A stretch of 64,000 nt of DNA from contig JBBIGR010000008.1 in the NCBI GenBank assembly GCA_037447435.1, positions 88,619 through 152,618 on the forward strand, in the 5' to 3' direction. This stretch comes from Fibrobacteria bacterium (GTDB lineage: Bacteria > Fibrobacterota > Chitinivibrionia > Chitinivibrionales > FEN-1185). The position numbers and the translations under genes were made by a program. Below, piece after piece: positions 1-64,000 of this stretch. The stretch's first letter is position 1; the number at the start of each line of letters is the position of its first letter. The notes below the pieces were generated by a model, which made no database searches, was not told the origin of the DNA, and worked only from the letters and a program-made list of their open reading frames with translations.

Positions 1-1
1 T

Positions 2-493
2 ATTTTGCCGGGTGTTGGATCGTTTGATAATGCAATAAAAAATTTAACGTCTCTCGACTTGATGAACATTCTCAATAAAAAAGTGTTGGAAGACAAAACG
101 CCGATTCTTGGAATATGCCTGGGTATACAATTGTTTACAAAAAGAAGTGACGAAGGAGTATTGCAAGGATTGGGGTGGATTGATGCAGAAACGGTATCTT
201 TTTTAAAATATATCGACATCAAGGCTATGAAAGTTCCCCATATGGGGTGGAATTCAATAAAGGTCCAAAGAAAGAATCCTCTTATGGACCAAATTGATGG
301 GGACTTGCGATACTACTTTGTTCATTCCTATTTTGTCAAGTGCAATGATCATAATGATAGTATTGCTCTGACCAACTATGGAATTGAATTCACCTCAAGC
401 ATACAGAAGGAAAATATTTTCGGAGTGCAATTTCATCCCGAAAAAAGTCACCGTTTTGGAATGCAACTATTAGCCAATTTTGCCGGAATTTGA
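2..493 (+). CDS. hisH: HisH-like glutamine amidotransferase subunit, polysaccharide-locus paralog (5' truncated by window edge)
   Basis: ILPGVGSF, GICLGIQL nucleophile elbow, VPHMGWN, FVHSY and QFHPEKS motifs. Frame is open to the window start. Adjacent to hisF-like and wbuX-like genes. Confidence 0.92.
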   Translation: MLPGVGSFDNAIKNLTSLDLMNILNKKVLEDKTPILGICLGIQLFTKRSDEGVLQGLGWIDAETVSFLKYIDIKAMKVPHMGWNSIKVQRKNPLMDQIDGDLRYYFVHSYFVKCNDHNDSIALTNYGIEFTSSIQKENIFGVQFHPEKSHRFGMQLLANFAGI

Positions 494-497
494 TCCT

Positions 498-1277
498 ATG
501 CTTAAAACAAGGGTTATTCCTTGTCTCCTTCTTCGGAACAAGGGATTAGTAAAAACAATTAACTTTCGTAAAGCTAAATATATTGGCGACCCAATTAATG
601 CAGTCAAGATATTCAATGACAAGGGTGTTGATGAATTGATTTTTCTGGATATAGATGCAACAAAGTGCCATCAAAAACCGGATTTTGCTTTAATTGCCAA
701 TATTGCTCAAGAATGTTTTATGCCTTTTGCTTATGGTGGTGGTATTTCAACCTGTGACGACGCCAAAAAGCTGATTAACCTAGGATGCGAAAAAATTATT
801 ATAAATACTGCCGCTTATGAAAAGCCAACATTGATAGAAGAAATGGCAAAAATACTCGGGAGTCAAAGTGTTGTGGTTTCAATTGATGTAAAAAAATCGG
901 TGATAGGCGGGTATCGATGTTTTACAAATGGTGGTACGAAAAAAACAAAACTTGATCCGTGTTCGTTAGCAAAAATGGCCCAAAATTATGGTGCTGGTGA
1001 AATATTCCTTACTTCAATCGAACGTGAAGGAACATGGAAAGGCTTTGATCTATCGCTAATAAAAATGGTTGCCGATTCAATTTCGATTCCTCTCATTGCT
1101 TGTGGTGGAGCAAAAACAATAAGTGATCTTGGAAAATCAGTATTGGAGGGCGGGGCCTCAGCCGTTGCGGCAGGGAGCATGTTTGTTTATCATGGTCCTC
1201 ATCATGCAGTTCTTATCAATTTTCCTACGGAAAAGGAATTGCAAGAAGTTTTACCATTGTCAATAATTAAAAAATAA
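498..1277 (+). CDS. hisF: HisF-like cyclase subunit (AglZ/HisF2/WbuZ type)
   Basis: MLKTRVIPCLLL, YIGDPINAVKIFN, PFAYGGGI, AVAAGSMFVY..AVLINFP. ATG at 498 chosen over the ORF-track start. Confidence 0.92.
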   Translation: MLKTRVIPCLLLRNKGLVKTINFRKAKYIGDPINAVKIFNDKGVDELIFLDIDATKCHQKPDFALIANIAQECFMPFAYGGGISTCDDAKKLINLGCEKIIINTAAYEKPTLIEEMAKILGSQSVVVSIDVKKSVIGGYRCFTNGGTKKTKLDPCSLAKMAQNYGAGEIFLTSIEREGTWKGFDLSLIKMVADSISIPLIACGGAKTISDLGKSVLEGGASAVAAGSMFVYHGPHHAVLINFPTEKELQEVLPLSIIKK

Positions 1278-1306
1278 CGCACTTTTATTATCAGGGAACA
1301 TCTTTT

Positions 1307-2476
1307 ATGGCTAAAAATTACAGAATTTGCACTAAATGTGTTATGGACACTTCTGATCCATTGATTGTTTTTGATAAGGAAGGACGTTGCAATCATTGCA
1401 AATTTTATGATAAAATGGCAAGTGAATCATTGTTTAGTAAGGATGAGCAAGAACAGAGATTAAAAAAAATCGTTGAAAGAATTAGAATTGATGGAAAAGG
1501 AAAACGATACGATTGTATTGTCGGTGTAAGCGGTGGAATTGATAGCACGTATACAGCTTATTTGGCAAAGCAAATCGGGTTAAGGCCCCTAGCCGTTCAT
1601 CTTGATAATGGGTGGAATTCAGAACTTGCGGTAAGTAATATTGAAAAAACATTAAAAACGCTTGATATTGATTTGTTTACTCGCGTGCTTGATTGGGAAG
1701 AATTTAAGGACTTGCAACTTTCTTTTCTTAAAGCTTCCACGCCGGATTCCGAAATACCTACGGATCATGCGATTGTTGCAACGCTGTATCAGGTTGCAAC
1801 TCGCGAACGGTTGAAATATTTAATTATGGGGACAAATGTTCAGAGTGAGGCTATCATGGCTCGCGCTTGGAGTCAGGGCTATTTTGATTGGCGCTATATT
1901 AGAAAGATTCAACAACGTTTTGGAAGGAAAAAAATAAAGGATTTCCCGCATTTTAATCTTATGCAACTTGGTGTTTACAAACATTTCCATCGGATTCAGG
2001 AAATATCGTTGCTTCACTATTTCCCCTATGTAAAAGAAGATGCTAAAGCTTTTGTAAAGGATAAACTGGGTTGGGTCGATTATGGGGGGAAACATTATGA
2101 GTCAATTTATACCAGATTTTATCAAGGCTATATTCTTCCAAACAAGTTCGGTTTTGATAAAAGGCGGGCACATTTGTCTACGCTCATATGTTCCGGTCAG
2201 GTTTCTCGAGAAATTGCTTTAAAAGAGCTTGAAAAAGACCCGTACGTTACCCAACAGATGAAGAATGATGATAAAGAATATGTTATTAAAAAACTTGGTC
2301 TTTCAAACAGCGAATTCGCGGAGATTATGAGTTCTCCACCGAAAACATTTTGGGAATATCCATCCTACTCGACAGCCTTCTTTTACAAGATATATTTCTT
2401 TCTGAGATACAATATTTATAATCGACTCAGAGGAAAATCAATTCTGAAGCTTTCTAAAGTGCGATTGGGAAAATAA
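1307..2476 (+). CDS. N-acetyl sugar amidotransferase (WbuX/WbpG/PseA family)
   Basis: N-terminal CxxCVMD...GxCNHC, PP-loop GVSGGIDS, HLDNGWNSELAVSNI, YGGKHYES. Confidence 0.92.
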   Translation: MAKNYRICTKCVMDTSDPLIVFDKEGRCNHCKFYDKMASESLFSKDEQEQRLKKIVERIRIDGKGKRYDCIVGVSGGIDSTYTAYLAKQIGLRPLAVHLDNGWNSELAVSNIEKTLKTLDIDLFTRVLDWEEFKDLQLSFLKASTPDSEIPTDHAIVATLYQVATRERLKYLIMGTNVQSEAIMARAWSQGYFDWRYIRKIQQRFGRKKIKDFPHFNLMQLGVYKHFHRIQEISLLHYFPYVKEDAKAFVKDKLGWVDYGGKHYESIYTRFYQGYILPNKFGFDKRRAHLSTLICSGQVSREIALKELEKDPYVTQQMKNDDKEYVIKKLGLSNSEFAEIMSSPPKTFWEYPSYSTAFFYKIYFFLRYNIYNRLRGKSILKLSKVRLGK

Positions 2477-2536
2477 AATCAGTTTTCTAGCCATATTCCC
2501 TCCGAACAAAGGTTCCCACAGAAAGATGGACGCTGT

Positions 2537-3349
2537 ATGGGTTTAAAAAAAACAAAACGCTTAGTAATAAGGCTATACTTTTTCTTTCTTGAGTTTGGCA
2601 TAGATCCTTTACGTACAGTTCGATCAATAAAAGGATTAATATTTTATGGCAAAGATTTTATCGAACTGAAAAAGCAAGTTCGGCAGTCATTTCCGGATTT
2701 TCCAATTAAAAGTTTATACCCATGCCTAAATGATCGCTTTGACCAGGGCGATTGCGTTTTAACGCATTATTTCCAACAAGACTTATATGTGGCTCAGAAG
2801 GTTTTCCTGGCACGGCCAAGAAAGCACGTCGATGTTGGATCTAGTTTGACGGGTTTTGTAGCTCATGTTGCGTCTTTTCGAAACTTAGAAGTTATCGATA
2901 TACGAAATGTAAAGCATTCGATTCCAAACGTGAAGTTCCAAAGAAATGATATTACCGATCCTTCTTTTAATCTGAAAAATTATTGCGATTCTCTTTCATG
3001 TCTCCATGTCTTGGAACATTTAGGCTTAGGCAGATACGGCGACACTGTGGATGGCAACGGCTACAAAAAAGGCCTTACAAATCTGGCTCAGATGCTTGAA
3101 CCAAACGGGACTCTATATCTTTCAGTTCCCATCGGACCCCAACGGATTGAATTTAATGCTCATAGGGTTTTTTCAGTGGAATATTTTTTAAACATTGTGG
3201 AAGAATGGTTTTCAATCATTTCGTTTTCGTATGTTGATGATGCAGGGTTCTTGCATGTTAATGCGGCACTAGAGCAGGACGACATTAATTCCAATTTTTC
3301 CTGCATTTATGGATGTGGCATTCTGGAGTTAAAAAGAAATAGCAATTAA
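2537..3349 (+). CDS. DUF268-like SAM-dependent methyltransferase
   Basis: HYFQQDL, HVDVGS, SLSCLHVLEHLGLGRYGD, FNAHRVF. Confidence 0.8.
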   Translation: MGLKKTKRLVIRLYFFFLEFGIDPLRTVRSIKGLIFYGKDFIELKKQVRQSFPDFPIKSLYPCLNDRFDQGDCVLTHYFQQDLYVAQKVFLARPRKHVDVGSSLTGFVAHVASFRNLEVIDIRNVKHSIPNVKFQRNDITDPSFNLKNYCDSLSCLHVLEHLGLGRYGDTVDGNGYKKGLTNLAQMLEPNGTLYLSVPIGPQRIEFNAHRVFSVEYFLNIVEEWFSIISFSYVDDAGFLHVNAALEQDDINSNFSCIYGCGILELKRNSN

Positions 3350-3365
3350 AATTCGCAAAATTCAT

Positions 3366-4610
3366 TTGAATCGGAGTATAAAAGTGAATAAAACAGTTCT
3401 GCTTTTGTGTTATTATTATTTACCGTGCAATCATTCGGCCTCAAAACGTTCCGGATGTTTGGCGAAGTATCTTCCAACGTTTGGGTGGAAAGCGCTAGTG
3501 CTTTCGAACAAATGGACAGAAAATAATTGCACCTATGATTTAGGCTTTATAAAAAACCTTCCTGCTGATGCTGTTGTTGGGAGGGCTGACGATGCAGAAT
3601 ATTCTTCCCGCTACCCTGGAAAATTCTTTCGAAAAATAAACACATTTTTATTGCCTCACCATTTTCCTTTTCACTACCGGCGAAATGCAAAAAAACAATT
3701 GTCAAGAATTGTAGAAGAAAATAAAATTGACATTATATGGGCAACTTCGCCACCAGATGCGCCTCTATGGCTTGCCTCATGGTGCAAAAAAAAATGGGGC
3801 ATTCCTTGGGTTGCTGATTTTCGTGATGTATGGGGAACTTGTCCATTTATGATAAATAAAATTATGGATCCAATACATGTATTTCATGAAAAACGGATGA
3901 TGCGAACGGCTTCCGCAATTGTAACGGTTTCGGATCATTTAGTGGAGGTACTACAAAAAAGGCATAAAAGAACAGTTCATTTAATACCAAATGGGTTTGA
4001 TCCCGAAGGTGTTGTGAAAACGCAACCTGTTTCGCTTCCTAATTTTCGGATTGTTTTTACGGGAAGCGTGGGAAGAAAAATGATTGAATATGGAGTTTTA
4101 CTCGCGGAGGTAATAAATCATTTACACCTACAGGGTTCCATTAACAAAGACAATATCTCAATTGAATTTTATTCTGATAATACAGATTTGCTAAAAGAGT
4201 TTCTACAAAAACCGCAATTTATTTCCTTCATAAAAATCTCCAAAAGAGTGTCTGCGGAAGAATGCATAGATTTGCAACGGAACGCCGCAGTGTTGTTGAT
4301 GTTTACATATAACGGTTTTAAGGGAATGATGACAGGGAAAATATTCGAATATCTTTCGGCAAAACGCCCAATTCTTGTTATACCCAATGATCATGATTGC
4401 GTAGAGCAAGTAGTTAAAGAAACCAATGCAGGTTCCTGTTGTTCAACATCCGAAGAAATAGAAAAACAAATTCTTTTCTGGTTTACTGAATGGAAAAAAA
4501 CGGAAATAATTGCCTATCATGGAAATGAAGAGGCTATTATGAAATATTCGCGCAAAGAACAGGCAAACAAATTTGCAAAAATATTTAATGAAATATCAAA
4601 AGCTAACTAG
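3366..4610 (+). CDS. Glycosyltransferase family 4-like
   Basis: ATSPP, PWVADFRDVW, IPNGFD, GKIFEYL. True start may be the GTG at 3384. Confidence 0.85.
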   Translation: MNRSIKVNKTVLLLCYYYLPCNHSASKRSGCLAKYLPTFGWKALVLSNKWTENNCTYDLGFIKNLPADAVVGRADDAEYSSRYPGKFFRKINTFLLPHHFPFHYRRNAKKQLSRIVEENKIDIIWATSPPDAPLWLASWCKKKWGIPWVADFRDVWGTCPFMINKIMDPIHVFHEKRMMRTASAIVTVSDHLVEVLQKRHKRTVHLIPNGFDPEGVVKTQPVSLPNFRIVFTGSVGRKMIEYGVLLAEVINHLHLQGSINKDNISIEFYSDNTDLLKEFLQKPQFISFIKISKRVSAEECIDLQRNAAVLLMFTYNGFKGMMTGKIFEYLSAKRPILVIPNDHDCVEQVVKETNAGSCCSTSEEIEKQILFWFTEWKKTEIIAYHGNEEAIMKYSRKEQANKFAKIFNEISKAN

Positions 4611-4655
4611 ACCATCTATTTCAAACTTTTTTAAGACTTAGCATAATAAAAAAAT

Positions 4656-6134
4656 ATGCTCGCCTATCCTACAAATTTCCCATTAACAAACGGTTTAGCA
4701 CAAATTCCCAACAATCGCAGCAAAGCAACTAATAAAACTTTGTTGCTATGCTTATTTGCCCTTTCGTTTGCAGCAGGGATAGGGTACATTCAGGTCTTTT
4801 GCAAAGAGGGACAAATTGCCACTTCTTTGTTTTATTCTTTTACCCTGGTATTTGGTGTCAAAACAATTTTCATGCTCTCTCGGGCAGTAAACGATTCTCG
4901 AATTAAATATTTGGCATATATATTCCTCATAAAAATGATCATTTTATTATTCTTGCTTCATTTTGCATGGGAGCCGCTTCTTAATCCCCACGCTTTATAC
5001 TACGGTTATGATCCTCAACGATACTATTTTCAGGCAGAAATGTTGGCAAGAAACCATTTTAATATGAAAAATCTCGATATTAATTTGAATTATCCGGGAA
5101 TTTTATATTATTGGGGCTTCTTTTTTAACATATTTGGACACAATACTGTTGTTCCATTAATTGTCAATTCATTAACAACAGAAATCGCGTGCATTTTAAT
5201 TGTTTTTACCGGATATCATATCCGGCCCTTTCCCAAAAAACATGATTGGATGCTTGGTCTTTTTATGGTAATTCCAGAGGTTTTGTATTTTGATACAATC
5301 TCTGCTCGTGAGTCGGCCATGATGGGGCTGCTTATTATTAGTATACTAGGTGTTTTTCTTTTCTTTTCTAAATTATTAAAAAAAAACAAGATGTTATCAT
5401 ACGGACTAATGGCATTATCAATTGTTAGTTCATTTCTTGTATTATTTATTAGAACCCCAATGATTCTGCCAATTATTACAAGCCAGTCCATGCTCCTGTT
5501 GGTGTCAAGAAATGTGAAACCAAGTTTAATAAAAACCGTATTTTCCGTTATTGTAATAATACTTTTGTTTTCTGTATTTCAAGGTTTATTAAGAAAATCC
5601 GGATTTGATTACACAGATAGAATTATGAGAACGCAAAGGATGGAGTTGGGGAATGAATGGACTGAAAATTCAATCGGAAAGAAGTTTGTGCCAAAGAACA
5701 ACCTAGAATATGCCTTTTTTGCTCCATTTCGCTTTGCAATTTATATTGCCGCCCCATTACCAACAATTGACATACGTGTTAAAGAATTATTTTTAGGCTA
5801 TTTTTTTGCTTGGGAAATTCTATTAGATACAATAAGCGCATTCATTTATGTTGTATTGTTCCCTTTTGCTATGGTTTCCATCTATTACATTATGCGTTTT
5901 GGTAAAAGAAATTGGGCTGTTTTTGCAATTCCCTTTCTCTTTTCTTTTGCTTCAATAGCTTTTGGAAATGACATTATACATCCCAGGTATCGATTAATGG
6001 CCATTCCGTTTTTATGGGGTGCGATTTGGCTTGGACGATTTTGCAAATTCAAATTGATTGAGAAAAGTTTTGCGGGATGGTATTTCGTTATTTGTGCAGG
6101 AATAGTCACTTATTTCGGAATGAAGGGCTTTTAA
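4656..6134 (+). CDS. Polytopic membrane protein, probable Wzy-type polysaccharide polymerase
   Basis: About 10-12 hydrophobic segments, a YDPQRYY loop and a C-terminal RYR motif, inside a polysaccharide locus. Confidence 0.6.
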   Translation: MLAYPTNFPLTNGLAQIPNNRSKATNKTLLLCLFALSFAAGIGYIQVFCKEGQIATSLFYSFTLVFGVKTIFMLSRAVNDSRIKYLAYIFLIKMIILLFLLHFAWEPLLNPHALYYGYDPQRYYFQAEMLARNHFNMKNLDINLNYPGILYYWGFFFNIFGHNTVVPLIVNSLTTEIACILIVFTGYHIRPFPKKHDWMLGLFMVIPEVLYFDTISARESAMMGLLIISILGVFLFFSKLLKKNKMLSYGLMALSIVSSFLVLFIRTPMILPIITSQSMLLLVSRNVKPSLIKTVFSVIVIILLFSVFQGLLRKSGFDYTDRIMRTQRMELGNEWTENSIGKKFVPKNNLEYAFFAPFRFAIYIAAPLPTIDIRVKELFLGYFFAWEILLDTISAFIYVVLFPFAMVSIYYIMRFGKRNWAVFAIPFLFSFASIAFGNDIIHPRYRLMAIPFLWGAIWLGRFCKFKLIEKSFAGWYFVICAGIVTYFGMKGF

Positions 6135-6136
6135 AC

Positions 6137-7312
6137 ATGTTTGCCCCAGATGTTAAAAATAAACTTAAAAACATAAGATTGCTAAATGCTATAAACATAA
6201 CTATGAAACGTGTGTTTACACAAATAGAATATAAATCCAACAAGGAATGGTATAAAAGAAAATCGGTTTGTCATCCACATTATTTAAAACCCCCGACACC
6301 CCCTTCCTCCGGGAAACCTGCCATATTTTTTCTGGGAACAGACAAGGAACAGGATACAAGCGGAATCATTCAAGCTCTGCAGAAAATAGGCCAGTTAACT
6401 TTTTTTACAAAAGTCGATGGCGCTTATGGTCATAATATTAATCTTGATGTAGTAGAAAAAAGAAGATGCAATGCAAGCAGATTGCTTCAACTCTTTGATG
6501 AATTGCATAAAAAAGGCCAGACTCCTCAAATACTCATTAGCCAAACTTGGGGCGGTTATATCGATCCTGGAGTTTTTACGGAAATTAAAAAAAAATATGG
6601 ATCTCTCTGCGTTAATATCGCCATGGATGACAGGCATCAATTCAAAGGGAAAAGAGTAAATGGAATTTGGAGTGGCACCAAGGGGTTGATCGGCCACATA
6701 GATTATGCCCTAACTGCTGCCCCCGAATGCGTTGAATGGTATGAAAAAGAAGGATGTCCTGGAATGTTTTTTCCTGAAGCGAGTGATCCCAATATATTCC
6801 ATCCAATGCCGCATCTTGAAAAGAAATTCGAAGTATCATTTATCGGAGCAAAATATGGAATTCGGGAGCGGCTTGTAAAGGAAATAAAAAAAGCGGGCAT
6901 CCCGATTACAGCATTTGGCACAGGGTGGGAGAACGGCCGTCTTCCCACAGAAGAAACACCCACGCTTTTCGCGCAATCAAAAATTGTCCTTGGCGTAGGA
7001 ACTATTGGATATTCCGATGATTTTTACAGCCTTAAAATGAGGGACTTTGATGGGCCTATGTCAGGAAGCTGCTATGTTACAGGGGATAATCCTGATTTAT
7101 ATGAGTTGTATATACCTGAAAAAGAATTGGTATTATACAAATCTGTTCATGATTGCATTACTAAGATTAAGTGGCTTTTAAACAATGAAGATGAACGGGA
7201 AAAAATCGCCCAAGCCGGAAGGGCACGGGCGTTGGCTGATCATACCTGGCAAAAAAGATTTGAAACGGTTTTTAAAACTCTTGGAATATGGTTTTCATCT
7301 GAGGCGATTTAA
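6137..7312 (+). CDS. CgeB-family glycosyltransferase
   Basis: VSFIGAKYG.RE, LKMRDFD, REKIAQAGRARALADHTWQKR. ATG at 6137 lies just after the upstream stop. Confidence 0.8.
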   Translation: MFAPDVKNKLKNIRLLNAINITMKRVFTQIEYKSNKEWYKRKSVCHPHYLKPPTPPSSGKPAIFFLGTDKEQDTSGIIQALQKIGQLTFFTKVDGAYGHNINLDVVEKRRCNASRLLQLFDELHKKGQTPQILISQTWGGYIDPGVFTEIKKKYGSLCVNIAMDDRHQFKGKRVNGIWSGTKGLIGHIDYALTAAPECVEWYEKEGCPGMFFPEASDPNIFHPMPHLEKKFEVSFIGAKYGIRERLVKEIKKAGIPITAFGTGWENGRLPTEETPTLFAQSKIVLGVGTIGYSDDFYSLKMRDFDGPMSGSCYVTGDNPDLYELYIPEKELVLYKSVHDCITKIKWLLNNEDEREKIAQAGRARALADHTWQKRFETVFKTLGIWFSSEAI

Positions 7313-9288
7313 TGTGCGGAATCTGCGGGATAATTAATATTGATTTTAGTCCAATATCCCCACAATTGCTTATTGCAATGAGGGACTCATTGACCCATAG
7401 AGGCCCTGATGATTGCGGCTGCGTGTTGCTCAAAATAAACGATACGTCCGAAAGAAAGAACTTTATTAAATACAAGGAGTGGAAAACTGAGCAAGGAATA
7501 GACAGAAGCGGTTATTCCGTAGGGCTTGCGCATAGAAGATTGTCGATCATTGATTTAAGTATTGCAGGAAATCAACCAATGGCAGATATGACCGGCTCAT
7601 TCTGGATAACATTTAACGGGGAAATTTATAATTTTCAGGAAATAAGAAAAACCCTCATAGAAAAAGGATATTCCTTTAATTCAGGAACAGATACCGAAGT
7701 AATTATCAATGCCTATAAAGAGTGGGGGGAAAGATGTCTCGAACATTTTAATGGGATGTTTGCTTTTGCTCTATACGACAGCCATAAACAACGCCTTTTT
7801 CTTGCGCGGGATAGAGTAGGGAAAAAACCTCTTTATTATTGTAAAACTCCGGACGCATTCTATTTTTCTTCGGAACTTAAAGCAATATTATCTGTTATCA
7901 AATCCATTCCTAATCCGGATTTTGATTCATTAAATTATTATTTTTCGCTCGGGTATATACCTCATGAAATGACCTTATATTCCGGCATAAAAAAACTGCC
8001 CGCAGCGCATGCATGTTTTTTTGATTGCATAAACGGGAAAATGAACATCTGGCGATATTGGGAATTGCCTGAACCCGGAGGTGATCAACAAAAAATATCC
8101 GAGGAAGATTTGATTGAGGAGTTTCATGAGTTGATTTTTAATGCAGTAAAGATAAGGATGATTAGTGATGTGCCTGTTGGGGTTTTTTTAAGCGGTGGCC
8201 TTGATTCAAGTCTTGTTACCTCCATAGCAGCGCAATGCTCTTCCGAACCGCTTAAAACATTTACTGTCTCTTTTCCCGGTTACAAACAATATGATGAAAC
8301 AGGATATGCAAAAATAATTGCAGATCATTTTTCAACTGATCATTATTGTCTTGATGGTACAGAAGCTCTTGATTATGTAATCAAGGATGTTCTTGGGTTT
8401 CTCGATGAGCCAATTGCAGATTCTTCAATATTGCCGATGTATGTAATTTCTAAGCTTACTCGGAAGCATGTGACTGTTGCATTGGGCGGCGATGGTGGAG
8501 ACGAGTTATTTGGAGGATATAATCACTATCAAATGGCAATTAGGCTGCAAAAACGTCTCCGATTTATACCTTCAATACTACTTGAATTGGCTGCAAAAGG
8601 TTCAGGATTTCTTCCCCCAGGGATGAGAGGAAAGAATTTCATTCAATCTCTCAAACGCGGTCCTTCAGAAATTCAAATCTGGGGAACGCCATATTTTGAA
8701 GCAAACCTTAGAAGAAAAATGTTTTCCAAAGATTTACTTGGAAAGCTAGAACAATCGATTGAAGCCCCAGAGAAAATGAAGTTGGAATTACTCAAAAAGA
8801 CGGAAATTATTGATCGGATGATGCGGTTGGATTTTCAAAGCTTTTTATGCGATGATATCCTTACCAAGATAGATAGGGCAAGCATGGCTTGTTCATTGGA
8901 AGTAAGAAACCCATGGCTTGATTACAGACTTGTGGAATTCAGTTTTAAAAAAGTTCCTTCTTTCCTGAAGGCAACGGAGAATGAAAAAAAAGTCCTTCCT
9001 AAAAAACTTGCCAGACTTTTGTTGCCTTTGCAATTGGATTTAAATCGGAAACAAGGTTTTTCGGTTCCTCTTGATTCCTGGATGAAAAATAACTTGCCTT
9101 TTGTTGATTCATCCATCAATGGATCTATTGTCAATGAATTGATTAAGCCATCCGTCCTAAAGTCGCTATTTGCCGGAGAATTAAAAGGGCGACTCAATGG
9201 TGCAAGATTGTTTTTACTTCTTATGCTCAGCAAAGTGCCTTTTAATCGTGGTAACCAGTTACTAAATAATTGTGAAAGTGATATATAA
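7312..9288 (+). CDS. asnB: AsnB-like glutamine-hydrolysing amidotransferase (polysaccharide amidation)
   Basis: MCGICG Ntn start, HRGPDD, HRRLSIIDL, FNGEIYN, FLSGGLDSS, GDGGDELFGGY. Confidence 0.93.
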   Translation: MCGICGIINIDFSPISPQLLIAMRDSLTHRGPDDCGCVLLKINDTSERKNFIKYKEWKTEQGIDRSGYSVGLAHRRLSIIDLSIAGNQPMADMTGSFWITFNGEIYNFQEIRKTLIEKGYSFNSGTDTEVIINAYKEWGERCLEHFNGMFAFALYDSHKQRLFLARDRVGKKPLYYCKTPDAFYFSSELKAILSVIKSIPNPDFDSLNYYFSLGYIPHEMTLYSGIKKLPAAHACFFDCINGKMNIWRYWELPEPGGDQQKISEEDLIEEFHELIFNAVKIRMISDVPVGVFLSGGLDSSLVTSIAAQCSSEPLKTFTVSFPGYKQYDETGYAKIIADHFSTDHYCLDGTEALDYVIKDVLGFLDEPIADSSILPMYVISKLTRKHVTVALGGDGGDELFGGYNHYQMAIRLQKRLRFIPSILLELAAKGSGFLPPGMRGKNFIQSLKRGPSEIQIWGTPYFEANLRRKMFSKDLLGKLEQSIEAPEKMKLELLKKTEIIDRMMRLDFQSFLCDDILTKIDRASMACSLEVRNPWLDYRLVEFSFKKVPSFLKATENEKKVLPKKLARLLLPLQLDLNRKQGFSVPLDSWMKNNLPFVDSSINGSIVNELIKPSVLKSLFAGELKGRLNGARLFLLLMLSKVPFNRGNQLLNNCESDI

Positions 9289-10307
9289 TGAATTCAAAAC
9301 CTATTGCCTCAATTTGCATCCCGGCATTTAATCGTCCCGTTCGCCTAAAAAGATCGCTTGAAAGTATTTCTGTGAAATATCCGAAAGATATAGAGATTGT
9401 AATTTGCGAAGATAATAGTTCGAAACGAATTGCGATTAGGGAAGTGGTAAAAGAGTATCAAAAAACTAGTCCAAATGTAGTCAGATATTATGAAAATTCG
9501 GAAAATCTGGGGTATGATAAAAACCTTAAAGAACTTATTCGACTAGCAAGTGGAGAATACATAATCTACCTAGCAGATGATGATGCTTTTGAAAAAAATG
9601 GACTGGACGTAATGATTGCCTTCCTTAAAGAGCATCCTGAATTGGGGTATGTGTTGCGATCTTATACTTTTATTGATTCAAAGAAGAACAGTGTAAGATT
9701 TAGATATTACAATAAAACAAAGTTTTTTAATGCGGGTAAGGAAAGCTATATTGAGATGTTCAGGAAAAGCGTATTTATATCAGGATTTACCGTAAAGCGA
9801 AAATTAGTTGTTCCGCATATGGTTGATGATTTTGACGGTAGCTTGCTTTTTCAATTGTACTTATTTTCCGAGGTTGTATTATTTCATCCCAGCGCATATC
9901 TCGATATCCCCCTTACAATTGGATTTGAAGGAAGTGAATACAATTTTGGAAATGCGGAAGCGGAAAAAAAATATTTTGATCCTGGTTCAATAACTCTGCA
10001 GAATTCAATAAACTTTCTTGCATGGTTTCCGAAATTGACAGGATATATTGATAAAAAATATGGAATTTCCTCATCGCCTATGATTCTGAAAGATATGTCG
10101 AAATATTTTTACCCAAGTCTGGCGATTCAAAGAGATAAAGGCATCCTGCCTTTTATTGCTTATATACGGAAGTTAAACGAACTCGGTTTTAATATCTCTG
10201 TGTATTATTATTTATATATAGTAGGCCTGATTTTATTTGGAAAAAGAAATTGCGATAATGGTATACGCATACTTAAAAACATTATCGGAAGGACACCGCG
10301 GCTATAA
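9288..10307 (+). CDS. Glycosyltransferase family 2
   Basis: SICIPAFNR, EIVICEDNS, YLADDD (DxD). Confidence 0.9.
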   Translation: MNSKPIASICIPAFNRPVRLKRSLESISVKYPKDIEIVICEDNSSKRIAIREVVKEYQKTSPNVVRYYENSENLGYDKNLKELIRLASGEYIIYLADDDAFEKNGLDVMIAFLKEHPELGYVLRSYTFIDSKKNSVRFRYYNKTKFFNAGKESYIEMFRKSVFISGFTVKRKLVVPHMVDDFDGSLLFQLYLFSEVVLFHPSAYLDIPLTIGFEGSEYNFGNAEAEKKYFDPGSITLQNSINFLAWFPKLTGYIDKKYGISSSPMILKDMSKYFYPSLAIQRDKGILPFIAYIRKLNELGFNISVYYYLYIVGLILFGKRNCDNGIRILKNIIGRTPRL

Positions 10308-11189
10308 ATGAATCCCGAAAGTAAAATAATGAGCGCACTCCGTCGATTCAAAATGGATGGCCTTGCGTGGTCGCTCAGAAGGTTGCATTGCCCCGTTAAG
10401 AAAAATGATCTTGTTTTAGAAGTTGGTAGCGGTGGCAACCCATATTTTCGTTCCAACGTTCTTTGCGATGCATATCTTGAAACCAGAGAAAGGCATTTTG
10501 TACCATTGGTTTCTGATCGCCCGACAATCCTGTCCTTTACTGAACAATTACCGTTTCAGGACAATGTATTTGATTTCTGTATTGCGTCCCATGTGCTCGA
10601 ACATTCAAAGGATCCTGCTCGGTTTATAAGCGAAATCCAGCGAGTATCACGAGCCGGGTATATCGAGTCACCAGATGCTTTTTTTGAAAGACTTACCGGA
10701 TATCTGGATCATCGTCTAGAAATAACCTGTAAGAACAATGAGCTGGTTATCCGGAAAAAGAAAGGACGGTTTGAAGATCCTGAAATTATTGACCTGTTTT
10801 TTGGTAACGCTGATGCAGTTTTCGCATCATGGGTTTCAAAGCATCCATTTCATTTCCATGTACGATTTTATTGGGAAAAGACTAAGGGTGGCATTAAATA
10901 CCGCATTGTAAATCCTCAATATGAATTTAACTGGGAATGTCCAATGGCAGAGCCCGCAGCACCAAAACGGGAGACTTTTAAAATGAGAATTCGCACTCTT
11001 GGAATAAAGAGGCTTAGAAAATTGCTATCTCAAACAAAGCGAAATAAAAAGCTCGATGTCACCAAATTTCTTCAATGCCCATTTTGTGCGGGAACGACAT
11101 TTTCAAGAGCTTCAAAGGCCCTTATATGCAATTCATGCAATAAAGATTTCATAATAATGTCCGATAACATATATAATTTTGTCAGGTAA
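10308..11189 (+). CDS. Class I SAM methyltransferase with C-terminal Zn-ribbon (Trm112-like)
   Basis: VLEVGSG, LPFQDNVFD, SHVLEH, then C-terminal CPFC...CNSC. Confidence 0.82.
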   Translation: MNPESKIMSALRRFKMDGLAWSLRRLHCPVKKNDLVLEVGSGGNPYFRSNVLCDAYLETRERHFVPLVSDRPTILSFTEQLPFQDNVFDFCIASHVLEHSKDPARFISEIQRVSRAGYIESPDAFFERLTGYLDHRLEITCKNNELVIRKKKGRFEDPEIIDLFFGNADAVFASWVSKHPFHFHVRFYWEKTKGGIKYRIVNPQYEFNWECPMAEPAAPKRETFKMRIRTLGIKRLRKLLSQTKRNKKLDVTKFLQCPFCAGTTFSRASKALICNSCNKDFIIMSDNIYNFVR

Positions 11190-11193
11190 AAGT

Positions 11194-11880
11194 ATGTTTA
11201 AGCAATTCTTAGTACGACTAACACTTGCAATTGCCAGAATACTTTGTGACCGAAAAAGGTATTCTCGTTTTGGAACACGAGCGAATCTTGGTTGTGGTCT
11301 TCATTGTCTGGAAAAATGGGTGAATATTGATGGAAGTCTGACTGCACTTCTTGGATCTCGCAGGCATAAAGTAATTAACAGGCTTGTCTATGCTGCAGCA
11401 GGTTCATCCGCATTTTATCCTTTTGCCCATTACAATGAAGTTTTAACAAAAAAGAAACTATATTTTTTTGATTTGCGATACGGGGTCCCCTTCGACAATG
11501 ACAGTCTTGAGGTAATTTACAGCAGTCACTTTATTGAACATCTTTCCGAAAAAGATGGCGAACGTTTTTTGGGGGAATGCTTACGGACTCTTAAGCCCGG
11601 CGGCATTTTCCGTCTTTCCTTACCTGACCTTGACGTAGCATTCAAAATGTATTCTGAGAAACAATATCTCGAAATGTTGCATATGTTTTTTTACACATCG
11701 GAACATTATGATTTTTCTGCTCATAAATTCAATTATAATTTCGACATATTAGCAAAGAAGCTAGAAAACATCGGTTTTAGCAAAGTTAAAAAATGCTCTT
11801 TTCGATCTGGCAATTGCCCTGATATCGATTATCTTGATGTCTATCCCGAACACTCATTTTTTATTGAATGCAGTAAATGA
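11194..11880 (+). CDS. Class I SAM methyltransferase
   Basis: NLGCG..WVNID, IYSSHFIEHL, LKPGGIFRLSLPDL. Alternative start at 11179. Confidence 0.82.
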   Translation: MFKQFLVRLTLAIARILCDRKRYSRFGTRANLGCGLHCLEKWVNIDGSLTALLGSRRHKVINRLVYAAAGSSAFYPFAHYNEVLTKKKLYFFDLRYGVPFDNDSLEVIYSSHFIEHLSEKDGERFLGECLRTLKPGGIFRLSLPDLDVAFKMYSEKQYLEMLHMFFYTSEHYDFSAHKFNYNFDILAKKLENIGFSKVKKCSFRSGNCPDIDYLDVYPEHSFFIECSK

Positions 11881-12998
11881 AAATTCTCATTGCAGGTGAT
11901 TTTCACTCGGAAATACATGAGCAGAGCTACAGCAAAGCATTCACAGACCTCGGCCACGAAACTATTGAATTCAAATGGTTCAACTATTTTAAAGGATACC
12001 AGCTTTATAGATCTCAGAAAATAAAAGGCAATAAAATATTTTCCTTGATATATAGGTTTCAAAATAAATATTCAATCGGACCTGCCATTAATTCCATCAA
12101 TGGCGATTTTTTCAAATGCTGCATGCAAAATAAGCCCGACATGATATTGTTGTTCAGAGGCGTTCATATTTGGCAAAGAACAATAAAAAAGGTAAAAAGA
12201 AACCTTTCGGGAACAGTGTTTTTTGTCATTAATAATGATGACCCGTTTGGTCAAAATTATCCATGGTATTTTTGGCGGCATTTTCGGCAATGTTTGCCAA
12301 TGTTTGACCATTCATTCGTGTATAGAGAAAAAAACATCGTGGATTTAAAGGCACACGGCATAATGCGGGCAAGTATCATGCGGTCATATTATATAAAAGA
12401 AAGAAATTACCCCATTGAACGATTGGAAAATAGCGGATTTTCTGCTGATGTTGGATTTATAGGTCATTTTGAAGACGATGGAAGAGATGAATATTGCAGA
12501 ATTCTTGCAGAACGATCCGACATAAGATTCAGGATTAATGGACATGAATGGCATAAATCCAAGCATTATGAATATTTACAAAAACACGCCGGCCCGATTC
12601 TTCCTCTCTATAAAAAAGACGAATACAATATTGCAATAAATAGCCTGAAAATTGCATTGGTATTTTTATCCAAACTCAACAATGATACGTATACACGTCG
12701 TTGTTTCGAAATCCCTGCAGCACGAGTTTTAATGTTAAGCCAATATTCTGAAGACCTTTCTAAGCTTTTTGAGGAAGGAAAAGAAGCTGTTTATTTCCGA
12801 ACAAAGAATGAAATGATTCGAAAAATTGAGTATTATCTAAATAATGATCTGGCGAGAAGAGCTGTTGCAAGGGGTGGTTATGAACGCTTGATGCGGGACG
12901 GACATGAAGTTCATAATAGGGCACAACAGGTATGCGATATTTACGAAACAATTGTTTTCCAACGGACTCACAAAACAGATTGGCAAACATTGAAATAA
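11877..12998 (+). CDS. CgeB-family glycosyltransferase
   Basis: NNDDPF, DVGFIGHFEDDGR, LSKLNNDTYTRRCFEIPA. Confidence 0.85.
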   Translation: MKILIAGDFHSEIHEQSYSKAFTDLGHETIEFKWFNYFKGYQLYRSQKIKGNKIFSLIYRFQNKYSIGPAINSINGDFFKCCMQNKPDMILLFRGVHIWQRTIKKVKRNLSGTVFFVINNDDPFGQNYPWYFWRHFRQCLPMFDHSFVYREKNIVDLKAHGIMRASIMRSYYIKERNYPIERLENSGFSADVGFIGHFEDDGRDEYCRILAERSDIRFRINGHEWHKSKHYEYLQKHAGPILPLYKKDEYNIAINSLKIALVFLSKLNNDTYTRRCFEIPAARVLMLSQYSEDLSKLFEEGKEAVYFRTKNEMIRKIEYYLNNDLARRAVARGGYERLMRDGHEVHNRAQQVCDIYETIVFQRTHKTDWQTLK

Positions 12999-13059
12999 AT
13001 ATTGTATTGACTAATTATAACAGCTGATGCATGGTTTTTATCAAAGGGAAAGAAACTTA

Positions 13060-14934
13060 ATGTGCGGAATTATCGGATGCTGGCATAAGAACAAAGAACC
13101 TGTTTCCGAAAGCTTATTATTTTCAATGCGGGACCGGATGTTCAGCAGAGGGCCGGATGATGCTGGAGTTTGGTTCAACGACGACAAAACGATAGCGCTC
13201 GGTCATAGAAGGCTGTCAATATTAGATTTGTCGTCCTTAGGTCATCAGCCTATGAAATCGGCGTTTGGAGACAATGTAATAACTTATAATGGCGAGATTT
13301 ATAATTACCTGGAAATTCGCAAAGAATTGGAAAAAGATGGATTTTGTTTTAAAAGCAATTGCGATACTGAAGTAGTTATAGCTAGTTATCAAAAGTGGGG
13401 TATGAATTGCGTAAAACATTTCAATGGCATGTTTGTTTTTGCTATTTGGGATAATGCAAAACGGGGAATGTTTTTGGCGCGTGATCGTATTGGAAAAAAA
13501 CCTCTTTATTATTTTAATGATGAAAATCGATTCCTATTTGCTTCGCAGATATCTTCGTTGCTCTTGCATCCAGCGTGCCCGCGGGAAGTTGAAAAGAATG
13601 CATTATCATATTATCTTCAAATTGGATTTGTACCGGCGCCATTATCAATGGTTAAAAATGTGGTGAAAATGCAGGCTGCACATGTCTTATGGATAGACTC
13701 ATCAGGCATTACGGAACAATGTTATTGGAATGCCGATATGTTTTCAATTGACCCATCACTTGAGTCGGTCAATGAAAAAGACATCATTGATAAATTCGAT
13801 TTTCTTTTACGTGATGCAGTGCGGAAACGATTGCTTTCAGACGTTCCGCTCGGCGCATTTCTGTCCGGTGGCATTGATTCGTCTTTGGTGACGAGTCTTA
13901 TGTGCCAAGTATCAAGTAACAGACCGAAAACATTTACGATTGGATTTGACAATGAAAAATTCAACGAAGCCCCTTTTGCCCGGGAGGTTGCACAATATCT
14001 AAATACCGATCATTATGAAAAAATCATGACGCCAGAAGACCTTCTTAATCTTATGGAAGACAATACATTCCATTACGATGAACCGTTTGCCGACTGGTCA
14101 AGTTTGCCGACAATGTTGCTTTCTAAATTTACACGGTCTTCGGTGACCGTTGCTCTTTCGGGTGATGGGGGTGACGAGTTATTTGCGGGTTATCATTATT
14201 ATTCAATACTAAAAATATTGCATCATATGAAAAAAATTCCTTCTCAATTGCGGCTTGGTATTTCGAAAATATTAAAATCTTCCGGCCAGCATCAATTCAT
14301 TCTGCTTGGCAATGCAATGGAAAACAAAAGTGCTATTGATTCATTTGCATTTATGAGGACTATGAGCAAGGATTTTGATATTGGATGGCTTATGGAGGAG
14401 CGGGGAAATACTATATCTGATCTTTTTTCCGAGAGGAATAATACTTTTCCCACCGAGGATGATGTGTCAAGAGCCTGTCGTCTTGACATGGCCTATTTCT
14501 TGACAGATGACATCCTCAAGAAAGTTGATGTTGCCTCAATGGCTGCAAGCCTCGAGGTACGAAGCCCGATATTGGACTATAGAATAGTTGAATTTGCCCT
14601 TTCTTTGCCTGTTAAATATAAATTGAGAGGTTTGACTTCAAAATATTTAATGAAAAAGATTCTTGGCCGTTATTTGCCTCAAAATCTAATAAAGCGAAAG
14701 AAAAAAGGGTTTGTATTGCCCTTGCACCAATGGTTCAGACATGAGCTTAAAGACATGCTTCTTTCAGAGCTTTGCCGATCAAAAGTAGAACAGTTTCCAG
14801 GTTTACGGTTTGATGCCGTTAAACAATTAGTAGATATTCATCTCTCCGGGAAGAGGGACACCCATCCAATGCTGTGGTCTCTAATTTGTCTTATCCGGTG
14901 GAATGAAAAAATCAGAAATTTCCCAGCTTCTTAA
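13060..14934 (+). CDS. asnB: Second AsnB-like glutamine-hydrolysing amidotransferase
   Basis: MCGIIG start at 13060 (Cys2 is required), RGPDD, GHRRLSILDL, FLSGGIDSS, SGDGGDELFAGY. Confidence 0.93.
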   Translation: MCGIIGCWHKNKEPVSESLLFSMRDRMFSRGPDDAGVWFNDDKTIALGHRRLSILDLSSLGHQPMKSAFGDNVITYNGEIYNYLEIRKELEKDGFCFKSNCDTEVVIASYQKWGMNCVKHFNGMFVFAIWDNAKRGMFLARDRIGKKPLYYFNDENRFLFASQISSLLLHPACPREVEKNALSYYLQIGFVPAPLSMVKNVVKMQAAHVLWIDSSGITEQCYWNADMFSIDPSLESVNEKDIIDKFDFLLRDAVRKRLLSDVPLGAFLSGGIDSSLVTSLMCQVSSNRPKTFTIGFDNEKFNEAPFAREVAQYLNTDHYEKIMTPEDLLNLMEDNTFHYDEPFADWSSLPTMLLSKFTRSSVTVALSGDGGDELFAGYHYYSILKILHHMKKIPSQLRLGISKILKSSGQHQFILLGNAMENKSAIDSFAFMRTMSKDFDIGWLMEERGNTISDLFSERNNTFPTEDDVSRACRLDMAYFLTDDILKKVDVASMAASLEVRSPILDYRIVEFALSLPVKYKLRGLTSKYLMKKILGRYLPQNLIKRKKKGFVLPLHQWFRHELKDMLLSELCRSKVEQFPGLRFDAVKQLVDIHLSGKRDTHPMLWSLICLIRWNEKIRNFPAS

Positions 14935-14951
14935 ACTAAAATAAGGATTCT

Positions 14952-15935
14952 ATGATTTCAGGGTACGAAAAGTATTTGGTGTGTCCGCAATGTCAATCAG
15001 AATTAACATTGGTTGCAAAAGAAATTGTGGAAGGTCGAGTTCAGACCGGAATTTTAAAATGTTTAAAATGCCGGACTGAATATGCAATCGTTGGTTTTAT
15101 TCCGCGATTTATTTCTTCAGATAACTATGCTTTGAGTTTTGGATTTGAGTGGAATATTCATGGGAAAACACAATACGATTCGGCATCGGGTGCGGCGATT
15201 TCTTATGAAAGATTTTTTAAAGAAACACAGTGGCCAAAGGATTTAAGAGGTGAATTACTCTTAGAAGCAGGTTGTGGTTCTGGCCGGTTTACAGAGCATG
15301 CAGCCGCCACTGGTGCAATGGTTATTTCTTTTGATTTGAGCAATGCGGTTGAAGCAAATTATCGTTCTAACGGTCACAAAAAAAATGTTCTCATTGTGCA
15401 AGCAGACATTTACCACATGCCGTTTGCTCGGGAATCCTTTGATAGGATTTATTGCTTAGGGGTTCTTCAACATACCCCGGACGTCCATCGGTCATTTGTT
15501 GCATTATCTGATCATTTGAAAAAAAACGGCAGCCTAGTCATCGATGTATATCGCAAGTTTCATTGGTTAAAACAGATGTTTTTTACAAAATATTGGATCA
15601 GACCTATTACAAAAAAAATCGATCCGCAAAAGTTATATTCGATAATTTCTTTATACATACATTTGATGTGGCCAATTGCCCGTTGCATTAATGCTCTGCC
15701 GATGGGAAGAAAAATTAATACGGTACTGTTAATTGCGGATTTTCGGGGAGTGTTCAATTTAAATGAGGAACAATTGAAAGAATGGGCGATATTGGATACT
15801 TTTGACATGCTGTCCCCACAATACGATTTTCCGCAAACAATGAGGACTGTTTCAAATTGGTTTAGAAACTCGCAATTCGCCAAATTTGAAGTTCAGCCTG
15901 GGCATATTGGTATTGAAGGAAGAGGCACTAAGTGA
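14952..15935 (+). CDS. Class I SAM methyltransferase with N-terminal Trm112-like Zn-ribbon
   Basis: LVCPQC...CLKC..Y.I..FIPRF, SFGFEW, LEAGCGSGR, GVLQHTPD. Confidence 0.87.
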   Translation: MISGYEKYLVCPQCQSELTLVAKEIVEGRVQTGILKCLKCRTEYAIVGFIPRFISSDNYALSFGFEWNIHGKTQYDSASGAAISYERFFKETQWPKDLRGELLLEAGCGSGRFTEHAAATGAMVISFDLSNAVEANYRSNGHKKNVLIVQADIYHMPFARESFDRIYCLGVLQHTPDVHRSFVALSDHLKKNGSLVIDVYRKFHWLKQMFFTKYWIRPITKKIDPQKLYSIISLYIHLMWPIARCINALPMGRKINTVLLIADFRGVFNLNEEQLKEWAILDTFDMLSPQYDFPQTMRTVSNWFRNSQFAKFEVQPGHIGIEGRGTK

Positions 15936-16001
15936 TATTATATTATTGCACCGATAGGCTATTTAAAGGACTGTTTTTGTACCCTTTTTTTATGGGAAAA
16001 C

Positions 16002-17144
16002 ATGCATATCGTTATTGACGCTCTATCATCCGTAAGTGGTGGGGCTGAATCGTATCTGCGCAATTGTTTACCAAGATTATACGATCTTTTTTTGGCAAGT
16101 AAAGGGGAGCACAAATTTACGATTCTTGCCTTTAAAGAGCAAACCCATCTGTTTCCATTGGTTCCTAAAAGTGCATGTTTCCTGATTGAAAAAAAAAGAA
16201 TTTCAGGATTTAAGCTAGCACTATGGCAACGGTTCTCCCTGAGGCGCATAGTAAAAGATCTTGCTGCAGATGTTCTTTTCACGCCATACCAAGTCGGAAG
16301 GCCCTATCCCGGCGTAAAGCGGGTTGTTATGTTTAGGAATATGGATCCGTTTACTTTTCATAAATACAAATATGGTGCTTTTCTGGTTTTTCGCAAAACC
16401 ATTTTAAAATGGGAATCAATATTTTCAATGAAGCATGCCGATCGTGTGATTGCAGTTTCTGAGTATGTAAAAAATTTTGCAGAAAAAGAACTTAAAATTG
16501 ATTCCAATAAAGTTTTTACGATTCATCATGGCAGAGATCTTAGGTTTTGTCCCGAAGCTGATTTGGAAAAAGACTCTCAAATTCTAAACGAGTTCGGTAT
16601 TTCAACGCCTTTTATTTTTACCTGTGGATTGTTATGGCCTTATCGTCGCTGTGAAGATGTGATTCGGGCTTTCGATGGTGCGATAAATTTGGACAACAAT
16701 TGTCATCTTGTTATATGCGGCACCGGCTTTAAGCCGTATGTTCGTTTTATTGAAAAATGTATTTCTCAATCGAAACGAAAAAATAACATTCGGATGTTGG
16801 GCAATGTATCCGTAGAGGCAATGCAGGTGTTCTTCAGAAAATGCAAAATATGCGTTATTGCTACTGAAGTAGAGGCATGTCCAAATATAGCAATTGAAGC
16901 GTTGTCCTCAGGCAGTGCGATAATTTCCGCAGATAACCAGCCACTTACGGAAATTTTTGCAAATAGTGTAGGATATTTTTCCTCAAGAAACACCAAGGAA
17001 CTAGCCATCATGATGAACAATGTTTTCAATGATCCTCAAGAAATCTCCAATTTAAAATGCCGCGCTTTAAAAAGGGCCAGCGCATTTTCATGGGATCAAT
17101 GCGCAATAAGAACATATTCTGCCCTTGTAAATTGGCAAATCTAA
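16002..17144 (+). CDS. Glycosyltransferase family 4
   Basis: SGGAESY, ADRVIAVSE, EACPNIAIEAL (EX7E), FSWD. Confidence 0.88.
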   Translation: MHIVIDALSSVSGGAESYLRNCLPRLYDLFLASKGEHKFTILAFKEQTHLFPLVPKSACFLIEKKRISGFKLALWQRFSLRRIVKDLAADVLFTPYQVGRPYPGVKRVVMFRNMDPFTFHKYKYGAFLVFRKTILKWESIFSMKHADRVIAVSEYVKNFAEKELKIDSNKVFTIHHGRDLRFCPEADLEKDSQILNEFGISTPFIFTCGLLWPYRRCEDVIRAFDGAINLDNNCHLVICGTGFKPYVRFIEKCISQSKRKNNIRMLGNVSVEAMQVFFRKCKICVIATEVEACPNIAIEALSSGSAIISADNQPLTEIFANSVGYFSSRNTKELAIMMNNVFNDPQEISNLKCRALKRASAFSWDQCAIRTYSALVNWQI

Positions 17145-17190
17145 TTTGAAATAATTGTATTTCACAAAAAGTAATCTAAAGGTTTGAAAA

Positions 17191-17892
17191 ATGAAAAAAG
17201 AGCCTAATAAATTATCTAGGGACAAATGGGTAATTCAGGAACTTTTAAAAATTCCCAAAGGATTTAGACTGCTTGATGTTGGCGCAGGTACATCCCCTTA
17301 CAGAATTTTTTGCAAACATCTGATATATGAGTCTCAAGATTTCTGTCAACTTGATCCTCAACAAATGGGTGGAAAAAATTATCCTTTACATACATTTGCA
17401 AGTGATGTCTGTTCTATTCCAGCACCCGATGCGACGTATGATGCAATACTCTGCACGGAGGCATTGGAACATTTTCCAAGGCCAATTGAGGCAATTGGAG
17501 AAATGGTGCGTTTACTTAAAATGGGCGGCACCCTTTTTCTTACTGCGCCGTTAGGAAGCGGATTGCATCAAAAGCCATATCATTATTATGGAGGATTCAC
17601 TCCATTTTGGTATGAGTATGTCTGTAAAGAATATGGTTTAGGAGTCAAGTCCATACAACCTTCCGGTGGTTTTTTCTTTTTATTAGCCCAGGAATGTGCG
17701 AGGGCTGAGGTTTTTTTGCGCAAGAGTATTGATTGCAAAAAATGGACAAAGTTACTATGGTTAATTTTAGGACCAATTTTGAGGTGTTTTATAGCACCCG
17801 TATTTCGGATTATTGATAGACCTTCGGCATCTTCAGAATTTACTATAGGTTACCATGTAGTTTGTGTCAAGCAAAAAGATGTCCGAAATTAA
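17191..17892 (+). CDS. Class I SAM methyltransferase
   Basis: LLDVGAG, YDAILCTEALEH, LFLTAP...HQKPYHY. Confidence 0.87.
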   Translation: MKKEPNKLSRDKWVIQELLKIPKGFRLLDVGAGTSPYRIFCKHLIYESQDFCQLDPQQMGGKNYPLHTFASDVCSIPAPDATYDAILCTEALEHFPRPIEAIGEMVRLLKMGGTLFLTAPLGSGLHQKPYHYYGGFTPFWYEYVCKEYGLGVKSIQPSGGFFFLLAQECARAEVFLRKSIDCKKWTKLLWLILGPILRCFIAPVFRIIDRPSASSEFTIGYHVVCVKQKDVRN

Positions 17893-17965
17893 ATTGAAGT
17901 AGATCACTGATTTGGATTTTCAGACGGCCGAACGGATGAAAAATATTCTAACTAAGAGGGAATAA

Positions 17966-18523
17966 GTGAATACAGTTGATTTAGGGTCCTATCAAAAAGT
18001 CTACAATCCAGGGAATTTAGTGAGAACAATTATGTGGTATTTCGTCAATATAACAATTTTTCAATCGGGATTGCCATATCCGACTTTTTTAAAGGTATGG
18101 TTGCTTCGCTTTTTTGGAGCATCAGTTGGCAGCAAAGTTATGGTAAAGCCAGGCATCGCAATAAAGTACCCATGGCATCTTTCTATCGGAAATAACGTCT
18201 GGCTGGGTGAAAAAGTATGGATTGACAATCTAGCCAAGATAATTATTGGCAATAATGTATGTATTTCCCAAGGGGCATATCTGATGACCGGGAATCATGA
18301 TTATAAAAAGCCCTCATTCGATCTCATTATTGCTCCTATTATTATTGAAGACGGGGTATGGGTGGGGGCGCGAGCTGTAATTTGTCCTGGTGCTAAGCTT
18401 GGAACTCATTCGGTGATTACTGCCGGGAGTGTGGCAGTTGCGAATACGCCACAATTTACAATATGTCAAGGCAATCCAGCCGTTCCGACAAGGAAAAGAG
18501 TCATAGATCATGAAGCCAGTTGA
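17966..18523 (+). CDS. wcaF: WcaF-family hexapeptide-repeat acetyltransferase
   Basis: LLRFFGA, IKYPWHLSIG..VWLGE..WIDNL, CISQGAYL.TGNHDY. Confidence 0.88.
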   Translation: MNTVDLGSYQKVYNPGNLVRTIMWYFVNITIFQSGLPYPTFLKVWLLRFFGASVGSKVMVKPGIAIKYPWHLSIGNNVWLGEKVWIDNLAKIIIGNNVCISQGAYLMTGNHDYKKPSFDLIIAPIIIEDGVWVGARAVICPGAKLGTHSVITAGSVAVANTPQFTICQGNPAVPTRKRVIDHEAS

Positions 18524-19634
18524 GCTTTGCAAGGAAAAATCGAGTTTTTTACATTTTACACGATGGCTTGCCGCGTTCATTGTTTTGGTAGGTCATACTC
18601 AGATGGTTGCTTCTCTGACATTTGGCAAAGAGATGAACTATAATTCCATCCATTGGTACTATTATTTTTGTTTTCATGCTCATATTGCTGTGATAATGTT
18701 TTTTGTTCTAAGCGGATATGTGGTGGCGTACTCCACATTCATCAAACTTAACGGTTCTGATGAGTATCGATTTGTCAATTATTTTATAGATAGATGGTCC
18801 AGAATATATTCTGTCCTAATAGCGGCGATTATATTGACAATAGTGCTGGATTTTTACGGGAAATATTTCAATAGGTTGTATTTTGATTCAGCCATTATTC
18901 CTCAAGATCACAGAGTTATGCGGCTTTTATTGAATATTTGCAGTCTTCAGGGGCTTCATGGTTATAGGATCCAATTCGGCAGCAATTCGGCATTATGGTC
19001 TATTGGATATGAATTTTGTTATTACTTCATTTTTGGGCTAGTGGTTTTTTCAAAACAACTCATAAAGCGAAAAATATTACTTTATCCGATACTTTTAGGT
19101 GTTTCAGTAATTATCGGGTCGAAAATGCTTTTCTACTTTTTAATTTGGAGTATGGGTGTTTTTGCTTTTTGGATATTTCATTATAAGAAATATCATTTGC
19201 CTTTTTTCATTCGTATTTGGTTGTGTGTTCTTGCAGTAATTGCAAATCATTTTATTGTTTATAAAAATATATTTACTCATAATCAATATATACAAGACCT
19301 CATTATGGGTCTGATATTTTCATTAATCCTGCTTTGTGATGGCAACAGAAACGGAGTTAATGGCTTTATTAAAAGGGTAAATACATTCATGTCGGATTTC
19401 AGCTATTCATTATATGCATATCATTTGCCGATCTTAATGTTTATAAGCATGAGCCTAAGCAGGATTATTCGTGCAAAGCATGTCGAGTTTTATCAATTGT
19501 CTATTGGTCTCTCAATTGCGAGCTTTTTCATTGTCAGAGTATTGTATCTTTTTACGGAACATCAAAGAGGCAAATTAAAAGCTCTAGCCTATACTATTTT
19601 ACGAAATACCACGACAATAGATAGGAACCGATGA
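18510..19634 (+). CDS. Acyltransferase_3 family membrane O-acyltransferase
   Basis: R..AA.IV..GH, AVIMFFVLSGY, R..RIY, LWSIGYE, SYSLYAYHLPI. Confidence 0.88.
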   Translation: MKPVELCKEKSSFLHFTRWLAAFIVLVGHTQMVASLTFGKEMNYNSIHWYYYFCFHAHIAVIMFFVLSGYVVAYSTFIKLNGSDEYRFVNYFIDRWSRIYSVLIAAIILTIVLDFYGKYFNRLYFDSAIIPQDHRVMRLLLNICSLQGLHGYRIQFGSNSALWSIGYEFCYYFIFGLVVFSKQLIKRKILLYPILLGVSVIIGSKMLFYFLIWSMGVFAFWIFHYKKYHLPFFIRIWLCVLAVIANHFIVYKNIFTHNQYIQDLIMGLIFSLILLCDGNRNGVNGFIKRVNTFMSDFSYSLYAYHLPILMFISMSLSRIIRAKHVEFYQLSIGLSIASFFIVRVLYLFTEHQRGKLKALAYTILRNTTTIDRNR

Positions 19635-20869
19635 ACGTTTTAATTATTAATCAAACTTTTTTCCCTGATCAGGTCGCGGTCTCTCAGTATCTCACAGATT
19701 TCACTGAACAGCTTGCAAATTCAGGGCATCGGATTAAAGTGCTGGCAGGGTCACGTGACTATGAAAATCCATCTATAGTTTTTGCGCGATCTGAGACATA
19801 CAAAACGATTGCGGTGGAGCGCATAGGGTCGACACAATTTATTAAAAAAACTAAGTTTGGAAGGCTTGTCAATTTCGTAAGTTTTAATCTTGCATTATGC
19901 GCACATTTATTCTTTTCTGAACGAAGTCGATATGATCTTGTCATCGGATCAACCGTGCCGCCAATGGTTGGTATTGTCGCAAGTTTATTTTCCTTTTTTC
20001 ATAATGTACCATTTATCTATTGGGTTATGGACCTGCAGCCCGACGAGGCTATTGCTGCGGATTACTTAAAACAAAACTCCCTTATTGCTCGTACTATGAT
20101 TTTGGCAGGAAAAATTCCTTTGAGGTTAGCTTGCTCGATAATTGTTCTTGACTCATATATGAAAGAACGAATCAAGACAAAAGGAATTACAGAAAATAAA
20201 ATATCCGTTGTTCCCCTATGGCCGATTATTGATAAGGACTCGTTTAATGACGAGTCGGCACTTGCCTTCCGCAAAAAACATGGGTTTGGCGAAAAAACCG
20301 TTGTGATGTATTCGGGAAATCATTCTGTTTGCCATCCATTAGATACATTGCTGGAAGCGAGTAAAGTACTTGAGGGGACGAACGAGTTCATTTTTGCTTT
20401 TGTCGGAGGAGGAGTTCGCGTTGATCAAGTAGCCCGCGAAGTAAAGACGTACGGTCTGAAGAATGTAATCCAGCTGCCATATCAAAAAAGAGAATTTCTG
20501 GCAGACGTTCTTCTTTCGGCCGATATTCACATTGTTGTCATGGGCGATCCTTTTGTCGGCATTATTCATCCATCCAAAATCTACGGTATCCTTGCCGTGG
20601 GAAAGCCATTTGTTTTTATCGGACCAGACCAATGCCATGTGAAAGATATTATAAAGGATGTCGGATTTGGATATGATGTTCGTACCGGAGATTCGTCTGG
20701 ATTAGTATCTGCATTGCTTTCGATACGAAATCTTTCTACTCAACAGCTTGAAATTGCGAAGGAAAACGAGCGGAAATTTGCATATGACACATTTGGTCGA
20801 AAAGAATGCGCCGGCCGGATTGCGGCAATTGCCGAGAACTCCGTAAAATTGAGGAAAAAGCAAGTTTGA
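19631..20869 (+). CDS. Glycosyltransferase family 4 (WcaI/WbuB-like)
   Basis: INQTFFPD, YWVMDLQPD, VMYSGN, PSKIYGILAVGKP. Confidence 0.88.
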   Translation: MNVLIINQTFFPDQVAVSQYLTDFTEQLANSGHRIKVLAGSRDYENPSIVFARSETYKTIAVERIGSTQFIKKTKFGRLVNFVSFNLALCAHLFFSERSRYDLVIGSTVPPMVGIVASLFSFFHNVPFIYWVMDLQPDEAIAADYLKQNSLIARTMILAGKIPLRLACSIIVLDSYMKERIKTKGITENKISVVPLWPIIDKDSFNDESALAFRKKHGFGEKTVVMYSGNHSVCHPLDTLLEASKVLEGTNEFIFAFVGGGVRVDQVAREVKTYGLKNVIQLPYQKREFLADVLLSADIHIVVMGDPFVGIIHPSKIYGILAVGKPFVFIGPDQCHVKDIIKDVGFGYDVRTGDSSGLVSALLSIRNLSTQQLEIAKENERKFAYDTFGRKECAGRIAAIAENSVKLRKKQV

Positions 20870-21843
20870 AACAAACCATATTAATAACTGGAGCGAATGG
20901 CTTTATTGGATCAAATATCTGCAGACATTTACTTGCTGCAGGATACGAGTGTCGAGTCCTGGTTCGAACAAAAAGTGGAGTACCCTCTGGCTGCGATATA
21001 GTATTAGGAGAATTTGAGAATACCATTTTGGCTCCAGATATCTTCCGAAATGTTCATGCGGTTGTTCATTGTGCCGCTCACGTTCACAAAATGGGAAGAA
21101 TGAAAGGCAGCGATAACGAGGAATACTTCCGGGTCAACAGAGATCTCACTCAGAAGCTTGCTCAAAGCGCGATCTCCGTCGGTATAAAAATGTTTATTTT
21201 TCTAAGCAGTACCAAGGTGATGGGTGACCATAATGCTTTGGGCAAAATATATACCGAAGAAGACACTCCTATGCCTACAGACTCGTATGGCCAGAGCAAA
21301 TATGAGGCTGAAAAGATTCTAAAGGAACTTTATATATCGGAATCGGAGTTGCAATGTGTGGTTCTGCGGCTTCCGATGGTCTATGGACCTGCCAACAAAG
21401 GCAATATGATTTCGCTTATAGCAACGGCAAGTCGAGGAATCCCTTTGCCGCTTTCGGCTGCTCGCGGAAAACGTAGCATGATCTATATCGGGAATATTTG
21501 CAGCGCTATTGAAACGTTGCTAGCATGGGAAGGGAAAACCAAAAATTCCTGGGAATGTTTTAATTTGACAGATACGATAGATATAACAAGTAAGCAGCTT
21601 TATAGGGCCATTTACGGCTCGTTTAGAAATGGAACCGGTATATTATGGTTTCCAGAAATCCTTGTAAATCTAGTACGGCGAATTGTGCCGTTATGTGAGC
21701 CTGTAATATCACGGTTGTTTAATTGTTACAGATTCTCGTCGAAAAAGTTCCAGAAAACCTTTGAGTGGTCGGCGCCGTTTTCATTTGAAGAGGGCATTGC
21801 AGAAACTATTACATGGTACAAAAAAAAATCTATCAATCAATAA
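20866..21843 (+). CDS. NAD-dependent epimerase/dehydratase
   Basis: ITGANGFIG, YGQSK (YxxxK), LRLPMVYG. TTG start at 20866 overlaps the upstream stop. Confidence 0.88.
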   Translation: MKQTILITGANGFIGSNICRHLLAAGYECRVLVRTKSGVPSGCDIVLGEFENTILAPDIFRNVHAVVHCAAHVHKMGRMKGSDNEEYFRVNRDLTQKLAQSAISVGIKMFIFLSSTKVMGDHNALGKIYTEEDTPMPTDSYGQSKYEAEKILKELYISESELQCVVLRLPMVYGPANKGNMISLIATASRGIPLPLSAARGKRSMIYIGNICSAIETLLAWEGKTKNSWECFNLTDTIDITSKQLYRAIYGSFRNGTGILWFPEILVNLVRRIVPLCEPVISRLFNCYRFSSKKFQKTFEWSAPFSFEEGIAETITWYKKKSINQ

Positions 21844-22400
21844 AACGCATTTTTGATGTGTCGGCGGCGGCAGCGGCTTTAATCATACTTGCCTTGCCGC
21901 TTGGTTGTATTGCATTGGCAATTAAATTGACCTCCTCCGGTCCTGTCATTCACTGGTCAAGACGAATCGGTAAGAATAATTTGCTTTTTCAAATGGCAAA
22001 ATTCCGGACAATGCGCGTTGATACACCTCAAGTAGCAACGCACCTTTTGAAAGATTCAAGTGCGTATGTAACCTCGATAGGCAAATTCCTCCGGAAATTC
22101 AGTCTGGACGAATTACCGCAATTGATAAATATTATTTCAGGAGATTTGAGTTTCGTAGGGCCAAGGCCGGCGCTTTTCAATCAGGATGATCTCATACGTT
22201 TAAGAACTGAAAAAAATGTTCATAAATTCATCCCCGGGCTTACAGGTTGGGCCCAAATTAATGGGAGAGATGAATTGCAGATCCCCCAAAAAGTAGAATT
22301 TGATGCTTACTATTGCGAACATAGTTCATTCTTATTTGACATTAAAATTATTGTCTTAACAGTGTTTAAAGCGTTTTCAGGGGCAGGGGTTTGCCATTAA
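21813..22400 (+). CDS. Initiating polyprenyl-phosphate sugar phosphotransferase (Bac_transf family)
   Basis: KRIFD, KFRTM, FLRKFSLDELPQL, FVGPRP, PGLTGWAQINGR. Confidence 0.93.
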   Translation: MVQKKIYQSIKRIFDVSAAAAALIILALPLGCIALAIKLTSSGPVIHWSRRIGKNNLLFQMAKFRTMRVDTPQVATHLLKDSSAYVTSIGKFLRKFSLDELPQLINIISGDLSFVGPRPALFNQDDLIRLRTEKNVHKFIPGLTGWAQINGRDELQIPQKVEFDAYYCEHSSFLFDIKIIVLTVFKAFSGAGVCH

Positions 22401-22498
22401 ATATGTATTCCTAATTTGAAGAGCACATATATAAGAAAATAATGATTCTGGCCTGTTATGCCGGATCTGTTTTGATAGAAAAGAAATAAGCACAATTT

Positions 22499-24388
22499 AT
22501 GATTACATCGCGGTTACTAACTCATCCATTATTGAAGTATCGTTTACCTGTCATCGTTTTATTACATGCCTGTTTTGCGGCCTGTGCGCTTTACCTGTCA
22601 TTTCTTCTTCGTTTTGACTTTACACTTGGGCGTGGAATTTATCCCAGGTTATTCTGGGTATCTTTGCCTCTAAACGTCCTTGTGTTTCTTATAATTTCTG
22701 GTGTTTTTAATTTGTACCAGGGCATCTGGCGTTATGTTAGCGTCGATGATTTAAAGGACATTGTTGAAACTTCAGCGATTTCGTCTCTAGGATTTATGTT
22801 TGCAATAATTATTAGCGGTCAATTTGCTGGATATCCCCGTTCTATTTATGTAATGAATTTTGCGTTGTTTATTCTTCTTAACGGCGGTACCCGTTTTGGG
22901 ATTAGAATTTTCCGTGAGTCTTTCGCTCCTCAAAGCGATACGGCGAAAAATGTGCTTATCGTTGGTGCTGGAACCGCGGGTAATGAAATTGCAAAAACGC
23001 TCAAAGCGGCAAAACACAGAGAATATATTCCGATCGGGTTTATTGACAATGACAAAAGCAAATTGAATAAACGCTTGCAGGGCCTCAAGGTTCTTGGCGA
23101 TGAAAACGCGATGCGGCATTTGATAAAAAAGCACCGGGTTCACGAAGTGTTTATTGCGATTCCAGCAGCAACCAATAAAGTTGTGAAAAAGATCATGGAT
23201 TTGGCCAAGATCGCCGAATGGGACGTGAAATTTAAAATCGCTCCGTCGATGCTTGACATAATGAGCGGCAAACTTCAGATAAACCAAATTCGTGACGTGT
23301 CAATTAATGACCTTTTATCCCGACCAAATATTACTCTTGACGACACGCATGTTCGTAAGCAACTTGCAGCCAAAACCGTTCTCATCACCGGTGCCGGCGG
23401 GTCTATAGGCTCGGAACTTTGCTATCAGGTTGCGGCGTACAGGCCGACAAGGATGATATTGCTTGATGCAGGAGAACAGAACGCGTATGAGGTTGATCAG
23501 GATCTCAAGAAGCGGCATCCGGACATCGTGATTCATACGGTAGTAGGAAATATGCTCGATCAGGGATTCATGGACATGCTCATGCGGAAATATTCGGTTG
23601 ATTACATTTATCATGCCGCCGCATATAAACATGTCCATTTGATGGAATGGAATCCGCTCGCAGCATTAAAAAATAACGTGTTGGGGACGGCAATGCTTGC
23701 CGGCCTTGCCGAACGCCATGGCGTCAAGCAATTCGTCATGATATCAACCGACAAGGCGGTCAATCCTCGCGGAATCATGGGATTGTCGAAACGGCTTGCG
23801 GAACGGGTTGTTTTGGAGCGGCACAAGTCGGGAACGTTGTTTAATGTTGTGCGTTTCGGCAATGTGCTTGGGTCTAGCGGGAGCGTTATTCCGCTTTTTC
23901 AAAGGCAGATAAAAGACGGCGGACCGGTTACGGTGACCGATCCCGAAACAAAGCGGTTTTTCATGTCTATTCCCGAAGCAGTACAGCTCGTGTTGCAGGC
24001 ATCGACGCTCAATGAATCGAATGCGATTTTCATGCTTGAAATGGGCGAACCCATCAAGATCGTTGACCTTGCGAAAAACCTCATAGAATTGTCGGGACTA
24101 AAAGTAGGCGAAGACATAGAGATTGTCTTTACCGGTATGAGAGCGGGAGAAAAAATAAAGGAAGAACTTTTATCGGCTCAGGAAAACCTTTTAAAAACAC
24201 CGTTCGATAAAGTGCGGTTGCAACGAAACACGAACTTCGATCCCGACAGAATAGAAAAATTCATTCACAATCTTAGGTCTAATGTCGAAATCGGGAATGT
24301 GCGTGCCGTTTACGACGATGCAAATGAACTGGTCCCGGAAATGCTTGGTCCCAGTTTTGACGAAATGATGAAGAACATGTTTGCCTGA
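22499..24388 (+). CDS. Membrane-anchored nucleoside-diphosphate-sugar 4,6-dehydratase (CapD/WbpM/PglF family)
   Basis: Four N-terminal TM segments, IVGAG.AG, ITGAGGSIGSEL, HAAAYKHV, ISTDKAVNP, VRFGNVLGSSGSVIP. Confidence 0.93.
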   Translation: MITSRLLTHPLLKYRLPVIVLLHACFAACALYLSFLLRFDFTLGRGIYPRLFWVSLPLNVLVFLIISGVFNLYQGIWRYVSVDDLKDIVETSAISSLGFMFAIIISGQFAGYPRSIYVMNFALFILLNGGTRFGIRIFRESFAPQSDTAKNVLIVGAGTAGNEIAKTLKAAKHREYIPIGFIDNDKSKLNKRLQGLKVLGDENAMRHLIKKHRVHEVFIAIPAATNKVVKKIMDLAKIAEWDVKFKIAPSMLDIMSGKLQINQIRDVSINDLLSRPNITLDDTHVRKQLAAKTVLITGAGGSIGSELCYQVAAYRPTRMILLDAGEQNAYEVDQDLKKRHPDIVIHTVVGNMLDQGFMDMLMRKYSVDYIYHAAAYKHVHLMEWNPLAALKNNVLGTAMLAGLAERHGVKQFVMISTDKAVNPRGIMGLSKRLAERVVLERHKSGTLFNVVRFGNVLGSSGSVIPLFQRQIKDGGPVTVTDPETKRFFMSIPEAVQLVLQASTLNESNAIFMLEMGEPIKIVDLAKNLIELSGLKVGEDIEIVFTGMRAGEKIKEELLSAQENLLKTPFDKVRLQRNTNFDPDRIEKFIHNLRSNVEIGNVRAVYDDANELVPEMLGPSFDEMMKNMFA

Positions 24389-24396
24389 AGGAGTTT

Positions 24397-25173
24397 ATGC
24401 TTTTCCTTTCCAAATTAATCCAAATGTTTTTTTATCCTGTCGGACTTTCAATCGCGCTTGCGGTTGCCGGCGGCGTTTTTTTAGTTTTGCAGAAAAAGAA
24501 AACGGCAATCTTTCTCGTTTTCTCGTCTATTGGCATACTAAGCATCTTTTCCTGCCCCGTGGTGGCGCATGCCATTGTGAGAAGTCTGGAAAGTAAATAT
24601 GATCCGCCTGCGGATTTTCCCAAAGTTTCGGCCATAGTGCTTTTGGGAGGTTGCACCAAATCACCGGTATCGCCGCGCCGCTATACGGAACCGAGCTGCG
24701 CCGGAGACCGTATGGTCAATGCGGCGCGCTTGTATCGCAAAGGCTATGCGCCGGTGATCGTATCCACCGGCGGAAAAATCACGTTTATGTACGATTACTC
24801 CGGGTCCGAAGCGCAAAATATGGCGGATTTCCTGACAGAGACCTGTCGCATCGATTCGTCGAAAATTTTATTGGAAGATAAAGCCAAGGACACGCACGGT
24901 AATGCAACCTATACCCTGGAATTACTTCGCGAGCACGGGCTAAATAAGGATATTATTTTAGTTACCAGCGCAATGCATATGTATCGTTCCGTAAAAATAT
25001 TCAAAAAATGCGGATTTACCGTTTATCCGGCGCCGGCTGATTTTAGGGAGGATAAAAAGGTGCAAAAGAATATCTTTGCATACTTTCCGAATGCCGAAGC
25101 GCTGAGCAACTCGACCGATGCGTTGCATGAATATTATGGTTTGATTGCCTATAAGATCGTCGGATGGTTGTAA
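24397..25173 (+). CDS. YdcF/ElyC (DUF218) family envelope protein
   Basis: N-terminal TMs, IVLLGG, E..AKDTHGNA, LVTSAMHM.RS, LHEYYG. Confidence 0.88.
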   Translation: MLFLSKLIQMFFYPVGLSIALAVAGGVFLVLQKKKTAIFLVFSSIGILSIFSCPVVAHAIVRSLESKYDPPADFPKVSAIVLLGGCTKSPVSPRRYTEPSCAGDRMVNAARLYRKGYAPVIVSTGGKITFMYDYSGSEAQNMADFLTETCRIDSSKILLEDKAKDTHGNATYTLELLREHGLNKDIILVTSAMHMYRSVKIFKKCGFTVYPAPADFREDKKVQKNIFAYFPNAEALSNSTDALHEYYGLIAYKIVGWL

Positions 25174-25211
25174 TTATTTATTGATACGAAGCTACGGCTT
25201 TTCCCCGGTTA

Positions 25212-25709
25212 TTATCTTTTGATTTTTGCGATGAGTTTCTCAAGCCCGGCTATTGCTGCCTGCAATCTTACTTCCTGCCTGTTTCCTTTAAAAATGCATT
25301 TGTAACTCCACGCTTTTTTTTCCGCATAAATTCCAATGTAAACAAGCCCTACCGGTTTTTTAGAACTGCCGCCGCCCGGTCCTGCTATGCCCGAAACCGC
25401 AATTGTACAATCGGCTCCAAACAGTCCGGCCGCGTTTTTTGCCATAGCCAGTACCGTTTGCTTGCTTACTGCGCCGTGTTTGTCAAGTATTTCGGCAGGA
25501 ACACCCAGAATGCTTTGTTTAACGGTATTACTATACGCGATAATGCCGCCTAAAAAATATTCGGAAGAACCGGATATGGACGTCACGGCACTTCCGATCA
25601 TACCGCCGGTGCACGATTCGGCAACGCAAAGCGAGACTCTTTTTTTACTAAGCAATGTGCCCAAAGATCGGGACAATGCAAAGAGAGATTGTTTTGGAGC
25701 GCTTTGCAA
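25212..25709 (-). CDS. pncC: Nicotinamide-mononucleotide deamidase (CinA C-terminal domain)
   Basis: VAESCTGG, YSN..K..LGV, HGAVS, SGIAGPGGG...KPVGLV. Confidence 0.9.
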   Translation of the reverse strand: MQSAPKQSLFALSRSLGTLLSKKRVSLCVAESCTGGMIGSAVTSISGSSEYFLGGIIAYSNTVKQSILGVPAEILDKHGAVSKQTVLAMAKNAAGLFGADCTIAVSGIAGPGGGSSKKPVGLVYIGIYAEKKAWSYKCIFKGNRQEVRLQAAIAGLEKLIAKIKR

Positions 25710-25714
25710 TGGTT

Positions 25715-26542
25715 TTATCCTTGAACTTGCTTATACGAGGGTTTTGAAAACTTTTTTATCATAAGGGCTATAAAGTAACAGACCCCCGCAACCAAAATTA
25801 TTGTTGCTCCCGAAGTAAGATTAAAATAAAAGGAAAGCAATAATCCACAAAGAGTGAAAACCATTCCCAGTATCGATGCGATGACCATTATCCTGCCGAG
25901 TTTCCGGGTGAACAATTCGGCGATTGAAGCGGGAATGGTAAACAGGGCAATGACAAGGATGAGTCCGACAACCCGAATCAGGACAACGATGCACAGCGCA
26001 ATCAGAATAAGAACGAGATAATACAACATTTTCACGGGAACGCCGCTGATTTGCGAAAATTCCTCATCATAGGACATGCCCACAAGTTCTTTATATAAAA
26101 ACATGACAGAACAGAGAATGAGAATGTCGAGTATCGCCATGAATACGATACTTTGAAAAGGAACCGCCAAAATACTGCCGAACAAATAGCTCATAAGATC
26201 GACATAATATCCTTTTGTCAAATCTATCATGAGAATGCCGAACGCCATGCCGATCGCCCAAATAACGCCGACGGTCGTATCGGCACGCTCTTTTTTTTCC
26301 GCCGTTACATACCCCATTACCCAAGACGAAAGTAAAGAAAACAGCATTGCTCCGGCGAGCAACGGCCATTTGAAGAAGGCGGCCAATCCCAGCCCGCCGT
26401 ATGCGGCATGGGCAATTCCGCCGGACAAGGAGGATAGTCTGTTGACGACAACGAGACTCCCGACTATACCGCACGCTATGCTCACGAGGATACCCGCATA
26501 GAGGGCATTACGCATGAATTCATAATGAAAAATATCGAACAT
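25715..26542 (-). CDS. znuB: Zn/Mn ABC transporter permease
   Basis: GGIAHAAYGG, DLMSYLFGSIL, VVGLILVIAL. In an operon with the ATPase and binding protein. Confidence 0.88.
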   Translation of the reverse strand: MFDIFHYEFMRNALYAGILVSIACGIVGSLVVVNRLSSLSGGIAHAAYGGLGLAAFFKWPLLAGAMLFSLLSSWVMGYVTAEKKERADTTVGVIWAIGMAFGILMIDLTKGYYVDLMSYLFGSILAVPFQSIVFMAILDILILCSVMFLYKELVGMSYDEEFSQISGVPVKMLYYLVLILIALCIVVLIRVVGLILVIALFTIPASIAELFTRKLGRIMVIASILGMVFTLCGLLLSFYFNLTSGATIILVAGVCYFIALMIKKFSKPSYKQVQG

Positions 26543-26585
26543 GAAAATCTTTAACCCTTCGGCTCCCTAGCGGAGCGTTTTTGAA

Positions 26586-27362
26586 TTAATCGTGATTATG
26601 GTACACACGATGCGGCAAACCGTGAGCAATGATATCCACCGGACAACCGAATGTGGCGGTAATGCTTTTTTCATCGAGTATGCCGTCGGGATGATAAAAA
26701 AGCGATTTGTTAATACAAGCGACCGAACGGATATAGGTGGAAACCGCGCCGACATTGTGCGTGACCAGCACGACCGTTGTTCCGGTTTTATTTATTCGTA
26801 AAAGAAATTCGTAAATTTCATCCTGACCAAGGGTATCTATCGAAGCGGTCGGCTCGTCGAGAAATAAAATTTTGGGTTCCGATACCAACGCCCTCGCCAA
26901 CAGCACTTTCTGCCTTTGGCCGCCCGACAGGTCGCCGATGCTTTTGTTCACCAGATGCGATAATTTCAATTCGTCAAGAATTGCCGAGGCTTTTTTTCGG
27001 TCGGATTTGGTGTAGCGATGAAACAACGGGCGTCTTGACAAAAGTCCCATTAATACGACGTCCAAAACCGAAATGGGAAACCATTTGTTCGAAGAGGTTT
27101 CCTGCGGGATATAGCCGGCGCGTATTCTGGTCTTTTGCGGAACGTCGCCTAAAAGTTTGACCGTCCCCATTTGAGGTTTCAGGACGCCGAGCGCGATCCG
27201 AAGCAGGGTCGTTTTCCCGCCGCCGTTAGGCCCGATAATGCCGACGAAATCGCCTTCTTTTATTGTGAGCGTAATGCGATCAAGGACGATTTCGTCGGCA
27301 TATTTATACGACACATCGAGAAGCTCGATGACCGGTTCTTTATTTGTTGACAAGGTATCCAT
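26586..27362 (-). CDS. znuC: Zn/Mn ABC transporter ATP-binding protein
   Basis: GPNGGGKTT, LSGGQRQ, LDEPT, His-rich C-terminus (AHGLPHRVYHNHD). Confidence 0.9.
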   Translation of the reverse strand: MDTLSTNKEPVIELLDVSYKYADEIVLDRITLTIKEGDFVGIIGPNGGGKTTLLRIALGVLKPQMGTVKLLGDVPQKTRIRAGYIPQETSSNKWFPISVLDVVLMGLLSRRPLFHRYTKSDRKKASAILDELKLSHLVNKSIGDLSGGQRQKVLLARALVSEPKILFLDEPTASIDTLGQDEIYEFLLRINKTGTTVVLVTHNVGAVSTYIRSVACINKSLFYHPDGILDEKSITATFGCPVDIIAHGLPHRVYHNHD

Positions 27363-27434
27363 CGTTTTTATTGCTTTCGAACAGCGACGTGTTTGTTCTC
27401 TTTTTCAAATAAGCTTCATATCCGATAACGCAAA

Positions 27435-28307
27435 TCAGTTTGCCCGGGCCGCGAAATTTTTCGCGACATTCAAAAGATTGTTTTGCCAGTCGTAAGCGAG
27501 ACCGTCGGCATCGACGACTTTCGCGCCGATTTCGTTTGCAATGATTTCGGCGGTCTTTTTCGAATATTCGGGTTGTGCGAAAACCGTTGTGATTTTATAC
27601 CGGCGTGCAGTGTCCAGTAATGCCTTCATGGTTTGAGGGCTTGGTTCTTTGCCGTCTATTTCGATCGCAATTTGCGACAGGCAATAGTCTTTTGCGAAAT
27701 ATCCCCAGGTCGGATGAAAAACCAGAAACGGTCTTTTGTTTTGCAGCGAATCGCAAGGCAACAGAGCCTTGATATGTGCGTCGAGCGAATCGATTTCAAC
27801 GGAAAATGAATCGCAATTTTTAATAAAAACCGACGCATGCGCCGTATCGAGACGAGCCAGGGCCAAAGCGATGACGGCGATTTGCCGTTTCACGAGCTTT
27901 GGCGATAACCAAATATGAGGGTCCCGGCCGTTTGGTTCGCGGTCATCTTTATCGCCGGAAGCCAGTTTCGAAATCGACGAATCGGTCTTTACAATCGACA
28001 TTGACGGCGCCAAAGCGGAAAATTTCGGGAGCCAAGGGCCTTCGAATTCCAGGCCGATGCAAAAATACGCTTTGGCTATTGACAACAAAGACATCTGTTG
28101 GGGTTTCGGCTCATAGGCATGCACGTTCATGCCCGGCGGAACCATAACCTGGCAATCGAAAATCCCGCCGCTGATTTTGTCGACAAAGTATTTCTGCGGT
28201 ACGATGCTGACGAAAACAATCGGCTTTTTAATCGCCGAAGACGGATTTGTCTTGCAAGACAGCGGAATTAAAAAAAGGCATATTGCCAATAAAAAATGCT
28301 TACCCAT
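27435..28307 (-). CDS. znuA: Zn/Mn ABC transporter substrate-binding lipoprotein
   Basis: Lipobox-like PLSC, HAYEPKP, DPHIWLSP, VFHPTWGYF. Confidence 0.9.
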   Translation of the reverse strand: MGKHFLLAICLFLIPLSCKTNPSSAIKKPIVFVSIVPQKYFVDKISGGIFDCQVMVPPGMNVHAYEPKPQQMSLLSIAKAYFCIGLEFEGPWLPKFSALAPSMSIVKTDSSISKLASGDKDDREPNGRDPHIWLSPKLVKRQIAVIALALARLDTAHASVFIKNCDSFSVEIDSLDAHIKALLPCDSLQNKRPFLVFHPTWGYFAKDYCLSQIAIEIDGKEPSPQTMKALLDTARRYKITTVFAQPEYSKKTAEIIANEIGAKVVDADGLAYDWQNNLLNVAKNFAARAN

Positions 28308-28319
28308 GTTTTTAAAATA

Positions 28320-28334
28320 AATGAAGCATTCATT
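28320..28334. promoter_or_regulatory. Inverted repeat, candidate Zur/Fur-family operator
   Basis: AATGAA-GCA-TTCATT dyad just upstream of the znuA start, in the divergent intergenic region. Confidence 0.4.
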
Positions 28335-28367
28335 GCCCGCGTGTGAGAGAAGTATTTTCGAGCAATT

Positions 28368-30293
28368 ATGATATCATTGCAAGGAATACGAAAACAGTAC
28401 TCGAGTCAAATCATATTCGAAAATATGAACGTTTCTTTTTTTGACGACGATCGTATCGCCCTCATCGGAAGGAATGGAACAGGCAAAACCTCACTGCTTC
28501 GTCTTATTGTTGGAAAAGAAGAGCCGAACAACGGCAACGTTTCCATTTCCTCGGGCACGACGATCGGGTATTTGCCGCAGGAAATAGAGATCGTCCGCGA
28601 CGTGAGCCCCATGGAAATCGTGTTGGAACCATATTCCAATTTATTGTCTTTTGAAGACGTGTATGCCGCGGCCGCGACTTCATGCGACCATCATGACAAA
28701 AACCATTTGAAAAAAGCGCTTGAAAAAATCGACGCGTTGCAATCGCAAATGGAATATGTCGATGCTTTTTCTCTTGCCTCAAAGGCCAAATCGATATTGG
28801 CCGGCCTTGGCGTGCCTCCGGAAAAATGGGAGCTTCCGGTACAGGAATTGTCGGGCGGTTACCGTATGCGTGTCATGCTTGCCCGTCTTTTGCTGTTGTC
28901 GCCGTCGATGTTGCTTCTGGACGAACCTACAAACCATTTGGACATCGATTCCCTCATTTGGCTGGAATCGTTTTTGCGAAGATATAAAGGCGGGCTCATT
29001 GTCGTAAGTCATGACCGGGATTTTTTGAATCGGGCCACCGGCATAACCGCCGAACTTACCGGCGGCGATATTGTTGTTTACAAAGGAACTTACGACCAAT
29101 ACGTTAATTATAAAGAGGAGCGGGAAAAGTCGGATGAAAATACCCGCTCGAACCTTGAGCGTCAGATTGCGCAAAAGGAACGTTTTATAGAACGGTTCAG
29201 AGCAAAGGCAACCAAGGCGTCGCAGGTGCAGTCACGGGTAAAGGCCATGGAGGCGCTTAAGGAACAAATGCCCGAAGCAAAAACCGTGGGCCCGACGGTC
29301 CGCTTTCGGTTTCCTATGCCGCAACCAAGCGGCGGCATGCCCCTCAAACTGGAAAATGTCTCGGCCGGGTATAATACCACACCGGTGTTTAAAAAACTCA
29401 ATCTGAGCGTCAACCGCGGCGATAAAATTGCAATCGTGGGCCCCAACGGGGCCGGAAAATCCACCCTGTTAAAGCTTTTTGCCGGTGCGATAAAGCCGAT
29501 GGAAGGAATTTGCACCATAGGGCATAATGCCGATATCCGCTATTTCGGACAGCATCAACTCGATCAATTGGACCCAGAGAAAACCCTGTATGAGACCGTT
29601 CAGCAGGCGAGCGGCTCGGGGGAGCGGACATTCATCCAAAATGTGTTGGGAGCATTCCTCTTTTCCGGAAACGACGTACTCAAATTGGTAAAGGTTCTTT
29701 CCGGCGGGGAAAGGTCGCGTCTCGTATTGGCGACCATATTATCGAAACCCGGCAATGTATTGGTACTGGACGAACCCACGAACCATTTGGATATGCAATC
29801 GGTCGACATGCTGACTATGGCGCTCAACGAATTCAACGGCACGGTCGTTTTCGTGTCGCATAACGAATATTTCATTTCGCAAATAGCAAATAGGATCATC
29901 GAGATGCGGCCGGGAATCGTCCGCGATTTTGCCGGCACGATTTCCGAATATCGTTCATTTTTGGAAGCGGGCTATATGCAAAGCGATGAGACAAGTCCCA
30001 TCGCACGAAAAGCCGCAATCGAAACCGAAACCGCGAAACAGGACAAAATAAAAAGAAAAGAAGAACGGCGCGTCGTGCAAAGAAAGATCGAACGGTTGGA
30101 AAAAGAAATCGATACCGGCGAAAAGGAATTAAAAACGCTCGATGCCGTATTGAACGATCCGGCGAACTCGGCAAACTTCTCGCTGCTTCACGATACCGCC
30201 CTGGCAATGAATGCATTGAAAAAGAAAAATGAAGATTTGGTCGTGGAATGGGAAGGGTTGCAGATACGATTGGCCGAGTTGGAAGAAATGTGA
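28368..30293 (+). CDS. ABC-F family ATPase
   Basis: Two ABC cassettes (GRNGTGKTS, GPNGAGKST, LDEPTNHLD twice), no TM segments, C-terminal coiled coil. Confidence 0.93.
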   Translation: MISLQGIRKQYSSQIIFENMNVSFFDDDRIALIGRNGTGKTSLLRLIVGKEEPNNGNVSISSGTTIGYLPQEIEIVRDVSPMEIVLEPYSNLLSFEDVYAAAATSCDHHDKNHLKKALEKIDALQSQMEYVDAFSLASKAKSILAGLGVPPEKWELPVQELSGGYRMRVMLARLLLLSPSMLLLDEPTNHLDIDSLIWLESFLRRYKGGLIVVSHDRDFLNRATGITAELTGGDIVVYKGTYDQYVNYKEEREKSDENTRSNLERQIAQKERFIERFRAKATKASQVQSRVKAMEALKEQMPEAKTVGPTVRFRFPMPQPSGGMPLKLENVSAGYNTTPVFKKLNLSVNRGDKIAIVGPNGAGKSTLLKLFAGAIKPMEGICTIGHNADIRYFGQHQLDQLDPEKTLYETVQQASGSGERTFIQNVLGAFLFSGNDVLKLVKVLSGGERSRLVLATILSKPGNVLVLDEPTNHLDMQSVDMLTMALNEFNGTVVFVSHNEYFISQIANRIIEMRPGIVRDFAGTISEYRSFLEAGYMQSDETSPIARKAAIETETAKQDKIKRKEERRVVQRKIERLEKEIDTGEKELKTLDAVLNDPANSANFSLLHDTALAMNALKKKNEDLVVEWEGLQIRLAELEEM

Positions 30294-30426
30294 CCTTATA
30301 ATCAGCAGGAAATATATTTAGTACCTATATTTGAATTGTCTGCGCCTTTAGCGTAGATAATATATAAAGTAAACTTATCCCATGCGATTAGTACCTATTT
30401 AAAATTTCGCAAAAAAGGAATCTGTA

Positions 30427-31638
30427 ATGGCCAAGTTTAAAGGAAAAGCACTGCTCCCGACACAATTCGTGCTCAATTCGATTGTGCCGCCGCTGCTCTC
30501 GTTTCAGGACATGAAATATTGGCAGATGCTGCCGCATCAGTTCCGTAAATATTTGGTTCCTCATAAATGGGACACCAACATTCCGGTGGGCCAGATTTCG
30601 CTTCGAGTCAATGAAGTGTGCAATTTACGTTGCAAATCGTGCGGCCAATGGGGCGAAAACGGCCATTTGACCGCAAAATTGGCCCGTGGTGAAAAGTTGC
30701 AGCAATTGGATTTTGATGTTGTCAAGCGCGTGGTTTTCGAAACCCGTCGCGATAAACCGTATTATTATATTTGGGGCGGCGAGCCGACGATGTGGAAACC
30801 GCTCGTGTCCTTGTTCGAAGAATTGGCAAAATACAAACTCCTGGGGTCAATTGTCACCAACGCGCAGGCCCTGGATCCGATCATCGAACCGCTCATGGAA
30901 ACCGGCGCATTGTCGGTATTGTTTTTAAGTCTTGACGGATGGGACGCGCCGTCGCAAAACCTCATGCGTTCTCCTGCGGGCGGGACATCGGAAAATTTCG
31001 AAAAAACAATGGCGATAATCGATAAAGTCGATGAAATTAAAAAACGTAAAAATCTGAAATTCCCGTTGATCATACCGATTTCCGTCATTTCCAATTCAAA
31101 TTATAGTCACCTCGTCGACATCCATAAGCTTGTGATCGATAAAACGCAGTTACATCCGTTTTACTTCGGCTGGTTTATCACCGAAGAACGTTCGGCGCTT
31201 CACGAAAAGGTATTTGAAGACCGTTTCGGTTATAAGCCGAAAAATCATCAGGGATATTTGAAGTCGTGTTTTAACGATGTCGATCCCAAAGTCACGGCCG
31301 AACAAATTGCCGAGATCCAAAGAATATCGAAAGGCAGACAATCGGTCCCGCAGTTTTTGCCCGACATCACCACGGAAAAGGAAATCGCACGGTATTACGC
31401 GGACCATGCATGGCATTGCGGATATCCTAAATGCGAAAGCGTTTATTTCATTGCGGAAGTTTCCCCCGACGGTCGCGTGACGCCTTGTCGTGATTATCAA
31501 GATTATACGGCGGGTAACATTAACGACCAGACGTTTTACGACATATGGCACGGAGAAAAATTCAAGACGTTCCGCAGGGAAATGGAAAAAGGTCTGATGC
31601 CCGTGTGTACGAGGTGCTGCGGTCTGCAAGGGTTCTGA
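30427..31638 (+). CDS. Radical SAM protein with SPASM/twitch domain
   Basis: CNLRCKSC (CxxxCxxC), WGGEP, C...PDGRVTPC...GNI...DIW...CTRCC. Confidence 0.9.
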   Translation: MAKFKGKALLPTQFVLNSIVPPLLSFQDMKYWQMLPHQFRKYLVPHKWDTNIPVGQISLRVNEVCNLRCKSCGQWGENGHLTAKLARGEKLQQLDFDVVKRVVFETRRDKPYYYIWGGEPTMWKPLVSLFEELAKYKLLGSIVTNAQALDPIIEPLMETGALSVLFLSLDGWDAPSQNLMRSPAGGTSENFEKTMAIIDKVDEIKKRKNLKFPLIIPISVISNSNYSHLVDIHKLVIDKTQLHPFYFGWFITEERSALHEKVFEDRFGYKPKNHQGYLKSCFNDVDPKVTAEQIAEIQRISKGRQSVPQFLPDITTEKEIARYYADHAWHCGYPKCESVYFIAEVSPDGRVTPCRDYQDYTAGNINDQTFYDIWHGEKFKTFRREMEKGLMPVCTRCCGLQGF

Positions 31639-31663
31639 GAGCCAAAGCGTACGGCGGATATTC

Positions 31664-33967
31664 TTATTCTGCAATATCCGTCGTGTGCGTTACGGCGCAT
31701 TCTTCGTCTTCTTCCCGTTTTTCCTCCACGCTCAGCGCAGGCAGAAATAAACAGAACGTCGTTCCCCGGCCGATTTTGGAATCGACGGTTATGTAACCCT
31801 CGTGTTTTTTTACAATTGAGTACGCTGCGGCAAGTCCGAGCCCGTTGCGGTTTTCCTTTGTCGTAAAATACGGATCGAATATCTTTTCGATGTGTTCTTT
31901 GGAAATTCCGGCGCCTTCGTCGCGGACCGAGATGCAGACGTATACGCCTTCCTTCATTTGTGAAGCATGAATGATTTGCGAGGGGATATGCGACGATCCC
32001 GCTTGATCGATAACCGTATTATGCGCGGATATCGCTATCGTGCCGCCGCCCACCATTGCCTGATCGGCATTGACGACCAAATTATTGATAACCTGGTCTA
32101 TTTGGCCGCGGTCGATTTCCACGGGATACAAGTCGTCCGGCAAATCCAATTGATAGGTCGTGGTCGAGCCCGAAAGGCAAAAGCCGACGGCGTCTTCGAT
32201 AAGCCGTTTGATAGACGTCCGTTCCTTGACGGGAGCGCCGCTGATGGAAAAAGTTAGAAGTTGCTTAGTGAGACGGCTGGCGCGAAATGCGGCAGCCTCG
32301 GCTTCGGTGATATACTTGTACGATTCGTCGTAGGGTTTGAGATGGATTTTGGCCGTAAATAAATGGGTGGCGATTTCCGAAAGGATGTTGCTGAAATCGC
32401 CGGCAATGCCTTCGGCGAGTATTCCCATGGATTCGAGCTTGCGGGTTTTAAATAATTCATTTTCAAGAATTTTATGGTCCGTCATATCGTGCAGCACCAA
32501 TACCATTCCTATTATTTCGTTTTGTGCGTTATTGATCGGTGCGGCGCTACCGGAAATAAGCCGCTTGATACCGTCTTTTGATACGAGCTCCCACCCGTCT
32601 TCGCAATTCAAGGTGCGGCGCGAAGAAATAATCGAGGGCAAAATATCGGTGACACGCTTTTTATTTCGTTCGTTGATTATGTAAACGCAATCGTCGATAT
32701 GCTTTCCTTCGATCGATTCGCGGCCGCAGCCGGTCAGCAATTCCGCGACATTATTGATAAGAATGATTTTGCCGTGTATATCCGTCGTAATGACGCCGTC
32801 TCCGATGCCGCTGAGCGTCACGGCCAAACGTTCGTTCGCCTGTTGGAGCTGTGCGGTACGTTGCGTCACTTTTGTTTCCAATTCGTCATGCGCGGCGCGC
32901 AAGGCAGCTTCGGCATTTTTACGGTCGGTTATGTCGCGGCAGATAAAAACCATGCCGTGCACGACATCTTTTTTGTCTTTCAACGTGGATGCCGATAAGG
33001 AAACCGGTATCGTATTCCCGTTTTTCGCTGAAAAAGACGTCTCGATGTCGCAAATATTGCCCGATGTTTGCATATTATAGAACCAGGTTTTGTCCGACAT
33101 CGGTCGGGAATTGGAAATGTCGGCAAATAAACGTTCGGATTTGATGCCGATGAGTTCGCCTTTTTTATAACCGAGCATGTTGCAAAGCGCGTCGTTAACG
33201 GTTTGTATCGTCCCGTCGTCATTGACAATAAGCAATCCGTCGGTCATGGTCGAGATGATTTTGTCCGCCGCTATCGCGGGAGTGAGCACGAACAGCCTGT
33301 GTTTCCACATTCCGTAGCCGATAAAGCAACAGGTCAGGAAAAAGGGGAACGTTGTTGCTTCCGGCTTCCATATTCCGGTGACCATTGAAATGAATATCGA
33401 CGCAAATCCGAAGCAAATCGGAAATATGAACCCGAGCGCGACATATTTCACCTGCTTTTTCTTCGTCGTTTCCTTTGTCGTAAAATAAAAACGGACCAAC
33501 GTGCCGATGATGATTGCGGCTGCAATGCAAGACCAGAGAATATCCGAATAGTAAATCAGGTTGCGCGGACTGGTCAAGACCCAACCGTGTTCGGTATGGA
33601 TCGGGGAGCCGGACATGAACGATTTCCATAAAGAAAGACCGCAAAAAACCACGCAGGGAACGTAAATGGCAATATAGGTAATTGCCTTTTTCCGAAGGCG
33701 GGTTTTTTCCGTAAAAATAAGCGTGAAATGCAAAAGCAGAGAAACGCTCACGTTCCAAAACGAGAATAGTTTGATCCACATATGGGCTTCATTGACATTT
33801 CGGGATAATTGCAGGCCGATGTCCGAAAGCATCCAAAAAGCGAACGACAAAGACATGAACATGAAAACGATATTCAATTGCTTACGGGGGTTTTGGAAAT
33901 ACACGAAGATGCTGATAAATATGCATATGGCAATTGCGTGCATATATAAAGTCGGCGACACAACCAT
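31664..33967 (-). CDS. 7TM-PAS-PAS sensor histidine kinase-like protein with H-box His replaced by Gly
   Basis: Seven N-terminal TMs, two PAS repeats, H-box GIAGDFSNIL. N, G1, F and G2 boxes are intact (NLVVNA, DEGAGI, FDPYFTTK, GLGL). Confidence 0.88.
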   Translation of the reverse strand: MVVSPTLYMHAIAICIFISIFVYFQNPRKQLNIVFMFMSLSFAFWMLSDIGLQLSRNVNEAHMWIKLFSFWNVSVSLLLHFTLIFTEKTRLRKKAITYIAIYVPCVVFCGLSLWKSFMSGSPIHTEHGWVLTSPRNLIYYSDILWSCIAAAIIIGTLVRFYFTTKETTKKKQVKYVALGFIFPICFGFASIFISMVTGIWKPEATTFPFFLTCCFIGYGMWKHRLFVLTPAIAADKIISTMTDGLLIVNDDGTIQTVNDALCNMLGYKKGELIGIKSERLFADISNSRPMSDKTWFYNMQTSGNICDIETSFSAKNGNTIPVSLSASTLKDKKDVVHGMVFICRDITDRKNAEAALRAAHDELETKVTQRTAQLQQANERLAVTLSGIGDGVITTDIHGKIILINNVAELLTGCGRESIEGKHIDDCVYIINERNKKRVTDILPSIISSRRTLNCEDGWELVSKDGIKRLISGSAAPINNAQNEIIGMVLVLHDMTDHKILENELFKTRKLESMGILAEGIAGDFSNILSEIATHLFTAKIHLKPYDESYKYITEAEAAAFRASRLTKQLLTFSISGAPVKERTSIKRLIEDAVGFCLSGSTTTYQLDLPDDLYPVEIDRGQIDQVINNLVVNADQAMVGGGTIAISAHNTVIDQAGSSHIPSQIIHASQMKEGVYVCISVRDEGAGISKEHIEKIFDPYFTTKENRNGLGLAAAYSIVKKHEGYITVDSKIGRGTTFCLFLPALSVEEKREEDEECAVTHTTDIAE

Positions 33968-34195
33968 AATACCCTTTGCTTTTTAAGCGATTAATGAAAA
34001 ATGGAATGGAAATGCCAATGGGAATTGTAATTTCCATATAATTATTGTATCATCAGATAATCGCGGATGCAATGCTAATAATACTATTTTAAAACATGGT
34101 ATACCTTTATTTTTCTAAGGGAAATGTATATTATTGAAAAGATTTTTAAAGAAAAAAAGCGATATCCCGGGTGTGAAAATTTAACAGGAGGATGT

Positions 34196-35341
34196 ATGAT
34201 AAAAGTTTTTTCCCTGGTTTTTGCCGCAATCGTATTTTGCGCTCCACAAACAATTTTTGCCCAAGAAGAAAACATTTTATCCGAAGGTATGGGAGAGGGC
34301 GCAAACGCAGCCGAGGCGCTTATGGCTGCGAAACGGGACGCTATTGAAAAAGGCATTGGGACAATTCTTTTATCACAAACCGAAATCGAAAATTTCCAGG
34401 TCAAACGCGACCAAATTATCACCAAAACCATTGGCGCCGTTAAAAGTTTTGAGAAAATATCCGAAGGAAAAACCAGTGACGGACTATTCCAGGTCAAAAT
34501 AAAGGCAGTACTTTCCAGAAGTGCAATGCGGGAAGATTTGGCGTCGTTTCAGATTTTGATCGAATCCATGAATAAGCCCAGAACCATGGTTATAATCGAC
34601 GAAAATAATGTGGGAAATAATGAACCGAATAATGCCGCAAGCGAAGCCGCGATATTGCAATTTCTCAAAGATCCCTATGAATTCGAGCTCATTGATCCTA
34701 AGGTGAATGCCGCGATTAAATCGTCTCAGGAAAAAATGGCCGCCATTGCGGGAGATGCAGCCGCAGCCGCTCATCTCGGTATGCAGAACGGCGCAGAAGT
34801 AATCATTACCGGTTCCGCAATAAGCAGGGAAGCAAAGAACATGTCGCAAAGTTTGGGCGGAATGGTTTCGGTACAGGCCGACGTGACATTGCGTGCGATT
34901 AATTGCAGTTCCGGAAGCATCATGGGAACTGCGCAAGCCCATGCAGCCAAAGTACATGTGAGCCCCAATACGGCCGGTACCCAGGCGATTTCCGCAGCGT
35001 CGCAAAAAGCGATCGGTCAATTGCTCGACGTCATAATCAAAGATTGGCAAAACAAACTTAATAACGGCGAATCGCTTTCAATAACCGTCACGGGTGTTTC
35101 GACCTTTCGGATGAAAAATGATTTAATCCAAACCCTTGGAGGAATTTCCGGCGTGTCTGCGGTCCGCGAACGGAATTGGGACATGCAAAGCAAAATTTTT
35201 ACCGTTGATGTCCAATACAAAGGAAATGCGAACGGCTTTTGCACAAGAATCGACGGATTTAAGCTTAAATCCGGCGCAGGAAGCATTGCGGTTTCCGGCG
35301 TGACCGGTCAACGGGTTACCTTGGCCGTTCAGGCCATGTAA
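34196..35341 (+). CDS. Secreted protein with FlgT-N-like domain and CsgG/TolB-N-like domain
   Basis: AGGAGG RBS before ATG 34196, signal peptide, EG.G...AL..AKRDAIE...ENFQV..D.I motif, GAEVIITG. Confidence 0.6.
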   Translation: MIKVFSLVFAAIVFCAPQTIFAQEENILSEGMGEGANAAEALMAAKRDAIEKGIGTILLSQTEIENFQVKRDQIITKTIGAVKSFEKISEGKTSDGLFQVKIKAVLSRSAMREDLASFQILIESMNKPRTMVIIDENNVGNNEPNNAASEAAILQFLKDPYEFELIDPKVNAAIKSSQEKMAAIAGDAAAAAHLGMQNGAEVIITGSAISREAKNMSQSLGGMVSVQADVTLRAINCSSGSIMGTAQAHAAKVHVSPNTAGTQAISAASQKAIGQLLDVIIKDWQNKLNNGESLSITVTGVSTFRMKNDLIQTLGGISGVSAVRERNWDMQSKIFTVDVQYKGNANGFCTRIDGFKLKSGAGSIAVSGVTGQRVTLAVQAM

Positions 35342-35376
35342 AATCGGCATTTTGAAAAGAAAGCATAACTGAAAAC

Positions 35377-36438
35377 ATGATACTTCGTAAGCAGACCAGA
35401 CAGATTATCGTTCGGGACGTACCAATCGGCGGCAATGCCCCTGTTGTCGTGCAATCCATGACAAACACCAAAGCCGATGACGTCGACGGAACGCTGGCCC
35501 AAATAGAACGGCTCACCAAAGCCGGATGCAAAATAGTACGCATTGCATTGCCGAATAAAAATGCCGTTGTTCCTTTTGGAAAAATAAGGGCGCAAACAAA
35601 AGTCCCTATCGTTGCGGACATTCATTTCCAATACGAACTTGCCATTGCGGCAATCGAAGCCGGTGCCGATAAAATCAGGATAAATCCCGGCAATATCGGG
35701 TCTTCGGAAAATGTAAAAAAGGTCGTGGATGCGGCAAAAGCCGCAAAAATTCCCATTCGCATCGGCGTGAATTCCGGTTCCCTGGAAAAGCATCTTTTGG
35801 AAAAACACGGCGGGCCGACGCCTGCCGCATTGTGCGAAAGCGCGCTCGGTTTTATCCGCATGATGGACGATTTCTCGTTTGGAAATATTATTTTGTCCAT
35901 CAAGGCAAGCGACGTGATGACTACCGTGAGCGCCTGCCGATTGCTTTGTGAGCAATCCGATGTGCCTCAACATATCGGGATTACCGAATCGGGAACGTTG
36001 AAAAGCGGTACCATTCGGTCGTCGGTCGGTATCGGTACGCTGTTGGCAGAAGGAATCGGCGATACGCTTCGCGTTTCGCTTTGTTCCGATCCGGTCAATG
36101 AAATATACGTCGCCATCGAAATCCTTAAATCGCTCGGGCTTTCGCAAGGCCCCATGGTAATTGCCTGTCCGACCTGCGGCAGAACGCAACTCGATGTCGA
36201 AATGCTCGCTCAAAAAGTGGAAGAATTGGTCGCGCCCCTTTCCATCCCGATAAAAATAGCGGTCATGGGCTGCATCGTCAACGGCCCGGGCGAAGCCAGG
36301 GACGCGGACATCGGCATTGCGGGCGGCATGCACGAAGGCCGGATATTCATTAAAGGACAACCGATTGCACGGGTCAAGGAAGATAAATTGCTCGAAACGC
36401 TCTGGGAATATATTCAACGGGATTTTGTAAAGGGATAA
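35377..36438 (+). CDS. ispG: (E)-4-hydroxy-3-methylbut-2-enyl-diphosphate synthase
   Basis: VQSMTNT, ADIHF, RINPGNIG, RIGVNSGSL, GIGDTLRVSL, CPTCGR, MGCIVNGPGE. Confidence 0.97.
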   Translation: MILRKQTRQIIVRDVPIGGNAPVVVQSMTNTKADDVDGTLAQIERLTKAGCKIVRIALPNKNAVVPFGKIRAQTKVPIVADIHFQYELAIAAIEAGADKIRINPGNIGSSENVKKVVDAAKAAKIPIRIGVNSGSLEKHLLEKHGGPTPAALCESALGFIRMMDDFSFGNIILSIKASDVMTTVSACRLLCEQSDVPQHIGITESGTLKSGTIRSSVGIGTLLAEGIGDTLRVSLCSDPVNEIYVAIEILKSLGLSQGPMVIACPTCGRTQLDVEMLAQKVEELVAPLSIPIKIAVMGCIVNGPGEARDADIGIAGGMHEGRIFIKGQPIARVKEDKLLETLWEYIQRDFVKG

Positions 36439-36456
36439 CGTTCGAAGCAAGAATAC

Positions 36457-36984
36457 ATGAATACAATAGAATATTCCGTCTTAGATACCGGAAACACTAA
36501 AGATTGTTTTGAATACGAACACGCGTTTTTCCGCGCTTTCAGTTCAACGGAATTCGAACATATTTGGAACTACAATTACAAATCAAAAACCATTACCGCA
36601 AAAATCCCCTATTCGAACCAACAGGTATTCACCGCGAAACTTCCGGCTAGGGTTGTTGCGGGCATTGCAATAAATTTCGGTATGCAAAACCGATTGCAAC
36701 TCGAAATGGAAGGATTTAAAATAGACAAATCGCAACCGGCGATTTGCGAAATTCTGGCAATGTTTTCGCTTCTCGGCATTACAACGGGAACGCCCGTCAT
36801 CAAATCCCTGACCGAATTTCTCATTAAAAATCTTGCGGAAAAAGAGATAACCACCGTCTACGGCACTTGCGACCAGAAAAAAGTAAGGGCATACGAACTC
36901 ATCGGACTCACGGTCATCGATCAGGTCCTTTTTAAAAACGAAAAAGTGTTTCTTCTGGAAATGGCTTTGAATAAATATCTGTGA
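36457..36984 (+). CDS. Hypothetical protein, possible GNAT-like fold
   Basis: 175-aa ORF directly after ispG. C-terminal VYGTC...RAYELIG recalls GNAT motif B. Confidence 0.5.
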   Translation: MNTIEYSVLDTGNTKDCFEYEHAFFRAFSSTEFEHIWNYNYKSKTITAKIPYSNQQVFTAKLPARVVAGIAINFGMQNRLQLEMEGFKIDKSQPAICEILAMFSLLGITTGTPVIKSLTEFLIKNLAEKEITTVYGTCDQKKVRAYELIGLTVIDQVLFKNEKVFLLEMALNKYL

Positions 36985-37060
36985 GACGTATGAGCTCTGC
37001 GGTTTTTTACGCGAGCATGGGTAAATCGTATTTATTTCGTAAATGTCTGCCCTGAAAATC

Positions 37061-40000
37061 TTATTTCAAATATAAAACTCCCAATGAATCGAAATAATTT
37101 TTCACGGAAAACCGATATGCTTCCGGAAAAATGCCCATAAAGGCTTTTTGGCGCATGCGATAAAATTTGTCTGCGCCCCGGTTGGCGCTAGCTGGGGAAG
37201 CGGGAGTCGATTCGCTGAAAATATTTTTCGCGCTTGTAGAGGTCCTGTCTTCCTTGCCTTCGTCCTGCTTATGCTGGGACAATGTCGTTTCGAGCATCCG
37301 GGACAAAAATTTGTCTTGCCGGTCAACCAGTTCGGGCGAAGGCGAATCGAATTGCTTTGCAAGCCGCCGGGCTTCCTGTTCCAGCTCTTTTGCTTTACTA
37401 TCAAGAGAAGGTCCGGCTTCTTTGCCGTATTTGTCCGCAAGTTTTTTGAGCGCGTCGGCAATTTCCTTTTGCTGCGCTTGCGCTTCGCTACGCGCCGCTT
37501 CGCCGCCCGCTTGTCCGTTTTTGGAAAATTGCGGATTTCCGCTCTCGCCCTGGGAAGACCCTTTACCCAGCATCCGCTGCAGCAATTCCCCGGTTAGCGA
37601 ATTGAGCGACGCCTGCTTTTGCGAGAGCTTTCGCATTCCCTGCATCATAGACGAAGCGCCGCCGCTTTGTCCGCCCTGGTTGTTGGCCATTGCGTTAAGC
37701 GCGTCGAATATCGTTTTCGCAAGTTCGTTCATCGAATTTTGCGGTTCAGTCGAAAGCATGGGCGCATTGCTCGAAGATAAAAAACCCAGGTTTGCGTCGA
37801 TATCGGCAATGCATTTTCCATACGCTTTTGAAATGGCGACCATGGATTGCGGCGAAGTCATTGCGAGGCTGTCCAGTTTCCCGCTACTGTTCTGTAAAGA
37901 AGATTTTACCGCAGTCTGGGTTGTGGCAATGTCTCCGGCTTCGGAATTCGGTTCGTTGACATTGTCGTTTAACATATGCTGCCAATCCGAAAGCGATAAC
38001 GCGTCATGCGCCATAGACAGCAATATCCTCCGGTCGGATTCCATTTTTTTAGTCATTGCCGTGCTTTGTAAATTCATAAGATCGTCCGCAAGGGACGACA
38101 GCGTTGCCGACATCTCTTCCTGCTTCGACGCCTGCGGCATTTGCGAGCTCGACATTTGCGAACGCATGGCGCTTTGCTGTTCTTTTAGTTTCGAAAGCGA
38201 GGGCAAATCTTTCCGGCCAAACAATGCGGAATCCGGCTTTTGATTCGCCTGTGCGTCTATTTTGGAAAGCAATGAGCCAACTGCCGAAGTCTGGTCCTTT
38301 TGCTTTGCCTTGCATTCGGCATTGTTTTGCGGCATGGTTGCGATGTCGTGCTGTTGCTTTGCCAATTCCCGGGCTTCGCTTGCCAGTTTCGCAAGCTCGC
38401 CATCGCGCTTCATCATGGCGATGAACTTTAACGCATTGTCCAGACGCTGGGACAATTCGGGCATCTGGGACTTAAACTGTTCCAAAGATTTTTTAAGGTC
38501 TTCCATGGAAATAGTTTCTTCGGTTTTGCTTTTAGCAAAAAGGAGACTGTCGCCGAACTGCTTGCGGAGCGCCTCGAGTTCCTGCTGGATCTGGTTCATT
38601 TTGTTCAGCAACTCTTGCGGCATGCTTTGCTGCTTTTTAATATTGTCGACCGCCTCTTTAAAGGAATCCAGCGCTTTTTGCAACGAATCCGTTTGCGCGT
38701 TTACCGCGTTTTGAAGGTCTTTTGCTATTTGTTTTTGTTCCCACGAAAGCGATTGCTTGTTCTTTGTTGTTTGCAAAAGAGAAGCCACGGATTTTTGTAT
38801 ATCGTCCTGCTTTTTTTTGACCGAGCGCATCGTTTGTTCGGTTGCGTCCTGCTCGTTTGCTATTTGTTCGTGGATTTCGTCGAACGATGGAACGCGGAAA
38901 AAAAACGTGTCGGTAGAGGTCTTTTGCGGCCCGCCGTACGCCCGATTGTCCTGCGCGCTTGCCCAATAAAACAAGGTATCGTTGGGGTACAGCGAAAAGC
39001 GTTGAAAATTCAAACGGACCGTGATGCCCATGGCTTTTTGCAACGGTTGGGACATAGAGGGCTTGATATCGGAAAAAAGAACGGGCTGCTCGCGGTTTTT
39101 TCGCGCAAATACCGAAACGTCTTTGATCCCGATATCGTCGATCGCTTCGATCATGAGGGTTTCGGCAACCGAAGGGTCGCAGGTTTTGTTCGCGTGCGGC
39201 TTGATAAAAGAAATTGTCGGCGCAAGATCTTCTATGATTTCTATGGAAAAGAAGGGCAGCGAATCGCTTTTTTGCCCGAACGTGTCGACAAGGGAAAAGG
39301 TATAGGACGAATGATTCTTCACCATGAATTCGCCGGAGGCCTTCATGCCTAAAACGGAGCATTGCAAGGAATCGTCGCTCGCGAAAACGCATGCGGCCGT
39401 ACGCAACGGATTTGAACTTTCCAACCTAACAAATGCCTTGGTCCCGGGATATGCGGCGAAATTCCCCTGGCCGTCGGCAATGATTGCGGGTTTAAGCCCG
39501 GTATAAGACGGCGGTACAAGCCTGACCGACAAGCCCGACACCAGAGGTTTTTGGGCCACGAATATCGTGTCGGCTACGGTTTGCTTCTTGCCGATGGAAA
39601 ACGTATACGTAAAGGATTGCACCACCGAATCGATGCGCAGGGAAAAATTCCCGACGCTATCGGGAACGAGCAGCTTTTCCGTAAGCGTGTTGTTGCCGAA
39701 ACTGCTCAGGGCAATGGTGCCCGAGGGATATTTGCCGTTTGCCGCGGCGCATCGCAAGACGCAGGATTTTCCTTTTGCAATGTGAACGGTGCCGGGCGAA
39801 ACCGTCAAATTTATTGTTTGGAAATAGGAAAACGGCAATTGCCAATAGGAAAAGCATTTGTTCGCGGTTGCGAACATGGATACGAAACAGAGCAATGCCG
39901 AGAGAGACAACGGAACAATTTTTTTTAAGGAAAACCGGGGTGTTATTGTCTTTGGATATAAAATCAGGGATTGCGCCGCGTTTTCGATTGCCATGGACCA

Positions 40001-40354
40001 AAGCGGATTTGATTCGTTCGGGTTATCCAACAGTTCGAGCGCCACCGAAAGGGTCTGATGTTTATTTGGTAAAGATCTTTCGAGCGCATGTGCCGTAGTT
40101 TTAAGGGAAATCGGTTTACGAATATATATATTGAAAGCCGCAACCATAAGAGAACAAAGAAAACCGATGACCGACAAATCCCATACAAGCGTGAGCATTG
40201 TCCAGGGAAAGAATGAAAACCAGATTTGTACTGCCGCCGCAACAAAGAAAAATATCGCGGCAACGGATGCGCTTTGAACGCTAAGCGCATGCCGTTGCAG
40301 TCGTTTTTTATGCTCAAAGCAAAATTGCCGTATGTGCGAAATATGGTTATTCAT
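37061..40354 (-). CDS. DUF4175-like large membrane-anchored coiled-coil protein
   Basis: N-terminal TMs, PPSYTG, D..P.I, AIDDIGI, long Gln-rich coiled coil, C-terminal P..YR..VKNYF. Overlaps the DUF4159 stop (ATGA). Confidence 0.78.
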   Translation of the reverse strand: MNNHISHIRQFCFEHKKRLQRHALSVQSASVAAIFFFVAAAVQIWFSFFPWTMLTLVWDLSVIGFLCSLMVAAFNIYIRKPISLKTTAHALERSLPNKHQTLSVALELLDNPNESNPLWSMAIENAAQSLILYPKTITPRFSLKKIVPLSLSALLCFVSMFATANKCFSYWQLPFSYFQTINLTVSPGTVHIAKGKSCVLRCAAANGKYPSGTIALSSFGNNTLTEKLLVPDSVGNFSLRIDSVVQSFTYTFSIGKKQTVADTIFVAQKPLVSGLSVRLVPPSYTGLKPAIIADGQGNFAAYPGTKAFVRLESSNPLRTAACVFASDDSLQCSVLGMKASGEFMVKNHSSYTFSLVDTFGQKSDSLPFFSIEIIEDLAPTISFIKPHANKTCDPSVAETLMIEAIDDIGIKDVSVFARKNREQPVLFSDIKPSMSQPLQKAMGITVRLNFQRFSLYPNDTLFYWASAQDNRAYGGPQKTSTDTFFFRVPSFDEIHEQIANEQDATEQTMRSVKKKQDDIQKSVASLLQTTKNKQSLSWEQKQIAKDLQNAVNAQTDSLQKALDSFKEAVDNIKKQQSMPQELLNKMNQIQQELEALRKQFGDSLLFAKSKTEETISMEDLKKSLEQFKSQMPELSQRLDNALKFIAMMKRDGELAKLASEARELAKQQHDIATMPQNNAECKAKQKDQTSAVGSLLSKIDAQANQKPDSALFGRKDLPSLSKLKEQQSAMRSQMSSSQMPQASKQEEMSATLSSLADDLMNLQSTAMTKKMESDRRILLSMAHDALSLSDWQHMLNDNVNEPNSEAGDIATTQTAVKSSLQNSSGKLDSLAMTSPQSMVAISKAYGKCIADIDANLGFLSSSNAPMLSTEPQNSMNELAKTIFDALNAMANNQGGQSGGASSMMQGMRKLSQKQASLNSLTGELLQRMLGKGSSQGESGNPQFSKNGQAGGEAARSEAQAQQKEIADALKKLADKYGKEAGPSLDSKAKELEQEARRLAKQFDSPSPELVDRQDKFLSRMLETTLSQHKQDEGKEDRTSTSAKNIFSESTPASPASANRGADKFYRMRQKAFMGIFPEAYRFSVKNYFDSLGVLYLK

Positions 40355-41007
40355 GGTTTGAAAAACCAGACAACGATATTGACGCCCATTTCCAGGGCGA
40401 TTTCATGCAGTTTGGGCCCGTCGTTATGCACGGCAAGGTCTTCCATGCCGTCGCCGATATCGGAGCTGTACGAATAATAAACCACGAGCCTGTTTTTGAA
40501 GAATATGCCGTAGCCGACGCTCGGATCGCCGTTATGCTCGTGGATTTTGGGCAGCCCGGGCAACGGATATTTGCTTTTGTAAATCGGATGGTCTTTGGGC
40601 ACCACGACGAGAGGATTTTCCGGAAACAGCGCGGCCATTTCCCGTCGAAACGATTTGTCCATGCCGTAGCAATCGTCGGCCCATAAAAACCCGCCGCCGA
40701 TCAGATAGTTGCGGAGCCGTAAACGTTCCTGGTCGGTGAAGGCGACATTGCCGTGACCAGTCATGAAAATAAAGGGGTATCTAAAAAAATTTTCATCGGA
40801 AATTTCGACGACCGCCTCGGTATCGCAGAGCGGAATTTTCGTGCGGCTTTGCACTGCGGAAAAAAGGTTGGGCAATGCCGACGGATCGGAATACCAGTCG
40901 CCGCCGCCGCCGTATTTCAACCGCGCAATGGTGAGTTCGCATTTGTCGGCTGCATCGGAATGCACGAACAATGCGATGCAAAAAAATAAAGAGAGCAATG
41001 CTTTCAT
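40351..41007 (-). CDS. DUF4159 domain protein
   Basis: ARLKYGGGGDWY, YPFIFMTGHG, GGFLWADD, GLPKIHEH, DIGDG.E. Confidence 0.88.
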   Translation of the reverse strand: MKALLSLFFCIALFVHSDAADKCELTIARLKYGGGGDWYSDPSALPNLFSAVQSRTKIPLCDTEAVVEISDENFFRYPFIFMTGHGNVAFTDQERLRLRNYLIGGGFLWADDCYGMDKSFRREMAALFPENPLVVVPKDHPIYKSKYPLPGLPKIHEHNGDPSVGYGIFFKNRLVVYYSYSSDIGDGMEDLAVHNDGPKLHEIALEMGVNIVVWFFKP

Positions 41008-41030
41008 AAGTATCGATAAAATAGCTCATA

Positions 41031-41071
41031 AAAAAAGCCCTGTTTATTTTAAAAAAATAAACAGGGCTTTT
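41031..41071. terminator. Rho-independent terminator-like hairpin downstream of secF
   Basis: AAAAGCCCTGTTTATTTT / AAAATAAACAGGGCTTTT inverted repeat with A/T tails. Confidence 0.75.
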
Positions 41072-41095
41072 AAGTACCTAATCAGAATTATCTTT

Positions 41096-41165
41096 CCCTC
41101 ACCCCTGGCCCCTCTCCCATTAATGGGAGAGGGGAAAAGGGGTTGGGGTTAAGCGGTGAGGGTTA
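41096..41165. repeat. REP-like palindromic element, copy 1
   Basis: CCCTCACCCCTGGCCCCTCTCCCATTAATGGGAGAGGGGAAAAGGGG...GTGAGGGTTA. Near-identical copy at 48520. Confidence 0.85.
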
Positions 41166-41204
41166 CAATGAAAAGACTTGGGACAGTACCATAAATCTTA
41201 TAGA

Positions 41205-42122
41205 TCAGATTTTTTGCGGAAACTTTTTGTTCCACCACAAAACGATCGGGCTGGCGATATATACCGTCGAGTATACGCCGCTTGCGCAACCCACGAGCAT
41301 TGCAAGCGAGAAGTCCCTGATGACCTGGCCGCCGAAAATCGACAACGCGATGAGCACGAAGAGCACTGTTGCGGTCGTGATAATCGTCCGCGACAGGGTT
41401 TGGTTGATACTTTTGTTGATCATGGTTTCAACATTCGGCCCTAAGAGCTTTCCATTCATATTTTCGCGAACGCGGTCGAAAACCACGATCGTGTCGTTTA
41501 AGGAATATCCCACGATCGTGAGCAATGCCGCAATGATGCCGAGGGAGATTTCCCTGTTTGTCAAAGAGAAGAACCCGAGGGTTATGAACACGTCGTGGAA
41601 AAGGGACAGCACGCCGCCGAGTCCGTACGGAATGTTGAACCGTATTCCCATGTACAGCACGATACCGACCAGCGCCAGCATCACGGCCCAAAACGCCTTG
41701 CTCGAAAGTTCGGCGCCGATTTTGGGTCCGACTTTTTCTTCGTATCGCACTTCGAACTTGTTATCGGGATACCCTTTTTGAATTGCTTGCTTGACCGCAT
41801 CGCCGATGGTGGTACCTTCGGCCTGCTTTTTCACCGTAACCTGGATTTCATTGTTTTTAACAGGTCCGATGGTTTTAATTTCCGCCTGGCCGTATTGAAG
41901 ACCGTCCACCAGCTCGCGAATTTTGCCGATATCATTCTCGATCGGTTTCTCGAACCTGAGCTGAATTGCGGTTCCGCCGGTAAACTCGATGGAAGTGTTG
42001 AATCCTTTATGATAGATTATGGAACCAACGGTAATCAGCAGCAGGATGCCCGAAATTGAAAAGGCGATTTTCCATACGCCGATGAAATTAATGTTGGGGA
42101 CTTTCTTGAATATCTGAATCAT
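41205..42122 (-). CDS. secF: Protein translocase subunit SecF
   Basis: IEFTGGT, VGPKIGAEL, LFHDV, LTIVGYSLNDTIVVFDRVRE, TLSRTI. Confidence 0.96.
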   Translation of the reverse strand: MIQIFKKVPNINFIGVWKIAFSISGILLLITVGSIIYHKGFNTSIEFTGGTAIQLRFEKPIENDIGKIRELVDGLQYGQAEIKTIGPVKNNEIQVTVKKQAEGTTIGDAVKQAIQKGYPDNKFEVRYEEKVGPKIGAELSSKAFWAVMLALVGIVLYMGIRFNIPYGLGGVLSLFHDVFITLGFFSLTNREISLGIIAALLTIVGYSLNDTIVVFDRVRENMNGKLLGPNVETMINKSINQTLSRTIITTATVLFVLIALSIFGGQVIRDFSLAMLVGCASGVYSTVYIASPIVLWWNKKFPQKI

Positions 42123-42200
42123 AATTTAAGTATCCTTCTTTTCTGTATATCCTGGTTTGGTACTTTCGATTATTCTAAAATCAACACCATGAAACAATTC

Positions 42201-43886
42201 TCAGATGCTAAGCTTCTCTCCCGTTTTAGGGGTGAAAACATTATACATGATATGGGTCATATACAACGATGTGAACATCGAAATGAGAAGACCGAACATA
42301 AGCGTTACGGCAAAGCCTTTGATCGGGCCGGTGCCGATCCATAGAAGGATACCCGCCTTGATTAACATGGTGAGATTTGAGTCTATGATGACGACAAATA
42401 CCCGCTTATACCCTATTTCTATGGCATTTTTAACCGTTTTGCCCAGATGCAATTCTTCACGGATACGTTCGCAAATCAGCACGTTCGCGTCTACCGCGAC
42501 CGCAAGGTTAAGCACCAGTCCCGCGATACCGGGAATGGTAAGCGTCGCATTCACCATTGCCATTGCGGCCAGAACGAATATCAGGTTGATGACAAGAGCG
42601 ATTACGGCATATATGCCGCTCATTCTATAATAGATAATGATGAAAATGGCGATGAGAAAGCAGCCGATCAACGCCGCATATACGCAATCGCGAATCGAAT
42701 CCTGTCCGAGTGACGGTCCGACGGTTCGCTGTTCCATGATTTTAACCGGGGCGGGAAGTGCTCCTGCTTTGAGAACCACGGCAAGATTTTTCGCCTCTTC
42801 CATGGAAAAGCTTCCCTCGATTTGCGCGCGTCCCGAAGGAATTTTGCTTCGAATGACCGGTGCCGAATAAACCGTACTGTCCAGCACGATGGCCATGTAT
42901 TTGCCGATGTTCGCTCCGGTCACCCGCGCAAATGTCCGGGCGCCTTTGTTGTTCATTTCCATTTCGACGATCGATGCGCCGGCCGAGAAACCGCTTCTGT
43001 CTATGGAGCCGCGGGCGTCTTTGATGGCGTCGCCGCGCATTTCGGGACGGCTCTTGACATAATAAAGCATCCGGTAAATCGACGCGTTCAGCACGCGCGT
43101 TTCATGTCCCCATAAAAAGTTGCTGCCGCCGAGTCCGGAACGTTCGAGCGCGGTCTGGACATCTTTACGTCCAAGAATTTCGTTGACTTTTGCCTTGTTG
43201 CTTTCGAGCACGCCGATCTGTTCGCCGACGCCGGTAAGCAATTCGGACAATGTCGTGGCCGCAACCGCCTCGTTGGCGGAATCTTTTGCAGCGGTCGTGT
43301 CTTTCTTTTCGTCTTTACCCGAGAAAAGGCTTTGCGCCTTGCTTTGCGCTTCTTTGGTTTTCTGCGTCGCGGTATCTTTCGTTGTGGTCGCACCGCTGTC
43401 TGCGACTTTTTGTCCTTTTAAAACATTGTCGACTACTTTGATCGCGCGTTCCAATTCCGCAGGTTCCCGCAGTAAGTTGAATTCGAGCTGCGCCATGGAG
43501 CCGATAACGCTCGAGGCGGCCGATTCGTCGCGGAACCCCGGGAGTTCGACGATAATGCGGTCTTTGCCTTGTTTTTGAATCGAAGGTTCGGCAACGCCGA
43601 GGCCGTTGATACGGTTTTCGATGACCGTGAAAGCGCGGTCGAGAAGATCGTCATTGACTTCCTTGGGTAAATTCGACCGGTCCACTTCCAAAACTATTCT
43701 CATACCGCCCTGGATATCGAGCCCCAGGTTGATGATTTTTTTGAAAATGGTAGGATGGCTTTGAGCGTATTTTTCCTGCTCGGCCGGGCTCTTTGTGTAA
43801 AAAATGACCGAATCTTTCAGAAAAAACCCCGCGATAACGATGAGCGCGGCAGTAATGATCAGTCCGACGGTAATATTACTTTTCAT
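42201..43886 (-). CDS. secD: Protein translocase subunit SecD
   Basis: LGLDIQGG, RINGLGVAEP, LKAGALP, VGPSLGQDSI, LTIPGIAG, AVDANVLICERIREE. Confidence 0.96.
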   Translation of the reverse strand: MKSNITVGLIITAALIVIAGFFLKDSVIFYTKSPAEQEKYAQSHPTIFKKIINLGLDIQGGMRIVLEVDRSNLPKEVNDDLLDRAFTVIENRINGLGVAEPSIQKQGKDRIIVELPGFRDESAASSVIGSMAQLEFNLLREPAELERAIKVVDNVLKGQKVADSGATTTKDTATQKTKEAQSKAQSLFSGKDEKKDTTAAKDSANEAVAATTLSELLTGVGEQIGVLESNKAKVNEILGRKDVQTALERSGLGGSNFLWGHETRVLNASIYRMLYYVKSRPEMRGDAIKDARGSIDRSGFSAGASIVEMEMNNKGARTFARVTGANIGKYMAIVLDSTVYSAPVIRSKIPSGRAQIEGSFSMEEAKNLAVVLKAGALPAPVKIMEQRTVGPSLGQDSIRDCVYAALIGCFLIAIFIIIYYRMSGIYAVIALVINLIFVLAAMAMVNATLTIPGIAGLVLNLAVAVDANVLICERIREELHLGKTVKNAIEIGYKRVFVVIIDSNLTMLIKAGILLWIGTGPIKGFAVTLMFGLLISMFTSLYMTHIMYNVFTPKTGEKLSI

Positions 43887-43914
43887 GGCGTTTGAAGAAT
43901 TCCTTTCCGTAAAG

Positions 43915-44325
43915 TTAGGTCCCTGAATTTTGGTTGTTCGTAGTCTTGGCCTGGAGAAATTCTCGGACCTTTTCCACGATATCTTTTGGGTTTTGCGGTT
44001 TTGTCAGGTACAAATCACAGCCGATACGCTGGCCTTCTCTGTAATCGTGTTCCTGATTTAAGGCCGTAAACAGGAAAATGGTTATATCTTTTGTTTCCGG
44101 GTTGCTTTTCACCCATTCGCAAACATCGAAGCCGGTTTGTCCGAATAAAATGACGTCGAGTATGATGAGATGCGGGCGTTCCTTCTTAACCACCTGCATC
44201 GCCTGGTTCGCCGTTATCGCTTCGAAAACAGTGTATCCTTCCAGTTCCAGGAACAGCCGAAGGATTTTCCGGATACCCGGTTCGTCGTCGACCAGAAGGA
44301 TTCTATACGGATTCTGTTTGGTCAA
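43915..44325 (-). CDS. Single-domain response regulator
   Basis: ILLVDDE, IILD (phospho-Asp), FTA, LTKP. TTG start at 44325 is inferred. Confidence 0.88.
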   Translation of the reverse strand: MTKQNPYRILLVDDEPGIRKILRLFLELEGYTVFEAITANQAMQVVKKERPHLIILDVILFGQTGFDVCEWVKSNPETKDITIFLFTALNQEHDYREGQRIGCDLYLTKPQNPKDIVEKVREFLQAKTTNNQNSGT

Positions 44326-44430
44326 GGTTCGTGTCCTACTTTGATGTATTGCGCAAAAAAAAGCGGGCCCGACCATATAAAAAAAAGAAAGGGCCCATTA
44401 CTACCCTGCAGACCAATATCTTAAAATAAT

Positions 44431-44477
44431 ATGTGGCCTTATCGACTACCTAAAAACTACGATACGAAAGGCCACAT
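44431..44477. terminator. Hairpin downstream of the beta-CASP gene
   Basis: ATGTGGCCTT / AAGGCCACAT inverted repeat. Confidence 0.5.
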
Positions 44478-44493
44478 TTTTTAACGCGCGGAT

Positions 44494-45891
44494 TTAAAAC
44501 ACGAGCGTTTCCTCCGAAGTCGGGTAATACACGTTCTTATATCCCTTTGCTAAAATCGAGTCTTTGAAAGCCAATGCCTGGTCTTCTTCGCCATGCACCA
44601 ATACGACATGCCGGCATTTATCGGGCGGAGAGTAATCAACGTAATTCATGAGGTCGTTACGGTCGGCATGGGCGCTGAATGCATCCAATGTTTTGATCTG
44701 GGCCTTTACCGGATGTTCCATGCCGAAAATACGCACGGTTTTGGAGCCGTCCATAATTTTACGTGCAAGCGTTTCCTTGGCGGCATAGCCGACGAATAAA
44801 ATCATATTCTTCGGGTTTTCTATATTATTCCGCAAGTGATGCAGGATGCGGCCGCCTTCGGCCATTCCCGATGCCGAGATGATGATATGCGGATACGACA
44901 GGCCGTTGAGCTCTTTGGACCCCGTGATATCGTGGATGTACTTGAGCCGCGAGAACCCGAACGGGTCTTCGTTATTGTCTACAAAAATCCTGTTGGTTTC
45001 CCTGTCCATGCATTCCGGATGCGCGCGAAACACTTCCGTCGCGTCGCAGGCAAGAGGGCTGTCTACGTACACGGGCATGTCCGGGATTCTGTTTTCATCG
45101 AACAGTTTGTGCAAATGATACACGAGCTGTTGCGTGCGGCCGACGGCAAATGCCGGGATTATTATTTTCCCGCCTCCCGCAGCGGTTTCGCGTATGGTTT
45201 TGGCAAGTTCCTCTTCCACATGATCGGCCGGGCTATGCACCCTATTGCCGTAGGTACTTTCCATAAGCAATATGTCGAGATCGCGCAAAATATTGGGGTC
45301 CTGAATCACCGCCATGTTGGGGCGTCCGATATCTCCGGAAAAGCCGAATCGGATGAGTCTGTTGTTTTCGGTGATTTCCATGGAAATTCCCGCAGAGCCC
45401 AAAATATGGCCCGCATCGCGGAATGTCGCATTCACACCCGGAGAAACGGTAAAACTTTTATTATAAGGAACGGGCACGAATTTGTGAAGCGAGGCCTCGA
45501 CATCTTTTATGGTATACAGCGGTTCCAGCGGCGTGTCGTGCTGACGCATTTTTTTCGCATTGACAAATTCTAAATCTCTCAGTTGCAAATACGCGGAATC
45601 GCGAAGCATGATGCGGCACAAATCGACCGTGGGCGGGGTCGCGTAAATCGGCCCGTCGAACCCGCGCTTGACAAGATTGGGTATATTGCCGCTATGGTCG
45701 ATATGGGCATGCGATAAAACGAGACATTCGATTTTTTTCGGGTCGAATTTGAAATTCTGGTTCCGCTCATACGATTCCTGGCGACGGCCCTGATACAATC
45801 CGCATTCGAGCATCGTCGAATGCCCGTTGACCGTTAAAACATACTGGGATCCCGTTACCGTTTGCGCTCCGCCGAAGCATTGCAGTTTCAT
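44494..45891 (-). CDS. MBL-fold beta-CASP metallo-hydrolase (RNA-processing type)
   Basis: GGAQTVTGS, LSHAHIDHSG, AGHILGS, FSGDIG, PAFAVGR, FSAHAD, VHGE. Confidence 0.93.
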   Translation of the reverse strand: MKLQCFGGAQTVTGSQYVLTVNGHSTMLECGLYQGRRQESYERNQNFKFDPKKIECLVLSHAHIDHSGNIPNLVKRGFDGPIYATPPTVDLCRIMLRDSAYLQLRDLEFVNAKKMRQHDTPLEPLYTIKDVEASLHKFVPVPYNKSFTVSPGVNATFRDAGHILGSAGISMEITENNRLIRFGFSGDIGRPNMAVIQDPNILRDLDILLMESTYGNRVHSPADHVEEELAKTIRETAAGGGKIIIPAFAVGRTQQLVYHLHKLFDENRIPDMPVYVDSPLACDATEVFRAHPECMDRETNRIFVDNNEDPFGFSRLKYIHDITGSKELNGLSYPHIIISASGMAEGGRILHHLRNNIENPKNMILFVGYAAKETLARKIMDGSKTVRIFGMEHPVKAQIKTLDAFSAHADRNDLMNYVDYSPPDKCRHVVLVHGEEDQALAFKDSILAKGYKNVYYPTSEETLVF

Positions 45892-46079
45892 ACGCTCTCC
45901 TCGAAGAAGGTGTCTGCTCTGATTTGATTGTAACACCCGAGCAAGGCAATGTAAAGCGCGTTAAAACGGTTTCTTGTAAATTGTAATGACATTTATTATT
46001 TGATAATGGGCGCATCGGCGCTTGGTTATTTTTAAAGTTCGAACGGTATCATCAATCAAACCGATTGTAGGGGGAACTG

Positions 46080-46751
46080 ATGCAGGTAAGCTCAAAGGCA
46101 ATAGGCATTTTTTTAACGGTCATTTTTTTTAGCGCCGGTTCTTTTGCCGAAATAGTTCCGGAATACAGCGCGGGTGCGCGTTTGGGCATAAACATATCGT
46201 CGATTTACGGCGATACCGTGCAAACGACCATGGCCAGGGTCGGATTGAACATCGGCATGTACTTTACAGCCTGGCTCACGGATAAAATCGCCCTGCAGCA
46301 GGAGGCCGTAATCGGCACCCGCGGCGAACGGTGGAAAGATCCCAACAACGTAGACCCGTTCGTGTATACCCGATACGCAACCGTGTCGACCTACCTCGAC
46401 CTGCCGCTTCTTGTCAAATGGCGGTTCTACCAGTCCGATGCCTTGCGGCCCGCAGTCTATATCGGGCCTACCTGCGCCATCGCGCTTGTCGCGGAAAGCG
46501 AATACGGCACCACGTCGCAGGACATGATGGAAAAAACCAATCGGTTCGACTTCGGCATAACCGCGGGATTTTCGATGGACATCCGTCAGGGAAACTATTT
46601 CATTCCTGTTGATATACGGTATAATCTGGGCCTGACGAATTATGTCAAGCCCGACGATTACGGAACCACGGCGCGGCACGGCGTTTTGTCGGTTTCGGTG
46701 GGCTTGGGGCATTTGCTCGAATTCGGAAAGAAAAAAGAAAAAGAATTCTGA
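46080..46751 (+). CDS. PorT-like outer-membrane beta-barrel protein
   Basis: Signal peptide, GARLGINIS, YLDLPLLVK, DFGITAG, DIRYNLGLTN. Confidence 0.8.
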   Translation: MQVSSKAIGIFLTVIFFSAGSFAEIVPEYSAGARLGINISSIYGDTVQTTMARVGLNIGMYFTAWLTDKIALQQEAVIGTRGERWKDPNNVDPFVYTRYATVSTYLDLPLLVKWRFYQSDALRPAVYIGPTCAIALVAESEYGTTSQDMMEKTNRFDFGITAGFSMDIRQGNYFIPVDIRYNLGLTNYVKPDDYGTTARHGVLSVSVGLGHLLEFGKKKEKEF

Positions 46752-46786
46752 TCGTCCGCAAAAGCATGGGAATTTCTGCGTCGAAA

Positions 46787-46807
46787 GAGACCGAATATAT
46801 CGGTCTC
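46787..46807. terminator. Hairpin between convergent genes
   Basis: GAGACCGA-ATATA-TCGGTCTC. Confidence 0.55.
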
Positions 46808-46831
46808 ACATAAAAACTCCTCAAGTCCCGA

Positions 46832-47389
46832 TTATGCCGACATGGTATTATCGGTCAATGCCTGCAGCATGGCCAGCGAATTTGAGCTGCTGCTTGCGCT
46901 TGAACCGGTGTCCGTCGACGGTGTCGTCATCAACGCCTGCAACATCGAAAAATTACTGTCGAAACTGCTGCCGTTGCTGTCGGAATTTCCCAACGCATCC
47001 ATAAGCGGATCGCCGGAGGAGGAACTATCGGTCGCGTTTAACATTTGTAAAAAAGGATCGTTGCTGCTCGAATTTGTCGTGCCGTTTAGGGCCTGCATAA
47101 ACGGGTCGGTGGAATCCGTATTGTCGGTATTATCTATCGACTGAAGAAACGGATCGTTTGCATCGGCATTGCCGAACATGCTTTGAAGATTCTGAAGCAT
47201 GCCGAGATTGCTGACGCTGCTCGTTCCTTGCTCCGCATCGGTAGGCTGCGTTGTTTGCAACAAGTTTGAGAACAAGTCGGTGTTGTCCGAAGATGAGTCG
47301 GCTTGGGAGGAATTGCTCGCATTCAAAGAGTCGAGCAGGCTTTGCCATTGCGCTTGCAGGGAATTACTGGTGACTTGTGAGACGTCCAT
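46832..47389 (-). CDS. Acidic Ser/Asp/Asn-rich low-complexity protein with DPF(L/M)QxL repeats
   Basis: 185-aa ORF with AAAGGGG RBS and repeats NDPFLQSI, TDPFMQAL, NDPFLQML, GDPLMDAL. Confidence 0.65.
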   Translation of the reverse strand: MDVSQVTSNSLQAQWQSLLDSLNASNSSQADSSSDNTDLFSNLLQTTQPTDAEQGTSSVSNLGMLQNLQSMFGNADANDPFLQSIDNTDNTDSTDPFMQALNGTTNSSSNDPFLQMLNATDSSSSGDPLMDALGNSDSNGSSFDSNFSMLQALMTTPSTDTGSSASSSSNSLAMLQALTDNTMSA

Positions 47390-47424
47390 ACTATACCCCT
47401 TTCAATATAGATAATATGCCTTTG

Positions 47425-47436
47425 GACATCCCTGTC
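47425..47436 (-). promoter_or_regulatory. CsrA/RsmA-type GGA hairpin in the 5' leader
   Basis: RNA reads GACA-GGGA-UGUC, matching the CsrA consensus core ACARGGAUGU. Confidence 0.55.
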
Positions 47437-47465
47437 TTTGGCCGGATTTTTCTTTATCATTCATT

Positions 47466-47492
47466 TCATCGGAGGGCCTGCTGTTTTGCTTA
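47466..47492 (-). promoter_or_regulatory. Sigma-28 (FliA)-like promoter
   Basis: Minus strand TAAG-N15-TCCGATGA versus consensus TAAA-N15-GCCGATAA. Confidence 0.55.
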
Positions 47493-47619
47493 AGTTTTCT
47501 TGGCATTTATTATTACCCTTGCATTAATTTGCATTTTTATTGCGATCGGCGGAATGGTCGCGAATGAAATTCCAAAGCCCGAGACCATACCGAAGTCAAA
47601 CGACGGGGTCATTACAACT

Positions 47620-48453
47620 ATGAATAATACCGCAATGTCCGGCGTTCAAATGACGCTTTTGATGCCCCTGATGAGCAGGGCGCGAATAACGAAACAGCAT
47701 CCGTTTCTGCTTAATGATCCCAAAGCAATAGAACTGGTGGAACTGTTGTCGGGCCCCTTGCCCGATAAGAGCGATGCAAAAATTATTCATGCGGATTTGG
47801 GAAATGCGGTACGGGCCCGCAATTTCGACGATGAAATAAAAGCCTTTATCGCAGTGCATCCCAAAGCGACAATTGTGAATTTGGGATCGGGTTTCGATAC
47901 GACGTTTTCCAGAATCGATAACGGCGAAGTTACCTGGTTCGATATCGATTTTCCCGAAGTCATGGAACTAAGACGACTCATAATTCCCGAAACAATACGC
48001 AGCCGCTGCGTCGCCTCCTCGATACTCGATAAATTGTGGGTGCGCGAAGTACGCGAAATCGGCCCTGTCGAAAACGGTGTTTTGTTTATTGCGGGCGGGG
48101 TTTTGCCGTATTTGTCCAAGTCAGACGTTACCCAGCTTTTTTCACTGCTTGCGGATAATTTTCCAAACGCCGAATTTGTTTTTGATGCGGTTTCGATGCT
48201 TGGAAAAACATTGTCGAATAATGCCATAAAAAAGGCGGGCATATCGTCTACACGCATGCAATGGGCAATAGGCCGCAACGCGAATTTACGCAAACTCGAC
48301 AAACGAGTCGCGGTCCAAAACCGGTATTCGATGTTTGCAAATATCAAGCGAACGCCGGATTTTGAAAAAGGAATGATACGGATAATGGACCGTTGCGACG
48401 CATGGTGGAACATGAGCGTGGTCCATTGCAATTTTTTAGGGGCCCGGCATTAA
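47620..48453 (+). CDS. LCM/TcmP-family class I SAM methyltransferase
   Basis: GVQMTLL.PL..RA, DPKA, RARNFD, VNLGSGFDT..SR, DIDFPEV..LR. Upstream in-frame starts (47500, 47554) are possible. Confidence 0.85.
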   Translation: MNNTAMSGVQMTLLMPLMSRARITKQHPFLLNDPKAIELVELLSGPLPDKSDAKIIHADLGNAVRARNFDDEIKAFIAVHPKATIVNLGSGFDTTFSRIDNGEVTWFDIDFPEVMELRRLIIPETIRSRCVASSILDKLWVREVREIGPVENGVLFIAGGVLPYLSKSDVTQLFSLLADNFPNAEFVFDAVSMLGKTLSNNAIKKAGISSTRMQWAIGRNANLRKLDKRVAVQNRYSMFANIKRTPDFEKGMIRIMDRCDAWWNMSVVHCNFLGARH

Positions 48454-48519
48454 GATGCAGGGCCCTATTAATCAATTCAAATGCATGATTACAGTGACAA
48501 TTGCAGCTTTTTCTCATTT

Positions 48520-48591
48520 CCCTCACCCCTGGCCCCTCTCCCATTAATGGGAGAGGGGAAAAGGGGAATGGGGGTTAAGGAGTGAGGGTTA
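48520..48591. repeat. REP-like palindromic element, copy 2
   Basis: Same CCCTCACCCC...CCCTCTCCCATTAATGGGAGAGGGG...GTGAGGGTTA unit as 41096-41165, between convergent genes. Confidence 0.85.
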
Positions 48592-48626
48592 AAGATAGCT
48601 TTTACTTATGAACCGCTTTGTAATTC

Positions 48627-49421
48627 TTATCCTGCTTTGACCGCTTCGTTATTTGTCGTGACCGCTGTCGGATTCGATTCGGAGGATGCTTTTCCGTTAC
48701 TGTCTTTTGCCCGCGTTCTGCGCCTATGCGCCAAAGCCATGACATCCGAAATGGCGACATTGAGTTCCGATACGAGATTGGCAAAGGCAGCGGGATCTTT
48801 TTGCGCTTGACCATCTATATAATTAAATAGTTGGTTAATGTGATAGCCTACTTCATTGCATTCGGTTTTGGTGTCGGACACCGACACTGTTTTTCCTTCG
48901 GCCGTTACTTTCGTCTGATACGCCGTTTCGTAGGCCGTTTGTGCGTTTGTCAATGCCGTCACCAGGTCCGAGATCTGCAGCAGGTTGATGTAGGACTGCG
49001 CATCGGGATTTTTAAAACTTTCCAGTATCCTCATGATCGCGCCGGTTTTTTTCGTGTTACCTATTCTATCTATCCGGTTTCCCGGCAATTTAATTTTTTC
49101 CATTAAATAATCGGCTGCGGTTTTGATATCGGGCCGCATCGTAATGCCGCATGAACCGTCTATACAACTATAAAGGCTGCAAAACGCCTCATTACGCGCC
49201 TCATCTTTTGCGGTAAGATCATCCGTAAACAAAGCAGTCTTTTTGGCCTGGACCGTAGCTTCGAGGCTTAAAGAAGAATTCATAATATCCTGCAATTTGC
49301 CCGTCACATACGGGTCTTTTGGGCCATTACGGGAAACAATTTCGCAAAACCTTCCCGCGCAGGCGATGAATTCATCCGGCCTAAGTAAAGACGAAAAAAA
49401 GCTTTTCACATCTTTGTTCAT
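48627..49421 (-). CDS. Alpha-helical protein, DUF6261/HagB-like
   Basis: AGGAGG RBS. T..L...DE.RN.AF..L motif, AA..L, and helical LV..L..A...YE pattern. Family assignment is from recall only. Confidence 0.6.
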   Translation of the reverse strand: MNKDVKSFFSSLLRPDEFIACAGRFCEIVSRNGPKDPYVTGKLQDIMNSSLSLEATVQAKKTALFTDDLTAKDEARNEAFCSLYSCIDGSCGITMRPDIKTAADYLMEKIKLPGNRIDRIGNTKKTGAIMRILESFKNPDAQSYINLLQISDLVTALTNAQTAYETAYQTKVTAEGKTVSVSDTKTECNEVGYHINQLFNYIDGQAQKDPAAFANLVSELNVAISDVMALAHRRRTRAKDSNGKASSESNPTAVTTNNEAVKAG

Positions 49422-49571
49422 ACACCCCTCCTATTAGTTAAATAAAGACCCATGGCGGGAAACAGTTATCCGATAATCCGGACTCACCTGTTCGTTAAGA
49501 CGCCACGGCTATTTATATGGAATAGTATTTAAAAAAGATGCATATCTTATGGAGCAATTGTCGTTCCAGTT

Positions 49572-49900
49572 TTAAATTGTACGAAAATTGCATCCCCCAA
49601 AAATTTCGGGGCAAATTTTGCGCGAAAAACGGCTCCGCATTATTGTTATCGGGAAAATTCGTACGAAAAAACGTAAAACAATTTTTGCAAATGAGAATAT
49701 CGCACGATTTTGCGAGAAAAAATTCCTGGGATCGATAAAATTACGGCGAAAAATGCAAAACCATTCTTGGGGATAAGAAAAATCGCGCATAAAACGCTAT
49801 AACAAATTTTGTTTATGGATTTTTGCTGCGTTTTTGGGCTTCCCATTTTTTGTTATGCGTTATATGCCGCGAAAATCGGACGCGCAAAAAATGTTTGTCT
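49572..49900. repeat. Degenerate tandem array, 8 units with 41-bp period
   Basis: Units start at 49572, 49613, 49654, 49695, 49737, 49778, 49819 and 49860. Conserved columns: T6, S8, R10, C11, G12 (7/8), W13-17, SS19-20, CA26-27 (6/8). Confidence 0.75.
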
Positions 49901-50219
49901 TGATTTCGCATAATCAGTAAGAAAATTCCGGATTTTGCGAAGAAATATCCAACATATATATGCTTATTTTATTTACGTGCCCTCATCATCTCACATAATT
50001 GCCAGAACTAACTTCTAACGATCATCGGCCTTGCCAAAAGAGTGGAATGGATGAAGCAAACGAAGGCGGTTTGGATAAATAGCCGACAGAATATTTCGTT
50101 GCGCTGAAAATTGTAATAATACTATATTGATTTTACCTACCTATTGAATGTCAATGCTCGTATAGAGCCGTATAATGACGTTATTCCATTCTTTGTTTTA
50201 AAAGAAAGGACATCTCTTT

Positions 50220-51206
50220 ATGCATCATGGCAACATTTCTTCTCAAATTGCCCAAGGCCTTATTGCTTTAAAAAAACGAATTGATGCGGCTAAGATACCG
50301 GCATCCAAACTTGACGAGACCATAAATGTTGCAATTTGGAATATTAGGGAATTCGGGAAAGTGCATAGGACGGATGCGGCTATTCATTATATAGCGGAGA
50401 TACTTGGGCAATTCGATCTTATTGCTCTTGTGGAACTTCGTAACGACCTGACCGACCTGGGTCGGGTGTTGCCTATATTGGGGCCTTCATGGAACGTTGT
50501 GTATTCCGATTGGATGGATGACAGCGGCGGAAATATGGAGCGGGTAGGTTTTCTTTTCGATACGCGCGCAGTAACCTTTAACGGTCTTGCTGCAGAAGTA
50601 GATGCGCCAAGAAAAAAAAGCGGTGAAGAATATTTGTCTTCGCAATCTTTTTGGCGTGCACCGTATATGTGTTCATTCAGATCCGGCAATTTCGATTTCA
50701 TTGCTCTTGCAAGTCATGCACGTTGGGGAAGCGACATAAAAGGCCGTGAGGCCGAACTTCAAATGCTCGCTGATTGGATAGATGAAAGGTTCAAGAATAA
50801 AAACGCAGAAGATAAGGATCTGATTGTACTTGGAGATTTTAACACTCCCACAATTGATGACGATATTATTAAAGCGCTTACTTCCAAGGGACTTTTGATA
50901 CCCGACGCGCTTAAGATACTCAAAGTAGGGGATAGAACCATCGGCGGATCCAACCTGTCTAACGATGCGCGCTATGATCAAATCCTTCATATGCCAACGC
51001 TCAAGGATCGCTTTAGCAATAATGCCGGAACTCTCGATTTCTATGAAAGCGAAGCCATGATTACGGAACTTTTCCCGGACGGTAATTACACAAAAGAGAA
51101 GTTCAGTTTCCAACTCAGCGATCATTTTCCGGTTTGGGCTCAAATCAAAACCGATATAGGTGGCGAGCGGCTGGACCAGATCGTGCAGGATGGGGGAAAG
51201 GATTAG
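50220..51206 (+). CDS. Endonuclease/exonuclease/phosphatase (EEP) family protein
   Basis: AIWNIREFG, DLIALVE, VLGDFN, YDQI, LSDHFPVW. Confidence 0.9.
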   Translation: MHHGNISSQIAQGLIALKKRIDAAKIPASKLDETINVAIWNIREFGKVHRTDAAIHYIAEILGQFDLIALVELRNDLTDLGRVLPILGPSWNVVYSDWMDDSGGNMERVGFLFDTRAVTFNGLAAEVDAPRKKSGEEYLSSQSFWRAPYMCSFRSGNFDFIALASHARWGSDIKGREAELQMLADWIDERFKNKNAEDKDLIVLGDFNTPTIDDDIIKALTSKGLLIPDALKILKVGDRTIGGSNLSNDARYDQILHMPTLKDRFSNNAGTLDFYESEAMITELFPDGNYTKEKFSFQLSDHFPVWAQIKTDIGGERLDQIVQDGGKD

Positions 51207-51387
51207 CGGGATGTGAAACCACGAAAATCACGAAAGCCACATTCTCCGTTTTTCGCAACGTATTGAAAACAAGTAAGTTAAAGTGTAATCAATCTTTGAA
51301 TACGCATATGCCTTAACCGGCTTATATTCCGAATAAATTGACTTGCCGTGTTGGATAAACAATATTAACAAGAGGAACTAAAACGGA

Positions 51388-51651
51388 CTTCGGCGTTTCG
51401 ACAGGCTCAACGACCGAAGAGGAAATAAGACGGCACTTCGACAGGCTCAGTGACCGTTTTATTGTGTGCAAAAGGAAATGCTTTTTAACTTCGGTCACTG
51501 AGCCTGTCGAAGTGCCCGAAGTGTAGTGCCCGTTTTGTTAATGATTAACCAATTAAAGCCGGCTCAGTGAATTTCTTGAATCTTCGGTCACTGGGTTTCT
51601 CAGACTTCGGTCACTGAGCCTGTCGAAGTGCCCGAAGTGTAGTGACCGTTT
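51388..51651. repeat. Cluster of REP-like TTCGACAGGCTCA elements (two forward, two inverted, two partial)
   Basis: Forward copies 51388-51419 and 51431-51456. Inverted copies start at 51488 and 51604 and share 41 identical nt. Partials near 51561 and 51582. Confidence 0.85.
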
Positions 51652-51745
51652 TATTTTTGTAAAAAGTCCAGCAGCATGCCGGAAGTCAAAAACCAATGCT
51701 GCATTATATTTTATAACGAACTCCTATAACGAGGAATTCCTTCCG

Positions 51746-53077
51746 ATGAAAATAAAAATGCTTTTAGTCATGTTATCGCTATGCTGCGCTGCGGTCTTTG
51801 GTCAAACGCCAAACTTCTCATCCGTCGATAGCTTGCTCGATAGCAATCTTACGGGTGTTTTCCACGGCAAAGTCATCTGCATGGTCATGCACAATGATTC
51901 GTTGATCTATTACTATCATAAGGGCGGCGACAGCACGAGCACCACCGATATCGCATCAGCCACCAAAACAATGTCGGCAGCGCTGATGCTACGGCTTGCT
52001 CAGGAAAAGGTCGTCAACCTCGACACGGGCATTGCAACCTATTTCCCTTTTGCCGCAAGTTTGGGCAAGGGAACAATAACGCTTCGGCAGCTCTTTGCGC
52101 ACACAAGCGGCCTCGATGGAACAACCAGTTTCAATGCCAATCCGTTCATTACCTTGCAAAGATCGGCAGACAGTATCCTAGTCGTCGACTCGCTGAAGTA
52201 TACGCCAATCGGCTCGGAATTTTGTTATACCGGCGAAGATCAGCAGGTTGCGGGTGCTGCGGCCGAAATTGCAGCGGGAATACGCTGGGACAGTTTGTTC
52301 AGTCTCAAGATCGCACAGCCGCTCGGGCTTATAAGCACCACCTTTCATTTGACAACAGCGCTCAATCCCAGAATCGCGGGCGGCATACAATCGAGCGCGG
52401 CAGACATGATGCGTTTCGGCCGGTTCATTTTACATAATGGAAAAAATCGGGCAGGCGCATCGGTCGTTGACAGTAGTTGGATGCAGGAATATTGGAAAGA
52501 TCAAACCAACCGCGCGGTGCAGAAATGCTCGCCGAACGTATATAATCCGCCGCATAACAATCCGTATCATGCGGACACGATTTACTATGGCTTTGGAGAC
52601 TGGCTGGACATCTACAATCCCACCGAGCAGTATCAGGAACAAATCAGCGCCGACGGTGCTTTCGGCGCTACGATATGGATCAATCGCTGTACGCAGACGG
52701 TGGGAGTATTCCTGACCTTTTCACCGTCCGTCTATCTGCAGACAAATCCGGTGGAAGACAAAGCCATGGACATATTCCGTGCCGCAGTTCCATCGACCTG
52801 TTATGGGCAATCGTCAATCGAAATGCGAAAGGCCCAAAGCGAGCCTCTTGCTTCCCGGACTACCGCATTCTTTTCACGCAATATGCTGAATGTTTCTTCG
52901 GAAAATCGTTTCAGCTCTTTTTCAGTGTACGACATAATGGGAAAGCGCGTTCTCTTTGCCGACATAGACAACCGAAAATCATCTTTCGATTGCGGTCGTC
53001 TTCCATCGGGGATGTATATGCTTACCTTGGCGGATAAATACAACGGCGCGCAAGTTATAAAACTGGTGAAACAATAA
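51746..53077 (+). CDS. Serine hydrolase (beta-lactamase family) with T9SS type-A C-terminal sorting domain
   Basis: Signal peptide, ASATK (SxxK), TLRQLFAHTSGL, C-terminal VYDIMGKRV...LPSGMYML...KLVK. Confidence 0.87.
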   Translation: MKIKMLLVMLSLCCAAVFGQTPNFSSVDSLLDSNLTGVFHGKVICMVMHNDSLIYYYHKGGDSTSTTDIASATKTMSAALMLRLAQEKVVNLDTGIATYFPFAASLGKGTITLRQLFAHTSGLDGTTSFNANPFITLQRSADSILVVDSLKYTPIGSEFCYTGEDQQVAGAAAEIAAGIRWDSLFSLKIAQPLGLISTTFHLTTALNPRIAGGIQSSAADMMRFGRFILHNGKNRAGASVVDSSWMQEYWKDQTNRAVQKCSPNVYNPPHNNPYHADTIYYGFGDWLDIYNPTEQYQEQISADGAFGATIWINRCTQTVGVFLTFSPSVYLQTNPVEDKAMDIFRAAVPSTCYGQSSIEMRKAQSEPLASRTTAFFSRNMLNVSSENRFSSFSVYDIMGKRVLFADIDNRKSSFDCGRLPSGMYMLTLADKYNGAQVIKLVKQ

Positions 53078-53126
53078 ATCGACGAAATTATTGCAGCTGA
53101 TTATTAATCGACCAAAGGAGTGACCT

Positions 53127-53432
53127 ATGAAATGGTATCATTATATTGCCTGCTTTTTTGCCGGCGCTTTTCTTGCAAATGCAGTTCCGCATTTTGTGCA
53201 TGGCATTTCGGGTGACTGTTTCCCGAGTCCCTTTGCAAACCCGCCGGGCAGAGGGCTTTCGTCTCCGCTGGTCAATGTACTATGGGGGCTCGGAAATATG
53301 GCAGCTGGTTATGTTCTATTCCGTGTTGGCAAAGTATTCAAGGCGAACATCGTGGGTTTGATCGTGTTTTTCGCCGGCATCGCGTTCATCAGTATTATGA
53401 GTGCGCAAGTATTTGCATTGAAGATGCATTAA
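53127..53432 (+). CDS. Small integral membrane protein
   Basis: AAGGAG RBS, three hydrophobic segments, NAVPHFVHG..G..FPSPFA.PPG.GLSSP.VN..WG. Confidence 0.75.
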   Translation: MKWYHYIACFFAGAFLANAVPHFVHGISGDCFPSPFANPPGRGLSSPLVNVLWGLGNMAAGYVLFRVGKVFKANIVGLIVFFAGIAFISIMSAQVFALKMH

Positions 53433-53573
53433 GAAAAGTAAGAAATTGGAAGAAAGAAGAAAACATTTTATCCAATATGGCTTTTTAATTTCTTTTCATG
53501 ATTTTAATTCCGGATGATATATTTATTATGAGGTATGGGTCTCTTGAAGATTTGATGAAAATAGGTAGAAAAA

Positions 53574-53885
53574 ATGAAATCGATATTGTTGGACAAAGTA
53601 AAAAATGCAGTAAAACAAATCGAACCTTCCGCGGAAATCATCCTCTATGGTTCCCGTGCGCGAGAGGATTTTCATGAAGGTTCAGACTGGGATTTTCTTA
53701 TACTTGTTGAAGGTGAGGTTGATGATAAACGCACTGATAAAATCAGACATCAGCTTTATGAAATTGAATGGGAAACCGGGGATGTTTTATGTTCAATTGT
53801 ACGAAGTCGCTTTGAATGGGAAAGCCCTGAATATCAAATAATACCTTTATACAAGAATATAAAGCATGATGGTGTCACACTATGA
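53574..53885 (+). CDS. Minimal nucleotidyltransferase (MNT), antitoxin-like
   Basis: LYGSRAR.D...SDWDFLI (GSx10DxD). Overlaps the HEPN start. Confidence 0.9.
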   Translation: MKSILLDKVKNAVKQIEPSAEIILYGSRAREDFHEGSDWDFLILVEGEVDDKRTDKIRHQLYEIEWETGDVLCSIVRSRFEWESPEYQIIPLYKNIKHDGVTL

Positions 53886-54274
53886 GGGGCACTCTAGAAG
53901 ACTTAATTAAATATAGGCTGGAAAAAGCCGCGCAGACATTGGAAGATGCCAATCTATTAGCATCTGCAAAACGATGGAATCCTTGCGTGAATCGGCTGTA
54001 CTATGCATGCTTTTATGCGGTTTCGGCCTTACTTGCTAAAAACGATTTTGGTTCAAGTAAACATACCGGAATAAGATCGCTTTTTAATCTCAATTTTGTT
54101 AAAACCGGCAAGATATCAAAAGAAACCGCTGAGATATATAATGACCTTTTTGATAGAAGACAAGAAGGGGATTATGCGGATTTTGTTATTTTTACAGAGG
54201 AACAAGTTCTTCCAAGAATTATAAAAGCAGATAATTTCATTAAAGCTATTATCTCCCTTTTGCAGCAAAAATAA
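53882..54274 (+). CDS. HEPN domain protein (MNT-HEPN pair)
   Basis: NRLYYACFY, KH.G, LFDRRQEGDY. Confidence 0.9.
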   Translation: MRGTLEDLIKYRLEKAAQTLEDANLLASAKRWNPCVNRLYYACFYAVSALLAKNDFGSSKHTGIRSLFNLNFVKTGKISKETAEIYNDLFDRRQEGDYADFVIFTEEQVLPRIIKADNFIKAIISLLQQK

Positions 54275-54390
54275 TTTTCTTCTCCTTCGCAATACTCTCA
54301 ATCTTCTCTATGGACGAATTGCTGACTAGATGCAGAAACTTTTTACTATGGCTGCAATATAATATCACGGTGGCGGTATATCGGGAGTTA

Positions 54391-54423
54391 CGAAATCGGA
54401 TAGAAAATATCCATCCGATTTCG
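54391..54423. terminator. Hairpin between convergent genes
   Basis: CGAAATCGGAT / ATCCGATTTCG 11-bp stem. Confidence 0.6.
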
Positions 54424-54453
54424 CAATTTTAATGTGACGAAAGAGATAATCTG

Positions 54454-55983
54454 CTATTGAGTGATTTTATGCCCTACGACATTTAATCCGAAGTCCTGTC
54501 CCATCGACGTATATCCTACCGTAACGCCTAATTTTTCGTCATACGTTGTCGGGTCTTTATACGGCCAAGTATGTTGCGTCGGTGTAAAGGTTATAGTAAG
54601 AGGAACGGGAGTCGAAGATCCTGCCGTGTAGCTTTCCCCGGGTTTTCCCGCTTGTCCGGCGACAAGATTTTGCTGGTCGAATACCTGTATGGATACGGAA
54701 GTCACGTTATTCTGGAGCAATCCCGCATCGCTTGCCTGAATATACTGATGGGCTTGTGAATCCCAATAATACCATTTTACAATGACCTGGTGGATTGTCG
54801 AATCCGAATGGTCTACATCAACCTCAAGGGAAGGAACGTACACAAGCGGTTTTCCGGTAAGCGTATCGACGGGATTACCTAAGCCGGCGTCAAATTGCGT
54901 AATGATAGTGCTGCGGTTTGCTTTCAGGTCCCAAACTCCATTGGGCGGCATTCCTTTAAAGGTCGGACAAAACAAATTCATATAGGGCGTCCCGCTTCCG
55001 GCGGAAACAACCATGATATTTGCGGGGGCCTTACTTCCGGTGGTGTCGTGGACGATATGCGGACTTGTTGCCGTGTCCGTCGAAATGCAGGACGTGACCG
55101 GCGCGACAACGGATTGCCCGTTGATAAGCGTATTAATGATATACATATTGGAACCGGCGGGAGGATACAAATCGACGGTTGCGGAAATGTTATGCAATTG
55201 ATCGTAGTTGAAATTTGGAGACGTATTCGGACAAATTTGAAAACTAAAACCGAAAGCACTCGAGTCGAAATAACTTTCCGGTTTTAATTCTTTGTCCTGG
55301 GCATCGATCAAATGTTTGTTGCCGAGAGAATAGTTCGTTTTGATTTGAATGTTCTTTTGTGAAGTCGGGTCCCACGACGCATAAATGTTTTTAATGATTT
55401 TTAACGTTCGTCCCGTATGGGCCATTTCTTTAAGTTGCGTTAACGTCAAACTGAACTTTGCCGTGTCCTTTGCCGTCGTGTCGCCGAGCGCTTCGTCGCC
55501 ATGCTGAGTTACGTTGCCCATTTTCAAGGAATCGCCCTTGGCCTTTGAAATGGGGAACTTGATAAGAGACGCGTCGATTTCTTTAAGTGCCAAAAAGCCG
55601 ACGATTTTATTGAATCTGGTTGTTGCTTTGGAATTGAACAATATCAAAACCCAGTCGAGGTCCACGTCGTTTCCTTGTGCATCTTTTCCGATCTTGTCCA
55701 ATTGGATGTCGAAAGTGCCGTCGGCATGAATAATTGCTTTGGGAGACTTGTCGCCGGGAATATCTATCATGCCGTTAATTACCTGGGTCGCGTAAATCGA
55801 GTCCGCATCATCCATACCGGATTTGACTTTGCCCAGGCCCTTCTTAAGCGTGCCGGAAATGGTCACGGCATTCGTCGAACCCTTATTTTTGTCGCCGTTA
55901 CTTGATGTCGGGTTGCCGCAGAAACAAAACAGAAAAACCGAACACAAAAAAAGAACGCCGCATCGATTCTTCAAGGATATCAT
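54454..55983 (-). CDS. Hypothetical lipoprotein
   Basis: GAGGAG RBS before ATG 55983, hydrophobic stretch ending LFCFC, Ser/Asn/Lys linker, no recognisable family. Confidence 0.65.
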   Translation of the reverse strand: MISLKNRCGVLFLCSVFLFCFCGNPTSSNGDKNKGSTNAVTISGTLKKGLGKVKSGMDDADSIYATQVINGMIDIPGDKSPKAIIHADGTFDIQLDKIGKDAQGNDVDLDWVLILFNSKATTRFNKIVGFLALKEIDASLIKFPISKAKGDSLKMGNVTQHGDEALGDTTAKDTAKFSLTLTQLKEMAHTGRTLKIIKNIYASWDPTSQKNIQIKTNYSLGNKHLIDAQDKELKPESYFDSSAFGFSFQICPNTSPNFNYDQLHNISATVDLYPPAGSNMYIINTLINGQSVVAPVTSCISTDTATSPHIVHDTTGSKAPANIMVVSAGSGTPYMNLFCPTFKGMPPNGVWDLKANRSTIITQFDAGLGNPVDTLTGKPLVYVPSLEVDVDHSDSTIHQVIVKWYYWDSQAHQYIQASDAGLLQNNVTSVSIQVFDQQNLVAGQAGKPGESYTAGSSTPVPLTITFTPTQHTWPYKDPTTYDEKLGVTVGYTSMGQDFGLNVVGHKITQ

Positions 55984-56457
55984 ACTTTTCCTCCTCGATA
56001 AATGAATTTGGTGGTTTCCGTGAAATTCTATCATTATGTGAAGATTTAAACAAGGGATAATTAAAATCGGCGGCTGTTTTTAAAAAAAGACGAGCTGAAG
56101 GGAAAACGGTGGCGCCGGGGAATAGATATTTCCTCTTTGACAACTTTCGATCGGCAGACGAATATGTATTCGTATTGAATACGATTTTCTTGAGTACGCT
56201 TTCGTTCTTTAGCATATTCCAAAAGTTTGCCTTATATTACTCAAAAGATGACCCGCAACGGCAGCACTTCATGTTGACATGGGCACATTGTCGGCTCTAT
56301 ACGAAGCGGACCGAACACCACCACCGGAATGCTCGTATAAATCCCGAAGCATGAGTCTTTCGGGAATGCCGCGTATTCGACATTTTGCCATAGGTATTGG
56401 TATAGTCGGTAACCTTTTACGGGGGGCGTATTTACTTTTATTCCGGAAAAGGGGAGG

Positions 56458-58878
56458 ATGGTTATGAGAAGAATTTTATTGGGTGTTCTGGGGCTTTTTT
56501 GTTTTTCGGCAGGCATTTATGCCGCGGTAACGGGAGTGGTGGTAGACAGCGCAAATAAACCCGTGCCGGATGCGATGATCACGTACACCAACATCGCAAA
56601 CCGGTTGATTTATGTTTATTCGAACCAGAACGGGCAGTTCTGCATTCCCGGTCCTACCGAATGGAGCCTGGACGATCTTCCGATGTACAAATCCGCTTGT
56701 GCCTCATCGGTGGCGCCTTCGCGCTTTCCGGTTACCTCGTCCTCGCTGGGCATGAGCGTAAAACGGTCAACGGTTTTCATCTCGCTTGGAGAAGGAACTC
56801 ATGCCGTAACGGCATCGGTCTATGAGAGTTCGGGCAAGCTGGTTGCAAACGTTCTCAAGGCAACTCTTGGCAAAGGCGTATACGCGTTTGCCCCGTTCGG
56901 CGGGAACCTTCGCCTCGCGACACGGCAAATGTATCTGGTCCGCGTGTCGGACGGCTCTCATTCGCAAACATTCCGCATGATTAATCTCGGAACGGGCAAC
57001 ACGGTCACTAACCTTCCGGGCACGGTTTCAACGCAGAACGCCTCCCTAAAAAAGGTCATGGCCGTAGACGGAATTCGCGCAGGCAAAACCGGATATCTGC
57101 CGGACACGGTGTCCCTTACCGGATACGACCAGAACGTCGGCAATGTCAAGATACAGGCCGTCGATATCGAGAAGCGTGTCGATTCGCTTCTTGCCAAAAT
57201 GCAACAAAACGAAAAACTCGGCCAGCTTATGCAGCCGGCGGGATGCAATCAGAGCACCGCGCAAAATGCGCTGCTCGGTTCGTATCTAAAGGGAGAAGGC
57301 GACCCGGGTCCCATGACCGGCGCGCTCTCGACGCGGCTCAAGATTCCGTTGATTGTTGGAAACGATGTCGTGCACGGCGGCAGACATATTTATTTCCCCC
57401 AGGAAATCGGGCTCGGATGCACCGGCGATACGCTTCTGGTGGAACTGGCCTATCGGATATACGCGATGTGCAGTTTACCTCTTTACAATAACGAATGTTT
57501 CGCCCCGTGTCTCGATGTGCACCGCAGCGATTTTTCGGGCCGCGTGTATGAAGGGTTCGGCGAAACGCCGGAACTCACCGTGCCGTTTGCCCGGGCAGCG
57601 GTTCGCGGATTGCAGGGCACCGATCTTTCTTCCGGATACACCATGATGGCCACGCTCAAACATTGGGCGGCAGCCGGCGGAACCAGCGGCGGCGGCGGGC
57701 ATGCGGATGCGAACACGGCACCGAATCTCGGCGTGCTTGCGCAGATCCATTTCCCGCCCTTCCTCGCAGGCGTAAAGGCCGGTGCCGCAGGGGTGATGAC
57801 CGGTTATCAGTCGGTATTCGGGACACTCATGGCCGTCAATAAGCAGCTCGTCACCGATACGCTCAAGAACGGCTGGGGGTTCGACGGGTTTGTGATAACC
57901 GACTGGGCAACCAGCAACGGCCGCGAAACAGACTGTGTCAATGCGGGGCACGATTTATGCATGACCGTGACGCCCGGTTCGTTTCCAGGCACGATCGGTT
58001 CGGTTTCCCAGTCGCGCATAGACGATGCGGTGAGGCGTTTGCTTCGCGTCAAGTTCAGAATGGGGCTGTTCGAAAATCCGTGGCCAAATCTGAATCTCAA
58101 TAACTATCTTGCTTCACCGGAATATCGCGCGGTTGCGCGGAAATGCGTGCGCAAATCTCTCGTACTGCTTAAAAACAGTGCGGTAAACGGCAAAAAGGCC
58201 CTTCCTCTTTCGAAGAGCGCCAACGTTCATATCGTGGGCGCCTGGGCCGACAATATGGGATATCAATGCGGCGGATGGTCTGCCACGGGCGGCACGATAA
58301 ACGATAATTCGAATGTCTTGGTAAATGGTGTCGACGAGGGATGGCAAGGCTCCGCAAATCCTCATGGAATCAAGGATGCCACTACCATTCTTCAAGCCAT
58401 AAAAGGCGCGTGTACCGGGACCGTGACGTCCAATAACACGGCCGATAATATTCCCTCTACGGCGGATGTCATTGTGGTGGTGGTGGGAGAAACAACATAT
58501 GCGGAAGATTACGGCGACAGGACCGATATCACGCTCAACGGAAGCTGCACCGGCAATGTTGACCAAATCGGACTTGTCCAGAATTGCAAGAACAATGCAA
58601 ACGGCAGACCGGTTGTGACTATTCTCATCACGGGAAGACCGAATGTGCTCGGATCGATTCCGGACAACAGCTCCGCTCTTGTCGCGGCCTGGTTGCCCGG
58701 CACCGAAGGCGAGGGGGTTACCGATGTTATTTTCGGCGATTACAATTTTACAGGCAAATTGTCCGTCACCTGGCCGGCAAGCAACAGCCAGCAGCCGATC
58801 AACACAGGCACCATGGGAGACAATGTCGGCTCAGGAGGAAATCCGCTTTTCGCGTACGGATTCGGACTAACGTACTGA
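56458..58878 (+). CDS. Glycoside hydrolase family 3 with N-terminal accessory domains
   Basis: Signal peptide, EKLGQLMQ, DVVHG, GRVYEGFGE, ATLKHW, FDGFVITDW (nucleophile Asp), VAAWLPGTEG.GV.DV, PLFAYGFGLTY. Confidence 0.92.
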   Translation: MVMRRILLGVLGLFCFSAGIYAAVTGVVVDSANKPVPDAMITYTNIANRLIYVYSNQNGQFCIPGPTEWSLDDLPMYKSACASSVAPSRFPVTSSSLGMSVKRSTVFISLGEGTHAVTASVYESSGKLVANVLKATLGKGVYAFAPFGGNLRLATRQMYLVRVSDGSHSQTFRMINLGTGNTVTNLPGTVSTQNASLKKVMAVDGIRAGKTGYLPDTVSLTGYDQNVGNVKIQAVDIEKRVDSLLAKMQQNEKLGQLMQPAGCNQSTAQNALLGSYLKGEGDPGPMTGALSTRLKIPLIVGNDVVHGGRHIYFPQEIGLGCTGDTLLVELAYRIYAMCSLPLYNNECFAPCLDVHRSDFSGRVYEGFGETPELTVPFARAAVRGLQGTDLSSGYTMMATLKHWAAAGGTSGGGGHADANTAPNLGVLAQIHFPPFLAGVKAGAAGVMTGYQSVFGTLMAVNKQLVTDTLKNGWGFDGFVITDWATSNGRETDCVNAGHDLCMTVTPGSFPGTIGSVSQSRIDDAVRRLLRVKFRMGLFENPWPNLNLNNYLASPEYRAVARKCVRKSLVLLKNSAVNGKKALPLSKSANVHIVGAWADNMGYQCGGWSATGGTINDNSNVLVNGVDEGWQGSANPHGIKDATTILQAIKGACTGTVTSNNTADNIPSTADVIVVVVGETTYAEDYGDRTDITLNGSCTGNVDQIGLVQNCKNNANGRPVVTILITGRPNVLGSIPDNSSALVAAWLPGTEGEGVTDVIFGDYNFTGKLSVTWPASNSQQPINTGTMGDNVGSGGNPLFAYGFGLTY

Positions 58879-58902
58879 TCCGTACTGGTTCTCACATAAA
58901 CG

Positions 58903-58935
58903 AAAAAAGGGGCTACGAGCGTAGCCCCTTTTTTT
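58903..58935. terminator. Rho-independent terminator
   Basis: AAAAAAGGGGCTAC-GAGC-GTAGCCCCTTTTTTT directly after the GH3 gene. Confidence 0.88.
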
Positions 58936-58986
58936 ATATTGATAAGAAATGATATCGTGCACTCTTGCGTGTAATTTGGAGGTACT

Positions 58987-59253
58987 ATGAAAGCGGTTGT
59001 TTTTTATGAGGCGGATACGGCTTTGATGGATAAACTCAGGGCGGTATATCCTCGTCATAAGATACTGGTCGACTCGTTTGCAAAGGACGGCAAAGTTATC
59101 GGCATCGGAACTTTTGCGAATATATCCGACGGATCGATGGGTATTTTCAGATCCCGGGAATTCGCAGACGAATTTGTCAAGCAAGATCCTTTTGTAACGG
59201 AAGGTTTAGTGAGTAAAATAACAATTAGAGAGTGGAACGATTCGTTGCTTTAA
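58987..59253 (+). CDS. YciI family protein
   Basis: GGAGG RBS, R....H, G.FA..DGSM.IF, DPFVTEGLV...IREW. Confidence 0.85.
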   Translation: MKAVVFYEADTALMDKLRAVYPRHKILVDSFAKDGKVIGIGTFANISDGSMGIFRSREFADEFVKQDPFVTEGLVSKITIREWNDSLL

Positions 59254-59350
59254 TAAAAACTGTATGGTATACCGGTCCTTTTATTGTATACTTCTTCGCT
59301 TTTAAGGAGATTTTGGAAAAGATCCGACGAAACTACAAATCTGTTTGTAA

Positions 59351-59372
59351 AATATAGCAAATATGCTATATT
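59351..59372. promoter_or_regulatory. Perfect palindrome, probable TA autoregulatory operator
   Basis: AATATAGCA-AATA-TGCTATATT directly upstream of the toxin RBS (AAGGAGG). Confidence 0.7.
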
Positions 59373-59384
59373 AAGGAGGCTGCA

Positions 59385-59714
59385 GTGAACGTACTTTATT
59401 ACAAGGCATCTTCAGGACGAATGCCGGTAAGGGAGTATCTCTATTCTTTGACGAAAGATGATATTGCGGCAATTACTGCCGATCTTGAATCAATTAGAGA
59501 CAAAGGAATTGTATCGGCACCCGTTACAACACGGAAATTAAAAGAAAAATTATGGGAAATAAAAACAGGTACCAGGAATCAACAACGCATTTTTTATTGT
59601 CTTTTTGATGAAAATGGAATCGTATTGCTCCATGCTTGCAAAAAACAAAAAGAAGGTGCACAAAGGGGAGATGTGGAGCTTGCTTATAAACGCATGAAGG
59701 AGTTACTATCATGA
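59385..59714 (+). CDS. RelE/ParE-superfamily (Gp49/HigB-like) toxin
   Basis: YY...SGR.PV.EYL, LWEIK, RIFY, IVLLH..KK, A.KRMKE. Toxin-first gene order. Confidence 0.87.
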   Translation: MNVLYYKASSGRMPVREYLYSLTKDDIAAITADLESIRDKGIVSAPVTTRKLKEKLWEIKTGTRNQQRIFYCLFDENGIVLLHACKKQKEGAQRGDVELAYKRMKELLS

Positions 59715-60046
59715 ATAAAAAACATATCGGCAGTTCGTTTTTTGATGATGTAAAACATTGGGAAAAACATGACCCGGATTTTCGTAAACGGGTTCAGGAA
59801 CATTCCGAGAAGCGTAAGCTTGCCGGGATGCTTATTGAAATTCGCGAAAAAGAAAATTTGACACAAAGCGAATTGGCAAAAAAAGCGCATGTTACGCAAT
59901 CGGTAATTGCGCGAATAGAGACCGGATCATCAAACACTCTTCCTCGATTGGATTTATTCAATAAAATTCTAAATGCAGTCGGATATGAAACTTTGATTGT
60001 CGCAAAGAAAAACGGGAAATCGATTCGCGTTGCTCTATCGACTTAA
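59711..60046 (+). CDS. XRE-family HTH antitoxin (HigA-like)
   Basis: KHIGSSF, IREKENLTQSELAKKAHVTQSVIARIETG. ATGA overlap with the toxin. Confidence 0.88.
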   Translation: MNKKHIGSSFFDDVKHWEKHDPDFRKRVQEHSEKRKLAGMLIEIREKENLTQSELAKKAHVTQSVIARIETGSSNTLPRLDLFNKILNAVGYETLIVAKKNGKSIRVALST

Positions 60047-60081
60047 CATTTTAACGAATTAGGTTGAAGCACTATAAGAAG

Positions 60082-60137
60082 AAATAAAAAAACCTCCAAA
60101 ATGCCCTTTTTAAGCAAATTTAGAGGCCTTTTTATTT
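60082..60137. terminator. Imperfect bidirectional hairpin between the antitoxin and the tRNA fragment
   Basis: AAATAAAAA..CCTC / GAGG..TTTTTATTT. Confidence 0.5.
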
Positions 60138-60181
60138 GTGCCTTAAGGGAATCGAACCCCTAACCTGCGGATTAGAAATCC
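60137..60181 (-). mobile_element. 3' half of tRNA-Arg(TCT), att-like junction of an integrative element
   Basis: Minus strand GGA-TTTCTAA-TCCGC-AGGTT-AGGGG-TTCGATT-CCCTT-AAGGCAC-A gives anticodon loop, variable loop, T arm and acceptor 3' strand. No D arm or 5' acceptor strand upstream. Confidence 0.85.
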
Positions 60182-60243
60182 CCGTGTCAGTGTCAAAAAC
60201 TGCTTAAAAACACTAAATTTCGCATATTCACATTCAAATAACA

Positions 60244-60283
60244 GGGTATAAAAGGGTATGGCTGGGCATTTTTGGGCATTTTT
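60244..60283. repeat. Four GGGYAT motifs at exact 10-bp spacing
   Basis: GGGTAT at 60244 and 60254, GGGCAT at 60264 and 60274. Confidence 0.7.
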
Positions 60284-60838
60284 AACCTTGACACTTTGCG
60301 AAAAACTCTAATGGATATTTATCTCCCCAACCTGCCAAAAAAGATCGCCCCTGCGTGGATAACTCTACTATAGAAACCAATCCGCATACACCCGCTTATA
60401 TTGAACTGCAAATCTGCCCCACTAAGGTATCAGTCATTTGCTTCTTTACCATTTGATTTTTCGAACGTCGATTCCATCGCGTCGATGATTTCGAGGTTGT
60501 TATTGGTTTCTTGCCTCAAACCAAGAAAATCTTTTCCGTCGATCCGATTTTCCATAAATTGAATTGAGAAATCGTAATTAACGACAATATCTGCGCTATT
60601 CGCGCCCATAAGTTTCTGCCGGACGATTGACCATGAGATATCCACAGCAGGCGAGCAGAATGGTTATCGCCGTCACTGCGCCTACGAGAATCATTTTTGC
60701 CGATTTCATGATAGTTTACTTTCTTAAAAAAAAGCTGAACAATATATTCTACAAATTCCGACGATACAAATGAAGTACACTTTTACTAAAAGGCCCAAAA
60801 AGCTGAAAATGTAAAATAGTTTTCGGGCGAGGGCTGCT

Positions 60839-61306
60839 TTATATAGTTGAGTTGGCGGAGGCGATATTGCGAGCGATTCTCGAAAGCTCTTCATCATTTG
60901 CTCGCCTTGAATCGTGCGTCGAAATATAACCTTCGTATTTTATGAAATATTTGTCAACATGGGAGTCAATCCTTTTCCATTTCTTCATTTTTGTTCCATG
61001 CAATGGGAATAATTTCGCGTGAACATGATCGACTTTGAAGCCTTCAAATACCATTCCCGTCCGGCCTACATCGTTAAATGCGTTGTCAATTTTCATCGCA
61101 ACCATTTTTGCCGCCAGGACAAGTTCCGATAGGACGTGGTCGGGGAGTTCAAAGGCATAGCTTGGGTAGTGTTCCTTCGGAATGACCACGGTAACGCCTT
61201 CGGTGTTCGGAAAAATCGAGAGGAAGGCGAGATAACGGTCGTTTTCCCAAACCTTATGACAAGGTGCGGCTCCATTTGTTATTTGACAAAAAATACAGTC
61301 TTTCAT
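60839..61306 (-). CDS. HIT family hydrolase
   Basis: DCIFCQI, FLSIFPNTEG.T.VIPKEH, FEGF.VDHVHAKLFP.HG. Confidence 0.9.
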   Translation of the reverse strand: MKDCIFCQITNGAAPCHKVWENDRYLAFLSIFPNTEGVTVVIPKEHYPSYAFELPDHVLSELVLAAKMVAMKIDNAFNDVGRTGMVFEGFKVDHVHAKLFPLHGTKMKKWKRIDSHVDKYFIKYEGYISTHDSRRANDEELSRIARNIASANSTI

Positions 61307-61323
61307 CGAAGGATTCCTTTGCG

Positions 61324-62499
61324 CTAACTTTTTGCCTTTTCAATTTCTTGCGCAGGCAAAAGATGCTTGGGAAAAAAAGCGATGCCTGCTATCAGTGTCG
61401 GAACGACGGCGCTTGCAATGACGGTTGCCACCAAGAAGGAATATTGCTTTTGCGTCACTATACCGTGCGAAAATCCGTATAAAGCGGAAATAGTGCCGAA
61501 CGTGAGACCGGTTGACATCATCAGCGTATAATACCAGCGTTCGTTGTTTTTGCGTATGAATAGACCGATTGCAGGGTACAAGCCGAATATTTTGGTTGCC
61601 ACCTTTCCGGCTAGTAGCACGATGAATATTACCGGAGCGGAAATAAGCGCTGGCAACGAAACAAGAGTGCCGGCCCTAAGAAAATAGAAGGGCGTAAGAA
61701 AACCGACGGTCAACGTGCGCAACCGTCGAATCCAAAGAGAGTCGCCATTGGTGGCTTGGGCCAGTACCATGCCGACAAGATAAGCGGGAAGCACCGCTTC
61801 GCTGCCCGACCATAAGGCAAGAGCGCCCAGCCCGAAGAGCACGAAGATTACCCATTTCGTTCTGATTGCTGCTGTTCTATACCCATAAACCTTACTCAAA
61901 ACACGGGTCAGGAAGGGAAGGAGCAGCAGAAAGACCACGGTCACGGAAACAAAGATTATGGACTTATAAGTAAATGGAGCGAATAAAAGGCCTAATGCGA
62001 TTACCGTGCCGAGATCGTTGACAAAGCATGATCCGAGTATTCCTTTGCCGAATTCTGTTTTATTAAAACCCGTTTCCAGCATAACCGCGTAGACTACGGC
62101 CATGGAAGTAGTCGAAAGCGCGACGCCGCAAAGCAGACTGGCCCGTACGCTCCATCCAACGCCGAAATGGGCGATTGCCGCACAACCCAAAAACGGAGCC
62201 CAAAAGCCGACAATCCCTACTACGCTTACTTCTTTCACCTTTGTACGCATGACTGAAGGATCAAGTTCAGCGCCAGCAAGAAAAGTCAGAAGAACTACGC
62301 CGGTTGAAGCAAGGAAACGAAGCCATTCAAGATTTGAACCTAAAGACTCGCTTTTGCCGATCAAGGAGGCGACCGCTCCGGCGGCAACACCGACGCAAAT
62401 CTCAATCAGAGCAATTGAAATCCTGAGGTGAAAGGCGATCATGGCGGAAACGATTGCAAGACCGAGCCAGATTGAGGCAATAAGGAAAGCGTGTTCCAT
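61324..62499 (-). CDS. Cation:proton antiporter (Na_H_Exchanger/CPA family)
   Basis: About 12 TMs, LTFLAGAE, LSTTS.AVV, F.ND, FLTPFYF..G, MSTGLTFG. No C-terminal RCK domain. Confidence 0.88.
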   Translation of the reverse strand: MEHAFLIASIWLGLAIVSAMIAFHLRISIALIEICVGVAAGAVASLIGKSESLGSNLEWLRFLASTGVVLLTFLAGAELDPSVMRTKVKEVSVVGIVGFWAPFLGCAAIAHFGVGWSVRASLLCGVALSTTSMAVVYAVMLETGFNKTEFGKGILGSCFVNDLGTVIALGLLFAPFTYKSIIFVSVTVVFLLLLPFLTRVLSKVYGYRTAAIRTKWVIFVLFGLGALALWSGSEAVLPAYLVGMVLAQATNGDSLWIRRLRTLTVGFLTPFYFLRAGTLVSLPALISAPVIFIVLLAGKVATKIFGLYPAIGLFIRKNNERWYYTLMMSTGLTFGTISALYGFSHGIVTQKQYSFLVATVIASAVVPTLIAGIAFFPKHLLPAQEIEKAKS

Positions 62500-62541
62500 A
62501 CCAAACGACTCCTATTTTTGAGGTACAGCCGTGAACCAACC

Positions 62542-62604
62542 ATAGGAGTCATTAGCCAAAATGTACCACTAAAAACTGGCGGTTAAAGGTGGGACTCCAT
62601 CACC
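62542..62604 (-). ncRNA. Fluoride riboswitch (crcB motif)
   Basis: Minus strand GGTGATGGAGTCCCACC-TTTAACC-GCCA...TGGC-TAATGACTCCTA. P1 (GGTG/CACC), GAUG core, pseudoknot (GGAGT/ACTCC) and UAAUGAC match the crcB consensus. Confidence 0.93.
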
Positions 62605-62624
62605 TGGAAAATCTATTGGGAAAA

Positions 62625-63062
62625 TTACTTTTGGTCAGCTCTCCTTACGATAAGCACGTCGCAATGAGCCGTTTCACTAATCCGGTCTGCGGTAGGACCA
62701 AGGACTCTGCCCAAAAAATCCGAATGACCGACTTGGCCGATGACGATCAGATCAAAGGCCTTCGTTTCTGCATAGCTCACAATTTCGCGGGCGGCATTAC
62801 CATGCAGGTAAGCGGACGCAATCGAAATATTCCTGGAAGCGGCCGATTGTTCGGCCTGCTGCTTGAGCTTGTTGAAATATTCGTCAGCCGCTTCCTTCTC
62901 GTCATCCACTTCTCCGATTGAAGATGCGTGGTGCGGCAATGGCCCTCGAACCCACACCATCGTTATTGAAGCACCGTATTCTTTTGCAACGGTAAATGCG
63001 CGATCAAGAGCCGCTTTTGAACCATCCGAACCGTCATACGCGGCAAGAATCTTTTTGTACAT
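62625..63062 (-). CDS. Universal stress protein
   Basis: MYKKILAAYDGS..S..AL, DLIVIG..G......LG.TA..I...A.CDVLIVR. Alternative start at 63077. Confidence 0.92.
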   Translation of the reverse strand: MYKKILAAYDGSDGSKAALDRAFTVAKEYGASITMVWVRGPLPHHASSIGEVDDEKEAADEYFNKLKQQAEQSAASRNISIASAYLHGNAAREIVSYAETKAFDLIVIGQVGHSDFLGRVLGPTADRISETAHCDVLIVRRADQK

Positions 63063-63086
63063 GCGATAGGCTCCCATTAAGGATGT

Positions 63087-64000
63087 TCATGTGTTTTTGA
63101 ATGCTTTTTTACCGGCGAAGGCCGCCTGTTTTCCAAGCGATTCTTCAATACGTATCAACTGGTTGAACTTCGCTATTCGTTCGCTCCGACAGCCGGAGCC
63201 GGTTTTCAAATGACCCGCGCAGGTCGCAACCGTCAAATCCGCAATCGTCGTGTCTTCGGTCTCGCCGGACCGGTGTGAAACGAAATAATTGTAATTATTT
63301 TTTGAAGCCAGTTGAATTGTGTCAAGTGTTTCGGTAAGAGTCCCTATTTGATTCAATTTAATCAACACGGAATTTCCGATTCCTTTTGCTATTCCTTGAG
63401 CCAGAATTGAAGGATTCGTACAGAATATGTCATCGCCCACGATCTCGATTTTACGGCCGATCTCATCGGTAAGCAGTTTCCAGCCGTCCCAATCGTTCTC
63501 AGCCATTCCGTCTTCAAGAAGTACGATCGGATACTTGCTTGCCCACGATGCCCAATGCTTGACCATTTGTTCGGAAGTCTTTGCTGATTTGTCCGATTTG
63601 AAAAAAATATACTTGCCGTTGTCCCACATTTCACTGGCAGCCGGATCAAGGCAAATTGAAATGTCTTTGCCCGGTTGGTAACCGGCATTCGAAATTGCTT
63701 CAAGAATTACTTCGATGGCTTCCTCATTTGATTTGAGATTCGGCGCGAAGCCGCCCTCGTCACCAACCGCGGTGCTGTAACCTTTCTTTCCAAGAACGGA
63801 TTTGAGGGTATGGAAAGTCTCTATTCCCATTCTTATTGAAGTGCGAAAATCAGGCGCGTTGTGCGGAGCGATCATAAATTCTTGAAAATCAACATTGTTA
63901 TCCGCGTGTTTTCCTCCATTAATGATATTCATGCATGGAACAGGAAGAAGATTCGCATTTATTCCGCCCAAGTACCGGAAAAAAGGAATGCCGAGACAGT
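63087..64000 (-). CDS. eno: Enolase (5' part lies outside the window)
   Basis: [58 protein letters not shown]...RSER.AK.NQL.RIEE. Confidence 0.96.

Follow-up and report, generated by a model that had tools for sequence, protein, structure and literature searches.

The locus considered here raises the question of whether a run of loosely similar 41-bp segments upstream of a DUF6261-like gene is a genuine array, whether it belongs with that gene, and whether it acts as DNA, acts as RNA or is a by-product of another process. It lies in a stretch of 64,000 nucleotides that was analysed as a whole (the window). In the labels used below, G000 is the window's genome, C denotes a contig and L a fetched locus.

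The array and the gene beside it

The original prediction described eight consecutive units of about 41 bp that stay in register, with one extra base, while their exact sequence changes. These units exist as written (Table 1). They start at 49572, 49613, 49654, 49695, 49737, 49778 and 49819, and the eighth occupies 49860-49900; the single extra base is a T at 49736, between the fourth and fifth units, and a decayed ninth unit may extend to about 49940. The autocorrelation of the segment 49572-49905 has its maximum at lag 41 (identity 0.485, z 7.6), and harmonics follow at 82 and 123-124; in 400 dinucleotide shuffles, the top z over all lags was 4.2. The expected peak at 41 was likewise obtained when the sequence was recoded as A/T versus G/C (identity 0.761, z 7.0), and purine/pyrimidine recoding gave a z of 4.0. 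Adjacent units are 48% identical, which places the array at the bottom of 55 non-redundant arrays (range 0.48-0.95), and because of this low identity it was overlooked by both TRF and exact-seed repeat finding. The array is old and decayed. The longest stop-free stretch in the surrounding intergenic space is 75 codons, all frames considered. As for the TCGYRCGA-like dyad noted in several units, a perfect 10-bp palindrome is indeed found inside unit 3, whereas the dyad of the best repeating unit is at the level of its own shuffles (p 0.28).

Table 1. Positions of the array, the DUF6261 gene and associated features in the window.
Feature	Position	Strand	Basis or remark
Array, eight 41-bp units, non-coding	49572..49900	.	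colinear with two gene-less siblings
DUF6261 (HagB-like) gene, 264 aa	48627..49421	-	PF19775, E 6.7e-16
Ribosome-binding site AGGAGG	49427..49432	-	direct sequence reading
Sigma-54-like -24/-12 box TGG-N9-TGC, putative promoter	49553..49568	-	consensus match
REP-like multi-copy palindromic element	48511..48604	.	inverted repeat, 3' of stop codon

The DUF6261-like label given to the adjacent gene was confirmed by its Pfam match (59 bits, curated cut-off 27), and the atlas clusters matched by its product (0.96-0.97) carry DUF6261/HagB names. The protein was modelled as an all-helical rod of two stacked bundles (AlphaFold pLDDT 91, pTM 0.57), and on inspection by eye a signal peptide was not evident at its start. 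Foldseek and PDB-sequence searches gave no significant match, the best (VIA Z 9.7) being generic bundles, a result that does not show the modelled fold to be new. Neither did the fold and PDB-sequence searches return a known DNA-binding fold; a profile search gave no match to a helix-turn-helix (HTH) family, and KfrA was absent among the fold matches listed. The homodimer prediction scored 0.35, the mark being 0.42. The basic residues R76, K171, R234 and R237 are conserved (78-89% of 28 rows), and the core has a median net charge of 0.

The sigma-54-like box, whose TGG-N9-TGC pattern we take to be the -24/-12 consensus, faces the DUF6261 gene and lies 3 bases off the array end. The palindromic element beyond the stop codon has copies at about 20 genomic places and is probably not specific to the cassette, by which we mean the gene together with its array. 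The gene is neighboured by a methyltransferase gene and an exo/endonuclease-phosphatase gene. Near a family B cassette (see below), a homolog of the latter lies about 1.1 kb away from the array, with one small gene between them (L164, G005 C1:9800-14200), and that region and the window possibly belong to a common variable island. Elsewhere in the window, a cluster of REP-like palindromic repeats of 25-52 bp, in both orientations, occupies intergenic DNA at 51392-51655; a nucleotidyltransferase and HEPN gene pair in the usual MNT-HEPN toxin-antitoxin layout lies at 53574-54274; and 46832-47389 (-) holds a 185-aa low-complexity ORF rich in Ser, Asp and Thr, whose Pfam matches are all below threshold.

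Linkage of arrays to DUF6261 genes

The window's genome contains six DUF6261 genes, four with an upstream 41-bp array, one without a clear array and one cut by a contig end. Across the phylum, matches to DUF6261 were found at 129 places in 45 of 151 genomes, with up to 10 copies per genome. Ninety-nine loci, mostly chosen by score, were fetched; three duplicated the genome's own genes and six more were dropped because their starts were identical or because they did not match the DUF6261 profile used, and the final set comprised 91 genes. Arrays were called from the best 160-base segment at lags 8-70 with an identity of at least 0.48. The best period was 41-43 in 61 of these 91 genes, in line with the expectation that DUF6261 homologs are flanked by arrays of fixed period, although the genes are kin and the array counts are not independent events. 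Among those with both flanks the figure was 53 of 70, compared with 6 of 1,600 control flanks (5/800 upstream, 1/800 downstream) drawn from 800 random long ORFs of the window's genome only; the array thus belongs with the DUF6261 gene, as had been proposed. For 17 of the 70 fully flanked genes an array was not found at the threshold used, and three flanks had periods other than 41-43. The periods were 41 (20 arrays), 42 (28) and 43 (13), which correspond to four turns at 10.25-10.75 bp and are neither a codon multiple nor a multiple of a fixed number of nucleotides.

Beyond the 91-gene set, an array was present at eight of nine named Fibrobacterota loci and in one Prevotella record; two phage-collection scaffolds fell below the threshold. 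Searches of plasmid and phage collections with a relative's protein gave one and two matches, respectively, and DUF6261 is no plasmid or phage core gene in the collections searched. Relatives were not found in metagenome and viral scans, and a word-based protein search returned two own proteins only. Several cassettes occur per genome, with unrelated neighbours beside them. The 96 ORFs that flank the genes within about 1.5 kb variously comprise housekeeping, restriction, toxin-antitoxin and transposase genes and include just four homologous pairs, and consequently a third partner gene is not indicated; ParA, Rep, reverse transcriptase and Cas were not found in this set. At L169:1600-1830, upstream of a DUF6261 gene, inspection by eye revealed TTGATT/AATCAA dyads in a decayed run that misses the array threshold and adjoins a helicase/methylase-like ORF.

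The array lies upstream of the DUF6261 gene in 54 cases and downstream in 7, never on both sides, and its distance from the start codon ranges from about 60 to 860 bases. At three Fibrobacterota loci (L175, L176 and L179) no more than about 60 bases separate the array from the start codon, which leaves scant space for a promoter. In the genus of the window, the sigma-54-like box precedes all six array-bearing DUF6261 genes, which are kin rather than independent cases, and neither of the two genes without a clear array. A sigma-54 domain protein is encoded in the window's genome, so that a putative -24/-12 promoter, recognised as a consensus match, is found together with a genomic RpoN in this genus only. 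This pattern, the predominance of upstream arrays and the retention of the box beside a gene-less array (see below) would all suit an array that serves as a landing strip for a host factor, such as a sigma-54 activator or a nucleoid protein, and thereby controls the DUF6261 promoter, the protein itself having a different job, e.g. adhesion. Still, such a role is unlikely: the box occurs in only 1 of 77 genes of other groups (169 of 2,943 control genes), the downstream arrays and the wide range of distances speak against it, and paralogs in the same genome have unrelated units that one host factor could hardly read.

Turnover of array sequence and the RNA reading

The arrays of relatives bear out the view that the spacing persists through sequence turnover, since they hold a period of 41-43 with unrelated unit sequences. 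Array sequence is common to none of 1,854 pairs below 50% protein identity, to 1 of 23 pairs at 50-70% and to 10 of 14 (71%) above 70%. Large indels between homologous arrays measured 41, 42, 43, 84, 86 and 171 bases, and one-base indels were often compensated close by; two distant homologous pairs aligned too poorly for indel reading. No end-to-end polarity of decay was seen. The window array has two gene-less siblings, C2:225397-225830 (L163) and C43:1362-1651 (L162), which are 66-71% identical to it and exceed it by one unit each; the C2 copy retains the sigma-54-like box, now opposite another ORF. Further gene-less arrays were observed at C20:7872-8370, C65:17490-18050 and C27:65100-65346, with siblings beside DUF6261 or family C genes. 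One paralog, L004 (C71:2803-3567), is a mosaic: its body is 76% identical to that of L002, while approximately its first 40 residues and its tail match L003, to which it is 55% identical and whose array it carries. Strict protein-array specificity is strained by this pairing of an L002-like body with an L003 array. A second copy of the distal flank of the window array was not found in the genome, two DUF6261 paralogs have a 110-bp distal stretch in common, and an empty insertion site was not found among 20 relatives.

Whole-unit indels and gradual decay, as seen in the half-identical units of the window array, are typical of minisatellites, and gene-less copies persist. The array might thus be the by-product of a cassette-tied process, for instance a footprint of the protein in replication or repair, that duplicates 41-43-bp pieces and leaves a functionless, hitch-hiking minisatellite. 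Minisatellites of 22, 23 and 41 nt are known in P. gingivalis and, like the present arrays, are intergenic tandem repeats that gain and lose whole units; among them, 464/PgRS (41-nt) and BrickBuilt (23-nt) are presented as MITE-type elements with terminal inverted repeats (accessible portions of PMC4596501). The names hagB and hagC have 0 occurrences in those portions, and none in the corresponding ones of PMC5771137. A by-product is nevertheless decidedly unlikely. A fixed period and a partner gene are foreign to neutral minisatellites, the register has been held over eight half-identical units with one-base indels often offset nearby, and helical-turn periods (20-21 or 41-43) cover most non-coding tandem arrays of the window's genome, 19 of 28.

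Selection on the shape of A- and T-tracts, as originally suggested, was not borne out, as no fourth-harmonic (about 10.5 bp) A/T-tract signal is common to the 55 units. A-tract curvature was likewise ruled unsupported, there being no quarter-unit A/T-tract phasing that the arrays have in common. For purines, harmonics 2 and 4 gave a signal (z 2.2 and 2.9 among 45 tests) that is a hint only. Dyads are mildly enriched, with a mean score of 5.7 versus 4.6 and 11 of 55 units at p<=0.05.

In type III toxin-antitoxin systems, a structured repeat RNA, a terminator and a toxin gene are laid out on a single transcript, and in CRISPR and TIGR guide arrays constant repeats alternate with variable spacers. 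ToxIN/AbiQ and TIGR-Tas have a short repeat array adjoining a single protein gene. The suggested processed RNA, in which some motifs would be fixed and other segments variable, was not supported on several counts. Neighbouring units are 48-95% identical over the 55 arrays, and in most relatives the units are nearly identical and lack a variable part; because the window array is the most decayed of the 55, age explains why it looks like fixed motifs with variable segments. The array strand folds no better than its shuffles (z -1.8 and -0.3) and has no match in Rfam. Whether upstream or downstream of the gene, arrays fall beyond the likely mRNA, and by eye five of the seven downstream arrays visibly follow a terminator-like hairpin. 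Between the window array and the start codon, the only terminator-like site lies on the other strand, where it overlaps the promoter box. Of seven RNA-labelled runs compared with the related locus L047, all seven contained pieces of the gene and five contained pieces of the array, counts from which nothing follows either way, the underlying data being contigs without strand or level in which repeats collapse.

In view of these results, it is very improbable that the array has a promoter of its own and gives rise to a repeat RNA which, bound to the protein, neutralises or guides it in the manner of type III toxin-antitoxin or TIGR systems. A leader location would be possible at L175, L176 and L179, and some units do fold into hairpins. 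Conversely, the arrays show neither strand bias (T exceeds A in 24 of 48) nor a variable spacer, their periods are locked to multiples of the helical turn, and some lie past a terminator. Unlike ToxIN/AbiQ and TIGR-Tas, the present cassettes gave no RNA structure signal and no match to a Nop domain or RNase. A type III toxin-antitoxin identity was rejected on the lack of a folding signal, the presence of a promoter-like box rather than a terminator between array and gene, and the seven downstream arrays. A CRISPR or TIGR guide array was rejected on whole-unit similarity of up to 0.95 with no variable segments, and on the lack of a Cas or Nop match.

A putative two-part cassette and its possible kin

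At a little short of an even chance, we favour the reading that the array and the DUF6261 gene form a two-part cassette in which the helical rod protein binds its own array as double-stranded DNA. B-DNA has about 10.5 bp per turn, and one binding unit would probably recur at every fourth helical turn, with adjacent protein units in contact along one face of the helix. Contact of this kind would put the spacing under selection and let the sequences of paralog and unit drift together. A protein lattice running along one face of double-stranded DNA would be expected to enforce just such periods, at two, four and six turns with a tolerance of one base. Because the array can occupy either flank of the gene, a linked cis site is favoured over a leader RNA or a plain activator site, and the gene itself is the only constant partner, which favours direct binding of the array by the rod protein. 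As the array abuts the sigma-54-like box in this genus, the coat would regulate its own gene too. In what is the weakest step of the proposal, the coated array may aid persistence or spread of the cassette, much as a centromere or packaging site would, and this would account for the multi-copy, patchy distribution.

Several observations count against direct binding, namely the lack of a known DNA-binding fold, the neutral charge of the core, the L004 swap, the array-less genes (17/70), the gene-less arrays and the mildness of the dyads, since a symmetric dimer would predict dyads. The family name does so as well: HagB and HagC of P. gingivalis, which belong to the same family as the window protein by atlas cluster name and Pfam, are described as a hemagglutinin/adhesin whose function is partly defined, and the accessible portions of that source mention neither an array nor DNA binding (PMC6635597).

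Direct binding by a neighbouring gene product has parallels on plasmids. The F-plasmid sopC site consists of 12 tandem 43-bp units bound by SopB, beside the SopB gene (PMC3177203, in part), and the present arrays resemble this type Ia ParABS site in having tandem units of about four turns (here 41-43 bp) next to a protein gene. Unlike sopC, in which each unit carries a conserved 16-bp inverted repeat (same portion of PMC3177203), DUF6261 arrays have weak dyads and unrelated units, and the cassettes are chromosomal and multi-copy. A type Ia ParABS identity was rejected, as no conserved inverted repeat was found (p 0.28 for the window unit; 11/55 units at p<=0.05) and no ParA or ParB family match was obtained for the DUF6261 protein, the window neighbours or the 96 flanking ORFs. 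KfrA of plasmid RA3 is mostly alpha-helical, attaches to repeats at the promoter of its own gene and assembles into filaments on cognate DNA, according to the available part of PMC7783346; the DUF6261 protein, as judged from sequence and model, is predicted to be helical too and has repeats near its own gene. KfrA differs in having an N-terminal helix-turn-helix and five 9-bp repeats (same part of PMC7783346), whereas DUF6261 is modelled as stacked bundles with no evident HTH, and its units measure 41-43 bp and sometimes lie downstream of the gene. A literature search, in a collection that lacks most subscription journals, returned no description of the DUF6261-array pairing, and the name DUF6261 was found once each in two unrelated papers. 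The unit is apparently undescribed; its mechanism is inferred.

Two of the non-coding arrays with helical-turn periods in the window's genome lie downstream of other unnamed genes. Two further families have arrays of this kind. Family B (about 250 aa; e.g. C26:64098-65383, L100/L109) occurs in 32 of 81 genomes, in up to 15 copies, and family C (about 160 aa, with a PKMGDK-like motif; e.g. C45:4993-5794, L101/L139) in 7 of 81. Thirty loci of family B and all 13 of family C were fetched, and arrays in the period classes 20-22, 41-44 and 62-66 bp were accepted. On this basis, arrays accompany 15 of 27 fully flanked family B genes (12 downstream) and 9 of 11 family C genes (8 downstream; periods 21, 42 and 63). 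Family B shows a clear internal duplication into two modules (probability 96.7), yet its arrays are mostly of 21 bp, and it matches NF052641 weakly, below the cut-off. The family B model has the same two-bundle rod and helix order as DUF6261, and the two models match the central and end bundles of identical generic structures; fold searches with the family B model returned only generic bundles. When sequence profiles were compared, DUF6261 showed no significant similarity to family B or C (probability 1.3, 0.3 and 5.2), and what hints at kinship between DUF6261 and family B is a similar helix order and common weak fold matches of the models.

A near-fixed four-turn period with free sequence, together with two further families at two, four or six turns, would point to a mode of recognition outside the families tested. 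It is possible, if rather doubtful, that DUF6261 and at least two unnamed families belong to one superfamily of rod proteins, which polymerise on private, helically phased DNA arrays with a unit of two or four turns and spread among bacterial chromosomes as minimal selfish cassettes without a transposase, polymerase or ATPase of their own. If true, this would provide a new programmable DNA-coating ruler and a new role for the 'hemagglutinin' HagB, in a multi-copy family whose sole studied members are filed as adhesins. Were binding specific, the many natural protein/array pairs would constitute an orthogonal set of DNA scaffolds.

An array of a further form was observed at C2:129849-130124 (L105), where the two halves of a 42-bp array are inverted copies of one another. 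Its sibling at C93:2594-2840 (L165) lies downstream of a gene that resembles the family-B-like paralogs of C58 and C44.
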